DNA of 64,000 bases, taken from Octopus sinensis (lineage: Eukaryota). Location: contig NC_043004.1 in the NCBI RefSeq assembly GCF_006345805.1, forward strand, positions 45,074,001 through 45,138,000, given 5' to 3'. Positions within the stretch are counted from its first letter, which is position 1. Every line of letters starts with the position of its first letter. Under the pieces are notes generated by a model. It worked only from the letters and a program-made list of their open reading frames with translations. It did not search any database and was not told the origin of the DNA. The position numbers were made by a program, and so were the translations under genes. Below, piece by piece: positions 1 through 64,000 of this stretch.

Positions 1-139
1 TATTCTGTAATATAGGTTACTTAAAAAAAAGTTATTTCATATATTTTCATTTTATTTTAATTTTTGCATTCTTATCGAAGTCTTGCTGATGTATTATGAC
101 TGGTGATTATCATCATTATCATCATCATCATCATCATTC

Positions 140-688
140 TTGAGTGAGAAAAGAGCACATGCCAGCTAAGTGACACTGGGGTACAAATATATGAAGCCCA
201 AAATACCCATTATGACTGACTACTAGTCTGATAAGGGTACACCAGGCTCATGCATCACAGCCATATATATATATATATATATATATTCTTTCAGGATAAA
301 CTGCACGTGACCTTGCAGGTAGGGCCTGGTTAGAATTTTCTTCATGTCAGGTAGCCCATTCTGCTGAAATGAATCGTGAATAAGAGTTGTTTGAAAATGA
401 TGAATGAAACAACAGTGTTTCCAAGGGTATTCAAATCCCAAAGAATCCCTCTCAACACATGGCTAGGATGTTTCCCCACTACTTCAGCTTGTGATCAGAG
501 ACGCACATATTGTTAGCCACAAATGGAATTCTCTATGGCCAAGCAAGTGACAAGCAAATCTGTGATATTGAGCAGAATATTTACTGTAACCCATCTTTTA
601 CCCCAAGACAAAACATATACATGGCAGCACTTCCAAGTAGTTAAGATCAGAAGCCATGAATGCCACTGCTTCATATTACATTAGGGCA

Positions 689-691
<3 letters not shown>
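140..691 (-). mobile_element. (AAT)n-tailed non-LTR retroelement 3' segment, copy 1
   Basis: Homologous to 1041-1604 and 43194-43531. Begins TGAGTGAG next to (ATC/ATT)n and is flanked by (ATT)n on the other side. No intact ORF. Confidence 0.75.
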
Positions 692-723
<32 letters not shown>

Positions 724-730
724 GATTATG

Positions 731-777
<47 letters not shown>

Positions 778-784
778 CATCATT

Positions 785-990
785 AAAGTGATGAGCTGGC
801 AGAATAGTTAGCATGCTGGGAAAAATGCTTAGTGGTATTTCGTCTATGTCTACAGTCTGAGTTCAAATTTCACTGAGGTCGACTTTGCATGGTTTATAAA
901 GTACCAGTGAAATATTGGGGTGGGGTCAATGTAATCGACTAGCTCCTATCCCAAAATTTCAGGCCTTGTGCCTTTTATAGAAAAGATTAC
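785..990 (+). mobile_element. tRNA-derived SINE family B
   Basis: Head GAGCTGGCAGAA..TTAGC, B-box-like GAGTTCAAAT, central GAGGTCGACTTTGC, (ATT)n tail; many copies in window. Confidence 0.8.
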
Positions 991-1035
<45 letters not shown>

Positions 1036-1040
1036 CATTA

Positions 1041-1603
1041 TTGAGTGAGAAAGCAGCACATGCCATCAAAGTGATACTGAAGTACAAATATATGAAGCCC
1101 AATATACCCATCAGGACTACTTGTGTGATAATAGTAAACCAGGCTCATGCATCACAACCATATGTGCACGACATGGTGATTTCACAACAAGCTAAACAAC
1201 GCATGACCTTGCAGGTGGAGCCCAGTTAGAATTTTTTTCAGGTCGAGTAGCCCATCCCAATCAAAAGGTCCATGAATAAGGGTTGTTTCAGGATATGTAA
1301 TGAAACACCCATGTTTCCAGAGGTGAATTATTCAAACATCCCCAAAATTCCTCTCAACATATGGCCATGATGCTCCACAACTACTTTTGCTTCTCATCAG
1401 AGATACACATATTGTCAGTCACTAAAGGACGTGCTCAACTGGTTAAGATCAAGCTACTGACAAGCAAGTCTATGATATTGAGCAGAATATTTGCTGTAAC
1501 CCATCTTTTTTAATACCATGACAAAACATGTACATGATAGCGCTTCCAATCAGTTAAGATCAGAAGCCATGAGAGACAGTGCCTGGAACTGCATGAAGGC
1601 ATT

Positions 1604-1604
<1 letters not shown>
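1041..1604 (-). mobile_element. (AAT)n-tailed non-LTR retroelement 3' segment, copy 2
   Basis: Aligns along its length with 140-691; flanked by (ATT)n and (ACT)n. Confidence 0.75.
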
Positions 1605-1644
<40 letters not shown>

Positions 1645-1671
1645 TTGGTGGTAGTAGTAGTAAGAAAATGT

Positions 1672-2099
1672 GGATCTTTTCTGTTTCAACGGCAGTTTTT
1701 AAAAATAATTTCCTCGTAACTAAACACTTTTAAACTTCGTATACTGGTAGAATGTGTTTATAAAACATCTTTTTCTCTTGGCTTTATTGAAAAAATTCTA
1801 TTGTTTGTAAGATATTTGTTGTTTTTTCTTCAATTTCTGCAATTTCAACCAATCACTGATGTCTATTGAGATAAAAAAAACATTCTGTGCCGTATGAATA
1901 TGTCCCTCGTTTAAGAAACAGATTGGGTTTATTTACATTTGTGAAGAAAAAAAAGATACCCTTCCCCCACCCCTAACCCTAACTAACCCTAACCCTAAAA
2001 CAGATTGAAATGCAATAGATCGATACTAGGGTCATAATTATGGGTGACAGTTTCATATAACACCACTAGAAAAAACTGCTGTTCAAACCGAAAAGATCC
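1672..2099. mobile_element. Non-autonomous DNA transposon (MITE), Merlin-like
   Basis: ~29-bp TIRs (GGATCTTTTCTGTTTCAACGGCAGTTTTT / AAAAAACTGCTGTTCAAACCGAAAAGATCC). Exact 8-bp TSD GAAAATGT at 1664-1671 and 2100-2107. Superfamily inferred from GG-start TIR plus 8-bp TSD. Confidence 0.85.
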
Positions 2100-2381
2100 G
2101 AAAATGTCCATAAGCTAATTCTCCATTGACTCTTTGATCTTAAATACAAATTAAGTCATGGTAGGTTATCTTTTTCTTGCACTGTTCTACATGTTTCACT
2201 TCACTTAGCGTATGGAATATATGAATTGAGTTCACCAGGAAATATTTTCAGCAATGTATTTGCACCCTAGCCAGGGGTAAATCTATCTCTTAGTTGCCAC
2301 TGTCAGTGCTAAGCATCAACACTCTGTATAGTACCCAATTTCTAATTAAAGATGTGAATGTAATTTCATCTCTTATCTCTA

Positions 2382-2388
2382 GGTAAGG
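2382..2388 (+). promoter_or_regulatory. Candidate recursive splice site (3'ss abutting 5'ss)
   Basis: tctaat ... taatttcatctcttatctctAG|GTAAGG. Confidence 0.35.
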
Positions 2389-2655
2389 ACTTCTATTGTG
2401 CATTTGAGTATGTATGCATGTGTATGAGCATGTGGTCATCATTGTTTTCATGCCTGGTTTTTTATGCTTGTATTAGATCTGACAACATTATTCGAGGCAG
2501 ATGCTCTTTCTGCTATCAAATCTTGGCTGTTTTCATGCAAGGTATTGTTTCTCAGTCTTTTGAATGTAAGCAGCCAAATAGCCTGATGTCTTTCCATGGA
2601 AGGCTGTAAATGAAGAATATTATTTCATGATGACAACATTTGTGTATAATTAGTG

Positions 2656-3068
2656 TAGGCGCAGGAGTGGCTGTGTGGTAAGTAGCTTGTTTACCAACCA
2701 CATGGTTCCGGGTTCAGTCCCACTGCGTGGCATCTTGGGCAAGTGTCTTCTGCTATAGCCTCGGGCCGACCAATGCCTTGTGAGTGGATTTGGTAGACGG
2801 AAACTGAAAGAAGCCTGTTGTATATATGTATATATATATGTATGTGTGTGTACATGTTTGTGTGTCTGTGTTTGTCCCCCTAGCATTGCTTGACAACCGA
2901 TGCTGGTGTGTTTACGTCCCCGTCACTTAGCGGTTCGGCAAAAAAGGCCGATAGAATAAGTACTGGGTTTACAAAGAATAAGTCCCAGGGTCGATTTGCT
3001 CGACTAAAGGTGGTGCTCCAGCATGGCCGCAGTCAAATGACTTAAACAAGTAAAAGAGTAAAAGAGAG
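2656..3068 (+). mobile_element. tRNA-derived SINE family A, full length (Octopus OK/OR-type)
   Basis: Head GGCGCAGGAGTGGCTGTGTGG, B box GGTTCAGTCC, internal (TA/TG)n, (GAGTAAAA)n tail; very similar to 39730-40126. Confidence 0.85.
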
Positions 3069-5014
3069 TAGGATGTTAAAGCAAGGAGATACAAACAAAT
3101 ACACACAGGGTCTTCATTCACCTTATGCCTACCAAACCCCTTGTGGCTTTGGTCAGTTTGGAGCTGTATTAGAAAATTCTTGTCCACGGGGCTGCATAGT
3201 GAGACCAAACTTGGTACCATGTGGTTTCAGAGCTAATAAGCTTATTTCTTAACTACAAAGCCAGCAAAATCTTGAGCAACACCATCATCTATCCGTCATT
3301 TTAAATCTGGGTTTTGCCCCTGTCAACGGGGGTGGCCGACTACCTTACTTTCGCAGTCCATTTACCTGAAATACCAGATTTATAAATTTTTCTATTCCTA
3401 ACCTTTCCCTCTAGTTGTTTTAACCCACCAAAGGTTAACTTTATAGCGACTATAAAATTTATTTTCCATCTTTTTCTCTTCATCATCAACTAAAAAAAAT
3501 TATGTGGTGTAATTTTAATGATCTGTGCCAGATTAAAATAAATTTGGTGAAAACATATATCTGGATATTTCTTCTCTTCAGGGATATCTAAAACTTAAGC
3601 TTTCTTTATAAAAATGTTTTTCATTTTATTGCTTGCAAAAATTCTTTTCTTGATTTTGTGTCAGATTTGTTAGTGATTGCTAAAGAAAGAAAATGTATAG
3701 CGACAGCAGCAAAACAGAATCATTCAAAATAAATAAACTGCCAAATAAATAGATAAAACAAGCCAACTAAGACATCATTGGTGTTTTGTAAGCTCATTGT
3801 AAATACATTCATAGAAATTGCTTGATTTGCTAAAACACTGTGGAATGTTTTGGTAGATGGTAAAACCATCATCTACCAGCATTCACTCCACCCACACTCT
3901 GTCTGTCTGTTTACCTGTCTGTCTGTTTACCTGTCTGTCTGCGAGTGTGTGTTTACTTGTCTGTCTCACCCTCTCTCTCTGTCTATTTCTCTCCTCGTCT
4001 CTCTATCACTTACTCATTCTCTCACTCATTTTTAATCTTTCTCTATTCCTTAATCTATTACCCACTCATGTTATTAACCCTCACTCCATCTTCACTCAGC
4101 TGAGTAGTTTCTGCTCATTTACTGTTGAGGAGCGAAGACATAAATGGCAAAGATATCTGCTTTTTACTTTTGTTTTCATTTTAATATTATCGTTTTTTTT
4201 CTTCTGTGTGTGTGTGTGCATGTGCATGTATGTATGTTCGAAGTTTTGTATGTGTGAATTTGTGAATTTGCATCATGTGTGTGAGTGTGTGGGACAGATG
4301 TCTGTGAGTAGATATATATGCACAGGCATGGGTGTACAATATTTATATATGTATATGTGTGAATATTTCTGCATATGTGTATGTTTCTGAATAGGTAACT
4401 CTATCTATACATTTGAGTGTATGTGGGTATTATCCTGTATATTTGTATGTATTTGCATATTCTTGTATGTGTTTAAGTAGCTGTATGTTTGTATATGTAT
4501 GCATGTGAATATTCCTGTGTTTTTGAATGTGTACATATCACCGTACATTTGTATATATGCTGGTAGTTCAATGCTCTTGCGCATTTGTGTGAGTATATTC
4601 TTGTATTTATATATGCTAGTAGCAGTATGTCTGTAAATGTATCTTTGTAAGCCTGTCGACGTAGGGGTGGGGCATTCTTTGTTTGTTCATTGACAGTATT
4701 TACTTACAGCAGCAATCTGTGGTTAATGAGTTCTGGCAATGTAGATGACATTTGCTAGAATGTTTCACAGTTGGTGCCACCTCTGCTGCTGATACCGTTG
4801 CCACCCTCAACTCTATTACTACTGCACCCTCCTCTCTTGACTGTAAATAGAGAGACAGACAGATACACAGGGAAAAAGTCAGATGCAAACGGATGGATGT
4901 GTTAGTAAGTATACTGATGTATATGGCAACCATAGTGGGTGGATGGTTTATTTGTACATGTATACTAAAGGCATGCCAATGTAGTTGTTGTTGTTTAGCT
5001 CCAAGTCAGCCTTC

Positions 5015-5325
5015 AGGTTAATTTCTGTAATTTTGTAGGAAGCAATCCGTCCACCGTCATTAATTTTTGTCTGTTTCTTAAACAATGATTTAACAGTACC
5101 CCGATTTTCAAAATTAGTTTTCAATCCCTCAAAATATTTGATAGGCTTATTGACTATTTCTGGGTGTTTTCTTCTCATCTGATCAAAGAGTTGAGAGGGC
5201 TTCAAGGCTTCATTTGACAAAGATCGATGACGCATGATACAAAATGGTTGCTTTGGGTCTGTAGAGTTCTTGATAAAACCATATTGCAAATACTCATCAA
5301 TATTCTGTTGAGCCTGCCATAAAAA
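5015..5325 (-). pseudogene. hAT (Charlie/Buster-type) transposase N-terminal remnant with BED-type zinc finger
   Basis: ORF 4948-5289 reads QYGFIKNSTDPKQPFCIM..LSNEALKPSQLFDQMRRKHPEIVNKPIKYF, matching the YGF..P.C..C...LSNE.MKPS.L..H...KH motif. Degenerate Cys/His; truncated by another repeat. Confidence 0.8.
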
Positions 5326-5690
5326 GTTGGTGAGAATGAAGGCAAATTAGTAAACACTAAACCGACTATTATATCTATGTCCAACAGTTAAGAGAGAGAA
5401 TGTCAAATTCAGGCGAGCACCATGTATTCAATGAATCATGCAGGTGAAGTGGCTACTGAACTTTTTTAAGTTTGGGTGTACAGGTGAGAAATGGCTGTAG
5501 TTTAGCATTTTTCAAGTTAGAGGGTGGGATGGGATACATTTTCATTACAGTAAGAATTTGATTTTGGTCAAAATATCTGGATTTCTCTGTTAGGATACTT
5601 TGTTTACTTTGGTGATTACACATGTATATATAATTAAATTTTTTGCTTTTACTTATAGAATATTAGAGATTTCCAACTATGAATAAATTA

Positions 5691-5855
5691 GATGCAAGCA
5701 TGGCTGTGTGGATATGGAGTTTAATTCATAATCAGTTGGCTTTGAGTTCTGTCTTATTACATAGCACCCTGGACAAAATGTTTTCTTCTATGGTTTTGAG
5801 CTATCCAATGGATTGTGAGAATTGATTGACCAAAACTATATGGAAGCCTGTTACA
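5691..5855 (+). mobile_element. SINE family A, degenerate 5' part
   Basis: CATGGCTGTGTGG head through GAAGCCTGT. Confidence 0.65.
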
Positions 5856-6457
5856 TGTGCATGTGTGTGTGGTGGTGGTGGTGAGGGGGGGGGGCAGAGT
5901 ATATACACATGCATGGTTTGCTGAAATAACATTTTATTATTAATTTATTTATGTTTAACCTGATGTTTATTATTTTGGAATGATGACCCCAAAATATTCT
6001 TTTTTTAGGAGTGGTAAGGACTTGGTGCAAACTTATGCCTGTAGGGAAGAATTCTGTTAGAACATTGGAAAACAATGGTATAACATTAAACTACCTTCCT
6101 ATCAGGAATCAAGATAACATTTAGTTTCCAGTTTGAAATGTCGGCTTGTGTACTTTCTTAAGAGTGAAGGAGAAGGACACAGTTCTTAGATGGAAGGATT
6201 TGTGCAGTTGCTCAGGATAAAATTAGGTGTAGATAGGTGAATTGAGTGGGTTTATGATAACACAGTATACTTTACATTTAGAAAATTCTAAGTTGTCTTT
6301 TAATCTTCGACTATAATGAAGCTGCTTCTCTTACATTGCTAATGAAAGGTGTGGAAAGTTGCTCAATAGTTTCAATGATTTCTTCTTTTCTCTCGTCTAA
6401 ACCTTCAACCATGTGATTTGTATGTAAGAAATCAATATATGTTTACTGTCTTTACAG

Positions 6458-6485
6458 TTCACATAGCAGAAAATACAGTGATTTG
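6458..6485 (+). CDS. Candidate 28-nt microexon
   Basis: gtttactgtctttacAG|TTCACATAGCAGAAAATACAGTGATTTG|GTAAAT; open as SHSRKYSDL or HIAENTVI. Confidence 0.25.
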
Positions 6486-6779
6486 GTAAATATTTATATC
6501 TTTAAGAAATCCAATGAATCCAGGGTTTGAGACTACATTCTTGTGGTAATACAGAGGTGAAATTATGCACAAAATCCCAGAAAATCAGGCGATACAATTG
6601 ATTTGTTTGTTTTGATGCTTTTTGTTTAATTTTACTCATAATTGCCCAATATATTCTTATTCTTTTGCATATCTTTGTTGCTCTATCTCCTGCGAATGAT
6701 CACTAGCAAAACTGCCAAAACTAGTAGATGAATGGTTTTGTTTTGTTTAATTAAAATTTCAATGTTTATCGTTTACTTG

Positions 6780-7175
6780 TTTTGGTCATTTAATTGTGGC
6801 TATGCTGGGGCACTGCCTTGAGGGATTTAAGTCAAACAAATTGACCCCAGGGCTTATTTTTTTACGCATAACACTTATTCTACTGGTCTCTTTTGCCGAG
6901 GCATTAAGTTTCCAGGATGTAAACACACCAACAGCAGATGTCAAGCAGTGGTGGGAGACAAACACAGACATGATGTCACACCGACAAAGATACACACACA
7001 CACACGCATATGATGACATTCTTTCAGATTCTGTCTACCAATTTCACTCACAAAGTCTTGATTGGCCGGAGGCTGTAGTAGAAGACACTTGCCCAAGGTG
7101 CCACATAGTGGGACTGAACCCAGAACCATGTGGTTAGGTAGCAAGCTTCTTAAATGGCCATGCTTGAGCCTATGA
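6780..7175 (-). mobile_element. SINE family A, full length
   Basis: Reverse complement of family A, including head and tail. Confidence 0.8.
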
Positions 7176-7190
7176 ATAAGTAATAATTTT

Positions 7191-7262
7191 AACATTAATT
7201 AATTAATTAATACTTTAATTAATTAACATTAATTAATTAACTAATTAATACTTTAATTAGTA
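7191..7262. repeat. (TTAA)n-based AT-rich degenerate tandem array
   Basis: attaattaattaattaatactttaattaattaacattaattaattaac. Confidence 0.8.
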
Positions 7263-8185
7263 ATGGTATGTTTAGGGTAATAACTTAAGTTAGCCAATGG
7301 TACACATTTAAATAAATTAGTGGTGATGTATACAAAAATGTTCTCAGTTGTAATTTTTCTGAGTTTGGGAAAGGAAACAAGAACCTAGCAGCACTCTTTA
7401 GTGTTTCAGTGTATTTTCGGCTGAGGATATTCTTCTTTCCATTGATTTAATTTTATCAAGTTGAAGAATAGCTGCTAGTTGGCTTGTCTAGAAAAATTAC
7501 TTTCAACAGACTAGCTTCAAAGCTGCAGGGATGATATCATTCATTTACTTAATGCTACGTAATACCCTGTAGAATGTTGCTTAATACTGCAGAAACAGTT
7601 GTTGATCTGCAGTTTAGATCAAATAGACCTGTAGTCAAATGGATTCCAGCCATGAACATCCTGTCATATTCTTTTCAGTAGCAGTCTAACTCAGGCTACA
7701 TATAATTTGTTTAAGATGAGAGCAGTGTAGTTTGATAGTGTTTTGGCTATGGTTTCTAGTGTAACTATGTTGAGGATCCCTCAACGGTTTGCAAAGACGT
7801 TGTTGTGTGCAAAAGAATTTGCCTAATACTGCGTATATAACTAAAAAATATAGATTTTTGTATCAATTTATCTGAACATAATAATATATAATAAACCAGA
7901 GTCCCGATCAGCATGATCTTGGTGTTACTTAACCATTTTGATACAAACTCATCTGAGTCTTTCCAAACACTGGCATCATAAATTTAAAGTTATTTGATAA
8001 ATACTTCATTATTTTCAAAATTTATCGAGACAAAAGCAATTGAAAAATGGTAACAAAGCTTAATCCTCAAGCTATTTAAGCTAGACATAAATACTGATAT
8101 TTAAGTCATTGTGGATTATGAAAATGTAACTTACCTTTAACTTTGACTCATTAAATGAAATATAAAATTTATAAAGTGCTGTAAC

Positions 8186-8353
8186 AGACACAGCCATGGC
8201 TGTGTGGTTAAGAAGTTCACTTCCAAACCATGTGGTTCTAGGTTCAGTCTTTCTGCATGGCACCTAGAGCAAGTGTCTCCTACTATAGTCTTAAGCTAAT
8301 AAATGCCCCTTTGTGGATTTGAGTGATAGAAACTGAAAGAAGCCTATTGTATA

Positions 8354-8355
<2 letters not shown>
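8186..8355 (+). mobile_element. SINE family A 5' half
   Basis: CATGGCTGTGTGGTTAAGAAG..GAAACTGAAAGAAGCC. Confidence 0.75.
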
Positions 8356-8407
<52 letters not shown>

Positions 8408-8451
8408 TACATATATACATATAACCAGCATGCACACACACACATATATAT

Positions 8452-8826
8452 TTTACTTGTTTCAGCAATTAAACTGGCCATGCTAGGTCACTGCCTTGAA
8501 TTTTTAGTTCAGTGTGTGAATCAATCGCAGTACTTTTTTAAGTCTGTTACTTATTCTATCAGTCTCATTTGGTGAACTGCTTTGTTATGGGGGTGCAAGC
8601 ACATCAATACTGATTTTCAAGCATTGGTGGTGGGACAAACACAAATACAAAGACACATGCAAATAGATATATATATGCATATACATATATGTGATGGGCT
8701 TCTTTCAGTTTCCATCTATCAAATGCACTCACAAAGCTTTGGCCAACCCAGGGCTATAGTGAAAGACACTTGTACTTGGTGTCATGCAGTGGGACTGAAC
8801 CTGGAACCATGTGGTTGGGAAACCAA
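8452..8826 (-). mobile_element. SINE family A
   Basis: Reverse-complement copy, inverted relative to 8186-8355. Confidence 0.75.
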
Positions 8827-10384
8827 CACACATATGCATATATATATAGAAACACACATATGCATGCGTGCACACACACATATGTGTTTGTGTATATATA
8901 TACACATATATACACAGACACACACACATGCATTTTTGTATATGTGTCTGCCTGCTTGTGTTGATATTACACAATAGTTGTACATTAATGTATATCATCA
9001 TACAAGGAATGCTCTTCATTTCCTGTCATCTATGAAAACATGTATGGCCAGAAGAGAATATTACCATGCTTGGGAAGTGAGGGTTGGTGACAGGAAGGGC
9101 ATCTGGCCATGGAAAATCTGCTACAATGAATTGTCTGTGACTTATGTAAAGGGGAATATAAGAATGATGATGAAGATGATAAATGTTTAAAGTCAGAAAA
9201 TGCTAGCATAGCATAGCATAGCAGAGTTATGAAGATTCTGTAGATAAGATATCATCATGTTGCATCAAAGAACTACAGCTTTTGCATTTGACTCTTCAAA
9301 TGAAGAAATAAAAACCCCCAGAATAAGCAGGCATTTGCATGACATTCAAAATAAGATCTACTGATCCAAAAGCTCAACAATGTAAGCATGCCATTATATT
9401 CAGGTATAGGTGAAAAACCTGTCACCTGAAATGCATGTTGAATACATATAATTGAATAAATACCAGGAAGTAAAACCATATTAACTGCCTATGAATCATC
9501 ATTCTTACTAAGACATTTTCCTTCAGACTGTTTTATCATCATCATCTCCAATATCCTGTTAGCATTTTTTTTACTTTAATAACCTTACCCCCATCTCTCT
9601 CTTGTTCCCTGCTTTGCTGGCATGAGTTGAGTAGGTTTGCAATAGAGCATGTTTTTTTTTGTTTTTGTTACATTCTAACCCATGTCATACTAGATGTTTT
9701 ACAAATAAAAAAAATGCAATTACAAAAAAAAAAAATGAAAAAAAGACAAAAAAAAAAACCAAGAAACAAAATCGAGCAAACAAAAGATTTCTGTCTCTGA
9801 ATATTTAGTGGGTTGAATGCTTTTACATATAGGTTGATGTATGTGTGTATGTATATGAGTGTGTATAGGTGTGTGCTTGTATATGTATGTGCATGTAAAT
9901 GTAGATATATATATATGCATGCATATTTGTTTATGCATGAAATGTATGTGTATATATTCACACACACACACACACACACACATAGTTTACTGTTCCATTA
10001 TTGGTGGGATCAACGTGGATATATTTACATCTGTGAATATGTGTTTATACGAATCTGTCTGCCTATCTGCCTACCTGACAACCTACCTACCAATCTCATC
10101 ATCATCGTCATTCTAACATCCACTGTGGAGAAGCCATTCCTGAAGCCACATGATTTGAAGCAAGGTGACATTTCCCTATGGCTGCACATGTTTCCATAGA
10201 AAATTTGAAACCAAAAGTCATCTCTGAAATAGCAGACACCCATTTACCAGTATCGCACTATGCCGAAACAAGGAGAGACAAATACATGCATATACACATA
10301 AATACATGCATGCAAACACACACGTATATTTATACATATGTTTGTATGTATATATATATATGCGCACATATACACACTCATGGC

Positions 10385-10575
10385 AAGCTTCCACACAGTT
10401 TCCATCTACCAATCATCATCATCATTGTTCGACTGTGGTCGAGACAATGGAATTTACTATGTTACGCCAGACTTCACGGTCCATCATACCAAACCCATTC
10501 ACAAGGCTTTGGTTTCATGGGGCTATTGTTGAAGATACTAACCCAAGTAACTTGCAGTGGGACTGAACCTAATCT
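10385..10575 (-). mobile_element. SINE family A 5' half
   Basis: CAGTTTCCATCTACCAA..GCAGTGGGACTGAACC. Confidence 0.65.
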
Positions 10576-10889
10576 TCAGTTATATAGTAATAAATTTGTT
10601 GAAAAAAAATGTTTTTTTTGAGTGATCACAGAGCTAGATAGCTACCCACTCCCTTTTGTGATTTACTTTTGCCAAGTCTCTCTGTATACATAAAAAAAAG
10701 AAAATGAAATGAACTGACTTCGAAAGATTTCTTGAATATTCAATTTAGAGCTATATAGTGGTTAGGGTGCTAGTGTATAATTCTCTTGTGTTCTCAAATG
10801 TAAGACTGAACGTTCTCAAGGCAAATGTAACTGTGACTTCCTAAATTTTTATAGTAAAATATCTGCTGATATCTTTCCCACATATAAAT

Positions 10890-11060
10890 ACAGGCGTGGC
10901 TGTGTGGTTAAATCATTTGCTTTACAATCATATAGCTTTTGTTCAGTCCCAATCCATGGTACCTTGTACGAGTGTCCTCAACTATAGTTTCAAGCTGACC
11001 AAAACTTTTGAATGAATTTGGTAGATGGAAACTGAAAGAAGCCTGTTATGTGTGTATGTC
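10890..11060 (+). mobile_element. SINE family A 5' half
   Basis: GGCGTGGCTGTGTGGTTAA..GGAAACTGAAAGAAGCC. Confidence 0.7.
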
Positions 11061-11265
11061 TGATTGGTATTTCAACAAAATATTTGGCAGAAGATCACCC
11101 GCTGAAATAGGGTGGTTATGTAGCAATACAAATTTACTTAACATTATCTAATATTATATAATGAGCTTTGTTTGTTTTTGGAGTAAACCATTAAAGCCCT
11201 CTATTGAAACACAGGTAGTGATGTTTTAAACTTTCCATTTGTTTTCGAGTAATATATATATATAT

Positions 11266-11628
11266 ATTGAAATCGAAATCGAAATCGCTCAAAAATCAGT
11301 GGAAATTGTAGTTGTGATACCAGTGCCGGTGGCACGTAAAAGAACCATCCGAACGTGGCCATTGCCAGTGCCGCCCTGACTGGCCTCCGTGCCAGTGACA
11401 CTTAAAAAGTACCAACCGATTGGCCATTGTCAGCCTCACCTGGCACCGTGCCCAAGGTACGTAAAAAGTACCCACTACACTCACAGAGTGGTTGGCATTA
11501 GGAAGGGCATCCAGCTGTAGAAACACTGCCAGATCAGACTGGGCCTGGTGCAGCCTCCTCGCTTCCCAGACCTCAGTCGAACCATCCAACCCATGCTAGC
11601 ATGGAAAGCGGACATTAAACGATGATGA
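11266..11628 (+). mobile_element. RTE LINE 3' end
   Basis: GC-rich ~70-bp repeats, GGAAGGGCATCCAGCTGTAGAAAC core, CGGACATTAAACGATGATGAT tail; same as the 3' end of the RTE at 19141. Confidence 0.8.
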
Positions 11629-11974
11629 TTGCACACACACATATGCACATAAAAAAATAATATACTGCAGTGTGTGTATGTGTTGGTTTACAGTTGTGCT
11701 TCTTTGAAAGTCACTGAGCTGCAAGTGGTGATGATGTCATATCCTCTATCAACAAATCATCCTGTAGTTTTGCAATTATAAAGATATTTGCAATAACAAA
11801 TCCCTTACTTGAGAAACAGTTTGGTTAGCTACAGCAAGAGCATCCAGCTGTAACAGAGTGGCTCAATAATATATTTGTTTGATAGTACTAACATGGGAAA
11901 CGAACAGGTGGACAAAAGAACAAATTAACTTTTCCACCATCAATTTGCAGCACTGTTCGTTTTCTCTTACACAG

Positions 11975-12032
11975 AAAACAAATGATGAATTCATATTACA
12001 TGTCTGCCAGTCCACCTTACTTTGTCTTCTAA
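11975..12032 (+). CDS. Candidate alternative terminal exon
   Basis: cactgttcgttttctcttacacAG| then phase-2 frame KQMMNSYYMSASPPYFVF*. Confidence 0.2.
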
Positions 12033-12764
12033 TGCATGCAACCTGTAACTCTCACAAAAAAAATAATAAATACATAAAAAAATAAATAAGCAGTTTTGTA
12101 TTTTCATTATTTTCCATTAACGAAGGTAGTTTTTGTTTGTTTTCTGTCTTTACCAGAATAAAAAAAAAAAGTAATTACTATCTTGCATCTAAATGTCTTC
12201 ACATTAGTGAATTCCTTTTGTTGGACGACAAAGAAATAGCATCTGATGAAAAGTTTCCCTGGTGACTACCATTATAATTATTAAAATAAAATTGTGTAAT
12301 TTAAAAACATGAAACCATACTGTAAAAATTAATGTCTGTTTTCTTTTTATTTTGCCATATATTTCATTTTCTTATTCTATTTGATTTTGTGTTTTCTTTA
12401 CTCTTTGGATCAATCAACTGAAAAAAATCCACGAATGGTTTGTAAACTGGATGTCAAGTGAACAGTGAACAAGTTTGCACATGTCAACCATATGATTAGC
12501 TTTGCATCAAACATAATGCTCGTGCCTAATTAAATTGCTTTCAATAGCTCCTACTGTCCTTTATTGTAGCAAGTTTTGTATTTGACCATTTGACCATAAT
12601 TGCAATTTAGTTCAGAGCCTTAGTTGATTCTTTGAAGTTCAGGTAGGTACTGGACTATTAGATGCAGTGTATGTGAGCATATAATTCATAAAAGCATTGT
12701 GTTATGATGCAAGTTGCACTTAGTGCCTCTTTATATCAATTTTACTGTTTCCATGTACTAGTAC

Positions 12765-12797
<33 letters not shown>

Positions 12798-12859
12798 TGT
12801 ACGTGATCATATGTATATATGTGTGTGTGTGTGGTAGTAGGGGGGCGGTTCACTGGTTA

Positions 12860-13200
12860 GCTCTGCAGTTAAGAAGTTTGCTTTGTAACCATGTGGTTTG
12901 GGGTTGTGTCATATTGCAGGACCTTGGGAAAGTGTTTTCTACTATGAGTCCAGACTGACCACTGAATTGTATGAGAATTTAGGATATGAAAACCGTTAAG
13001 CAGTCAAGATGTAGTGATACAATAATGCATGTATGTGTCCCTTTTAGCTTAAGAACCAATATTGATTTGTTGCATCCCCATAATTTAGCAGTTCAGCAAA
13101 ATGAGATTGATTTTATAAGTATCAAACTTAAAAATAATTGTTGGAGTTGAATTGGTGACACCTTAATATGGGCACGGCCCAATAACTGATACAAGTCAAA
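12860..13200 (+). mobile_element. SINE family A, degenerate
   Basis: Head, middle and CAAGTCAAAGAATAA tail recognisable. Confidence 0.6.
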
Positions 13201-14265
13201 GAATAAGGACTAATAGGGGACACATGCACACACATACAACTGAAAGTTAAATTAAACTTCCAACTGCTCCCTTCATTACTCTTTCATCTTTCATTGTCTT
13301 GCTTATTTGAAGCACCATGCTGCCATTTGCATCAACAGATGGCACTTATTGTGTCCTTATTTAATCCTCTCCACTATCACTCTTTATCACTCTGCCTCAC
13401 TTTCACTATCACCCCTCCAGCGTTCTACTTCTTTTCCAACCCTGTGTTGTCTATATTTGATACACCATTATCCTCTTTTAGTGTGTGCCATCTTTCTCCC
13501 TCTCTCTCTCTTCTGTATGTCTTTCTACATCAGCATCTACTAATCTTACTATCTCAATTACTCACCATCACTAGGTATTTACCTAGGGCTACAGCAATGT
13601 GCTGTGCAGTGGAACAGAACCTGAAGCCACAGGGTTGAGAAATGAATTTCTTTACCACACATCCATTCTTGTACTTCATTAAAAATCTTCATTTCTAATT
13701 CTAAGATCTAGCAGTAATGTTTAGACAAAACTTCATGGATAAGGTCTTATAAAACTGAAATAATGTAACTACTGATATATGCACAAAAAAGACTGACTGG
13801 TCCCAGCTGGAAAGCTTTTGATCATAGGTCATTAGTAGTCATCAATAGATGTTTATCCTTCATTCATCCCCAGCGTTCTTCCTCCTTGTTTCCCTGTTTA
13901 TCTTTCTGTGTTTCTTCAAATACACGCACATACACCAGTCCAGGTGTGTTAATGTGATTAGTTGAAGATACTGAAATATGAAATCAGATGTAGTGATACA
14001 GTAAGCAATATATACAAACAGAAATTTAATGTAATAACATAAACAGACTAATGTATAAACATCAGCCAGGTGTTGTGAAACCGGACGACTCGAAAAAAAT
14101 ATTTTGATGAAACTGAGTTTGTATATTTGTATATACATCCATCCGTTCCTCCAACCACACATACTTGCATATTGGAAATGTGATCTTTATGCACACATAC
14201 TTGAGTGGTGGGTTTTTAATGTGATATCTGTTTTTAGTTTTTCATTTTATTTTTTTTTTGATCAG

Positions 14266-14325
14266 AATGAAGGGCAGGCAGTGCCCAGCGCCCCTCTACA
14301 GGGCTTTTGAGATTGGTGGTTGAGA
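14266..14325 (+). CDS. Candidate GC-rich exon (terminal or poison)
   Basis: Strong acceptor tttttagtttttcattttatttttttttgatcAG. Frames read NEGQAVPSAPLQGF* or MKGRQCPAPLYRAFEIGG*. Possible donors at 14326 and 14335. Confidence 0.3.
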
Positions 14326-15304
14326 GTAAAGACGGTATCTTTAAACTAGAGGCCTCGTGTGAATGCTTGCAACAGAGAGGACTCTGATAAAGGCACCCAA
14401 AGTACCTCTAAATCCAGCAATGGATTATGTTTACCACCCATGTTCAATGCAGTTGCTTGACCGTTAGATACTTTTTTGGGAATCCGCATTGTTGCAAGTA
14501 TTTGGACTATGTTTCTGCTCTGATTATAAATTCTTCCCTTCTGCCTGCACTCTATGAAGTCCTAGAAGAGATCACAAGTATTGGACTTACTAATTTGAGT
14601 TTACACTCACACAGACACATACACGCACATATACACAGCTCTACATAGCGTGATTGTTAAGTACAGTACAAAATTTTGGACAGTGTAGTGATGAGTTTAA
14701 GCCAAAGGTTACAGTTTTGCCTCTAGATAAGCTGTTCTAATTAGCTTTTTATTGTTTTTTACATTAAACATTTTAACAATTAAGCAACTGTTGTTTTTTC
14801 ATACTAACAGTAGCCCTGAATAATTCCTTTCAGTAAATTCTCTAAAATATGTTAATATTTACACCTACTGGTTTACAGTATTGTACTTAAGCATCAGTTG
14901 TGTTTCATTTATGAATGTTAGGCATGCAGTTTGTATTTACTATAAGCGCTTATTCATATTTTGTACATTTGTTAATTTTGTTTTTCTATGCTAGCATGGG
15001 TTTGAAGGATACTTATTAGTGAGGCACACTTTTGCTGCCACATGCCTTTCCTACAGTTAAACCTTACCTGTTTTCACTTAAGGGACTTCTTGATACAGTC
15101 AAAATTACCACTCTGTCAGATAAAATTCAAAGCCAAATTGCTACAAAGTAAACCCTGTTTCCAAATGGCTATGCCTGTTCCTCAGTGTATGAAAATGAAC
15201 AAATGAACTTGCACCTTTTTGTTTAGATTAGGAACTGACTTTTTTTTAAGTAATTTTTCTGTATCCCTACCACTCAGCTTATCAGTTCATCTTTCTTAAT
15301 GTAC

Positions 15305-15480
15305 TCAGCATCATCGTTTAATGACCTTGCTTGAATCTTTTTCACGTGCCACCGGCACAGGTGCCAGTGAAGCGACATTGGTAACGATCATGCTCGAATG
15401 GTGCCCTTTTACGTGCCACGGGTATGGAAGCCAGTTGGCTGCTCTGGCAATGATCACACTCAGATGGTGCTGTTTTTAAT
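15305..15480 (-). mobile_element. RTE LINE 3' fragment
   Basis: CATCATCGTTTAA tail plus GTGCCACCGGCACAGG repeat units. Confidence 0.7.
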
Positions 15481-18268
15481 AACCAAATAAAAACATGCTT
15501 CGAGATCTGATCAAATATAAAATGAAGCAAGAACAGAAACAATACAACCAGACCTTGTCTCATACCAAACAATGGGTGAAACCCAAACCACTAGGACTGC
15601 AAATGGTTACACAATTAATAAGCTGATGAATACACCCAAGACAAAACTAAAGGGAGAACTTCTAAAGAACTACATAAGCATCACAAGAATAACAATGGTA
15701 ATCTAAATGAACATAGATGCTCCATCATCAGCTGCTGTATTGGAAATCTAAGCAGTACTACTATATCATTGTATGTGTGTGTATGTGTGGATATTTTTTA
15801 TTTTTTAAATTTTTTTAATTTTTTGCTTGTTTCAGTCATTTGACTGAACCTGGAACCACGTGGTTGAGAAGCAAGCAATAATATACTGAAGTTTTAATAT
15901 TAATTTCCTATTGTTGTAATGAATGTTAGTGTAAATGTAATGCATGGTAATGTATCAAAGTGCATGGAGTAGAGTCAATATTTAGATTCCTGATATAGGT
16001 GCAGATTTATGTATCATAGGCATTGCTTATGCAAATATCCACACGTTTCTGCATAGATATTTTTCTTTTTTTTTTTTTATGGAGTTTAGTCCTCTCCTTC
16101 TGGTTCTGAGTATGAAGGTCAGAACAACACACACCACTGTCTGTTGTTGGTATTGTAACTGAGATATTCCATTAAGTTGTAGAACAGCATATATAAATCA
16201 GTTAAGCATCTGCAATAAAACAATAGGTGTAATACACACACTCACACACATGAAACAGCAAAATGTTGGCAACAGCTACAATAACTAGAACAACAAAAAT
16301 TGTAACTAATGAACATCAAAATTATATATTTTTTTTTTACCTTAGATACTTCAATTTGCAAATATTTCTATTGTTTGTTTTTAACTTTTGTTGTTGAACC
16401 ATATATATATATATACATGTGTTCTCAACTACGTAGAAATGTTGGCCCTGCTCCTTGGATTTATCTATTCATGTATATTTTTTTGTTTCTGTTGCTCTCT
16501 GAGTTACTGTTGAAATTGTGTATGTGTGTGTTATGGGGAACATCTGTCTGCATTTTATGTTTATTTTTCTGTTATATTAAAAGAAAAAAAAAAAATTTTT
16601 TGTTGTTACTTCTCCTTTATTTCCGGGATTTCATTTTTAATATAATGAGGGTGGAGTCAATAGCTAGATGACTAGTCATACTGTAATGCTTTCACTTCTG
16701 GGTGGTTAGGTGGTTTCTGAAGCTCTTAGATTGTATTAAGCAGATAAGAGAAAAATCAACCCCCTGGTGTAAGATGCCAGTCTATCTTAGGTGTAATTCC
16801 CAGAAGGTTTTAATGTGAGTTCTTACCTGTATATCAAGTGAAATAACAAATTATCTGCAATAGATTTTGGATTAGAGGGCTCTGAGCCGAGGGTCAAATA
16901 AGGTACCAACTCTGTTTCTTATATACGTTTTATGCCTACAAAATCTGGAGAAAGGGGCAATGCTCAATCTTTCCAGGCCCTTCTAGATGGTAGAATTTAT
17001 GCCATTAATATCCTTCAAGTTAACACCTATGAGAAAAACATGAACAGGGAGGAAATTGTAAAGGCTGGGGAGGGATGGCTATGTGGAAGGTAATAGCAAG
17101 AGGAAACAAGTAGATTGCGAATACTTGAGTGGAGGTGGCTTGAGACCAGCTATCACTGAGGAGTAGAAGCTATTATTTTCCTTTGAACTAGTTGTTTTAT
17201 GTCTTGGATACTGTTCTGAGTGCAAATATCATTTTTATCTCTGGTGGTGGTCAAGAAAATGTGAAGTAATTATATACCATTCACTCAGTTTGTCGGTGTT
17301 ATTTTATTATTTTTTTTTAGTTTTAAGCATTAAGAGGTGTGATTTGCAGACTCAGTTAAATCTGATATATCAGAATTCCAGAACATTTGTTAAATGCACT
17401 GTGCCTTATACGATTAACCATTTCCTAAAGTATGAAATCCTGGAAATGATTGACATCAGATCATAGGTCCAATTATTGGATCTGTTGGCATAGTTCTGAG
17501 GCTCATTGAAGCACTCAAACCATAATACCATAATAAGGTTGGAAACTTGTAGATGATGCTTTTTTAACTTGCACAAGTTAAAAATCCTCAAAATGCTTCA
17601 TGCTCTTGCATTCTAGCTGGAAAAATGGAGAAGGAGCCATTGTATATAATATAGTAATCTTTTAGTAGAAAGAATAGAAGTTTTGGATTGTAGACTCAGT
17701 TTTTCATTTGGTTTAGTTCCTTTCATATCTTACCCAAGACTGCCCTTGGTTCTATGACATACACTATTTTAAAGTTATCTAAATTTAAATATTCCTTCAA
17801 GTTTCATGTCAATTTATGCTACAAACAAGAGCTTCATTAATGACAGTTATTTTACAAAGTTCTTTATTATTGTAGAAATTAAGTGAAGCAAAACCAGTGT
17901 ATTTTAATAGAAAGATGGAAATAAAAGATGTGGGAACGAACCCTGAATAACATAGTTCCAAAACGAACTATAACCACATGGCTATACTCTCTCTCTCTCT
18001 CTCTCTCTCTCTGTATATATAAATATATATATATACACATATACACACATATATATATACACACACACATGTATGTATATATATATATATATATACACAC
18101 ATACACACATATATATATATATATATGTTATAGGAAGGAGAATTACATATTGATAAAATCATTGATTGAATAATTTTATATTTGTAAACTTTGGATGATG
18201 TCCAACTATTTTACACACACACACACATGCACAGAGATAGTGAGAGGGAGATAGATAGATAGATAGAT

Positions 18269-18313
<45 letters not shown>

Positions 18314-18495
18314 TACTTAAGTAATTTAAGGTCCAGACATTATTCCTGCTTCAGTGCATATTAAACAGTTTCCACTTTCTTTGAAAAATGTGTTGTGTTG
18401 CTTTCTGAAATTTTATAACTTTTTGTTGGTTAGTTAGTTTTTAATTTGTCAATTTTTATATGTATTGTTTCTTAATCTTCCCATATGTCTTCCAG

Positions 18496-18679
18496 TGAAA
18501 GTAATAAATTTTTAAGGAATAGAAAATCAAGCATTGAGAAATTGAATAGAAATGAGAAAGTATTAAGGAGTGGGGTGAAGGGTGGGATCTCCCTCCCTAT
18601 CTCTAACAAAAAAAAACCCAAACTTAATAGAAAAATGAAATCGGATATGTTCCTAGTGTCTTGCATGCTGTCAGGTTAA
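18496..18679 (+). CDS. Candidate purine-rich exon
   Basis: ~75-nt T-rich tract ending cttccAG. Phase-2 frame ESNKFLRNRKSSIEKLNRNEKVLRSGVKGG...MLSG*. Possible donors at 18501, 18560 and 18675. Confidence 0.3.
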
Positions 18680-18851
18680 AATCTGCAGCTGTTGCATTGC
18701 TGCACACTTACAAACAATAAGTCAGCATATTTTAGTCATTAGTACTGGAAGTTAATGTATATGTGCATGCCACACAGTGTTTGTGTGTGAGTCTTTATAT
18801 ATATGTACAGGTGTATATGTATGTGTGTGTGTATACACATGCATATATGTG

Positions 18852-18887
<36 letters not shown>

Positions 18888-19140
18888 TGTATATACATAC
18901 ACACACATGTACATATATATATAAATGTATGTATAATATGTACACATACACACATGTATATATATGCATGTGTATATGTATATCTATGTTTAAGTAGGTA
19001 TGTATATGACTTTGAGTATGTTGATGTGTCATATGTATTATACTATATCATTCCCAATTTATTTTTATATTTTTCTCATCATACACCTAAATATATATAC
19101 AAAATATGTGTTTTCATATATGTACATTATATATATATAT

Positions 19141-20437
19141 ATCATCATAGTTGTCATTTAACTTCCGCTTTCCATGCTGGCATGGGTTGGACAGTTTACT
19201 GAAGGCTAGCGGGCCAGAAGGCTGCACCAGGCTCCAATCCGATCTGGCAATGTTTCTACAGCTGGATGCCCTTCCTAATGCCACCCACTCCGAGAGTGTA
19301 GTGGGTGCTTTTTACTTGCCACTGGCAACAATCACACTCGAATACTGCTTTTTACATGACACCAGCATGAGACCAGTCAGGCGGCACTGGCATTGACCAC
19401 ATTCGAATAGTCTTTTTTATGTGCCACCAGCACAGGTGCCAATCAGGCGGCCATGACAACGACTTTTTTTGATTCGACAGGTTTTTGCAAGCATAGTTTA
19501 TTGCCCAATGATTGAAGAGTACTCTTAAATGGGCTGGTTATGCTGCACTGACATAGGCCATGCTTATGGTCTCACGTGGTTTGTAGAGTCTTCTCATGCA
19601 CAGCATATCTCCAAAGGTCTCAGTCAATTGTCATTGCTTTGGTGATGCCCAACGTTTGAAGGTTGTGCTTCAACACATCATCCCAGGTCTTCCTGGGTCT
19701 ACCTCTTCCACACCAAATCTGATGCTTCTTATATCTAACTCTTCTCTCATGGCGCTTACTTTCTGTCGCTTATGCACCCTGATGTTATACATCCATTGGA
19801 GCATACTAGTTTCATTCCTTGCAAGCTTACAAATGTCCTCAGCAGTCACAGCCCATGTTTCACTGCCATGTAGCATGGCTGTTCGCACACATGTGTCATA
19901 CAGTCTACATTTTACTCTGAGCGAGAGGCCCTTCGTCACAAGCAGAGTTAGGAGCTCTCTGAACTTTTCCCAGGGTATTCTTAATCTAGCAACTACACTC
20001 TCAGAGCAACCACCCCCAATACTGACTTGGTCACCTAGGTAAGAGAAACTATCAACTACTTTTAGTTTTTCACCCTGGAATGTGACGGAAGCTGTTTTCT
20101 GCCCATTTTTAGTGTTTACTCCCCCTAGCATTCTCTGCATACAAAAACTATTTTCCTAGTTAGCCTTCCCTTGATATTGTTGCTCCTCTTATGTGTCCAG
20201 AGCTTACACTGGGTACATCTTATAGAGTTTCTACATACGCCTTTTCTACAGATTGAACAGGGCCATCTACCTGAAGGGATTTGTGGTTTGTCTGCCTTCC
20301 TACTTATTAAGACTTTGGTTTTTGCTAGATTGACTCTAAGGCCCTTCAATTCTAGACATTGCTTATACATCCATGCTGCCATCTCTTCAGTTATCCGGCC
20401 ATTGGAAAAATGCCCTTCTTTTGTTGCCTTACCATTT
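19141..20437 (-). mobile_element. 5'-truncated RTE-clade LINE (RT C-terminal half plus 3' UTR), frameshifted
   Basis: Translations KGLRVNLAKTKVL, EKLKVVDSFSYLGDQV, GLSLRVKCRLYDTCVRTAMLHGSETWAVT are typical of RTE RT. 3' UTR ends in (GAT)n. (TA)n on both flanks. Confidence 0.92.
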
Positions 20438-20679
20438 TTATCTATATATATATATTTATATATATATATAATATATATATACACACACATTTTTATGCAT
20501 AAACATCTCTCTCTCTCGAAATATACATATATACATATATATATATATATTTATATAGATAACTCTGTGTGTGTATATATATGCATATATATATATATTT
20601 TGGCATAAATCTCTGTATGTGTATGTATATATAGACACACACACACACACAGTGAGAGAGGTTCATGCATGAAAATACG

Positions 20680-20711
<32 letters not shown>

Positions 20712-21351
20712 TATATCTATAAATATATGTATATACATAAATCTCTTTCTCTCTCATATGTATGTATGCATGTAATATGTATGTGTATATGAATACTCTA
20801 GTATATCTATGACTATAGTTACACAATTCCTTTTATTCTTTTAGTGTGTGTGCATATGCAAAATTTACATAATCACACTTGTGTATGGTGAATACAAATA
20901 GTCACACTGTTCGCACATGCATAAACATGCACACACACACGTACACACGCACACACACACACAAATAGGTTCATCGCAATAAAGCATACACACACGAATT
21001 TCAGTTTCACACAATTTTTTTCATTTTCATTTTCCATTTTTATTTTATTTTATGTTACTTGATTTTGATTTTTACCATGTTAACTTTCCAGTCTCCCCAC
21101 CTTCCTCTTTCTTTTTTCTTTTTTTTTTTTCATTCTCTTACATCTTATTTCAGCTGGTTTTTTTTTTTAAAGCTTTTTTTTTTTGGTTTTATTTCTTTCT
21201 TCTGAAAATTTTCACAGCACTTGTTTTCTGTTCATACTTTTTTTTGTTTCTATTTTTTGTTTTCTTAATTCCCATATGTCTATACTTGAAATCATATTTG
21301 TCATTCCTTTAAATGCTTCTTTAGAAATCGGAAATCTATTACAGGAAACTT

Positions 21352-21505
21352 TTCATCACCACCACCAATACTACTACTGCTGCTGCTACTACTTCTACTA
21401 CTATTACTACAACTACCACCACTACCACCACCACCACCACCACCACCACTATCATCACCACCACCACTATCACCACCACCACTACTACTACAACTACTAC
21501 TACTC
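21352..21505. repeat. Compound (CAC)/(TAC) trinucleotide microsatellite
   Basis: Direct reading. Confidence 0.9.
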
Positions 21506-21720
21506 TTTATTTAAAAAGGAACAATTTTTTGAAACACTTGTTATTTTTATTCTCATTGACCAATTTTTTTTTTTTCACCCTCCCGTGATACAATAGGCTG
21601 ATGTGAAAACAATGTGTGAAGTCACTTTGTGTTCTCTCAACCCATTAGAATGTACGGCAAAATCTCCTTTAAATCACATTCCCTGCTATCCTAGAAAAAA
21701 AAAAAAATTAATGAATAAAC

Positions 21721-21895
21721 AGGTGTAGGCATGGCTGTGTAGTTAAGAACTTCAGTTTGCGACCACGTGGTTTGAGGTTGACTTCCAGTGTGTGGCACCT
21801 TGGTCAGTCTTCTATTATGGTTGCAGGCCCACCTATGCCTTGTGAAGAAATTTGTTTGATAGAAACTGTGTGGTAGGCCATTGTGTGTGTGTTTC
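21721..21895 (+). mobile_element. SINE family A 5' half
   Basis: AGGTGTAGGCATGGCTGTGTAG head. Confidence 0.7.
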
Positions 21896-21896
21896 T

Positions 21897-22048
21897 GCGA
21901 GCTGGCAGAAACATTAGCACGCCAGGCGAAATGCGTAGCCGTATGTCGTCTGTCGTTACGTTCCGAGTTCAAATTCCACCGAGGTCGACTTTGTCTTTCA
22001 TCCTTTCGGGGTCGATAAATTAAGTACCAGTTACGCACTGGGGTCGAA
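21897..22048 (+). mobile_element. SINE family B, young CpG-rich, 3' truncated
   Basis: GAGCTGGCAGAAACATTAGCACGCC..GAGTTCAAATTCCACCGAGGTCGACTTTG..GGGGTCGATAAATTAAGTACC. Confidence 0.8.
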
Positions 22049-22059
22049 AGGTTTTTGTC

Positions 22060-22358
22060 AAACAAATCGATACCTGTACTTATTTTTTAAAGCTTGATAC
22101 TTATTCTGTTGACCTCTTTTGCTGAACTACTTGGTTACTGGGATGAAAACAAACTGATACTGGATGTTGATCAGTGATGAGGGACAAGCGCCACACAAAT
22201 ACACACACATAACAAGCTTCTTTCAGTTTCCATCTACCAACTAGGCTTTGATTGGCTTGAAACTATACTGGAAGACACTTTCCAAGGTGCCATGTTGTGG
22301 TACTGAACCAGAGACCACATGATAAGGAAGCAAGATTTTCAACCTCATAGCCACACCG
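22060..22358 (-). mobile_element. SINE family A
   Basis: Reverse-complement copy. Confidence 0.7.
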
Positions 22359-22688
22359 TTAATAGATTTTTTTACAGTCCTACAGTGAATAGTTTCCAAT
22401 TTGCATAAAGCCTCTAACTTCCCTCCATTCTTGATAAACATAATCTTTCTATCTCGAATTATGGATGATATATTCTAAATGCAGTCATTAGTCATTATCT
22501 TTTTTTGTTTTCTTCTTATTTATTTCTGTCTAGTCTTGCCAGTCCGATTAGCACTGTTCAGCATTCTGTCTAGTCTTTCTAGTTCGTTAAGTATCAGTTG
22601 AGAATATTATAACTATAAATTATTACTGGGACTGTTTGTGTGTTATTGGTGCCTATTAGCTTGTATTTTTTTTTGTTTTTGCATTTAG

Positions 22689-22710
22689 CGCTGTTACATA
22701 TCTCAATCCA
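22689..22710 (+). CDS. Candidate 22-nt microexon
   Basis: ttgtattttttttgtttttgcatttAG|CGCTGTTACATATCTCAATCCA|GTATGT; reads AVTYLNP. Confidence 0.28.
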
Positions 22711-22789
22711 GTATGTCTGTAATATTCCATCCTTTCATTTATGTGTTCCACCTTGTCTATTTCACTGATTCCTGAGAATTTGTATGCTT

Positions 22790-23375
22790 AGCAGCATTTT
22801 TCCAGTCATTGTGTTCTGAGTTAAAATTCTGCTGAGCTTGACGTTACCTTTGTAATTAATTAGTCCCCTCCTCCACAATTTCAGGCTTTGTGCCTATTGT
22901 AGAAAGTATTATTATTGTTATTATTATTATTATTATTATTGTTGTTGTTGTTGTTAAGGTGGTGAGGAGATAGTCATTAGCACACTGGGCAAAATCCTTA
23001 GTAAGATTTTGTCTATCTTTACATTCTGAGCACAAATTCTGCTGAGGTTGACTTTACCTGTCATTCTTTCAGGATCAATAAAATAAGTACCAGTTGAAAA
23101 CTGAAGCCAGTCTAATCAACTACCCACCCCCACTCAAATATCAGACCTTGTGGCTGTAGTAGAAAAAATTATTGGGTGGATTGGTAGTGTTGTTAGTGTT
23201 GGTGTGCATTCTGATTTTGTTCATTCTGAGTTAAGATCCCACAATGGTCAGCTTAGCCTGTCATTATTTCGAGCTTAACAAAATAAAGTATGAAAGAAGT
23301 ACTGGGGTTAATATAATCAACTAATGCTGCCAGCTATCTGTAAAATTTCTGGCTTTGTGTCAAAATTTGAAATTG
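22790..23375 (+). mobile_element. Three degenerate head-to-tail SINE family B copies
   Basis: TTCTGAGT..AAATTCTGCTGAG motif at ~22815, ~23025 and ~23225, each followed by an (ATT/GTT)n tail. Confidence 0.65.
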
Positions 23376-23439
23376 TTGTTGTTGTTTTGCTCCAATGTCT
23401 TTGAAAAAAAATTTATGTTTCTTTGTTTTTCTCTTTGCA

Positions 23440-23446
23440 GGTAAGT
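23440..23446 (+). promoter_or_regulatory. Candidate recursive splice site / ratchet point
   Basis: tttatgtttctttgtttttctctttgcAG|GTAAGT: consensus 3'ss directly followed by a perfect 5'ss. Confidence 0.5.
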
Positions 23447-24051
23447 CTATCTCATCTTTGAAAAAATAAACTGGATACACAATACATTTTATTTTTAACA
23501 AATTCCTGCTTTGGGCATTTTTTCTTTGTCAAAGGTAAGAAAGTTAATAGATATAATGTTACTTTTCATTTCTATATTTCATCTTAATTTTCTTGAGATA
23601 TTTTATTCTTGTTTTCATCATGATTTTGTGTGATTTTTTTTCCTCCCATCATTTTTACACATAAGAATTGAGTCCATGATTAGTGACATATCTAAATATT
23701 AAAAAAAAAGTGATTACTTTACACAAAACACAAGGTAAGAATATTCATCCCTCATGCTTCTTCCCATTATGACAAATCTTTATTATGTTGACATATAATG
23801 ATAGGGATGGAGATTAAAGCTAGTCACTCAAAGTTGATAGGGTAGATTAAGAACTGTGACATTGTTACTCTTTCCAAAAGTATTTGCAGAAGTCTTTGGG
23901 ATATCTGTCTTCTGGAAATTGGGCTTGATTTGATAGAAGTTTCCCTGTATTACAATATTTAACAGAAAACACACACAGAAGCACACCACTTCTCCTTTTC
24001 ACGCTTGTGCACCCATCCAATGCCCCCCCCCCCCGGCTAAAGATAAATGAA

Positions 24052-24388
24052 TCTCTATATATATAAATGGCAAAATGTCTGCGTGTGTGTCCTTTATACA
24101 AATCCACAATTTTTCAGCTAGAGGGCTCACACTTTCTATGGTCATTCAAAACCGTCCAAGGGTGGTCGTGCACATCTTTATATTTCCCCAGTCACCCCGC
24201 AAAGCCATTAAAAAATCAATAGAAGTGACTTTTTTGTGAATTTTCTAACCAAAACCCAATCAAAATGCCGGCTAGCTGTATGTGATTGGTCAGAGATTTA
24301 GACAGTATTCGCGTGTATGTGCACACACACACAGTTGTATACGCATGCACTAGCACTATGACCCGGCAACGCCGGGTCATAGTGCTAG
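24052..24388 (+). mobile_element. Non-autonomous Helitron
   Basis: A|TCTCTATATATATAAA 5' end; 3' GC hairpin ending CTAG|T; A|T insertion site, no TSD. Confidence 0.8.
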
Positions 24389-24984
24389 TTGATGTATAAA
24401 ATAAAGGAACATGTAGATTTGATTAACATAAATAAAGAAAAATTCCAAAAGCCTGGTAAAGCAGTGCACAAGATGTCATCTGTTCGTATGTGTTTGTACA
24501 TATATGTACAGTGTAATTACCAATTAAAGATGTGATTTTCTCTGTTCTTATTCTTGTTGTCTTATACTCTGAATTTCTTGAAATTCTTCTAAGTGATATT
24601 TGAGGTTACTTGTCATACATGAAGAATCACCTTAGATGTTAACTTGCATTTATTGGTATTTTATTGATTGATATAGTTAACCAAATTTACTTAACACTGG
24701 GTGTTTTTATTGCTGTCTGCCTGGGTTTATTAATCCTTCTTACTTCTTCTCTGTGCATACATACATGTGTGTGTGTGTGTGTACATAGATGAAAAAAAAC
24801 ATTCAACAGATGTTGTGGGGGTCAAATGTTTGTATTGGTGTTGACCTAAGTGTATACTGAGTCAAACTGTTAATACAAATACGGACTTCTGAAATGGAGG
24901 AATTAGTCAATCTGAGGCTATAGCAGAAGAAACTTGCACATGGTCTTGACACAGTGGGATCAGACTCACAACTTTTTGGTTATA

Positions 24985-25210
24985 CTCTTTTACTTTTTTA
25001 CTTGTTTCAGTCGTTTGACTGTGGCCATGCTGGAGCACCGCCTTTAGTCAAGCAAATCGACCCCAGGACCTATTCTTTGTAAGCCTAGTACTTATTCTAT
25101 TGGTCTCTTTTAACAAACCGCTAAGTTTCAGTGATGTAAACACACCAGCATCTGTTGTCAAGCTATGTTGCGGGGACGAACACAGATACACAAACACACA
25201 TACAAACACG

Positions 25211-25278
<68 letters not shown>

Positions 25279-25445
25279 TATATACGACGGGCTTCTTTCA
25301 GTTTCTGTCTACCAAATCCACTCACAAGGCTTTGGTCGGCCTGAGGTTATAGTGAAAGACACTTTCCCAAGGTGCCACGCAGTGGGACTGAACCCGCAAC
25401 CATGTGGTTGGTAAACAAGCTACTTACCACACAGCCACTCCTATG
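24985..25445 (-). mobile_element. SINE family A, full length, young
   Basis: Intact CpGs, (CTCTTTTA) tail complement, head CTTACCACACAGCCACTCC. Confidence 0.85.
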
Positions 25446-26129
25446 CAAAACTTCTTAAGCAGACAACCATGCCTCTGTAAATTCCACCCACGGATAAGAT
25501 ATCTCTGTACACCAGCACATGTATTGGCTATAAGTACATTGTGAGATTTGTGCAGCAATTCTGTGAAGCAGATATTTGTGATATTAAAATTTGAAATGAG
25601 TGGCCCACTCTCAGTAAATACCTCATATGCTAATAGCATTTACAATAGCCGAAGCCACATAAATACCCACTAAGCAGCATTACAGCTCACAAATAATAGT
25701 AATTTAGCATTAGTAAATTCACTTTTCTATCAAATTGAATCAACACTTAATGTTTTTTGAAATTACCTCCTCTTTGAGAATCTTTGACAGTTGCCATTTT
25801 TTTCCCTGCTTTCATTTTCCCCCCTTTTTGTTGTTGTTTGCTTTCTCCATCAAAGAGGTAAATGTCTTCGTTAAGGAAAGTATTTTACGTAAATTATTAA
25901 GTATATCACCTACTTAATGTTACATTAGTTGTCGTGACATTAGACATTATTTAAGATACATTTCTTTTCATAATTAAAAATGTAAGAAAGTAATTTCTCA
26001 TTCCATTAATCATCTTTAGAGATGGAAAACGCTTTAATATTTATACCTGCACTACATTTCAATTGGTTTGATAACCAATCATTATTGTATGTCACAATCA
26101 TGGATTTTGCACATAGCGCCAGATTGATC

Positions 26130-26515
26130 TTTTATTTACCTTTCAGCTTTTACCTGTTTCAACCATTTGGCTGTTGATATGGTGGGGCGCCGTATTGAAC
26201 GGTTTTAGTCAAATAAATCAACCCAAGTACTTATTTTTTGAAGTCTGGCTCTTATTCTATTTATTCTAATTAGGAGGATGTATGCAAATCAACACTGGTC
26301 GAGCTGACGAGGTATACACACACACACACTTGCGTGCACACCCACTCACTCACATCCACACACACAATGGACTTCTTTATTTTCCATCTATCAATCCACT
26401 CACAAGTCTTTGGTCAGCCCAGGCTTGTAGAAGATTCAGTGTTCCATGCAGTGGGATTGAACCCAAAACTATGTGGTTTGGAAGCAAACTCCTTACCACA
26501 CAGACATGCTGATAC
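26130..26515 (-). mobile_element. SINE family A, degenerate
   Basis: Tail (26130-26260) and head (26360-26515) recognisable. Confidence 0.6.
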
Positions 26516-26639
26516 CTATTTCTAAAGTATCAGTGGCCTGATGGGTAAGAATGATTATTATCATCAATTTAGAAATAAAGTCTTCTAGTTTCAAATCCAG
26601 TCAAGATACCATCAGACTCACTGAAGCATAGTATAGATC

Positions 26640-26830
26640 ATCATCATCATCATTTAACATCCATGTTCCATGCTGGCATGGCTTGGACAGTTTGACAGGA
26701 TCTCATGTTTCCAAGGACTGCATCAAGTTCCAATGTCTGCTTTAGCATGGTTTTTATGGCTGGATGACTTTTCTAATGCCAACCACTCTACAGAGTGGAG
26801 TGGGTGCGTTTGTCATGCCACCTGCACTAT
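26640..26830 (-). mobile_element. RTE 3' end, diverged
   Basis: CATCATCATCATTTAAC..CCATGCTGGCATG..GGCTGGATG..CCAACCACTC. Confidence 0.65.
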
Positions 26831-27434
26831 TCAGGTCACGAAGCTGTTCACAAAACTATGAGATGGGTAGAGGGTGGAGGGGTCAGCTTCATACTAAGGT
26901 ACAAGGAGATTACTATGGGATGGGGGCAGAGAATATTCCTGTAGAGAGATCTGCATGACTACACACATCTAGTGGGGGAGAAAGAGAAAATGATTAGTAT
27001 GACATCTGATGTCATTCAGGCATTCCACTTTTCGAAACAACGTTTAGATGTAAATATTATTAAACAATGTTTTTCACTTCTATAGATGAGGTTAATAACA
27101 TGGAAAATGATAATCTTATTAACTACGACTCATTTCAGACATTTTGACATTTATGTAACAGATTTTGTCTTTACATGTGACTAGTTTACAGAACTTAACA
27201 CATATATTATGAATCATACACAACTCTTTATAGGCGCCTGACAATGCATCTTCAAAACAGTGTCTATATGTGCTCTTTTTTAAGTACATGCCCTCTTTGA
27301 ATATATATAAAATTTAAATGAAAATATATCCTAGGAGTAAAATTCTTCCCCAAATCTTTAAGTACTAATCCAAAGAAAATAATGTAGTGTTGTTTTTTTC
27401 TTTGTTAGTTTTTATGTCTGTTTTTCTATACTAG

Positions 27435-27470
27435 CATAGGTTTGAGGAATACTTGAATACTTATAATGAG
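27435..27470 (+). CDS. Candidate 36-nt (or 31-nt from 27440) cassette exon
   Basis: TACTAAT branch-like motif at 27363, long T tract, ctAG|CATAG|GTTTGAGGAATACTTGAATACTTATAATGAG|GTGTTG; reads HRFEEYLNTYNE; weak donor. Confidence 0.25.
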
Positions 27471-27899
27471 GTGTTGTTCTTTCTGCCAGATGCTTTCTTG
27501 CCACTGGCTTTCTACTTGTATTCAAGTAAAGGTTTTTGTTTATATTTCCACTTGGCTTTGAAAGTGCAAGTTTAGAGGCTGATATGTTGACAAACAATGT
27601 GAATGACACCACCATTTTTTGCTCTTTTGCTCGATGCTTTCATGCGAACATGTGGAATGTTAACATTCATGTACCCTGCACACGTACATGATGCGCATAC
27701 ATACATGCACACACATGATTGGGTGGGATCTGTCCAGTTTCTATCTACCAATTTCACTCATAATGTATCAGTAACCTGAAACTATAATGGAAGTCCTCTG
27801 CCCAAGTTACCATATGGTTACAAAGTGAACTCCGTTTCCACACAGCTATACCTGTGCCTTGTCTTAACAAAGTTATAGCATGAGGAGAAGGGACAGTAT

Positions 27900-28190
27900 A
27901 TATAGCCTTTTAGCTATCTAGCTAGTAAGGCTGATCTGGATAATGTTCGACATAAACTTCATCAGGTGGATGCCATTGAGAAAGCATAGACAGGTAAGTA
28001 CACCTTTATGGTGGTAGTTTTGTTTTGGAAAGGTCTGAATGAAAAGTTTAGAGTAGAGTTTGGAGTCATAGCACAGTTAGGATGATGAAAGGGTGAAAAG
28101 CACTTGAATTAGGTAAGCATGGATGAGCAAGAGTACCTCACTTTCTATTTTAGAAAGGCAAACCTATTTGTAGAATCAGAAGAAACAGTA
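27900..28190 (-). mobile_element. Highly degenerate CR1/Jockey-like RT fragment
   Basis: Minus strand resembles the region around the YADD motif (…ACTCTAAACTTTTCATTC); many stops. Confidence 0.3.
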
Positions 28191-29235
28191 GGGAAGATAT
28201 TACATTTCAGTATGTTAGTATTTGTTGTAGGTTAACTAGTGAAGTTTTGCCAATTTGAAATGCACATTGAGTTAACAAATCTCTCATTTGACAAGTGACA
28301 GCCTAAGCAGATAATCTATAACAGATGAGGCCTTAGAATAATATTGTCAGCCTCATGCATGAAGTATAACATAAAATGCTTGCTGAACTGTTGTATCATA
28401 TGATATTTGACACCACAAATGGATCTTTCATATTCAAAAAATATTGAACGTTCAGCATTGTGTTCCACGCTCAGCAGTCATCTTCAGAAATGAGTGATGC
28501 ATATTTAAAATACTGATGCAATAATAAATAACGTTAGTTATTAAGCTATATACAGCACTGTGCTGTGATAAAAATTTGCTATCAGAAAAGAAAAGAAGAA
28601 AAACAGCGATTATAATGCCAATGAAAATAATTCTTTTGGTGTGCTTGTATATAAAGAGCATGTTTATATGCACTGAGATTGACCTGAAGATTCTGCCTCA
28701 TACATGCATTTACCATGGTTGGCACACATTATGACATGTACGTAAGGGAATCCACATAGCTTTATCGATGCATGCACACATAAACGTACACACTTGCATG
28801 GAAACAGATGAGGGATGGCATCAGGAAGAGCATTTGACCATAGAAATCTCTGCCTCAATGTAATTTTGTCTGACCCACAGAAGCATGGAAAAGCAGATAA
28901 AAATTAAAACAGTAGTAATCATGATGATGACTTACATGTACACATGTAAACTTAAATCTTTATATGCAGTTATATCATTCATACACGCAACCATGTAATG
29001 CACACACATTCAGGAAGGTAAACAACTGAGCTAATTGCATACACTTAATTTATGTGTATGAACATGCATATACATTTACAACATGATCTAGCTATATGAA
29101 TGTCATCATCATCATCATCATCTCCATTTTATGATCAGTTTCCATGCTGGCATTGGCTTGGTGGGTCATTGTGCCTTGAATCAATTCTCATTCATTGTTA
29201 ATGTCTTCCTTTATAGGTTGGTGACCACATATTGC

Positions 29236-29278
<43 letters not shown>

Positions 29279-29342
29279 TCCTATGCCAATATGGAAGGCG
29301 GTCGTTAAACGATGATGATTATATATATATATATATATATAT

Positions 29343-29560
29343 ATAGTTAATCCAAACATGAAAACACAAAGAGAAAACACAACAACGCAAGGACGTGGAA
29401 CAAATATAATATTATTGGACGCTCAGGAAGGAAGGAAAGAAGGAGGTTTTAACGTTTTGAGCGGAGCTCTTCGTCAGAAACATAGGAAAAGGAAAGATCC
29501 AGAGAAGGGAAGACAGAGAAAAAAAAATTGCCAACGGTACACATGCGGTCACATTTTGAA
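29343..29560. mobile_element. Penelope-like terminal repeat fragment
   Basis: AACGTTTTGAGCGGAGCTCTTCGTCAGAAAC resembles the ACGTTTCG..CTCTTCGTCAG signature of Penelope ends. Confidence 0.4.
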
Positions 29561-30654
29561 TGTATATATATACATACACACACACATACTCTCATACTCT
29601 TTTTAAGCATATGAATATTCATGTGTGTGTGGAGGGACAAAATTTTAGAGGAAAAACTTGCACTTATTTATGCATACAAGTTTCACCTGTCTACCAATAT
29701 TTTTTTATCTAAAGAAATGCCATGAACTCAGATTGGTACAGCTTGGCATCAGTGTCATCACCGTTGTTGCTTTCAGAAGGCGAAGAACCAGAAGAGATAC
29801 CATGAGGTATCTTGCCTTACACTGACAGTTTCACCAATCATCCACTCTGGAGAAGTACTTTATTTTTCGTCTACACTGAAGTGGGGGCAGAGTTGACCAG
29901 AGCGTGATTTGAACTAAGAGCTCTGTGTGTTGCAATACATACAGTGAGGCATTCTTTCCAATGTTCTAATGACTCTTACATAATGAAATGTTGAGTTATG
30001 TATTTGTGTAGGCTTAAATATTTATGCAGGCATACTCTCTCTCTCTCTATCTCTCTCACACATACACACCAATTGGGCACTCTTATACACGTAGCTAATA
30101 TAGACTTATAGACACTCATACATAGACACACCAAATGGTTACTCAGAGCAACATACAAACTTAATGGATACACATGATCATAATATACACTCACTTATAC
30201 CAACTGCAATCTTATACATGCATACTTAGTAAGCCATCTGTTTCTCTCTCTCTCTCTCTCTCATGCATGCACACACACACACCTAATACAACCATAATAA
30301 GCTTCATTATTTTTACTGTTCCATGTTGTTCCTGTCTGGAATGTCTGCTATAGAGATCATTTCTCACCATTTTCAATTTATATAGGCAACAACAAAACAT
30401 TATTTCCTTCCTCCAAACCCAAACATTTCCTTCTTAGCTGCTTCTTTAACGTACACACCCATTCCAATATTCTTTTCATGCTTCCTGGTATCTATGGTTA
30501 CTCTACTAATGAACCATCTTAATCTTGCAGCTCTGATGTAAATGGTATAATTTACCTTGAGGGAAGTAACTGTTGAGTCTTGGTCACATATTTTTAATGT
30601 TCGTTTTGTAATCATCTATCTTTTTCAATTTTCTCTTTTTTCTTTTGGTGGGAG

Positions 30655-31035
30655 TATCTATCTTTTACTTCTTTCAGTCATTGGACTGTGGTTATGCTGG
30701 GCCACTACTTCGAAGGGTTTAGCCAAGCAAATTGACCCTAGTACTTATTTTTTATGTTTGGTACCTATTCTATTGGTCTCTTTTGTCAGACCACTAAGTG
30801 ATGAGGACATAAGACAACATCTGTTTTCAAGTGGTGATGGGGTGACAAAGACACACACACAACATATATACACACACAGAGGCTTCTTTCAGTTCCTGTC
30901 TACTGAATCTACCCATAAGGCTTTGGTCAGCCCATGGCTTTTGTAGAAGACCTTTTCCCAAGATTCTCTACAGTGGGACTGAACCTAAAACCACATGGTT
31001 GGGAAGCAAGCTAACTTCATAGCTATGCCTGTGCC
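30655..31035 (-). mobile_element. SINE family A
   Basis: Full reverse-complement copy. Confidence 0.75.
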
Positions 31036-32654
31036 TATCTCAACCACATGCCAATGCCTGCATTTAAGGGATATTTTCTTTCTGGTGTATTCTTGAAGTG
31101 GTATTTTGCCATCAAATATCAAATTTTGAGGGCTTATGCATGTGAGTTTGAAATGAGGGTATAGACTTCTCATTTCATTATGAGGTTGCATATTTCTCAG
31201 TTTCTCATGAAGGTGTACACTTGAAGTCCCATGATAAACTGTTTATCGAAATAATGCAGTTGTTACATGCACTCCCTTGTTAAATCAAATTAACCTTCAT
31301 CACATGACCATCAAGTTGAGTCACCTGACACTTATGCAAAACATATGCAGCACTACTATGATAAAACAATGATACTACATTTGGCATAAAAGGAGGGTGC
31401 ACAGATGTATGCATGGAGGAGGAGATGGTCATCATAGACATGTTAGCCCAGACAGAGTATGTAGCTCTGAATTTATAATAAGGATATCAAGCTGTGAAGA
31501 CTATGCTTGCATTACTAGGTAGCGGGTTTAAGGCCCAGGCTCTTATGATAAGGGTGTAGATCTGTTAGTTCATAATAAGTATGTTGATCTCATTGATAAC
31601 GAGGGCAGAGACCCCTCTCTTAATACTGTTGTTGTAGATCCATCTGCTACATTTTGAAGTTGTAGATCTATCAACTTAATTAAGTGCAGGCAGTTTTCTC
31701 AGTTTGATTCTTGCTTTTTGGGTACATCTTTTGGGCACGAGCAGATGTGTGAACTCAACTTGGGAGCACTGAAAGCACACGCAGACAATATCTCAGCTTG
31801 TAGGAGGTATATTATTTCAAAACATACTCCTCTAACAAAACATATTACGTTTACACATATATTTAGTATTATCATTTATTTTATGAAGCCTGTAGTATAA
31901 GAATAGAGATTAAACCATTTCTTAGAATTCTTTTTATTGGAGCTATTTCAGTTCCTACACACCACTGATGTAATAACAGTAACCATAAACATTTTAACTA
32001 CTCATTTCTCCTATTCTAAAATTATTTTGTATTTTTCTTTTACTGGTTTATATAACGTTGCAAAATTGTATTATTGAGAGAGAGAGAGAGAAAGAGAGGG
32101 TGGTGGAAGAGATTGAACAAGTATATGAGATTTTGTGAGGGAAGGAAAATAACATATTTGTGTGAAAGTGTGTACATGTGCATGAGAATTGTCTGTCTGT
32201 TCATCTATAACCCCAATGAAGTCTTCAGCAAATACTCTAAGTGCTTCTCAAGATGTAGATTTCAAATACCATGCATATATACCTTCTATACAATGTAAGG
32301 TTGAACCTATTTAGGAAAAACAAAAGAAAATTAAAACTGTAGCTGGTAAATTCTGTGAGAAAATCACATACATTACTTTTCTTTATTATGTAATTTATAC
32401 TATTTATGGGCTATTTTAAACATAAACTGAAAAATCAACATGGGTTGACTTTTTCCATCAGTTATTTATTTAATTCTTACCTAATATAACCTGTCCCATA
32501 ACTCTTCCTCCTGTCTGAATCACACTCCTCCCCTACTCTAATTTAGGTTTGCACTAATCCCGCTCCTCTTCTCTTAGTAATTCTCACAGAGAGGTTAGTG
32601 ACCAGTTGAAGTCTTTGTTACGTCATGCTTTACATATATATATGTGTGTGAATG

Positions 32655-32990
32655 AGTACAGCTTTGTGGTTATGATGATGCAGTTGAGATTGCAAGATTG
32701 TAGTTTCGAATCATAGGCGGGCAGTGCATTGCGTTCTTGAGCAAAACACTTCCTTTCATGCTGCTCCATCACCTCAGCTGTAAATGGGTAACCCTGAGAT
32801 GGACAGATGTTCAAGTCAGGGAGAATGTTGGACTGTCTGCTTACCCAGCTGGGTGGCATCATTCGAAAGCTAAAGCTATACAAGGAAGCACATTGTAACC
32901 AGAATGTATAATAATATCCAGTAATCTGGTTGATACAGTGGTGTATAATGCCAGAGGATTTGTGTTGTATTGTGCCTTTTATGTTACACT
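32655..32990 (+). mobile_element. CORE-type tRNA SINE (family C)
   Basis: Degenerate tRNA head, then GTTCTTGAGCAAAACACTT..CTCAGCTGTAAATGGGTA core-like domain. Confidence 0.6.
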
Positions 32991-33144
32991 GCAATATCTA
33001 TGCACCATAGATGCAAGCATGAGTATAGAATTAAGACCTTCACTTTGTAACCTTATAGTTTAGGGTTCACTGTGGGGAGATTTCTACTATGGTTTTGGGC
33101 TGAGCAAGGTCTTATATGTATATGAGCAGTCAACTGGCTTCCAT

Positions 33145-33457
33145 TCTAGTGGCACGTAACAGGGCACCATTTGAGCGTGATCGTTACCAAAGTCACCTTA
33201 CATGCTGGTGGCATGTGTAAAAGGATTCGAGCGAGGTCGTTGCCAGTACCGCTTGACTGGCCCCCATGCCGGTGGCACATGAAAAGCACCCCCTACACTC
33301 TCGGAGTGGTTGGTGTTAGGAAGGGCATCCAGCTGTAGAAACTCTGCCAAATCAAGATTGGAGACTGGTGCAACCATCTGGTTCGCCAGCCCTCAGTCAA
33401 AATCGTCCAACCCATGCTAGCATAGAAAGCGGACGTTAAACGATGATGATGATGATG
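33145..33457 (+). mobile_element. RTE LINE 3' end
   Basis: GGAAGGGCATCCAGCTGTAGAAAC core; CGGACGTTAAACGATGATGATGAT tail. Confidence 0.8.
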
Positions 33458-33912
33458 TATGTGCGTCTTTGTTTTCATGTTTAAGCCTTTATTGGTAAAC
33501 AAAGTCATAGTTCATACAATGTTATTTGTTTACAGTCTGCTGTTAATGTGTTCAACCAGTGGTTCTTTATTCAAAGGACTACAGAATATACCATGTTACA
33601 TGGAAGCAAATGAGGTTTGGAAGAGCATCTGAACATACATGGAAAATTAACTGTTAAACCGTAGATAAGGACAATGATGATATATCATTATTTTCATGTT
33701 ATAATGATACAAGCCGGATTATATTATCAAAAGAACCACAATTCAGTTGGGTGACGTGCAAGTAATAGCAGCCAAATTTTATTCAAATTACAACCTACTG
33801 TTTGAAAAAAGAAAGGTTTTTAAATAAAAGGAACATTTTAGATGATGTAGTCATGATGGTCACTACTGGAGTGCTTCTGGTCAGCAGTATGCTCTTCTCA
33901 ATCATAACTTAC

Positions 33913-33986
33913 TTTGAACTAAAACATTAAGAACATCATCAACCATCAAGTCTCTTACCTCATTAAGTATCGATGGAAGTACAAAA
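33913..33986 (-). CDS. Candidate minus-strand exon (28 nt to first donor, 74 nt to second)
   Basis: ~80-nt polypyrimidine tract, tttcAG, donors GAG|GTAAGA and AAA|GTAAGT; open frame FVLPSILNEVRDLMVDDVLNVLVQ. Confidence 0.25.
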
Positions 33987-34790
33987 CTGAAAGTAGATGA
34001 ACGAAAAAATAAATATTACAAAAAGTAAAAAGAAATTGCAAAAAAGAAAAAAAAACTGAAGAAAATGTCCAGCCAGTCTACATATTTTAATTGGAGAAAC
34101 TAATCAACTGTTCTATATCCTATTTGTGCAATATTGAAGCCAATTTCTTATATAATTAGGTGCATTGTCATATAGACTTTAGCTGACTAATCATCCACAT
34201 TACTGTTGATTGTTAATTGTGACAAAATGAACCAGACACATGACTTGTGTAATTTCAAAATGCTTTGACTTTTAGAAATGAAATTACAAGAAACAGTGAG
34301 GGAGTGATGTAATGGAGAAATAAGAGAGAGAGAGAGAAGGAGAGGAAAAGTGGGAAAGATGTAATGGAGAAGTGAGAGAAAGAGCAAGAAAGATAAAAAT
34401 AGAAAATAAGAAGAAATTATAATAATGATACAAAAATAAAATAATTATCTTGAAATGAAAACAAATTAGATGTGAGGCGTATTAGAGTGAAAACTATAGT
34501 TCATAATAATGATCATATATGTGTATGAGAGAGTGTATGTGTGTGTGTATTATATGGACTCACAAGGCTCACTGCTTCACTCACAACTTGAGATAAATAC
34601 TTTCATTATGTAGACTGTGTGAAACACTCTTTACAGACCACTTTCAATTTTGTCAAAACAATTTAAACGGTGCATACCCTACACAAGATCACCTTTCAAT
34701 ATTATATAACAAAACCCATGTAGTATATATATTCTATATGATTCACATGGTATATAATCTGCACAATTGACTAGATAGCATATGCTATAT

Positions 34791-35155
34791 CATCATCATC
34801 ATCGTTTAATGTCCGCTTTCCATGCTAGCATGGGTTGGACGGTTCAACTGGGGTCTGGGAAGCCCGAAGGCTGCACCAGGCCCAGTCAGATCTGGCAGTG
34901 TTTCTACAGCTGGATGCCCTTCCTAACGCCAACCACTCCGTGAGTGTAGTGGGTGCTTTTTATGTGCCACTGACACAGGTGCCAGACGAGGCTGGCGAAC
35001 GGCCACGCTCGGATGGTGCTTTTTACGTGCCACCGGCACGAAGGCCAGGCGAGGCTGGCAATGGCCACGATCGGATGGTGTTTGATACGTGCCACCGGCA
35101 CAGAGGCCAGGTGATGTGGTGCTGGCTACAGCCACGTTCGGATGGTTCTCTTATG
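34791..35155 (-). mobile_element. RTE LINE 3' end with ~3 internal tandem units
   Basis: Young, CpG-rich; CATCATCATCATCGTTTAATGTCCGC tail complement. Confidence 0.85.
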
Positions 35156-36318
35156 TGACATATCACATGGTACATATTCTACACAATGGTATATGTGATT
35201 AGAATGTCACAGGAAAGAATTGCTACACAGATTCTGGTAGGAGATCTAGGGTTAGACCAAGTATGAGATATCCTTATCTCAGTTGGTCATGCTTGGAAAT
35301 CCTGTTGCAAAGTGTTGCTTCTGATGGGACCATGTGGAGAAGATACCTGGGGACTTTACACCTATGACACTCCAAAGAATAGTGGGTGGAAAATATGGAT
35401 GGTTAATATTGTTATGTATTACACAATTCACATGGAATTTAATTTAAACAATTCACACAGTATATAATCTATGCAGTTCACATGGATTGACAATGTTCTA
35501 CAAAATCCACATGGTTTATATTCTATCCAAATCATAGATTATATATTCTACACAGTTATGCTTATCAGCAACCAATAACCAACAGATTTTGCTCTAAAAC
35601 AGCAAACTGCATGTAATGCAGGCATCTTGTCTCACCACAGGAGTGTACAGTGTTATATGTGGTGCTGTATTGAAAAACATGCTTTTAACTATTGAAAATA
35701 CATGTTAGTATGGGTATGATTGTATGTGTATGTATTTTTTAGTGTGTGGTGAATTGTGTGTGCATGCATGCATGCATGTATGTGTTTGTGTGTGTACAGA
35801 GAGATAGAGAGAGGAGGTGAGATAAAGTTGCTTGTTTCCTGTTCAAAAGAGAAAATCTCTTTGCAATGGCACACATTCAGGTTTTGGATTAAATAAAAAA
35901 AAAAAAACAGTGAGAGAGAGAAAGATAGTAGGTAACATTTGGTGTGACACAGTGGTGCTAAACCCAGAACCATATAGCTAAGACACAGGCTTCTTGCCAC
36001 ACAGACAGCACTGTGTTTTCTACAACAGAGGTTATAGAAAAAAAAATAAAGGTAAGCATTCAACTAGCTCCTGAAAAATTCGAATTATTAATTTGCATTT
36101 TATGTATATCTCTTTTAGTACATCATCATGCAACAGATGAAAGTTTCTTTGGGATCTTTCTAAATTTCTTTCCAATTTTTACCGTCTAAAGTGTAGTTTA
36201 GATATAGTTTTGCTTACCAATTGTAAAAATGTTTGGCAAATTTATAGTTTGACACCCTTCCTGATTATGGTGTTAAATAATGCTTTTTATTTGTTTCTGC
36301 AAATAATTTTTTCCACAG

Positions 36319-36336
36319 AAATTGGAGATGGGTGAG
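36319..36336 (+). CDS. Candidate 18-nt (or 13-nt) microexon
   Basis: tgctttttatttgtttctgcaaataattttttccacAG|AAATTGGAGATGG|GTGAG|GTAGGG; two good donors; 18-nt form reads KLEMGE. Confidence 0.33.
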
Positions 36337-36832
36337 GTAGGGTTGACCCTCAGAAATTCCCCCCTCACTTCCTAAGGCTAGCCATGTATATATATATATG
36401 TATGTATGTATATAAGCACACAACTTTTTTTGTTTACATCCTACCCTTCACCTAAAAGGTTGTTTAAACAAATGGAATAAATAATCCCTTACTTGAAAAG
36501 CAGGAAGGGCATCTGGCTATAAAGCAAAGCTTCAGTAATATGGAAAAATGGATGTAAAGCAATTGGATGTAAAACAATTAAGTGTATGAAAAATCTGCAC
36601 ATGTCCATGAGGGTTTGATTTAGTGGACCCTGTTAAGTAGCTGGTGTCTTATTTTATTCATTTAATACTTAGTAGGTAAAGGTGAGAAGGATTTAAACTG
36701 AAGCAGAAATATAAAACTAAATTAAGACATAGCTTGTTATTCTTTACTTTTCCTGTTCACTACCTTTATAACAACAACAACAACAACAATAATAATAATG
36801 GTGATGATAATAGATGAGCAATATAAACAAAA

Positions 36833-37200
36833 ATCAGAGAGCGTGATCGAGAATGATAATTATAGGATTTTATTGGATTTTTCTATAGAAACTGACCATA
36901 CTCTCTCTGAAGCAAGGAAACCAGATATGATTGTAGAAGACCAAAGAAGGAAAAAAAAAAGTGTAAGATCATAGATTTCGCAATATCATATGACAGTAGT
37001 GGATATCAAAGAAATCGAGAAAATTAAGAAATATCAATCAAAACCTTGCCTAAGAGATGAAAAGATGGTGGAACACCTAAGAGGCTGATAGATATTGGAA
37101 TTATGACAGGTATTGTTGACCTGCAGGAAAGTGCCATCCTGTCTTCTGCAGGAATGCAAAGAAAGATTATTGAGTGTTGAAGAGACTTGTTGTCGCCAGA
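36833..37200 (+). mobile_element. R4/Dong-type LINE 3' remnant (restriction-like endonuclease domain)
   Basis: ENDNYRILLDFSIETDHTLSEARKPDMIV..KCKIIDFAISYDS..KEIEKIKKYQ matches the PD..D/E RLE motif; frameshifted; flanked by (AAT)n. Confidence 0.8.
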
Positions 37201-37245
37201 CCTCAGGATAGCATCCCTACTATTTAAATTAGCATGCAATAGCTT

Positions 37246-37415
37246 TTGAATAATAGTAGTAGTAGTAGTAGTAATAATAATGAGGGTAATGATAATAATA
37301 ACAACAATAATAATAAGGGTAATAATAATAATGATAATAATAACAATAATAATGAGGGTAATAATAATAATAATAATAATAATAAAATGATATTAGTAGT
37401 AGTCAATTACATCAA
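37246..37415. repeat. (AAT)n/(AGT)n microsatellite
   Basis: Direct reading. Confidence 0.9.
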
Positions 37416-37419
37416 CTCT

Positions 37420-37568
37420 AGTGCTTGACTGGTACTACTTAATTTATCGAGCCCGAAAGGATGAAGGTGAATTTGACCTTGGTGAAATTTGAACTCAGAA
37501 CATAAAAGATGGGTGAAATTCCACTAAGCATTTTGCCGACATGTTATCAATTCTAACAACTTGCCACC

Positions 37569-37570
<2 letters not shown>
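37420..37570 (-). mobile_element. SINE family B
   Basis: TTTATCGAGCCCGAAAGGATGAAGG..AAATTTGAACTCAGAAC. Confidence 0.7.
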
Positions 37571-37617
<47 letters not shown>

Positions 37618-37619
37618 TT

Positions 37620-37954
37620 TTTTATTAACTGTTAAGAGTTTACAAAATCATTAGGGATGGTACAGGATGATATAATTTTGGATTACATAAAGGAGCATGT
37701 AAGAAGAAGAGCAACAATAAATATAAATTTCAACAATGAATAATTCCCCCAAAATGGGAGACTTTCTGAGGGCTAGTTGTGGAAACCCTACAAAAGCATG
37801 GCCACCTTGACCACTAAGGCAACTTCCTTCTCTTAGCTGTCTTTCTTCCCTCTACAAGTGCATGCTCAGAATAGGCCTGTGTGCTTAGACAATGCTTGCA
37901 ATTGTCACCCAGTTTCCAACAAATTTACTGGAAGGCAGTTTACTTTTTGATTTG
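37620..37954 (-). mobile_element. Degenerate LINE 3' end, possibly CRE-like RLE clade
   Basis: Weak resemblance to an RLE C-terminus; bounded by (AAT)n on both sides. Confidence 0.3.
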
Positions 37955-39054
37955 AATAATAACAATAATAATAATAATGGCACAGCGCTGTGCACTGTGC
38001 CATTATTTTTATTGTTATTATTTTGGAGGAGGAGTATGATAAAATAAGTTCAACGTTAAAATACTCTCACCTTCAAGTTTTTAACTAAGAATCTAGAGAT
38101 AGAAAACTATACAATTCCAAGCATTCTGGTATTGAAGATGATGATTTGTGGGAGAGGTTTGATGAAAAGTTCTGTTATTAGCTATCTAACTTTTGGTTCA
38201 CTCTGCATATGTGTATGTACGAAATTTCATCTTTCATCAACATTGAGTTGTTTCTCATTTTTATTCTTCATTCTGTTTTGTTTACCTACATACATTCTTT
38301 CTCCACTCTATTTTGCTATTTCATGATTCTTCACTCCCTTTTCTCTATAATTTATAATCTCCATATGTGGGGGATTGCTGCAATTTTTGGTAATTTCTTG
38401 AACTAGAACTGTTGCATACCTGCTCCCCTCTCTCACATTAGCTTCTTATAACAAGACAGTATACCTTTAACAAACACTTTATTTTCATTCAGCTATTGCA
38501 TAAAGAAAATTCATCTCTTTTGTCAACATGTATTGCTTCTTGCTTTTAAAATATCATTAATCTATTTTGTTTACTTTATTTCAAATTCATTCTATTTTAT
38601 AATTCAGCCATTCTGTTTTGTTTTTCACTTTTTGTTATTTCATGATATTCTATGATTTCCTATAATGTTATCCTTTAAAATCTCATTAATCTATTTTGTT
38701 TACCTACCTCATCATCTATGCAAACTCCCTTTTCTCTTATAAGCCATTTAGATTTTCCTATTTCACAATTCCTTTGATTTTGTTTAAATCTAATGATCTT
38801 ATCAAATATTTAGCTTGAAGTCAAGGTTAACACACTGCAATCTATTGCTGCCACCTATAAATCTTGCCTACTCTGAAAAATATTCCAATGGTACTGAGTA
38901 ACTGACAAATGATCTACCTACATAACTCTTCAAGTTACCCAGTCCAATTACCAAATAACAAGAAAATACCTGTTTCCTTTAGTTACAAGCAAAGGAGCTG
39001 ATGAGGATGTTCAGCCAAATAATGAGAAACATCAATGGAATTGATGTAAAAACT

Positions 39055-39245
39055 GGTTTAATGTTCACTTTTCCATGCTTGCATGGGTCACACAGATTTT
39101 GCCAAGGCAGATTTTCTACTGCTGCATGTGCTTCCTGTCGCCAACCCTCACCTATTTCTGTACAGGATGATATTTCCCCATGACCAGACATATTTTCATG
39201 GCAGATTGGAAATAAATGACACCACTTTTACGGTGGTTTTTATTT
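39055..39245 (-). mobile_element. Older RTE-related 3'-end family
   Basis: CACTTTTCCATGCTTGCATGG..GGCAGATTTTCT..TTCCTGTCGCCAACCCTCACC; related copies at ~9010-9180, 28790-28925, 49695-49915 and 51448-51700. Confidence 0.65.
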
Positions 39246-39354
39246 ACCATTATCATACAATGTCAGGCAGGGAAACAAGCACACTCACACAACACACATG
39301 CATACACACAACATACGCATGCAGACACATGCATATGTGTACACACACACACAC

Positions 39355-39510
39355 AGTTGGCTTCTAGTTTTTGTTTATCAGATCCACTCACAAGGCTTTG
39401 ATTGTCTTGAGACTATAGTGGAAAACATTTGCCCAACATACAGTGCAGTGGGAGGACTGAACTGAAAACCATTTGACTGAAAAGCAAACTTTCTCACCCT
39501 ACAATCATAC
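39355..39510 (-). mobile_element. SINE family A 5' half
   Basis: Reverse-complement head. Confidence 0.6.
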
Positions 39511-39729
39511 CTATTGAAAACAAACAGTTTCTCATTCATGCATAAGGAAGACTGTATGATGCATGTGTAAAGGAATGTCTTGTAGTATGTATAGTGGTCC
39601 ATCACCATATTGCAGTTCACCTATCACGGTTTATTATTTAAGCTTATGTAGAGTCCTCCGTGGTGTTGTTCTGCATTTATGATAAATTAAATATGTACAA
39701 ATTATAAAAATATTAAAAAAATATATTCA

Positions 39730-40126
39730 GTAGGCGCAGGAGTGGCTGTGTGGTAAGTAGCTTGCTAACCAACCACATGGTTCCAGGTTCAGTCCCACTG
39801 CGTGGCATCTTGGGCAAGTGTTTCTGCTATAGCCCCGGGCCGACCAATGCCTTGTGAGTGGATTTGGTAGACGGAAACTGAAAGAAGCCTGTCGTATATA
39901 TATGTATGTGTGCGTGTCTGTGTTTGTTCCCCTAGCATTGCTTGACAACCGATGTTGGTGTGTTTATGTCCCTGTAACTTAGCGGTTCGGCAAAAGAGAC
40001 CAATAGAATAAGTACTGGGCTTTCAAAAAGAATAAGTCCCAGGGTCGAGTTGCTCGATTAAAGGCGGTGCTTCAGCATGGCCACAGTCAAATGACAGAAA
40101 CAAGTAAAAGAGAGTAAAAGAGTAAA
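39730..40126 (+). mobile_element. SINE family A, full length, young
   Basis: Very similar to 2656-3068. Confidence 0.88.
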
Positions 40127-41795
40127 GTCCTGTTTTTACTTCGCAGATTTACACCTATTGCAGGGTGTTTTGGAACATAACACCCACAGTAGTCAAGGGA
40201 TTACTGTATTTACGTATGTCTGTATGTGTGTATATGTGTGTGTGTGTCTGTGTGTGTGTGTGTGGTGTGTGTGTGTGTACCTACCTATATATAAAGGTAT
40301 TGCTGTGTGGGTAGGAAGTGCAGTTTGGAACTGTGTGGTTTTTGTGCTTGTTTTCATTGCGTGGTCACAGCTGGCTGATGTCTTCTACTGTAATTGTGGG
40401 TTGACCAATGTCTTGGGGATGAAATATAGTTGACAGAAATTAGAAGTCGCCCATCATGTGCATAGGTGTGCACATGTGTGCATGTGCATGGATGAGTTTG
40501 TATTCCCCTTGTCTTGACTTGTGCACACTCTCTGCTTACAAAAGTCATTGTTCATACAAACAGTGTCATTTGTTTATATTCCTTTATGAAATCATAGTGG
40601 AGGCGTGTACACACACATGCACACTCACACACAATTTATTTCATATTGGAATGTGCTGAACAGATATTTACTTAAGGTAGTACTTTACGTCCATCCAGGC
40701 ATCCTTCTTGTTGCCTTATTTTATTTTTTCCTCTAATCAGAAATTTTTAATTTTATCTCTCTGGACTTTGAAAGTGCAGAATAACAGGAAATGCAAGCGT
40801 GACATCACTGTTTTGCTGTTCAGATCAACTTGTGAAAATTCAGAAACGTCAGCATTCATGCATGAATCCCATTCCACCCCACTCATGCATGGGGGTCTGC
40901 CAGAAGCCAATAAGGCTTATTAGGTTGGACTTTATCTCAATTTCTGTGATGTGTAAGCAAACAAGGTTACAACACTCCTCTTTAAAAGAATGCTAATCTG
41001 TCAAAAGTCTAGTTCTTAACTGTTACCTGTCATTTTCAGCAATGTGCCCTTCCCAGGTTGGGGAACAAAACTGCAACTTTACAACCTTGAGTGTAGTGCC
41101 CTAAACATTGAACTGCACACTGTCACTGTGCTCAAACATGTGCACACACACACATACATACGCACACGCACACACACACACGCAAACACACACGATGGGT
41201 TTGCGTACGGGTAGTTTCCTTCTACTGGTTCCATTCACAAAGCATTACTCAGCCTCACGCTATAATAGAAGTCACTTATCCAAGGTGACATGCAGTAGGA
41301 TTGAACCTGAAACTGCATGGTTATAAAGCAAATACTGTATCTATGTAGTTAATCCATGAGGATTTATAGTCAGGCACCCGACTCTTTATTCTTCTGTAGT
41401 TTTAAAATGTGAGAGATAATTCTCTCTCTGTTTGCATAAAAACATTACACACGTGAATATACATGTATTTATATAACTTGCTATTTGTGTGTGTGTGTGT
41501 ATATAATTTATTAAAAATGAATCTGAATTATTTCTACTGTGTGTATAACATTTTTATTTTTTATATTCTGTAAACATATGACATTTCTCTGTGGGAAAAT
41601 TGTATGTTTCTATAAACATATTTATGTTTCTTTTGAAATAATGGATGAGAGGAATATGAGCTTTATGTGATTATGTATTTCTACTCATAATATTGTACCC
41701 ATATATATAAATATATGTATGTATACCTACATAACTACGCAAATGCTTGTATAGCATGAACACACATTTACATTCACAGATATTATTATCCTTAT

Positions 41796-41835
<40 letters not shown>

Positions 41836-42216
41836 ATATATCAGTATATATTATGCTTATGCACAATGTGGTTAAATGAAGAATTATTTTTTTTTAAAGA
41901 AATAAAGAAAGCAGTTAGACAGAAGAGATTTTGATAAATTGTAGATGATTCTTGCAAAGACTGTAATTAAGGGACCTTTCACATCAAGATGTGTTTTGCT
42001 TCCATCTCCCTGAGACAATCTGGTGCCAGTGCTAACCTTAAGATAGCTGAAAAACAAACTCTCTTGCTATTTGTTTATTGCTATAAAGAGTACTCTGAAT
42101 ATTTTGCATTTAATCTAAAAGCAACACCCCATATCCCAATTTCATTTTTCTGTAAACATTAAACAGTTAAAATTTGTCAAGTGTTATCCTTTAGAAAATA
42201 GCAATAATATAAGAAA

Positions 42217-42274
<58 letters not shown>

Positions 42275-42377
42275 TATTATTATTATTATTATTATTATTG
42301 TTGTTGTTGTTGTTGTTATTACTGTCATTGTTATTGTCATCGTTGTTAATATTGCTAATACTATATTCCTTGGGCTG

Positions 42378-42590
42378 TAAGCTGGCAGAATCATTTGTGT
42401 GTTGGACAAAATGCTTTGTAGCATTTCTTCCAGCTCTTTATGCCATGAATTCAAATTCCACTGAGATTGACTTTGTCTTTCATCCTTATGGAGTCCATAA
42501 AATGTGTACCAATCAAGTACTGGGGTCAGTGTTATTGCCTAAACCCCTCTCCCCAAATTTCAGGCCTTGTGCTTACAGTAGAAAGAATAA
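42378..42590 (+). mobile_element. SINE family B
   Basis: AAGCTGGCAGAATC..AATTCAAATTCCACTGAGATTGACTTTG. Confidence 0.7.
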
Positions 42591-42607
42591 TTATCAGCTG
42601 AATCCAT

Positions 42608-43160
42608 AGTGAGAATTTCCCCGCCGACCTCCTTTAACCGGGAGGGCAAGGCAGTTTTCCTTTGCCTAGTGGCTGTAGCGAAAGAAGTGATATGGTGGAC
42701 CCGCTTGAAAGGGCTAAGGTCAGACACTTTCCTCTTTGGCAAAGGCCTCATCAACTTTTTCAAGTTTCACTTGAAAAGGAAGATGAGAGTAGAGAGGGAA
42801 GTGATGTCTGGTAGCAAGTTTATTGAAAGGTGGGTGAATGTCACAAGAATGGCCAGTATGAACGGACCAATTCTGAGGATACACCTGTGAGAATTAAAAG
42901 GAAATATAAAAGGAGAAAGGGGCTCCCTACCCTGCTTTTGACCAGGCTCCCTTGGCTTTTATGGGTTTTTCCACGAGTAACCTTTCAAAGCGCCTCCCCC
43001 TATTGGGAGTTTTAATTGTTACTTACATTTCATTGTTATCCTGCTTTTGTGCACGGACTTTTTCAAACAGACAAAACCCTTTGTAACTTTCGTCTTGTGT
43101 TTTGTCCCTTTATGTTTTAATTGATTTTTGTTAGCTCTTGTGGCCAATAAACGAATGAAT
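42608..43160 (+). mobile_element. Tx1/L1-clade LINE 3' end (ORF2 C-terminus, 3' UTR, AATAAA)
   Basis: Uninterrupted ORF 42609-42890 (FLCLVAVAKEVIWWTRLKG..FFKFHLKRKMRVERE..FIERW) resembles Tx1 ORF2 C-termini; AATAAA at 43146. Confidence 0.7.
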
Positions 43161-43193
43161 TATTATCATTATTATTATTATTATTATTATTAT

Positions 43194-43531
43194 TGAGTGA
43201 GAGAGCAGTGCATGCCATCAAAGTGACACTGGGGTAAAATACACAAAGCCCAGCATACCCATCATGACTACCTGTCTGATAAGGGTACACTAGGCACATG
43301 CATTACAACCATATGTGCGTGGCATGGTAATCTCATATCAATATAAATAGCGCATGACCTTGCAGGTGGGGCCTACTTAGAATGTTCTTCTGGTCGAGTA
43401 ACCCATCCCACTCAAAAGGTCCCTGAATAAGGGTTGTTTAAAGATGTTGAACGAAACACCCATGCTTCCAGCGGTGAAATATTCAAACCCCAAAGAATTC
43501 CTCTCAACACATGGCTATGATGCTCCCCCAC
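43194..43531 (-). mobile_element. (AAT)n-tailed retroelement 3' segment, copy 3
   Basis: Homologous to 140-691 and 1041-1604; (TTA)n on both sides. Confidence 0.78.
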
Positions 43532-43572
<41 letters not shown>

Positions 43573-43849
43573 GTTATTATTATTAACCTACTTAAAAGGA
43601 AACACAGACACCACAATGGCAGATTTTGTCATACCCACACACAACACACCACCAGCACACATACTCAGTTTTAGAATAACTCGTGGGAACTATAAGGTAA
43701 TAAAGAACAAATATCCATGTGATGTTGGGTTGCTTGGGAAAAGTTTCTCGAAAAATCTTTACAAGAATCTGGTGGAAATACTGATACAAAAGCATAAGTG
43801 AGCCACCCCACCAGACAACAGTGGGATTGATGGTATTAAGTAACCACTA

Positions 43850-44000
43850 CTTGCATTCTGTCTAAGTTGGAAATGACCACTGAGCTCAAATTTGCCTTTC
43901 ATTCTTCCAGGGTCAAGTACTTACCTGTCAAGTACTGGGGTTGATATTATCAACAAACTCCTTCCCTGAAAATTTTAGGACTTGTGCGCATAGTAGAAAG
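43850..44000 (+). mobile_element. SINE family B, degenerate
   Basis: TTTGCCTTTCATTCTTCCAGGGTC..AAGTACTGGGGTTGAT. Confidence 0.55.
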
Positions 44001-44431
44001 GATTAATGTTATCATGATTAGGGTAGTAAAACTGCAGAATTTTTAGTGCATTGTGTAATGTCTTGTGGTACTGGATTTAGCTCTTGACATTCTTCAGTTG
44101 TCGTGAGAATACTGTATTTGGAGTAATAAAAATAAAACAAAATAGATGTGATTGCCATGGCTAGAATGATATCGATCATAGGTGTTGTTGATTATAGCTG
44201 CTCTTGGATTAAATAGTAACAACAACAAAAGCAAGCTTAGCTATTTATGTGTCATTTGCTAATCATGGTATTCATGAAAGGGTGATTACCAGTATTGGTT
44301 AATGATTAAGGAATTACAATTTCTTAAAGGAAAGTATCAAAGTTAGCGAAATTGCTTCAACTAAGAATTGAACATGGGTGGCTGATTTTCATTGATTGCA
44401 AGCATATCTCCACAGGTCTGTTAAGTACTAT

Positions 44432-44514
44432 GCTAGTATATTTTATATATATATATACATACATATATATATATATGTATGTATGTATATATATATATAT
44501 ATATATATACATAC

Positions 44515-44545
<31 letters not shown>

Positions 44546-44664
44546 CATACATACATTTATATACATATATATATATACATACATACATTTATATATATAT
44601 ATATATATGTAATATATATATTATATTTAATATATATATTATATTTAATATATATATATATATG

Positions 44665-44717
<53 letters not shown>

Positions 44718-44740
44718 TTATGTATATGTATATATATATG
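44432..44740. repeat. Long (TA)/(TACA) microsatellite
   Basis: Direct reading. Confidence 0.95.
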
Positions 44741-44930
44741 CAGGTGGCACGTAAAAAACACCCACTACACTCGCGGAGTGGTTGGCGTTAGGAAGGGCAT
44801 CCAGCCGTAGAAACACTGCCAGATCTGACTGGGCCTGACGAAGCCTTCCAGCTTCACAGACCCCAGTTGACCCGTCCAACCCATGCTAGCATGGAAAACG
44901 GACGCTAAACGATGATGATGATGATGATGA
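44740..44930 (+). mobile_element. RTE LINE 3' end (short, inserted in (TA)n)
   Basis: Core plus CGGACGCTAAACGATGATGAT tail. Confidence 0.82.
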
Positions 44931-45437
44931 TATATATATATATATATATGAACATATTTGATGCAATGAAAAGACAAACGCTATGTGTCACTGACTAATT
45001 AACAAACCCACTCAAGTAATAAATCTGGATATATTTCAGCTGTATTAAACCTATTTAGCTAAGCATAAACTACCCTCTACTTGATAAAGCAGTGATGAGA
45101 CACACAATGTGCAAATGTATAATACATATTTGTAAGCATCGAAAAGTAGAAATATTCAGGAATCTTTTTGTTGTATGTTTGGACAGTACTCAGAATAGAA
45201 TAGACTAGAATGTAAATTCTAAAATAGAAATGTATTTATTTTTCTATGTTGATACAAGCCTCAGTGTTTTAGCTGCAAACATCAAAGTATGAGGGGAGTC
45301 TTTTTTTTTTCTTTCTTTCTTTTACTCCAATGCCTATTGCAAGACTGGAAACCATAGTCTTTTTTTAAAAAATTCTTCAACAAGCTCTAAAATAGACCTC
45401 AACTACGAATTCTGTTGTTACACAAATCCAGAAATAG

Positions 45438-45468
<31 letters not shown>

Positions 45469-46446
45469 TTTTCCGTCCCTTTAATCCAGTGTATGTGTGT
45501 GTGTACATGTATTACACACACACACACACACATCTATTCACACACATCATAACAAGAACAGTATTTCTGGCAGTGGTTTGTGTACTGTGTTCAAATGTGG
45601 GTTGAGGTTGTGGGCATGGGGGTCCCAATAGAATATTTCCAATTAATCAATGTCCAATCCGCTGTTATCTTACTGCCCATATCTCTATTACTCATTCTCT
45701 CTTGTTTTCCTCTCTCCTCATTAGTTGTGGATTCCCTCCTCCCCATTGTCTCTCTCTTATTTGCATTCTGCCCTCAGTCTTTCTCTTTCTAAGCTGACAT
45801 CTGTCTATTTGTCTGTCCTTCTCTAACCTCCCTCACACACACACACACACACACACACTGGCTGTTTTCTGCCTTCTTTCATTCCTCCCCCCCTCTCTCT
45901 CTCTTTCTCTTCCTCTCCATCTCTACTGAGGGAAGTAGAGGCTCTCATTCTATCACTTCTAATCTTTTTTTCTCCAGTTTATAGGAAATGAGCACATCTA
46001 GTTTTCTGAGTTATACTTCCAAATTCAGATACTGATTTGACTTTCTATTATTACTGTGATAATGCTAGTGCATTGGAAAAATCATTAGAACTTTAGACAA
46101 AATATCTTGAGGTATTTCTTCCTTACATTAAGTTCCAAGTTCAAATTTAACTGAGGTCAACTTTTACTTTTCCTTCCTCTGAGGTCGATAATGTGCAAGT
46201 CCTGTAGTGTTGACAAAAACATTGAGTAACACGATTTTCCTTTCATTCTTGTGGGGTTGATAATGAACCAGGCTATGATAGCCAATTGGAGAAATTACTA
46301 ATATGTGGAATAAGATACTTTGTGGCATGTGCTCCAGCTCTTTGTGTACTGAGTTTAAACTTTACCTTGGAGCCTAAAAAGCCCACCCACCAATCCAGTA
46401 TAGTATGTAAGACAAATCTTCAAAACATGCCAACACCATACAGATG

Positions 46447-46737
46447 TTTGTTCCTTCTCAAGCCACGCCTGGCTCATAAGGGCCGGTTTCCCGGTTTCCT
46501 TGGCGTATAGGTTCCCCACCTAGACAGAACGCCGGTCCATCGTAGGTGAGCTGCAAGATGCAGGAGGAAAGAGTGAGAGAAAGTTGTGGAGAAAGAGTCA
46601 GCAGAAGTTCGCCAATACCTTCTGCCGGATCCGCGTGGAGCTTAGGTGTTTCGCTCATAAACACACACATCACCTGGTCTGAGATTCGAACCCACAATCC
46701 CTCGAGTTCGCTGCTCTTACCACTAAGCTATGTGCCT
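46447..46737 (-). mobile_element. Young tRNA-derived CORE-type SINE with 17-bp TSD
   Basis: TSD CCAACACCATACAGATG at 46430-46446 and 46738-46754; A box TAGCTTAGTGG; B box GGTTCGAATC; GAAGGAACAAA tail. Confidence 0.9.
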
Positions 46738-47807
46738 CCAACACCATACAGATGCTGCTGGATCAAGTCAAAAAGTTCATATGTATATGTGTGTTGGGGG
46801 TGGAGTCTTCCAGCTGGATCAACAGGTAACCTGATAATCATTCTAGACATATGAATTTATATGATACTAGAAAATAAAAAGTAACTAACTAAGCAAATTT
46901 TGTAATTCCCTTCAGGTACTTTGTTTCTCTTTTCTCTTTCAATATGTGGTTATTGTTATTTAACCCCATGTTAGCCTGTATACATACAATCAAATTATTA
47001 AATGCTTATTGTATGTTTATGACAATGTTATCCACTATGCTCTTTCATAGCTGGGTATGGTTTGAGGGAAATTTGGTTGCTACATTTAGCAGGCTGAACA
47101 AGTATAAGCAATATGCAAAAGTTTCCTTGCTCAATCAAGTTGAGCTTTCCTTATTGGCTCACCACTGGCTTTTTTTTACGAATGGGCTTCTTTTTTAGTG
47201 AAGGACTGTAATGGCTTTTACTATTAGTTCATTTGTGTGCCTGTTATAAAAAAAAAAAAGAAATTAAGACAGGTCCTGAAGAGCAATCAAAGAAGATCAA
47301 TGGTTCCTATGTTATTGCTGGAATGGTGTAATGGCAAGCAAGGATCAAGAAACTTTGTTCTCTATCATGAAGACCACTCAACTGTGAAGCAGGTACTGTC
47401 AGTGTGGTTACAGTTCATTACCCCAAACTATAGCTACATTGTAGAAATAATACATTGGCTTGCACTTCTGAAACTGTTAATCTTGGGGTGAGGTGTGGAA
47501 TTGAGATTTATCTTTCATCTGATTATCACTGCAGAAACTTGCCACTAGGATGGATCCATATGACAATACACAGATCCATGAACTAAACATAGCTCTTGTT
47601 AGCTGGCACCTGCTTGACAGTCAGCCATGGAAGGACTCACACAGAAGTGGCTTTCTATTAGGCCAAAGCATGATGTATCTTGCAAGTGTGCTCAATCTGT
47701 GGAACGCTCCCCTGTGCATTTAATTGGTCACCTCCGTGCCAAAGGTTTGCTTACTTGAGTAATTTCCTGCAGCTACTTCAAATGTAACTTCCAGAAATAC
47801 AAATCAT

Positions 47808-47843
<36 letters not shown>

Positions 47844-48989
47844 TGCAAGAGTCACTTCCTAGAATACATAAATAACAACAACTACAGTATTAAGGGTAAT
47901 AATTTTCATCATTGCCATCGTCAACACCATGGCCTTCATCACACTATCACCATCATAGTTATTAGCATAGTCATCATAAACATTTTAATATCGCTTATCT
48001 GTACCATATTCACAATCACCACCAATATAATAACTACCGTTACTATCATCATCATTAGCATGACCCTTGGTATTTTAATAACCAGCTATCAAAAGTAGAA
48101 TCATCATCATCATCGTCTTTGCTTTTATAAAAGCGAAAATTAATTTTCTCTGTCTATTGTCTGTGGTACAACCTGCTAGCAATAGAAAGGTGCACTTTTA
48201 CAGTTGTTTTTTTGTACAAAAATAGTTTCTTCATGTATGTAAAGCTAATTTCACATTTGTATTGCACATTCAGATAACCTTGTTTCATCTGTGGGACAGC
48301 AAATGGGTGGGGGTAAAAAGAGGGACAGAAAGAGAGAGGGAGAGGGAGAGAGAATGGGAGAGATAGAGAAAGAAAAAATATGGAGATAGATTTGTTTGGG
48401 ACGTAGAGATTAAAAGTGGTAGAGATAGAGTTCAGAGTAAAGGTGAAGACTATGAATGTGATGGCTTATGAAAGAAAGGAGAGTGAAATATGTTGAGAGA
48501 GAGAGAGAGTAATGAACAGAAAGAAAGAGTAATAGAGAGAGAGTGAGAGAGAGCAATGAGGATTAGTGTAAGTTGAAGGAATAAAGGAGGCAAAGTGGGA
48601 GAGAGAATGTAGGATGGAGAAAGAGCAGTTTTAAGGTATATGAATATTGAAGGTAGAGTAAGAGGTATATTGGGTATTGTATGTGTGTGTGTGTGTTGGT
48701 AGGGTGGAAGTAAAGGAAGGAGAGCCTGAAATTTATATGTAACCTTGTTGCATTGTGACTGTAGAAGATGGAGATAAAGAACAGGAATTTTGCTGTTAGA
48801 CTGAACATATAATAATAATCACAACCATTGTTAATATTAATAGATATATTTATTGCTCTTGTTTTGTTGTTGTTATTCTTTGTGTAGTTGTTTTTGGAAC
48901 TTTTTTTTTAACATATAAATAGTTTTGACAGTGTTGTTGTTGTCCTCTATTTTTTTTTCTGTGTTGTTGTTGCTGTTGTTGTTATGATG

Positions 48990-49625
48990 TTGTCTCCCTT
49001 GTTAGCTCTTTAAAGAGGTTGTTGTTTGCCTTGAATAGACACGGTATACATGGTAGTGAACATTATAGATTGCTTATGCGTTCATTGGAGAATGTTATAA
49101 GCTGATTTAGGACAGATGCCGTTGTTAGCCAGAGCAAAAGTAGTTTTAATATGCTTGCTGCAGAGATTGTTCTGAATATAAGTTGCGGTTGAGGGAAGAG
49201 GCTTTTCGTTTTGGTAAAGCTGAAGTAATTGTACATTTTTGTTGAAGTAGAAAAAGTTCATTGGTAGAATGTTATAAGCGGGTTTGAGAAAGAAAAGAAA
49301 AAAAAAAAATTTGTCTTTGATGTATTATTTGGTTCTAAGAAAAAAGAAGCAAAAAAAAAAAAATACTGAATTCTGAGGAGTCTGTTGGAAGCTGATTAAA
49401 CAAGTCTCTTCTAGTAAGCAAGATTAGATGTAGTATTGGTTTGGAATAGACAATGTTATGGATTCTGGTAAATATTGTTAGAAGTTGGTTGCCCAATTGA
49501 ATGTTGTTGCAAAGACTGGAAGTGAAGTAGTTGGGTTTTCTAGCGTAAGTGGAGTATCTTTATGAGGCTAGGGATATGATGCCACAAGGTGTTTGGAGCT
49601 GTTTCACTAACTTGATGTTTTAAGC
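48990..49625 (-). mobile_element. Degenerate Jockey/I-like LINE RT C-terminal fragment
   Basis: Minus strand resembles the K.LGII and LTRIHN..IL.LY motifs; many indels. Confidence 0.4.
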
Positions 49626-50324
49626 CAAACGAAGGAGTCTGTAAAGAAGGATCAATCCACTAAAAAAAAAGCAGTCAAGTTATACTCTTCAAGTTGCATC
49701 CCACTCATCATCATCATCATCATTTTTGTTTTCACATCAACTTTTTCATGCATGCTTAGATGGGTTAGATGAAATTTGTTGGGGCAGATTTTTTGTACGC
49801 CTGGATACTCTTCATGCCAACAACCCAACAACCTGTTACCCATTTCCAAGTGAGGTATATTTTCCTTTGTCCTTCAGTCATGAGCAGATTAGTGGACAGA
49901 TGTAATTTCACAGAAGATTTCAAATGAATGTTACCTTGTATGACTCAATTTTGTTGATAACTCTCATGTGCATTTGTTAAGACAAGGAAATATGCACCTA
50001 CATTCATGCTCACCTACATATCCATCCATCAATCCATCCACCTATTTTCCTATTTATCTGTCTGTCTAATGGGATTCTTACAGTTTCTATATTCCAAATC
50101 TGTTCTCAAAACCCTTCTGTATCTAAATAAAAAGCGGGGTTACATTAAGTCATAGACCTAGTTCTATACAACCTGTGAGATAAGATGGTACTACTTTGGC
50201 TAGAATGCATTTGATTTTACATTTTGTTTGTGAGGATTGGCCTTGGGCTAAATAATAACTTTGAATGTTTTTGGGGTCTGTGAAGGGATGAAGAACTTGG
50301 TTGAGCAATTTCATTTGACTGGGT

Positions 50325-50640
50325 ACCAGCACCGCCCTGACTGGCCTCCGTGCCGGTGACACGTAAAAACCACCATCCGATCATGGCCTTTGCCAGCCTC
50401 GTCTGGCCTCCATGCCGGTGGCACATAAGAGAACCATCCAATCATGGCCGTTTGCCAGCCTTGTCTGGCACGTAAAAAGCACCCACTACACTCTTGGAGT
50501 GGTTGGCGTTAGGAAGGGCATCCAGCCGTAGAAACATTGCCAAATCAGACTGGACCTGGTGCAGCCTTCTGGCTTCCCAGACCCCAGTTGAACCGTCCAA
50601 CCCATGCTAGCATGGAAAGTGGATGCTAAATGATGATAAT
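50325..50640 (+). mobile_element. RTE LINE 3' end
   Basis: Tandem units, core and GATGATAAT tail. Confidence 0.82.
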
Positions 50641-50726
50641 GGGTAAAGGTTAGTATTCTGGCAGGGGTTAACCATGTAATTTTACTGGTCACTTTGTTGC
50701 TGTTACATAAAATACAACACCAGTTT

Positions 50727-50922
50727 AACCCTTTTGATACCAACTTGCTTGCCAAAAACCGCTTTTGCTATGAATTTACTTTCTGTCAAAGCTTCATGTT
50801 AGTTTATGTTCTAATAATTTGTAATGGTAAAAGTTATTTTAGTAAATTCTTCTTTATTTTCAAAATTAGTTGAAATAAAAACAAATATATATTTCTGTTG
50901 AAATCCATGAAAGTAAGGATTG
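50727..50922. mobile_element. piggyBac-like MITE fragment
   Basis: TTAA|CCCTTTTGATACCAAC end; related to 63432-63660 and ~7930-8150. Confidence 0.5.
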
Positions 50923-51866
50923 GAACAAATAAAACTACAGACATTTCAAAACAAAGAGATGTGTCCTACATAAAAAGCATTGCTTTGTTATGTAAACAAT
51001 CATCATCATCATTGTAATACCCACTTTTCCATGCTTGCATGGAATTGTACAGAATTTTACCTATTATTATTTCTGTTGAAATATATATGTAAGGTAATGA
51101 AGGGGTTGAACAAACCTTTCGTCTTCTTAAGCGAGTTTGCCTTTTATAAACTGCTGCAGCTCTTCAGGTTTTCCATGGATGGAATCCTATTGGATCTTGT
51201 AAGATCTATGCTTTGATTGTGTGGGCTGCATTGTCCCACAATATTCCCCCATTCAAGGAGGAACAATAGAAGAAAGAAATAAACCTCTGACTATATCTGG
51301 CATTCTCTTTCTTTACACTTGTATCAAATACACACAATGTCAATTCATTTCAGGCAATGATGACAGTGGTGGTGGTGGTGGTGGTGGTAATGGTAAAAGT
51401 TGTGGTAACGGTGTTGTTTTTGTTGTTTAGTCCTGGGTTTATCTGCCATCATCATCATCATAATACCCACTTTTCCATGCTTGCATGGATTGTACAGAAT
51501 TTTGTTGAGGCAGATTTTCCTCTGGCTTGATGCCCTTCCTGTTGCCACCCCTCATCTGTTTCTAAGTAAGATAATATTTCCCCAAGACTGGACATGCTTT
51601 CACAGCATATAGGAATCAAGTTATACCAGTCACAGTGCAGTGTTATTCATTTACAACTGTCACACAATGTCAAAGCCAGGAGACAACACACACACTGTCT
51701 CTCCCTCTCTCTGTCAATTATTCTTTTCATCCTTTTAGGGTTCATAAAAAATGGGTAGTGGATTGGAACTATAAGAACATTGGACTGCATGCCTTATGGT
51801 ATTTACTCTAGCAGTTTGCATCAAAAGATCACATCCTACCATGGTCTACTTAGAAAGTAGCCTTAA

Positions 51867-52080
51867 CACTTTAAACTGGCCACATCCAGCTCGAGTGTTC
51901 TATCTGTTTTATGTTCAAACCAACCGGTTTCTCTTTCTTAGGCCAACCTTACAATGTCATTTTAAAAATAAACAGTCACATCATCAAAATTTTGAAGTTA
52001 TGAGATAGTGCATGATTTAATTCAAAACAATGTGAATAAATAAGCATCACATTTGATGGAGTAATCTGAATGCTAAAAGG
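51867..52080. mobile_element. piggyBac-like MITE
   Basis: TTAA on both sides; right end AATGCTAAAAGG|TTAA; homologous (inverted) to 54213-54380. Confidence 0.65.
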
Positions 52081-52282
52081 TTAATCTGTTACTAAGTTGA
52101 ACAGAACTATGGTACTGTAGATACCTTGAGCCAAGTCTTTCTTACCCACTGATCTTTGCAGCAATGAAGAAGTCATAGGCTTTGCCTTCTTTCTCAGTAA
52201 AAGTTAAAAGATAAAATATTAAAACAAAAAAATCTGTGACCAATCTGAGAGTGCCTCTAGGCAATTGTTCAACCCTTTAGAA

Positions 52283-52481
52283 TAGCGGTTCTCAACTGCA
52301 GGTTCTCAGAACTGCATGCGGCACTCAAGTATCCTTTCAACAGCCTTTAAGAGTATTCCCTCTATAAATATAATAATTTCTTCTTTAATTGACTCATGTT
52401 TTTACTTCTTTTGATGCGGCCTCCTAAAAAAACCTCAAGTTTCGGATCAGATCTGGATATCAAACAGGTTGAGAACCACTG
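52283..52481. mobile_element. hAT (Charlie-type) MITE, 199 bp
   Basis: TIRs TAGCGGTTCTCAAC / GTTGAGAACCACTG; exact 8-bp TSD CTTTAGAA at 52275-52282 and 52482-52489. Confidence 0.9.
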
Positions 52482-54050
52482 CTTTAGAAACTAGTTAAAT
52501 ATCTTTTAACTCAAACCCTACTGTTTCAGGGAATCCATAATAAGAATTTGTCATCTGATCTGTATTGATTACCAATACGGGTGTAGTTCTAAAACCTGTG
52601 CCCCACAGTAAATGCTACAGATCTTGATGCTTCATATATCATTAACTCTTTTAAACCCCTTACATCACCTCCGTATTTTGTTATTCTCAAAGCACTTCTT
52701 CTTTTTTGTATTTCTTTCATGCCACATCTTTGCAATCAGCTGTGTCACTTCTTCTGTTGTATGTCTACCTCTGGGTTTGGTATGAATGCCCACACTGCAA
52801 GCTTCTTTGTGTGAAGGCAATTTATTGTGTTATTTCTATGACTTATAATTAGATTAATCAAATTATATTATCATTATTTTTTTTTTCATGCAAATATAGA
52901 TGAATATTTAGGAATGGAAATCAAAAAGCGAAGCAAAAAGAAATATTAAAGAATTTAAAAAATTATATTGAACAGACCCAGAAAACAAAGAAAAATAAAT
53001 AAAATAAGTGAAAGAAAAAGGGATAATTAACAAAATAAAAACCAAAAGAAATGTAAAATGAGGCAGAAAAGACAAAACAAAAAAAATGCATTGATCTGAC
53101 ATTAAATGTAAAGTTTATTGATCTCCAAGTTTGCAAGAGACAAATCTATTGATAAAAAAAAAAAAGACAACTGTAGCAGCAGCAGCAACAACAATTAAAA
53201 ATAGCAATAATAATAATAATAACAATAATAATAATAGTAGTATCTTTGACAACTACTACTACTACTACTTGAAAGAATGTGTATAGAATTTCTGCTGTGG
53301 TAAGGTATACTTTCATTATGGTATAGGTAATGGTGGTGGTGGTGGTAGTAGTAGTAATGGAAAAATGTTGGCAGCTTTTGTTGATCCACTGTTGCAGAAA
53401 CTGTAAAGAAACACAGGACTAACTGTGATTATGCAGAGAAGCAGTAATGACAAGGAAACCTTTTGTATGCACACGCGTGTGTGTGTGTATGTGTTTCTGT
53501 GTGTGTTTCTGTGCTTGAATATGTATCTGTATTTATGTATTGTGCGTATTGATCTTTGGTTCCGTTTCTGTATTTGTGTGGATGTGTGCCTTTTTTGTAT
53601 AAATTTTTGCGTCTGCTTATGTACATGCGATATTGGTAGTGTGAGTGTGTATGCGTGTGTGTGTATATATCATTGTGAGATGTTTGCTTAAATTTCTATG
53701 TATGTATATGGCTGTATACTGCCTTTCATGGATTTTTGTGTATGACTTTCGCTGCTGGTTTTGTTAATGTTGTGGTTTACGTATGTGTATTGATGTTTGG
53801 TTACGATTGTCTATGTGTGCGTTTGTGGGTTGCTGTATGCTTTTTGTACTTTTTTTTGTGTATAGTTTTATGTGTGTGATATTAATATTGTATGTATGCG
53901 TTAGTGAGTCAGTATATGATGATGTGTCATTATCTGCGCAAACATGTGTTTGTGTGCAGTTAGGATTGGTTGTTATTAGCAAACAGGTATGTAAATATTA
54001 TGCATATTCATGCATATGCTTTTAGTATATAATTTTGTATGTGTATGTGG

Positions 54051-54157
<107 letters not shown>

Positions 54158-54212
54158 TATATATGTAAGTTTACTTATGTAAATAAATGTGTAGAATATG
54201 TATGTTGTTTAA

Positions 54213-54380
54213 TCCTTTAGCATTCAGATTGTTGTGTCAGATGTAATGCTTAATTATTCACATTGTTTTGAATTAATCATGCATTATCTCATAGCTTTAG
54301 AGGGGTTGGATCAGGCCAGTTTGATCATAAAATAAGACAGAATATTAGGGCCAGATATGGCCACCTTAAATGCTAAAAGG
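54213..54380. mobile_element. piggyBac-like MITE
   Basis: TTAA|TCCTTTAGCATT ... AATGCTAAAAGG|TGAA. Confidence 0.65.
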
Positions 54381-54389
54381 TGAACCGAA

Positions 54390-54718
54390 GGTTGTCCCTT
54401 ATAAGGCAACTTATGTGGATGTTCAAACAAAGGTTATCTATGATTGAGCACGGCTATGTCATTTTTTTTACCCTAGGTTAGCCTTGGTGGAGTAGACCTA
54501 TCTCTTTCTTTAAAACCATGGTTAGTACTGATTCAGCAGACCTGTGTCTTTGTTTAACCTAAGATTAGCCCTGTTTAAGTGGACTTATATGTTTGTACAA
54601 CCCAAGATTATCCCTTATTCATCAGACCTATATCTTAGTTTATCCCAATGTTAGACCTCTTTTCCTAATTCATCGAAGCTATGTCCTTGTTTAACTAAAG
54701 GTTAACCCTGATTCTTCA
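54390..54718. repeat. Degenerate ~42-bp tandem repeat
   Basis: About 6-7 units of TTGTTTAACCTAAGGTTAGCCCTGATTCAGCAGACCTATGTC-like sequence. Confidence 0.65.
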
Positions 54719-55314
54719 GGTGCAAGCATGGCTGCATAGGAAAGAAGTGCTGCACCTTGGGCAAGTACTTTTATTATAGCCCTGCATCAATCAATGTATG
54801 TATGTATGTATGTATGTGGGTGTTCATGCATAAGGCTTTGTTTACATTTTTCACATCTCAAAAATCACTTACCTACATATATGTTGTGTTGATGCCATAA
54901 CCTGTGTCAACAAATCATTCAGTAGCTCAGTGCTTTCAAGGACATGTTAAATTGGAGACCCCTTGTGTGAGAAAACAGGTGAAGGTTAGTAACAAGAAAG
55001 GCATCCAGCTATAAAACATTGTCTCATAATATATTCATATAACCCATGGTAGCATATAAGAAATAAGTGTAAATGAAATATATGTTGGTGGATTTGCAGA
55101 ACCAGTAGAATGCAACCCAAAATTGATTTAGTTACATCCTTTTACACTGAGTTCCAATCCTGCTCAGTCTCACTATGTGAGGTTAATATGAACCAGTCAG
55201 CTGCTCCAGAGATCAGGTAATCTACTAAAACATATTAAGGTGATGTACCACTTTAGCCACAATCCAGTGACTAAAATCAATTAGTGAATTAAAGTATACA
55301 TGTGGTATATAGAC

Positions 55315-55470
55315 ACAGGTGTGACTGTGTGATAAGAAGTTTGCTTCATAACCATTTGGTTTTGGGCTCGGTCCCATTGTGTGTCACCATGGGCATATAT
55401 CTTCTACTCTTACCCCAGGCTGACAAAAGCCTTATGGATGGAATCCGAAAATAAGTCTGGCATAAATGTA
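55315..55470 (+). mobile_element. SINE family A 5' half
   Basis: CAGGTGTGACTGTGTGATAAGAAGTTTGCTT head. Confidence 0.6.
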
Positions 55471-55677
55471 CGTGTTACTACATCACATAATAATTGTAAG
55501 TGAGTGTCCCTAACATTAAAGCAGTATCCTTCATTTCTAATTTTCTGTCGGAACATAAAAAAACATAATTAGCCATGGATAAATATTACCTTACCTGGGC
55601 GCAGGTGGTAGTTGGTGATAAGAAGGGAACCACAACAGATTTCATCTGACCCATGTCAGCATGGAAAAGTTGTATCA

Positions 55678-55711
55678 AATTTATTTGCATCAATGGTGAT
55701 GCAAATAAATT
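55678..55711. other. Perfect 15-bp inverted repeat containing two octamer motifs
   Basis: AATTTATTTGCATCA-atgg-TGATGCAAATAAATT. Confidence 0.85.
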
Positions 55712-56145
55712 CCTGTTGATTCACTAAGAAGTGATAAATTACAAAATTCAGTTTGTAAATGTAACATGTTCTTTAATATATCTTAACTGAAAGGTTTGTA
55801 ATTCCAGCACTCCAACTCCATATTTCCAATCATTCAGATAGTAGTCTGAACTTGTTTTTTTCCTTGAAATATCTGTCGTATCAATATATTTTGAAATATC
55901 ATATGAAAGTTATGAAGAAAATGCCTATCTTTACATTTCTTTAAAAAAAAAAAAAACCTTGCAAGTGACATTTGCAAAAATGTCTGTTTGAAGCTTACAT
56001 ATTTCATTTAATTTCTGACTTGTGGGAATACTCCAAGCATCTGAAACTTTATACAAGATCTCTCTCTCTCTCTGTCATACACACACACACACACACCACA
56101 CACACACACACATGCGCACACAAACACATGTCTGGTGTGTATGTG

Positions 56146-56190
<45 letters not shown>

Positions 56191-56980
56191 AACACACATG
56201 CACATTTGTATGTGTGTGGATGGATATAGATATGTCTACATACACATTTGTGTGTGTTCATTTATATCTGTGTAGAATATGAATGTATAAGTGTTTGTAT
56301 ATATAATGGAAGAACTGGTTAAGTTGCCAATGACATGACAGTGCAACAGGTTGTATGAGATGACATGTTAAGGATTGCTAGAAACCCAACAGGATTAAAA
56401 CAATGCGTGTCAAACGGATAGAGGAGTTAAACATGTGGTCAGTTGATGTAAAACCCAAGGATTGTTCAGCTTCTGGTCATCCCAGTTGTTCTATCTGAAA
56501 TAGGTGTGTGCATTTCGATACACTATTCACTCTCTATAATCAATTTTATGCACAGGAATGTTTTGGAAAACACACATTGGATCTTTCACACAGTCCTGTA
56601 GTGATGGGGGCTAGAGGAAGTATGTAATTTCAAGCCCTGCATGTAGATAGCTAGGAAATCTGGGTATCTTATCTTTGAAACTATGGTAATGGCAAAAATT
56701 TGGCAGTGCTTCAAGTGCTTGAGCCATCTTTTTCAGAGATACTAGTTCTTACCTGTTAATCAGGAAAGACCTCATACAGGTGGTCTAAACAAAGCTTCCC
56801 CTATTTTGGAACTGGCCATCTATCCCACAGCTGGCAATTGTGTTCTCTTTGTGGGCTTCCATGATAACATGCAAGAAATTTACAATTTTCCAAGAAGTGG
56901 GTATATGAGGACTTCAGTTGACTTTCACTATATATGTATTAACATGTGCATGCATATGTGTGTATGTGTATCTATGTATA

Positions 56981-57014
<34 letters not shown>

Positions 57015-57789
57015 CATGTATCTATATACGTAAATGTAAGTATATGCATATGCGGGTATATGTGTGCATATATGTGTGCCTGTATATGTATATATATATA
57101 TAATATAGACATATATTTTGGTGTGTGTGTAGTGTTGTCTGTATGTATATATATGAATGTACAACATATATGTGCATGTATATATACACTTACATACAAA
57201 TGTGTATATGCTCATATATATATATATTCACATGTATTTTTAATTCTATATATATATTCACATGTATTTTTAATTGTGCATATATATATATATGTGTGTG
57301 TGTATAAAAAATCTGTTTCTTTAATAACAGGAATAGGAAAACATTATTCATAGCTGGGTCTTGCATAACGTGCCATCAGGCATGACAAATGTGATAATGT
57401 TTATATGTATGGGTTGTCTGCGTGTATGTGGTATACAACATACGTATATGCATGTTGTGTTGCATTGTTCGTGTATAGGAATGTGAATGCGTTTGCATCA
57501 GTTCACAGTTTCTCCGTCCATCTCTCTCTCTCATGCATGCATGTGTCAGGAACTGATGCTGTGTCAAAATAAGATGCTGCATGACATCTGTCAAATGAAA
57601 GGAAAGTATTATCTCACTTTGATGTCCGACTTAACTTTCTTCTTTGCCACCACTGAGCTGTCAGCTGCATACCTCTCTCTCTCTCTCTCTCTTTCTCTTC
57701 ATCTCTCCCTTCACAATCCTCTTCACCTTGTTAGTGCACTAACACTACCTTTCTCTCTCTCTCTCTCTCCTCTTTCACTTTTAGTTACT

Positions 57790-57975
57790 TCTTTCATTTT
57801 TTTCTTTTTCTAGTATACTTATATTCTTTCTGTTTCTTCAGAAATTGATGCTTTGTCTTTTTATACTTCTTTTTTCTCTTAACTTCTTCCTTCTGTTTTT
57901 CTTTATTTCTCTCTTTCTCCCTTTTCTCACTCCTTCTGTCTCCCTCCCCCTCTCTAATTGTATGTCTGTATGTGT

Positions 57976-58007
<32 letters not shown>

Positions 58008-58400
58008 CTGTCACTCTTTCTCTGCATGACCCTTTTAAATTTCTCTCCTTCTTTCGTTTTCTTCCTCTCTGCTCCTTCACTTTTCTCTCTCCTATCCACT
58101 TCCTCTATGTTTCAGTCTCCCATTCTCTAACCTTCACTTTCTCTCTATCTCAACTTCTCCCTCCCTCTCAATCTTTAGCCTTCACTGTGTCTTTCGTTAT
58201 ATATATCTACATCTACCTCTCTCTCTCTCTCTATGTCTCCCCCTCTCTCTCAGCCTCTTTTTTTCTCCAGTTCTCTTTCACAATGTCTTCTCTGCTCTCA
58301 GCATCTCCCACTTTCTTTTGGTCTAGCTCTCTCAGCCTCTCTGTCTCTCTATTTCTCACTCACTTTTCTGTTGTTCTCACTTCCCTTTCATGTATTGTTC
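57790..58400. repeat. CT-rich low-complexity tract with (TG)n
   Basis: Direct reading; explains the 209-aa pseudo-ORF. Confidence 0.85.
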
Positions 58401-58730
58401 TTTTGGTAGTTGTTGTAAATAATGTGATTGCCTCTCCATCTGCTGCTGTTGGTGCAGTGTTGATAGACAGATGAGGATGCTGGTATTGGTGTTGGTGATG
58501 GTGGCAGTGATGGCGTCTTGCTGCTACATGTAATAGTTATAATAGTTGCTGTTGTGAGTGATAAATATGTCTTTGGTACTGGTTCTCTTGGTATGGCATG
58601 GTGTTGCCGGCAGTAGCGGTGTTGAATGAATATTGATACTCTTTTTATTGTTGTTGCTATTTGTTGTTGTTGCTTTTTGTTGTTGTTGCTGTTGTTGTTG
58701 TTCATTGTTGTTCTTATTACCTCATTCAAG

Positions 58731-58793
58731 GATTGACCTTTATCGCTTTCGAGAGATGTCTTCAGAACTTCTTTGCCAGTTGCATGAGAGCAT
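58731..58793 (+). CDS. Candidate 63-nt in-frame cassette exon
   Basis: ttcattgttgttcttattacctcattcaAG| two open frames (GLTFIAFERCLQNFFASCMRA; RIDLYRFREMSSELLCQLHES) |GTCTGT; weak splice sites. Confidence 0.22.
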
Positions 58794-58805
58794 GTCTGTC
58801 TGTGT

Positions 58806-58852
<47 letters not shown>

Positions 58853-59387
58853 CTCGTTGGGTTGTGGTGGTTGTGGTGATGTAGTGCAATGGAAGGAAAA
58901 GGTGGAAGAGGAGGATTTATTAAGGGTGGAAATTTGCTTTCATTGGTGGTGGCATGAAATTGTAAGTTGTGTGATTTATGGATATCTTCATATAATGGAA
59001 AGTTAGAGAGGAAGGAGACTTTTTCTAGGTGGTGGTGGTGGTGGTGGTGGTGGCGATGGTATTGTAAATGATGTGTGAGGAGATTGGTGATGGTAGCAGT
59101 GGAGCACATTAGAAGAAATGATGGTATTTAAAAGATGAATGGGCAGTATGAAACGTATATTCCAAGGTGTGGGTGAGGCATGATATAGGGCCATTTAGAG
59201 ATGGGTGAAAATGAAGCTGGGAGATTGTTGTTGTCTTGTATCTTATTGAAACATTTATTTAACTTAAATAATTTGTCTTACTTATGCCCCCACCCCATAC
59301 ACATAAGGTGTAGGGAGAGGGAGAGAAAAAGAAAGAGAATGAAAAAACTGTTTAAGAGAAAGCATTAGAGGTAGATATAATTTTTGA

Positions 59388-59618
59388 AAGCACCGACCGA
59401 TCGTGGCCGCTGCCAGCCTCCCCTGGCACCTGAGCTGGTGGCACGTAAAAAGCACCCACTACACTCATGGAGTGGTTGGCATTAGGAAGGGCATCCAGCT
59501 GTAGAAACACTGCCAGACCAGACTGGAGCCTGGTGCAGCCTCCTGGCTTCCCAGACCCCGGTCGAAACCGTTCAACCCATGCTAGCACGGAAAACAAACA
59601 TTAAATGATGATGATGAC
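59388..59618 (+). mobile_element. RTE LINE 3' end
   Basis: Core plus TAAATGATGATGATGA tail. Confidence 0.8.
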
Positions 59619-59844
59619 GAAGGAATAGAGCACAATTCAGAACTTATTGTTATCATTATTCATGATGATGATAATAATCATTATTCATGATGATGATAAT
59701 AATGTAGTTGAGTTATTGCTAATTGTAGATGGTGTTGATACTATCATTGATGGTATTTCCATTAATGACATTGACATCTGTGATGTTGATGGCATTCTTC
59801 AATAGCAGTGTCGATGTTAGTGAAAATTGTTGACTTTGATTATT

Positions 59845-60242
59845 TCTTTCTTTTATTCTTTTACTTGTTTCAGTCATGTGACTGTGGCCATGCTGGAGCA
59901 CCGCCTTTAGTCGAGCAAATCGACCCCAGGACTTATTCATTGTAAACCTAGTACTTATTCTATCGGTCTCTTTTTGCCGAGCCGCTAAGTTACGGGGACG
60001 TAAACACACCAGCATCCGTTGTCAAGTGATTTTGGGGATACACAAACATACACAGACACACATACATATATATAAGCATATATACAACGGGCTTTTTTCA
60101 GTTTCCGTCTACCAAATCCACAAGGCTCTGGTCAGCCCAAGGCTATAGTAAAAGAAACTCGCCCAAGGTGCCACGCAGTGGGACTGAACCCGGAACCATG
60201 TGGTTCGTAAGCAAGTTACTTACCACACTGCCACTCCTACAC
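59845..60242 (-). mobile_element. SINE family A, full length, young
   Basis: Very similar to 24985-25445. Confidence 0.85.
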
Positions 60243-61389
60243 CTGATATTAGCATTGTTTTTTTTTTTTTTTTCTGACATTATTGACATTGTGGTTGACA
60301 TTATCTATATTGTTGATAACACTGTTAATACTGTCTTTGATATTGTTATCCATTGATATTTACATCATTGTTCTTGATATCATGACATCAGTAATATCAT
60401 TGTTTAGGCTCTAGTCAACCTTGATTAAAGGTATTCCAATGTGGACTACTTCTAGAAGGAGCTTTTTGTCATCTAATTCCAAGGATCATATCTGTTATCA
60501 AACTTTGTTGGTGATCAAAAACAGAATTTAGGGTTAATGTTGCTACTGTCTCTACAACAGTTGCAGTGTTGTTGTTGTTGCTACCGCTGCATCCCAAATG
60601 AGCAGGCAGTAGCACTTTTAACTATAATTTTCTCACCATCTTTTAAGACGTATACTGTTGCATTGGGACAACAACATGTGAAAGCCCCACAAGGGGAATT
60701 TTGTGGAGATGGGATTCATCAACTGAACAAAACCGAGGAACAAAATAAATTGCTCCTGGATTTGTTGTTTAGATCCATCCCAGATGAGTCTTATTCAAGC
60801 AGATCTGTGATCAAAAGTATTTTAGCCAGGACCATCCTGTTTCTTTAGAGGCATCTAGTAATATAATATAAATCCTTAAAAATGTTACTGTCAGAAGGCT
60901 GCGGCCATGCTGGGGCACCACCGCTATGTAGTCTTTCTTTTTGCAATAAAGTAGAATTTGATTTGGGATAGATTTGGTTGCTATTTCAGATATCCACACA
61001 GAAGCTCCCCTAGTGGGTTTATTTTCTAATGTTTGTGTTTAATGATGGCAGAGGAAAAAGCAAAGTAAGACTGTTAATTTAGATTCCACTGTTACACAAA
61101 ATAGTATGGACAAGTATGTGTGTGTTTCTTTATACTGATATACATATGTATGTATTTGTGCATATATACACACTTTACTGCACACTTCATGCTTATTTAA
61201 ATTCTTCAGAAAGGTAAACTACTATAGATACGTGTTTTTGGAAGGAATGGTGTTGATATTTACTCACATAAACACACCCTGTATATGTAGTGTGTATGTA
61301 TTTATGCATGTTTATAGGGGAATGTGTGTATGTATGTATGTGTGTGTATATATATATATATATATAATATATATATGTATATGTATACA

Positions 61390-61860
<471 letters not shown>

Positions 61861-61939
61861 CTCTTTTGAATGCTGGCTTTATCTCCACCAATCATCCTTT
61901 TCATTTATGCTATCATTCATTTGCTAAATATTTTGTTAG

Positions 61940-61952
61940 TTGGATGAAACAG
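61940..61952 (+). CDS. Candidate 13-nt microexon
   Basis: tttgctaaatattttgttAG|TTGGATGAAACAG|GTAAAC. Confidence 0.22.
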
Positions 61953-62104
61953 GTAAACATACAGGCACATTTTTAGGCATTTTCATTGATGTGTATGTGT
62001 GTGAATGTGTATCCCTATATTAAAATAAGAGGGGAAAATACTTCAGTAGATAATATAGAGTTAATAATAATAATAATAATTAAAACCTGATATTTTGCAT
62101 TGTT

Positions 62105-62330
62105 GTTTCTCCATACTGAGCCATAAGCTCATAAAGCCGGCTTCTCAAATGTTATGACATATATAGGATTACTTGTTTTTGTCAGCTGTGTGGGTTGGAA
62201 CAACATGAAGTTAAGTTTTTCGCTCAAGAACACCATACGTCATCTGGTTCAGAAATTGAAACTACAATCTTCTGTTTATGAGTATTACACCCTAACCACT
62301 AAGTCACATGTTGGAACTCATACATATAAA
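62105..62330 (-). mobile_element. CORE-type SINE, degenerate
   Basis: GCTCAAGAACAC core complement; GCTCATAAAGCCGG tail similar to the 46447 element. Confidence 0.55.
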
Positions 62331-62939
62331 GACAAAGTAATTATGGGTTTGATTTTTTTTGTTCCTAGCATTGCAAATGTGTGTTGCATTATTTTGTTAT
62401 ATATTGGTCATGAGATACACGTATACACATGCGATGGCTTTGCTAAGTTCTTTGTCTTACCAAGTTTACTGGCCCTTGACTGCAGTAGAAGTCACTGTTG
62501 TTGCACAGTGGGTTGGAACCCAAAGCCACATGGTTGTGAATATGTGTGTTTGTGAAAAAGAGAGTGATGGTAGTTTCATCCTGGTGTGAATTGCTGTTAA
62601 ATAAAAAAAGTACCTAGTATTGTTAGGCAGAATAGGATAGTGATTTCAGCACACATAGCTTTGAATGTATAAGGCTTTATGCATGCTTGTATATATATAT
62701 CTATTTATCGATCTATATATATATTTAGAGAGAGAGGCAGATGTAGATGTATATATCACTTATATGTTCATAAGTCATAGGATGAAGGTTTTGCCTGAAT
62801 AGAACATTTGCTGCAACACTGTTCTGTGTTTGAAATACTTTGAGAGTTCAGTTTAACTTTTATTTCTATCTTGGCAAATATTTCAATTGAATAAGTACTT
62901 GAAATGTAGTAAGACCAATTGAAACAATGTGTGTGTGTG

Positions 62940-62956
62940 TGTGAGAGAGAGAGAAA

Positions 62957-63025
<69 letters not shown>
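62940..63025. repeat. (GA)n microsatellite
   Basis: Direct reading. Confidence 0.95.
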
Positions 63026-63026
<1 letters not shown>

Positions 63027-63220
63027 TCATGAACAGAAACTTAGTGTTTCATTCTTGTCAGATATGTGGTCTTGTTCAAACATTGAAAACCAATATAATT
63101 TGAAATTATGATACCTATATCATCCCTATACATAAAAACTTGATAACTGTCTTGTTGGAAGACATGGTTGAATAAATTCAACGAAGGATAAATTCCACAA
63201 CAGAAATATATGTTTGTCTG

Positions 63221-63267
<47 letters not shown>

Positions 63268-63431
63268 CACACATATGTATAAGTGTGTGTGTGTATGTAC
63301 ACTCAATAATTTCATGTTTATATAATTATGAACACTGTATCATATGTACAGCTGTCCAGACAAGTGTAATAGTACAAAGGTTTTAGGTACAGGTTTATTT
63401 CAGTTAATGTTCACAAAGGCATAATTTTTAA

Positions 63432-63660
63432 CCCTTTTTGTTTTAACCATAATTCTGTTGAAATACACTGTCTTTGTTTCAATTTATTTTGAAAATAATG
63501 AGGAATTTAGTAAAAGAAAACTTTGTCACTATTAAGCTGGTGTTTCAGACATACCTGAACATGAAATTTTGATGGAAGGGTTTAGATTTAGATCCCTTTA
63601 AAACAATAAGTTTGTATCATAAAACCAGGATCACTCTCAGCTGGTTTGGTATCAAAAGAT
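63432..63660. mobile_element. piggyBac-like MITE
   Basis: TTAACCCTTTTTG left end; TTGGTATCAAAAG right end. Confidence 0.55.
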
Positions 63661-64000
63661 GTCGGTGTAAAGTATGAATTATTGACCGTTTCTCTCTTCA
63701 CTTGGTGTTGATGATGTTGTTGAACCTCAGGTTAACCCTGATTTATAATGTTCATGGTCACACATTCCAGCCCTGACTGCCTGCCCCTTAGTATATTAGG
63801 GACTACTTTCATTCAGTGTGTTCTTTACTTTGGATTACAGGATGTTAATTTGTGGGTGATTTGTCTAATATTATCTATTTCTAGTTTGTTAACAACAGTG
63901 TAGATGATCCCACACTGGGTTTTTAGTCAGTTGGGTGTTTCCCTTCATGTACTGTTCTCCATTGTCATTCAGTCAAAGAGCTACAGTAATCTTGTGTTAC

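What the first reader, a model, noticed from the sequence alone, without database searches (positions are those of the whole stretch)
23411..23740. Textbook recursive-splice (ratchet) site with a stop-filled cryptic exon
Seen: a ~30-nt pyrimidine tract ends in ttgcAG|GTAAGT (23440/23441), a zero-length exon. A second GTAAGA donor at 23535 would define a 94-nt exon with stops in all three frames (TGA, TAA, TAA). A third GTAAGA lies at 23735. Established: Drosophila ratchet points and vertebrate RS-exons in long neuronal introns have this layout (3'ss plus regenerated 5'ss, then a PTC-bearing cryptic exon). Inference: this intron may be removed stepwise. I am not aware of recursive splicing being characterised in cephalopods.
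Basis: partly seen in the sequence, partly recalled or inferred. Interest (0 to 1): 0.75.

Follow-up and report, generated by a model that had tools for sequence, protein, structure and literature searches.

The report
Candidate recursive splice site, unverified
The sequence really does contain a near-perfect "splice in, then splice out again" signal of the kind flies and vertebrates use to remove very long introns in steps. I could not show that it lies in an intron of a plus-strand gene or that it is ever used.

Summary
The letters are as described: a T-rich tract, ttgcAG|GTAAGT at 23440/23441, AAG|GTAAGA at 23535 and 23735, and stops in all three frames of the 94-nt interval.

The composite site is by far the strongest acceptor-plus-donor juxtaposition on either strand of the window.
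- TT at -5/-6
- a TTTAT branch candidate at -26
- a 107-nt AG-free zone upstream
- a first donor stronger than the downstream one

Such a site is expected about 0.002-0.006 times per 64-kb strand. That still allows a few hundred chance copies in a genome of a few Gb, or roughly 4-25 if a nearby donor is also required. The stop-filled exon is uninformative, because about 70% of random 94-mers here have stops in all frames.

What defines recursive splicing could not be tested:
- No coding exon was recognised on either strand.
- The host gene and its strand are unknown; a T>A skew on the plus strand is only a hint.
- No RNA data or orthologous sequence were reachable.

The site sits just 3' of three head-to-tail SINE copies.

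Verdict: a good, untested candidate (about 0.4). If real, it is a new member of a known kind.

The parts
23412..23416 (+). Candidate branch-point motif TTTAT (yUnAy), with the branch A at 23415, which is -26 from the 3' splice site
   Evidence: It is the only yUnAy match in the 100 nt upstream of the acceptor. Fly recursive lariat branch points lie at -36..-21. This is a motif-level match only.
23334..23438 (+). AG-exclusion zone: no AG dinucleotide for 107 nt upstream of the acceptor AG
   Evidence: AG occurs about once per 18.5 nt in the window (3456 AG in 64 kb), so such a gap is unusual. Part of it is T-rich SINE tail.
23411..23436 (+). Polypyrimidine tract (22/26 Y; 18/20 Y at -23..-4; TT at -5/-6)
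   Evidence: The TT at -5/-6 criterion comes from Duff et al..
23437..23446 (+). Composite acceptor|donor gCAG|GTAAGT. CAG|GTAAGT is the full 9-nt consensus that pairs with the U1 snRNA 5' end. This is the putative ratchet point at 23440/23441.
   Evidence: acceptor rank 1 and donor rank 2 on the + strand, and the best joint AG|GT on either strand. The AGGTAAGT-U1 complementarity of RS sites is stated in PMC8797253.
23441..23534 (+). Putative cryptic RS-exon, 94 nt (94 mod 3 = 1), with stops in all frames. It contains AATAAA at 23465-23470.
   Evidence: Fly RS-exons are short (about 50 nt), out of frame and poorly conserved.
23532..23540 (+). Downstream donor AAG|GTAAGA that would define the RS-exon. 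It is weaker than the ratchet-point donor.
   Evidence: 10.5 versus 12.9 bits with my matrix. This fits the donor-competition rule for skipping.
23732..23740 (+). Second downstream donor AAG|GTAAGA, an alternative end giving a 294-nt exon
22784..23397 (+). Three head-to-tail diverged SINE copies with (ATT)n/(GTT)n tails, lying immediately upstream. The last tail, (GTT)4, ends about 25 nt before the pyrimidine tract.
   Evidence: The copies are 62-75% identical to other copies at 856-970, 21912-22032, 42406-42584, 43816-44010 and 37395-37540(-).

Best explanation
A recursive splice site (ratchet point) with its cryptic RS-exon, inside a long intron of an unidentified plus-strand gene.

Proposed mechanism; every step is inferred, none is shown:
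1. U2AF and U2 recognise the TTTAT branch at -26, the T-rich tract and CAG.
2. U1 on AAG|GTAAGA at 23535 (or 23735) defines the 94-nt (or 294-nt) exon by exon definition.
3. The upstream exon is ligated to 23441, which regenerates a consensus GTAAGT donor at the junction.
4. That stronger donor outcompetes the downstream GTAAGA. The cryptic exon leaves with the next intron segment and never reaches the mRNA.
For: What the sequence shows:
- The composite site is the strongest acceptor-plus-donor on either strand.
- It is expected only about 0.002-0.006 times per 64-kb strand.
- TT at -5/-6 and a branch candidate at -26 match fly ratchet points.
- There is a 107-nt AG-exclusion zone.
- A consensus donor lies 94 nt downstream and is weaker than the regenerated donor, as the donor-competition model requires.
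- The interval is out of frame.
- Three of 8 AGGTAAG on the + strand cluster here.

Context:
- No coding exon was recognised anywhere in the 64 kb, which is compatible with a very long intron.
- T exceeds A on the + strand by 6.9% in unique sequence, in 13 of 16 4-kb bins. That is the direction generally seen on the coding strand of introns (PMC5786239).
Against: - There is no evidence that the locus is transcribed, or on which strand.
- Most of an octopus genome is reported to be intergenic (PMC9476566), if this is a cephalopod.
- The T>A skew could have other causes, such as replication.
- A few hundred such composite motifs are expected by chance in a Gb-scale genome.
- In the mouse only about 20 of 4.8 million sense AGGT sites are recursive.
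- The site abuts a cluster of SINEs whose T-rich tails make strong pyrimidine tracts common. Fly ratchet points, by contrast, are ultraconserved.
- Conservation could not be examined.
- My splice-site matrices are approximations, not trained on this organism.
Confidence: 0.4

Rival explanations
1. Chance juxtaposition in DNA that is not transcribed in this orientation (intergenic, or antisense to a gene). A T-rich stretch next to a SINE cluster happens to be followed by CAGGTAAGT, and AT-rich flanks happen to contain two GTAAGA.
For: - About 250 such sites are expected by chance in a 2.7-Gb genome.
- The finding was picked by eye from a scan of many windows.
- The upstream 600 nt are SINE copies with T-rich tails.
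- No gene, exon or RNA family was found in the window.
- Octopus genomes are reported to be mostly intergenic.
- Stops in all frames are what random sequence gives.
Against: - The full configuration (tract, YAG|GTAAGT, AG-exclusion zone, branch motif at -26, consensus donor 94 nt downstream) is expected only about 4-25 times genome-wide.
- The site outscores every other AG|GT in 128 kb of strand by 9 bits.
- Consensus donors cluster here.
- The T>A skew favours + strand transcription.
Confidence: 0.3
2. An ordinary, non-recursive exon. Here 23441-23534 (or to 23734) would be a real alternative, poison or non-coding exon (UTR or lncRNA) that is included in some transcripts and merely begins with GTAAGT. 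Alternatively it is an 'RS-like cryptic exon' as described in the mouse.
For: - A strong acceptor and two consensus donors give a well-defined exon.
- In the mouse, 46 of 84 junction-supported AGGT candidates turned out to be unannotated exons, and 22 RS-like cryptic exons were found.
- Expressed RS-exons also exist in flies.
Against: - In RS-like cryptic exons the regenerated donor is weaker than the downstream one. Here it is the stronger, which predicts skipping.
- The interval has no open frame and no relatives.
- An exon that starts with the perfect U1 consensus by accident is itself rare.
Confidence: 0.2
3. An intronic cluster of U1 snRNP binding sites that acts without splicing. It would suppress premature cleavage and polyadenylation (telescripting), for example at the AATAAA at 23465-23470, or retain the transcript.
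For: - There are three consensus 5' splice-site motifs within 300 nt, one of them a perfect 9-nt U1 match.
- An AATAAA lies 25 nt downstream of the first.
- Telescripting is established in human, mouse and Drosophila (abstract of PMC5499120).
Against: - It does not explain the maximal acceptor, the AG-exclusion zone or the branch motif directly upstream.
- AATAAA is common here (62 copies in 64 kb) and is not depleted relative to composition.
- It also needs + strand transcription, which is unproven.
Confidence: 0.05

Closest known systems
Drosophila intronic ratchet points (zero-nucleotide exons; Hatton 1998, Burnette 2005, Duff 2015, Pai 2018, Joseph 2018/2021)
   Same: - Juxtaposed (Y)n-NCAG|GTAAGT
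- TT at -5/-6
- A branch motif in the -36..-21 window
- A short, out-of-frame cryptic exon closed by a second donor that is weaker than the regenerated one
- No coding exon nearby
   Different: - Fly sites are defined by junction reads, saw-tooth coverage, lariats and deep conservation. None of these is available here.
- The fly cryptic exon is about 50 nt; here it is 94 nt.
- This site abuts SINE copies, whereas fly sites are ultraconserved.
- The organism, presumed to be a cephalopod, has no reported recursive splicing.
Vertebrate RS-exons in long neuronal genes (Sibley 2015; mouse cortex set in PMC8797253)
   Same: - AGGTAAGT complementary to U1, and a pyrimidine-rich 20 nt upstream
- Exon-definition layout with a stop-containing RS-exon
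- A very long exon-free surrounding
   Different: - Vertebrate sites sit in introns >51 kb of genes >294 kb, mostly the first intron, and are few (about 20 in mouse cortex). Host gene and intron are unknown here.
- Motif alone is a weak predictor in vertebrates.
TE-derived cryptic (pseudo-) exons, such as Alu exonisation, where a repeat's T-rich tract supplies the polypyrimidine tract. This comparison rests on my own knowledge, not on a tool result.
   Same: A strong acceptor lies directly next to SINE tails, and the exon is non-coding and stop-filled.
   Different: - The tract and AG|GT lie about 25-40 nt beyond the recognisable end of the SINE, and are not part of the family consensus in the other five copies.
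- The tract shows no clear 3-nt periodicity.

Membership tests
Intronic ratchet point (Drosophila type) | Juxtaposed strong 3' and 5' splice sites around AG|GT, with a prominent pyrimidine tract and a GTAAGT-like donor | tested here: met
   18/20 Y, CAG|GTAAGT, and the top joint score on both strands. The matrices are my own approximations.
Intronic ratchet point (Drosophila type) | TT at positions -5 and -6 (196 of 197 fly sites) | tested here: met
   Positions 23435-23436 are TT.
Intronic ratchet point (Drosophila type) | A usable branch point about 21-36 nt upstream | tested here: inconclusive
   TTTAT with its A at -26, and a 107-nt AG-free zone. This is a motif only; use as a branch point needs lariat reads.
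Intronic ratchet point (Drosophila type) | Lies in a long intron (>11 kb in flies) on the sense strand of the host gene | tested here: inconclusive
   - No coding exon was recognised in 64 kb on either strand.
- The T>A skew favours +.
- The host gene was not identified.
- The big homology searches are invalid because their control failed.
Intronic ratchet point (Drosophila type) | Exon-to-ratchet junction reads, saw-tooth read density and recursive lariats | not testable with these tools
   No RNA-seq access. Exact look-ups of 20 window ORFs found no contig of this locus.
Intronic ratchet point (Drosophila type) | The motif is far more conserved than control AGGT sites | not testable with these tools
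   No related genome is held. The metagenome scan for the 34-mer gave 0 hits.
RS-exon (exon-definition model, flies and vertebrates) | A downstream 5' splice site delimits a short cryptic exon | tested here: met
   AAG|GTAAGA at 23535 gives 94 nt, and a second at 23735 gives 294 nt.
RS-exon (exon-definition model, flies and vertebrates) | The regenerated donor is stronger than the RS-exon donor, so the exon is skipped | tested here: inconclusive
   GTAAGT scores above GTAAGA, 12.9 versus 10.5 bits in genomic context. The true -3..-1 of the regenerated site come from the unknown upstream exon.
RS-exon (exon-definition model, flies and vertebrates) | The exon is frame-shifting or carries premature stops | tested here: met
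   94 mod 3 = 1, with stops in all frames. About 70% of random 94-mers of this composition share this, so it does not discriminate.
RS-exon (exon-definition model, flies and vertebrates) | The host is a long, typically neuronal or developmental gene | not testable with these tools
   The host gene is unknown.

The most novel reading that the evidence does not exclude
Recursive splicing operates in a lophotrochozoan with a repeat-bloated genome, and this ratchet point was born next to, or from, SINE insertions. On this reading, transposon-driven intron expansion creates the very sites that let the spliceosome remove the expanded intron in steps.
Probability: 0.1. Interest if true: 0.6.

Novelty: new member of a known kind. 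Interest (0 to 1): 0.35.

Why it matters
Recursive splicing is documented in insects and vertebrates. I found no report for molluscs or cephalopods. [quoted passage not shown] It would also give a concrete locus for RT-PCR and minigene tests. As it stands, this is a well-formed prediction and not a discovery.

Tried and rejected
1. **Host gene by homology.** Three homologous-protein searches used concatenated ORF translations: + strand, - strand, and splice-flanked short ORFs plus transposon controls. All gave zero hits. The control RT fragment was also missed, yet it has 5015 relatives, the best 72-82% identical, when searched alone without a word index. These three negatives are therefore void.
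3. **Pfam** on all non-repeat ORFs >=35 aa, both strands: nothing.
4. **PDB phmmer** on 12.2k aa of ORFs >=30 aa with protein-like composition, both strands: nothing below E=0.07.
5. **Rfam** at gathering thresholds, looking for intronic snoRNA or miRNA that would give the strand: nothing.
6. **Exact look-ups** of 20 window ORFs, to fetch contigs of the locus or of relatives: none in the collection.
7. **Exact 34-mer** around the site in metagenome contigs: 0 hits.
8. **Organism check.** The best RT relatives carry only UniParc ids or anonymous Logan runs, so 'cephalopod' stays unverified.
9. **Is the site part of a repeat?** 23096-24979 is single copy in the window, the SINE family consensus ends before the tract, and no terminal inverted repeats enclose it. 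Rejected.
10. **A 200-nt tandem duplication** to explain the two GTAAGA (17-nt match at spacing 200): no wider similarity. Rejected as chance.
11. **AATAAA strand depletion** as a transcription-strand signal: not informative.

Full report
**Observation**

The region reads aaaaaaaatttatgtttctttgtttttctctttgcag|gtaagtctatc, with the bar between 23440 and 23441.
- GTAAGA starts at 23535 and at 23735, each preceded by AAG.
- The 94 nt from 23441 to 23534 contain TGA, TAA and TAA in the three frames.
- The tract 23411-23436 is 22/26 pyrimidine, and the 20 nt at -23..-4 are 18/20.

**How unusual is it?**

I scored sites with simple weight matrices that I wrote from general metazoan consensus. They are not trained on this organism.
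- The acceptor is rank 1 of 3456 AG and the donor rank 2 of 4133 GT on the + strand.
- The joint score (15.8 + 12.9 bits) exceeds every other AG|GT on either strand by about 9 bits.

Three estimates of the chance rate agree:
- Markov chains of order 1, 3 and 5 trained on the window give 0-0.006 sites per 64-kb strand with at least 17/20 pyrimidines followed by YAG|GTAAGT.
- Among the 560 distinct permutations of AGGTAAGT, only the true motif on the + strand and two decoys on the - strand occur behind such a tract. That is 0.002-0.004 per motif per strand.
- So the site is unexpected within this window, at p of order 0.005.

At about 0.003 per strand-window, a genome of about 2.7 Gb would still hold roughly 250 by chance. 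The finding was also selected by eye from a scan.

A consensus donor 30-150 nt downstream has p of about 0.015 for AGGTAAG and about 0.1 for GTAAG, from the counts. Requiring it lowers the chance expectation to roughly 4-25 per genome.

Three of the eight AGGTAAG on the + strand lie within 300 nt here (P about 0.0035, noticed after the fact).

The 'stop-filled' property is not evidence. With this base composition about 70% of random 94-mers have stops in all three frames.

- Positions -5 and -6 are TT, as in 196 of 197 Drosophila ratchet points.
- The only yUnAy motif in the 100 nt upstream is TTTAT, with its A at 23415 (-26). That is inside the -36..-21 range of mapped fly recursive branch points.
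- No AG occurs for 107 nt upstream of the acceptor.
- CAG|GTAAGT is the full U1-complementary consensus, and the same enrichment distinguishes mouse RS sites from other intronic AGGT.
- The regenerated donor GTAAGT outscores the downstream GTAAGA. Under the donor-competition model this predicts that the cryptic exon is skipped.
- The interval is out of frame (94 mod 3 = 1), as fly cryptic RS-exons generally are. It is longer than their typical ~50 nt.

**Surroundings**

The window is 35% G+C and repeat-rich. 27% of it matches elsewhere in the same window, and there are 89 tandem-repeat rows.

Directly upstream lie three head-to-tail diverged copies of one SINE family (about 22784-22956, 22975-23200 and 23215-23397).
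- Each ends in an (ATT)n/(GTT)n tail.
- Other copies are at 856-970, 21912-22032, 42406-42584, 43816-44010 and 37395-37540(-).
- The family consensus ends before the pyrimidine tract, which starts about 14 nt after the last tail remnant.
- The tract shows no clear 3-nt periodicity. Derivation from the tail is possible but not shown.

The site and the 1.5 kb downstream are single copy in the window, and no terminal inverted repeats enclose them.

**Is it in a plus-strand intron?**

This is the crux, and I could not settle it.
- *Pfam.* All non-repeat stop-to-stop ORFs of at least 35 aa gave no hit on either strand.
- *PDB.* A phmmer search against all PDB sequences, which uses no word index, covered every non-repeat ORF of at least 30 aa with protein-like composition (12.2k aa, both strands). 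Nothing scored below E = 0.07.
- *Rfam.* Nothing was found.
- *Large protein collection.* Three searches with concatenated ORFs returned nothing. I must discard them, because the embedded control was also missed. That control is a LINE reverse-transcriptase fragment at 19673-20155(-). Searched alone, it has 5015 relatives, the best 72-82% identical.

The fair statement is that no recognisable conserved coding exon lies in the 64 kb. That fits either a very long intron or intergenic DNA.

Indirect hints:
- T exceeds A on the + strand by 6.9% in unique sequence, in 13 of 16 4-kb bins. T>A on the coding strand of introns is described as general in eukaryotes (PMC5786239), but other processes can also skew composition.
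- CpG observed/expected is 0.29 throughout the window. In octopus, methylation is reported to be confined to the bodies of a subset of broadly expressed genes, and most of the genome is intergenic (PMC9476566). I do not know the genomic baseline for CpG depletion, so I draw no conclusion from it.

**Transcripts and conservation**

Neither could be examined.
- Twenty ORFs of the window, ten of them within 1 kb of the site, are absent from the protein collection by exact look-up.
- A 34-mer spanning the site has no match in metagenome contigs.
- The other sequence collections on hand hold viral, prokaryotic (bacterial and archaeal), phage or plasmid sequence, so none could contain this locus.
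The best relatives of the RT fragment carry only UniParc identifiers or anonymous run names.

**Weighing the explanations**

At the sequence level every testable criterion of a ratchet point with an RS-exon is met. The full configuration is rare enough that chance copies should number in the tens per genome at most.

If recursive splicing is as common in this lineage as in flies (hundreds of sites), most such configurations in sense introns would be real. If it is as rare as in mouse cortex (about 20 sites), chance copies and ordinary unannotated exons would compete on equal terms. Of 84 junction-supported mouse candidates, 46 were simply unannotated exons.

Transcription and strand are unknown, and a SINE cluster sits next door. 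My weights are:
- about 0.4 for a functional recursive site
- about 0.3 for a chance motif in DNA not transcribed in this sense
- about 0.2 for an ordinary, poison or non-coding exon, or an RS-like cryptic exon
- about 0.05 for a non-splicing U1-binding cluster

**Novelty**

The mechanism is well known. I found no paper linking it to cephalopods or molluscs. If validated, this would be a new member of a known kind in a new phylum, with a possible transposon-birth angle. It is a clean, cheap target for RT-PCR or a look at total RNA-seq. On present evidence it remains a prediction.

Noticed in passing
window 22784-23397: Three head-to-tail copies of one diverged tRNA-like SINE family. Each starts right after the (ATT)n/(GTT)n tail of the previous copy, which suggests insertion into microsatellite tails. 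Other copies lie at 856-970, 21912-22032, 42406-42584, 43816-44010 and 37395-37540(-).
   Followed up: partly
window 19673-20550 (- strand): LINE reverse-transcriptase fragment in two ORFs. It has 5015 relatives in the representative library, the best 72-82% identical (UniParc UPI0006951AAC and UPI0006955845). A 55%-identical relative sits on Logan contigs of runs SRR11869379 and SRR11869381.
   Followed up: partly
window 4948-5289 (- strand): This ORF looks by eye like a hAT-transposase-derived protein (motif ...LKPSQLFDQMRRKHPE...). It had no Pfam or PDB hit, so the assignment rests on memory only.
   Followed up: no
whole window: CpG observed/expected is 0.25-0.31 in every 8-kb bin, while GpC is 1.03. 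That is strong, uniform CpG depletion. It could mean long-term germline methylation, perhaps of a gene body, but the genomic baseline is unknown to me.
   Followed up: partly
whole window, + strand: T exceeds A by 5.6% overall and by 6.9% in unique sequence, in 13 of 16 4-kb bins. G exceeds C by 1.4-2.5%.
   Followed up: yes
window 2381/2382 (+ strand): This is the second-best AG|GT on the + strand: tttcatctcttatctctAG|GTAAGG. It lies 21 kb upstream of the main site, close to the mean fly recursive segment length (18 kb). Positions -6/-5 are CT, not TT. It may be coincidence.
   Followed up: no
window 34952-35111 and 50341-50469: Tandem repeats of 62 nt (2.1-2.6 copies, 85% match) lie inside copies of a second interspersed repeat family. 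That family has ORF-like translations GLDGSTGVWEARRLHQAQSDLAVFLQLDALPNANHS... at 11299, 19151, 33201, 34829, 44721, 50445 and 59355, on both strands.
   Followed up: no
window 24344-24394: Near-perfect palindrome: 24-nt arms, 92% complementary, with a 3-nt spacer.
   Followed up: no
window 23465-23470: A canonical AATAAA lies inside the putative RS-exon, 25 nt after the perfect U1 site.
   Followed up: partly
method (versus 57): Long concatenated queries to the word-indexed protein search return nothing even for a segment that has thousands of relatives. Negatives from such queries should not be trusted.
   Followed up: yes
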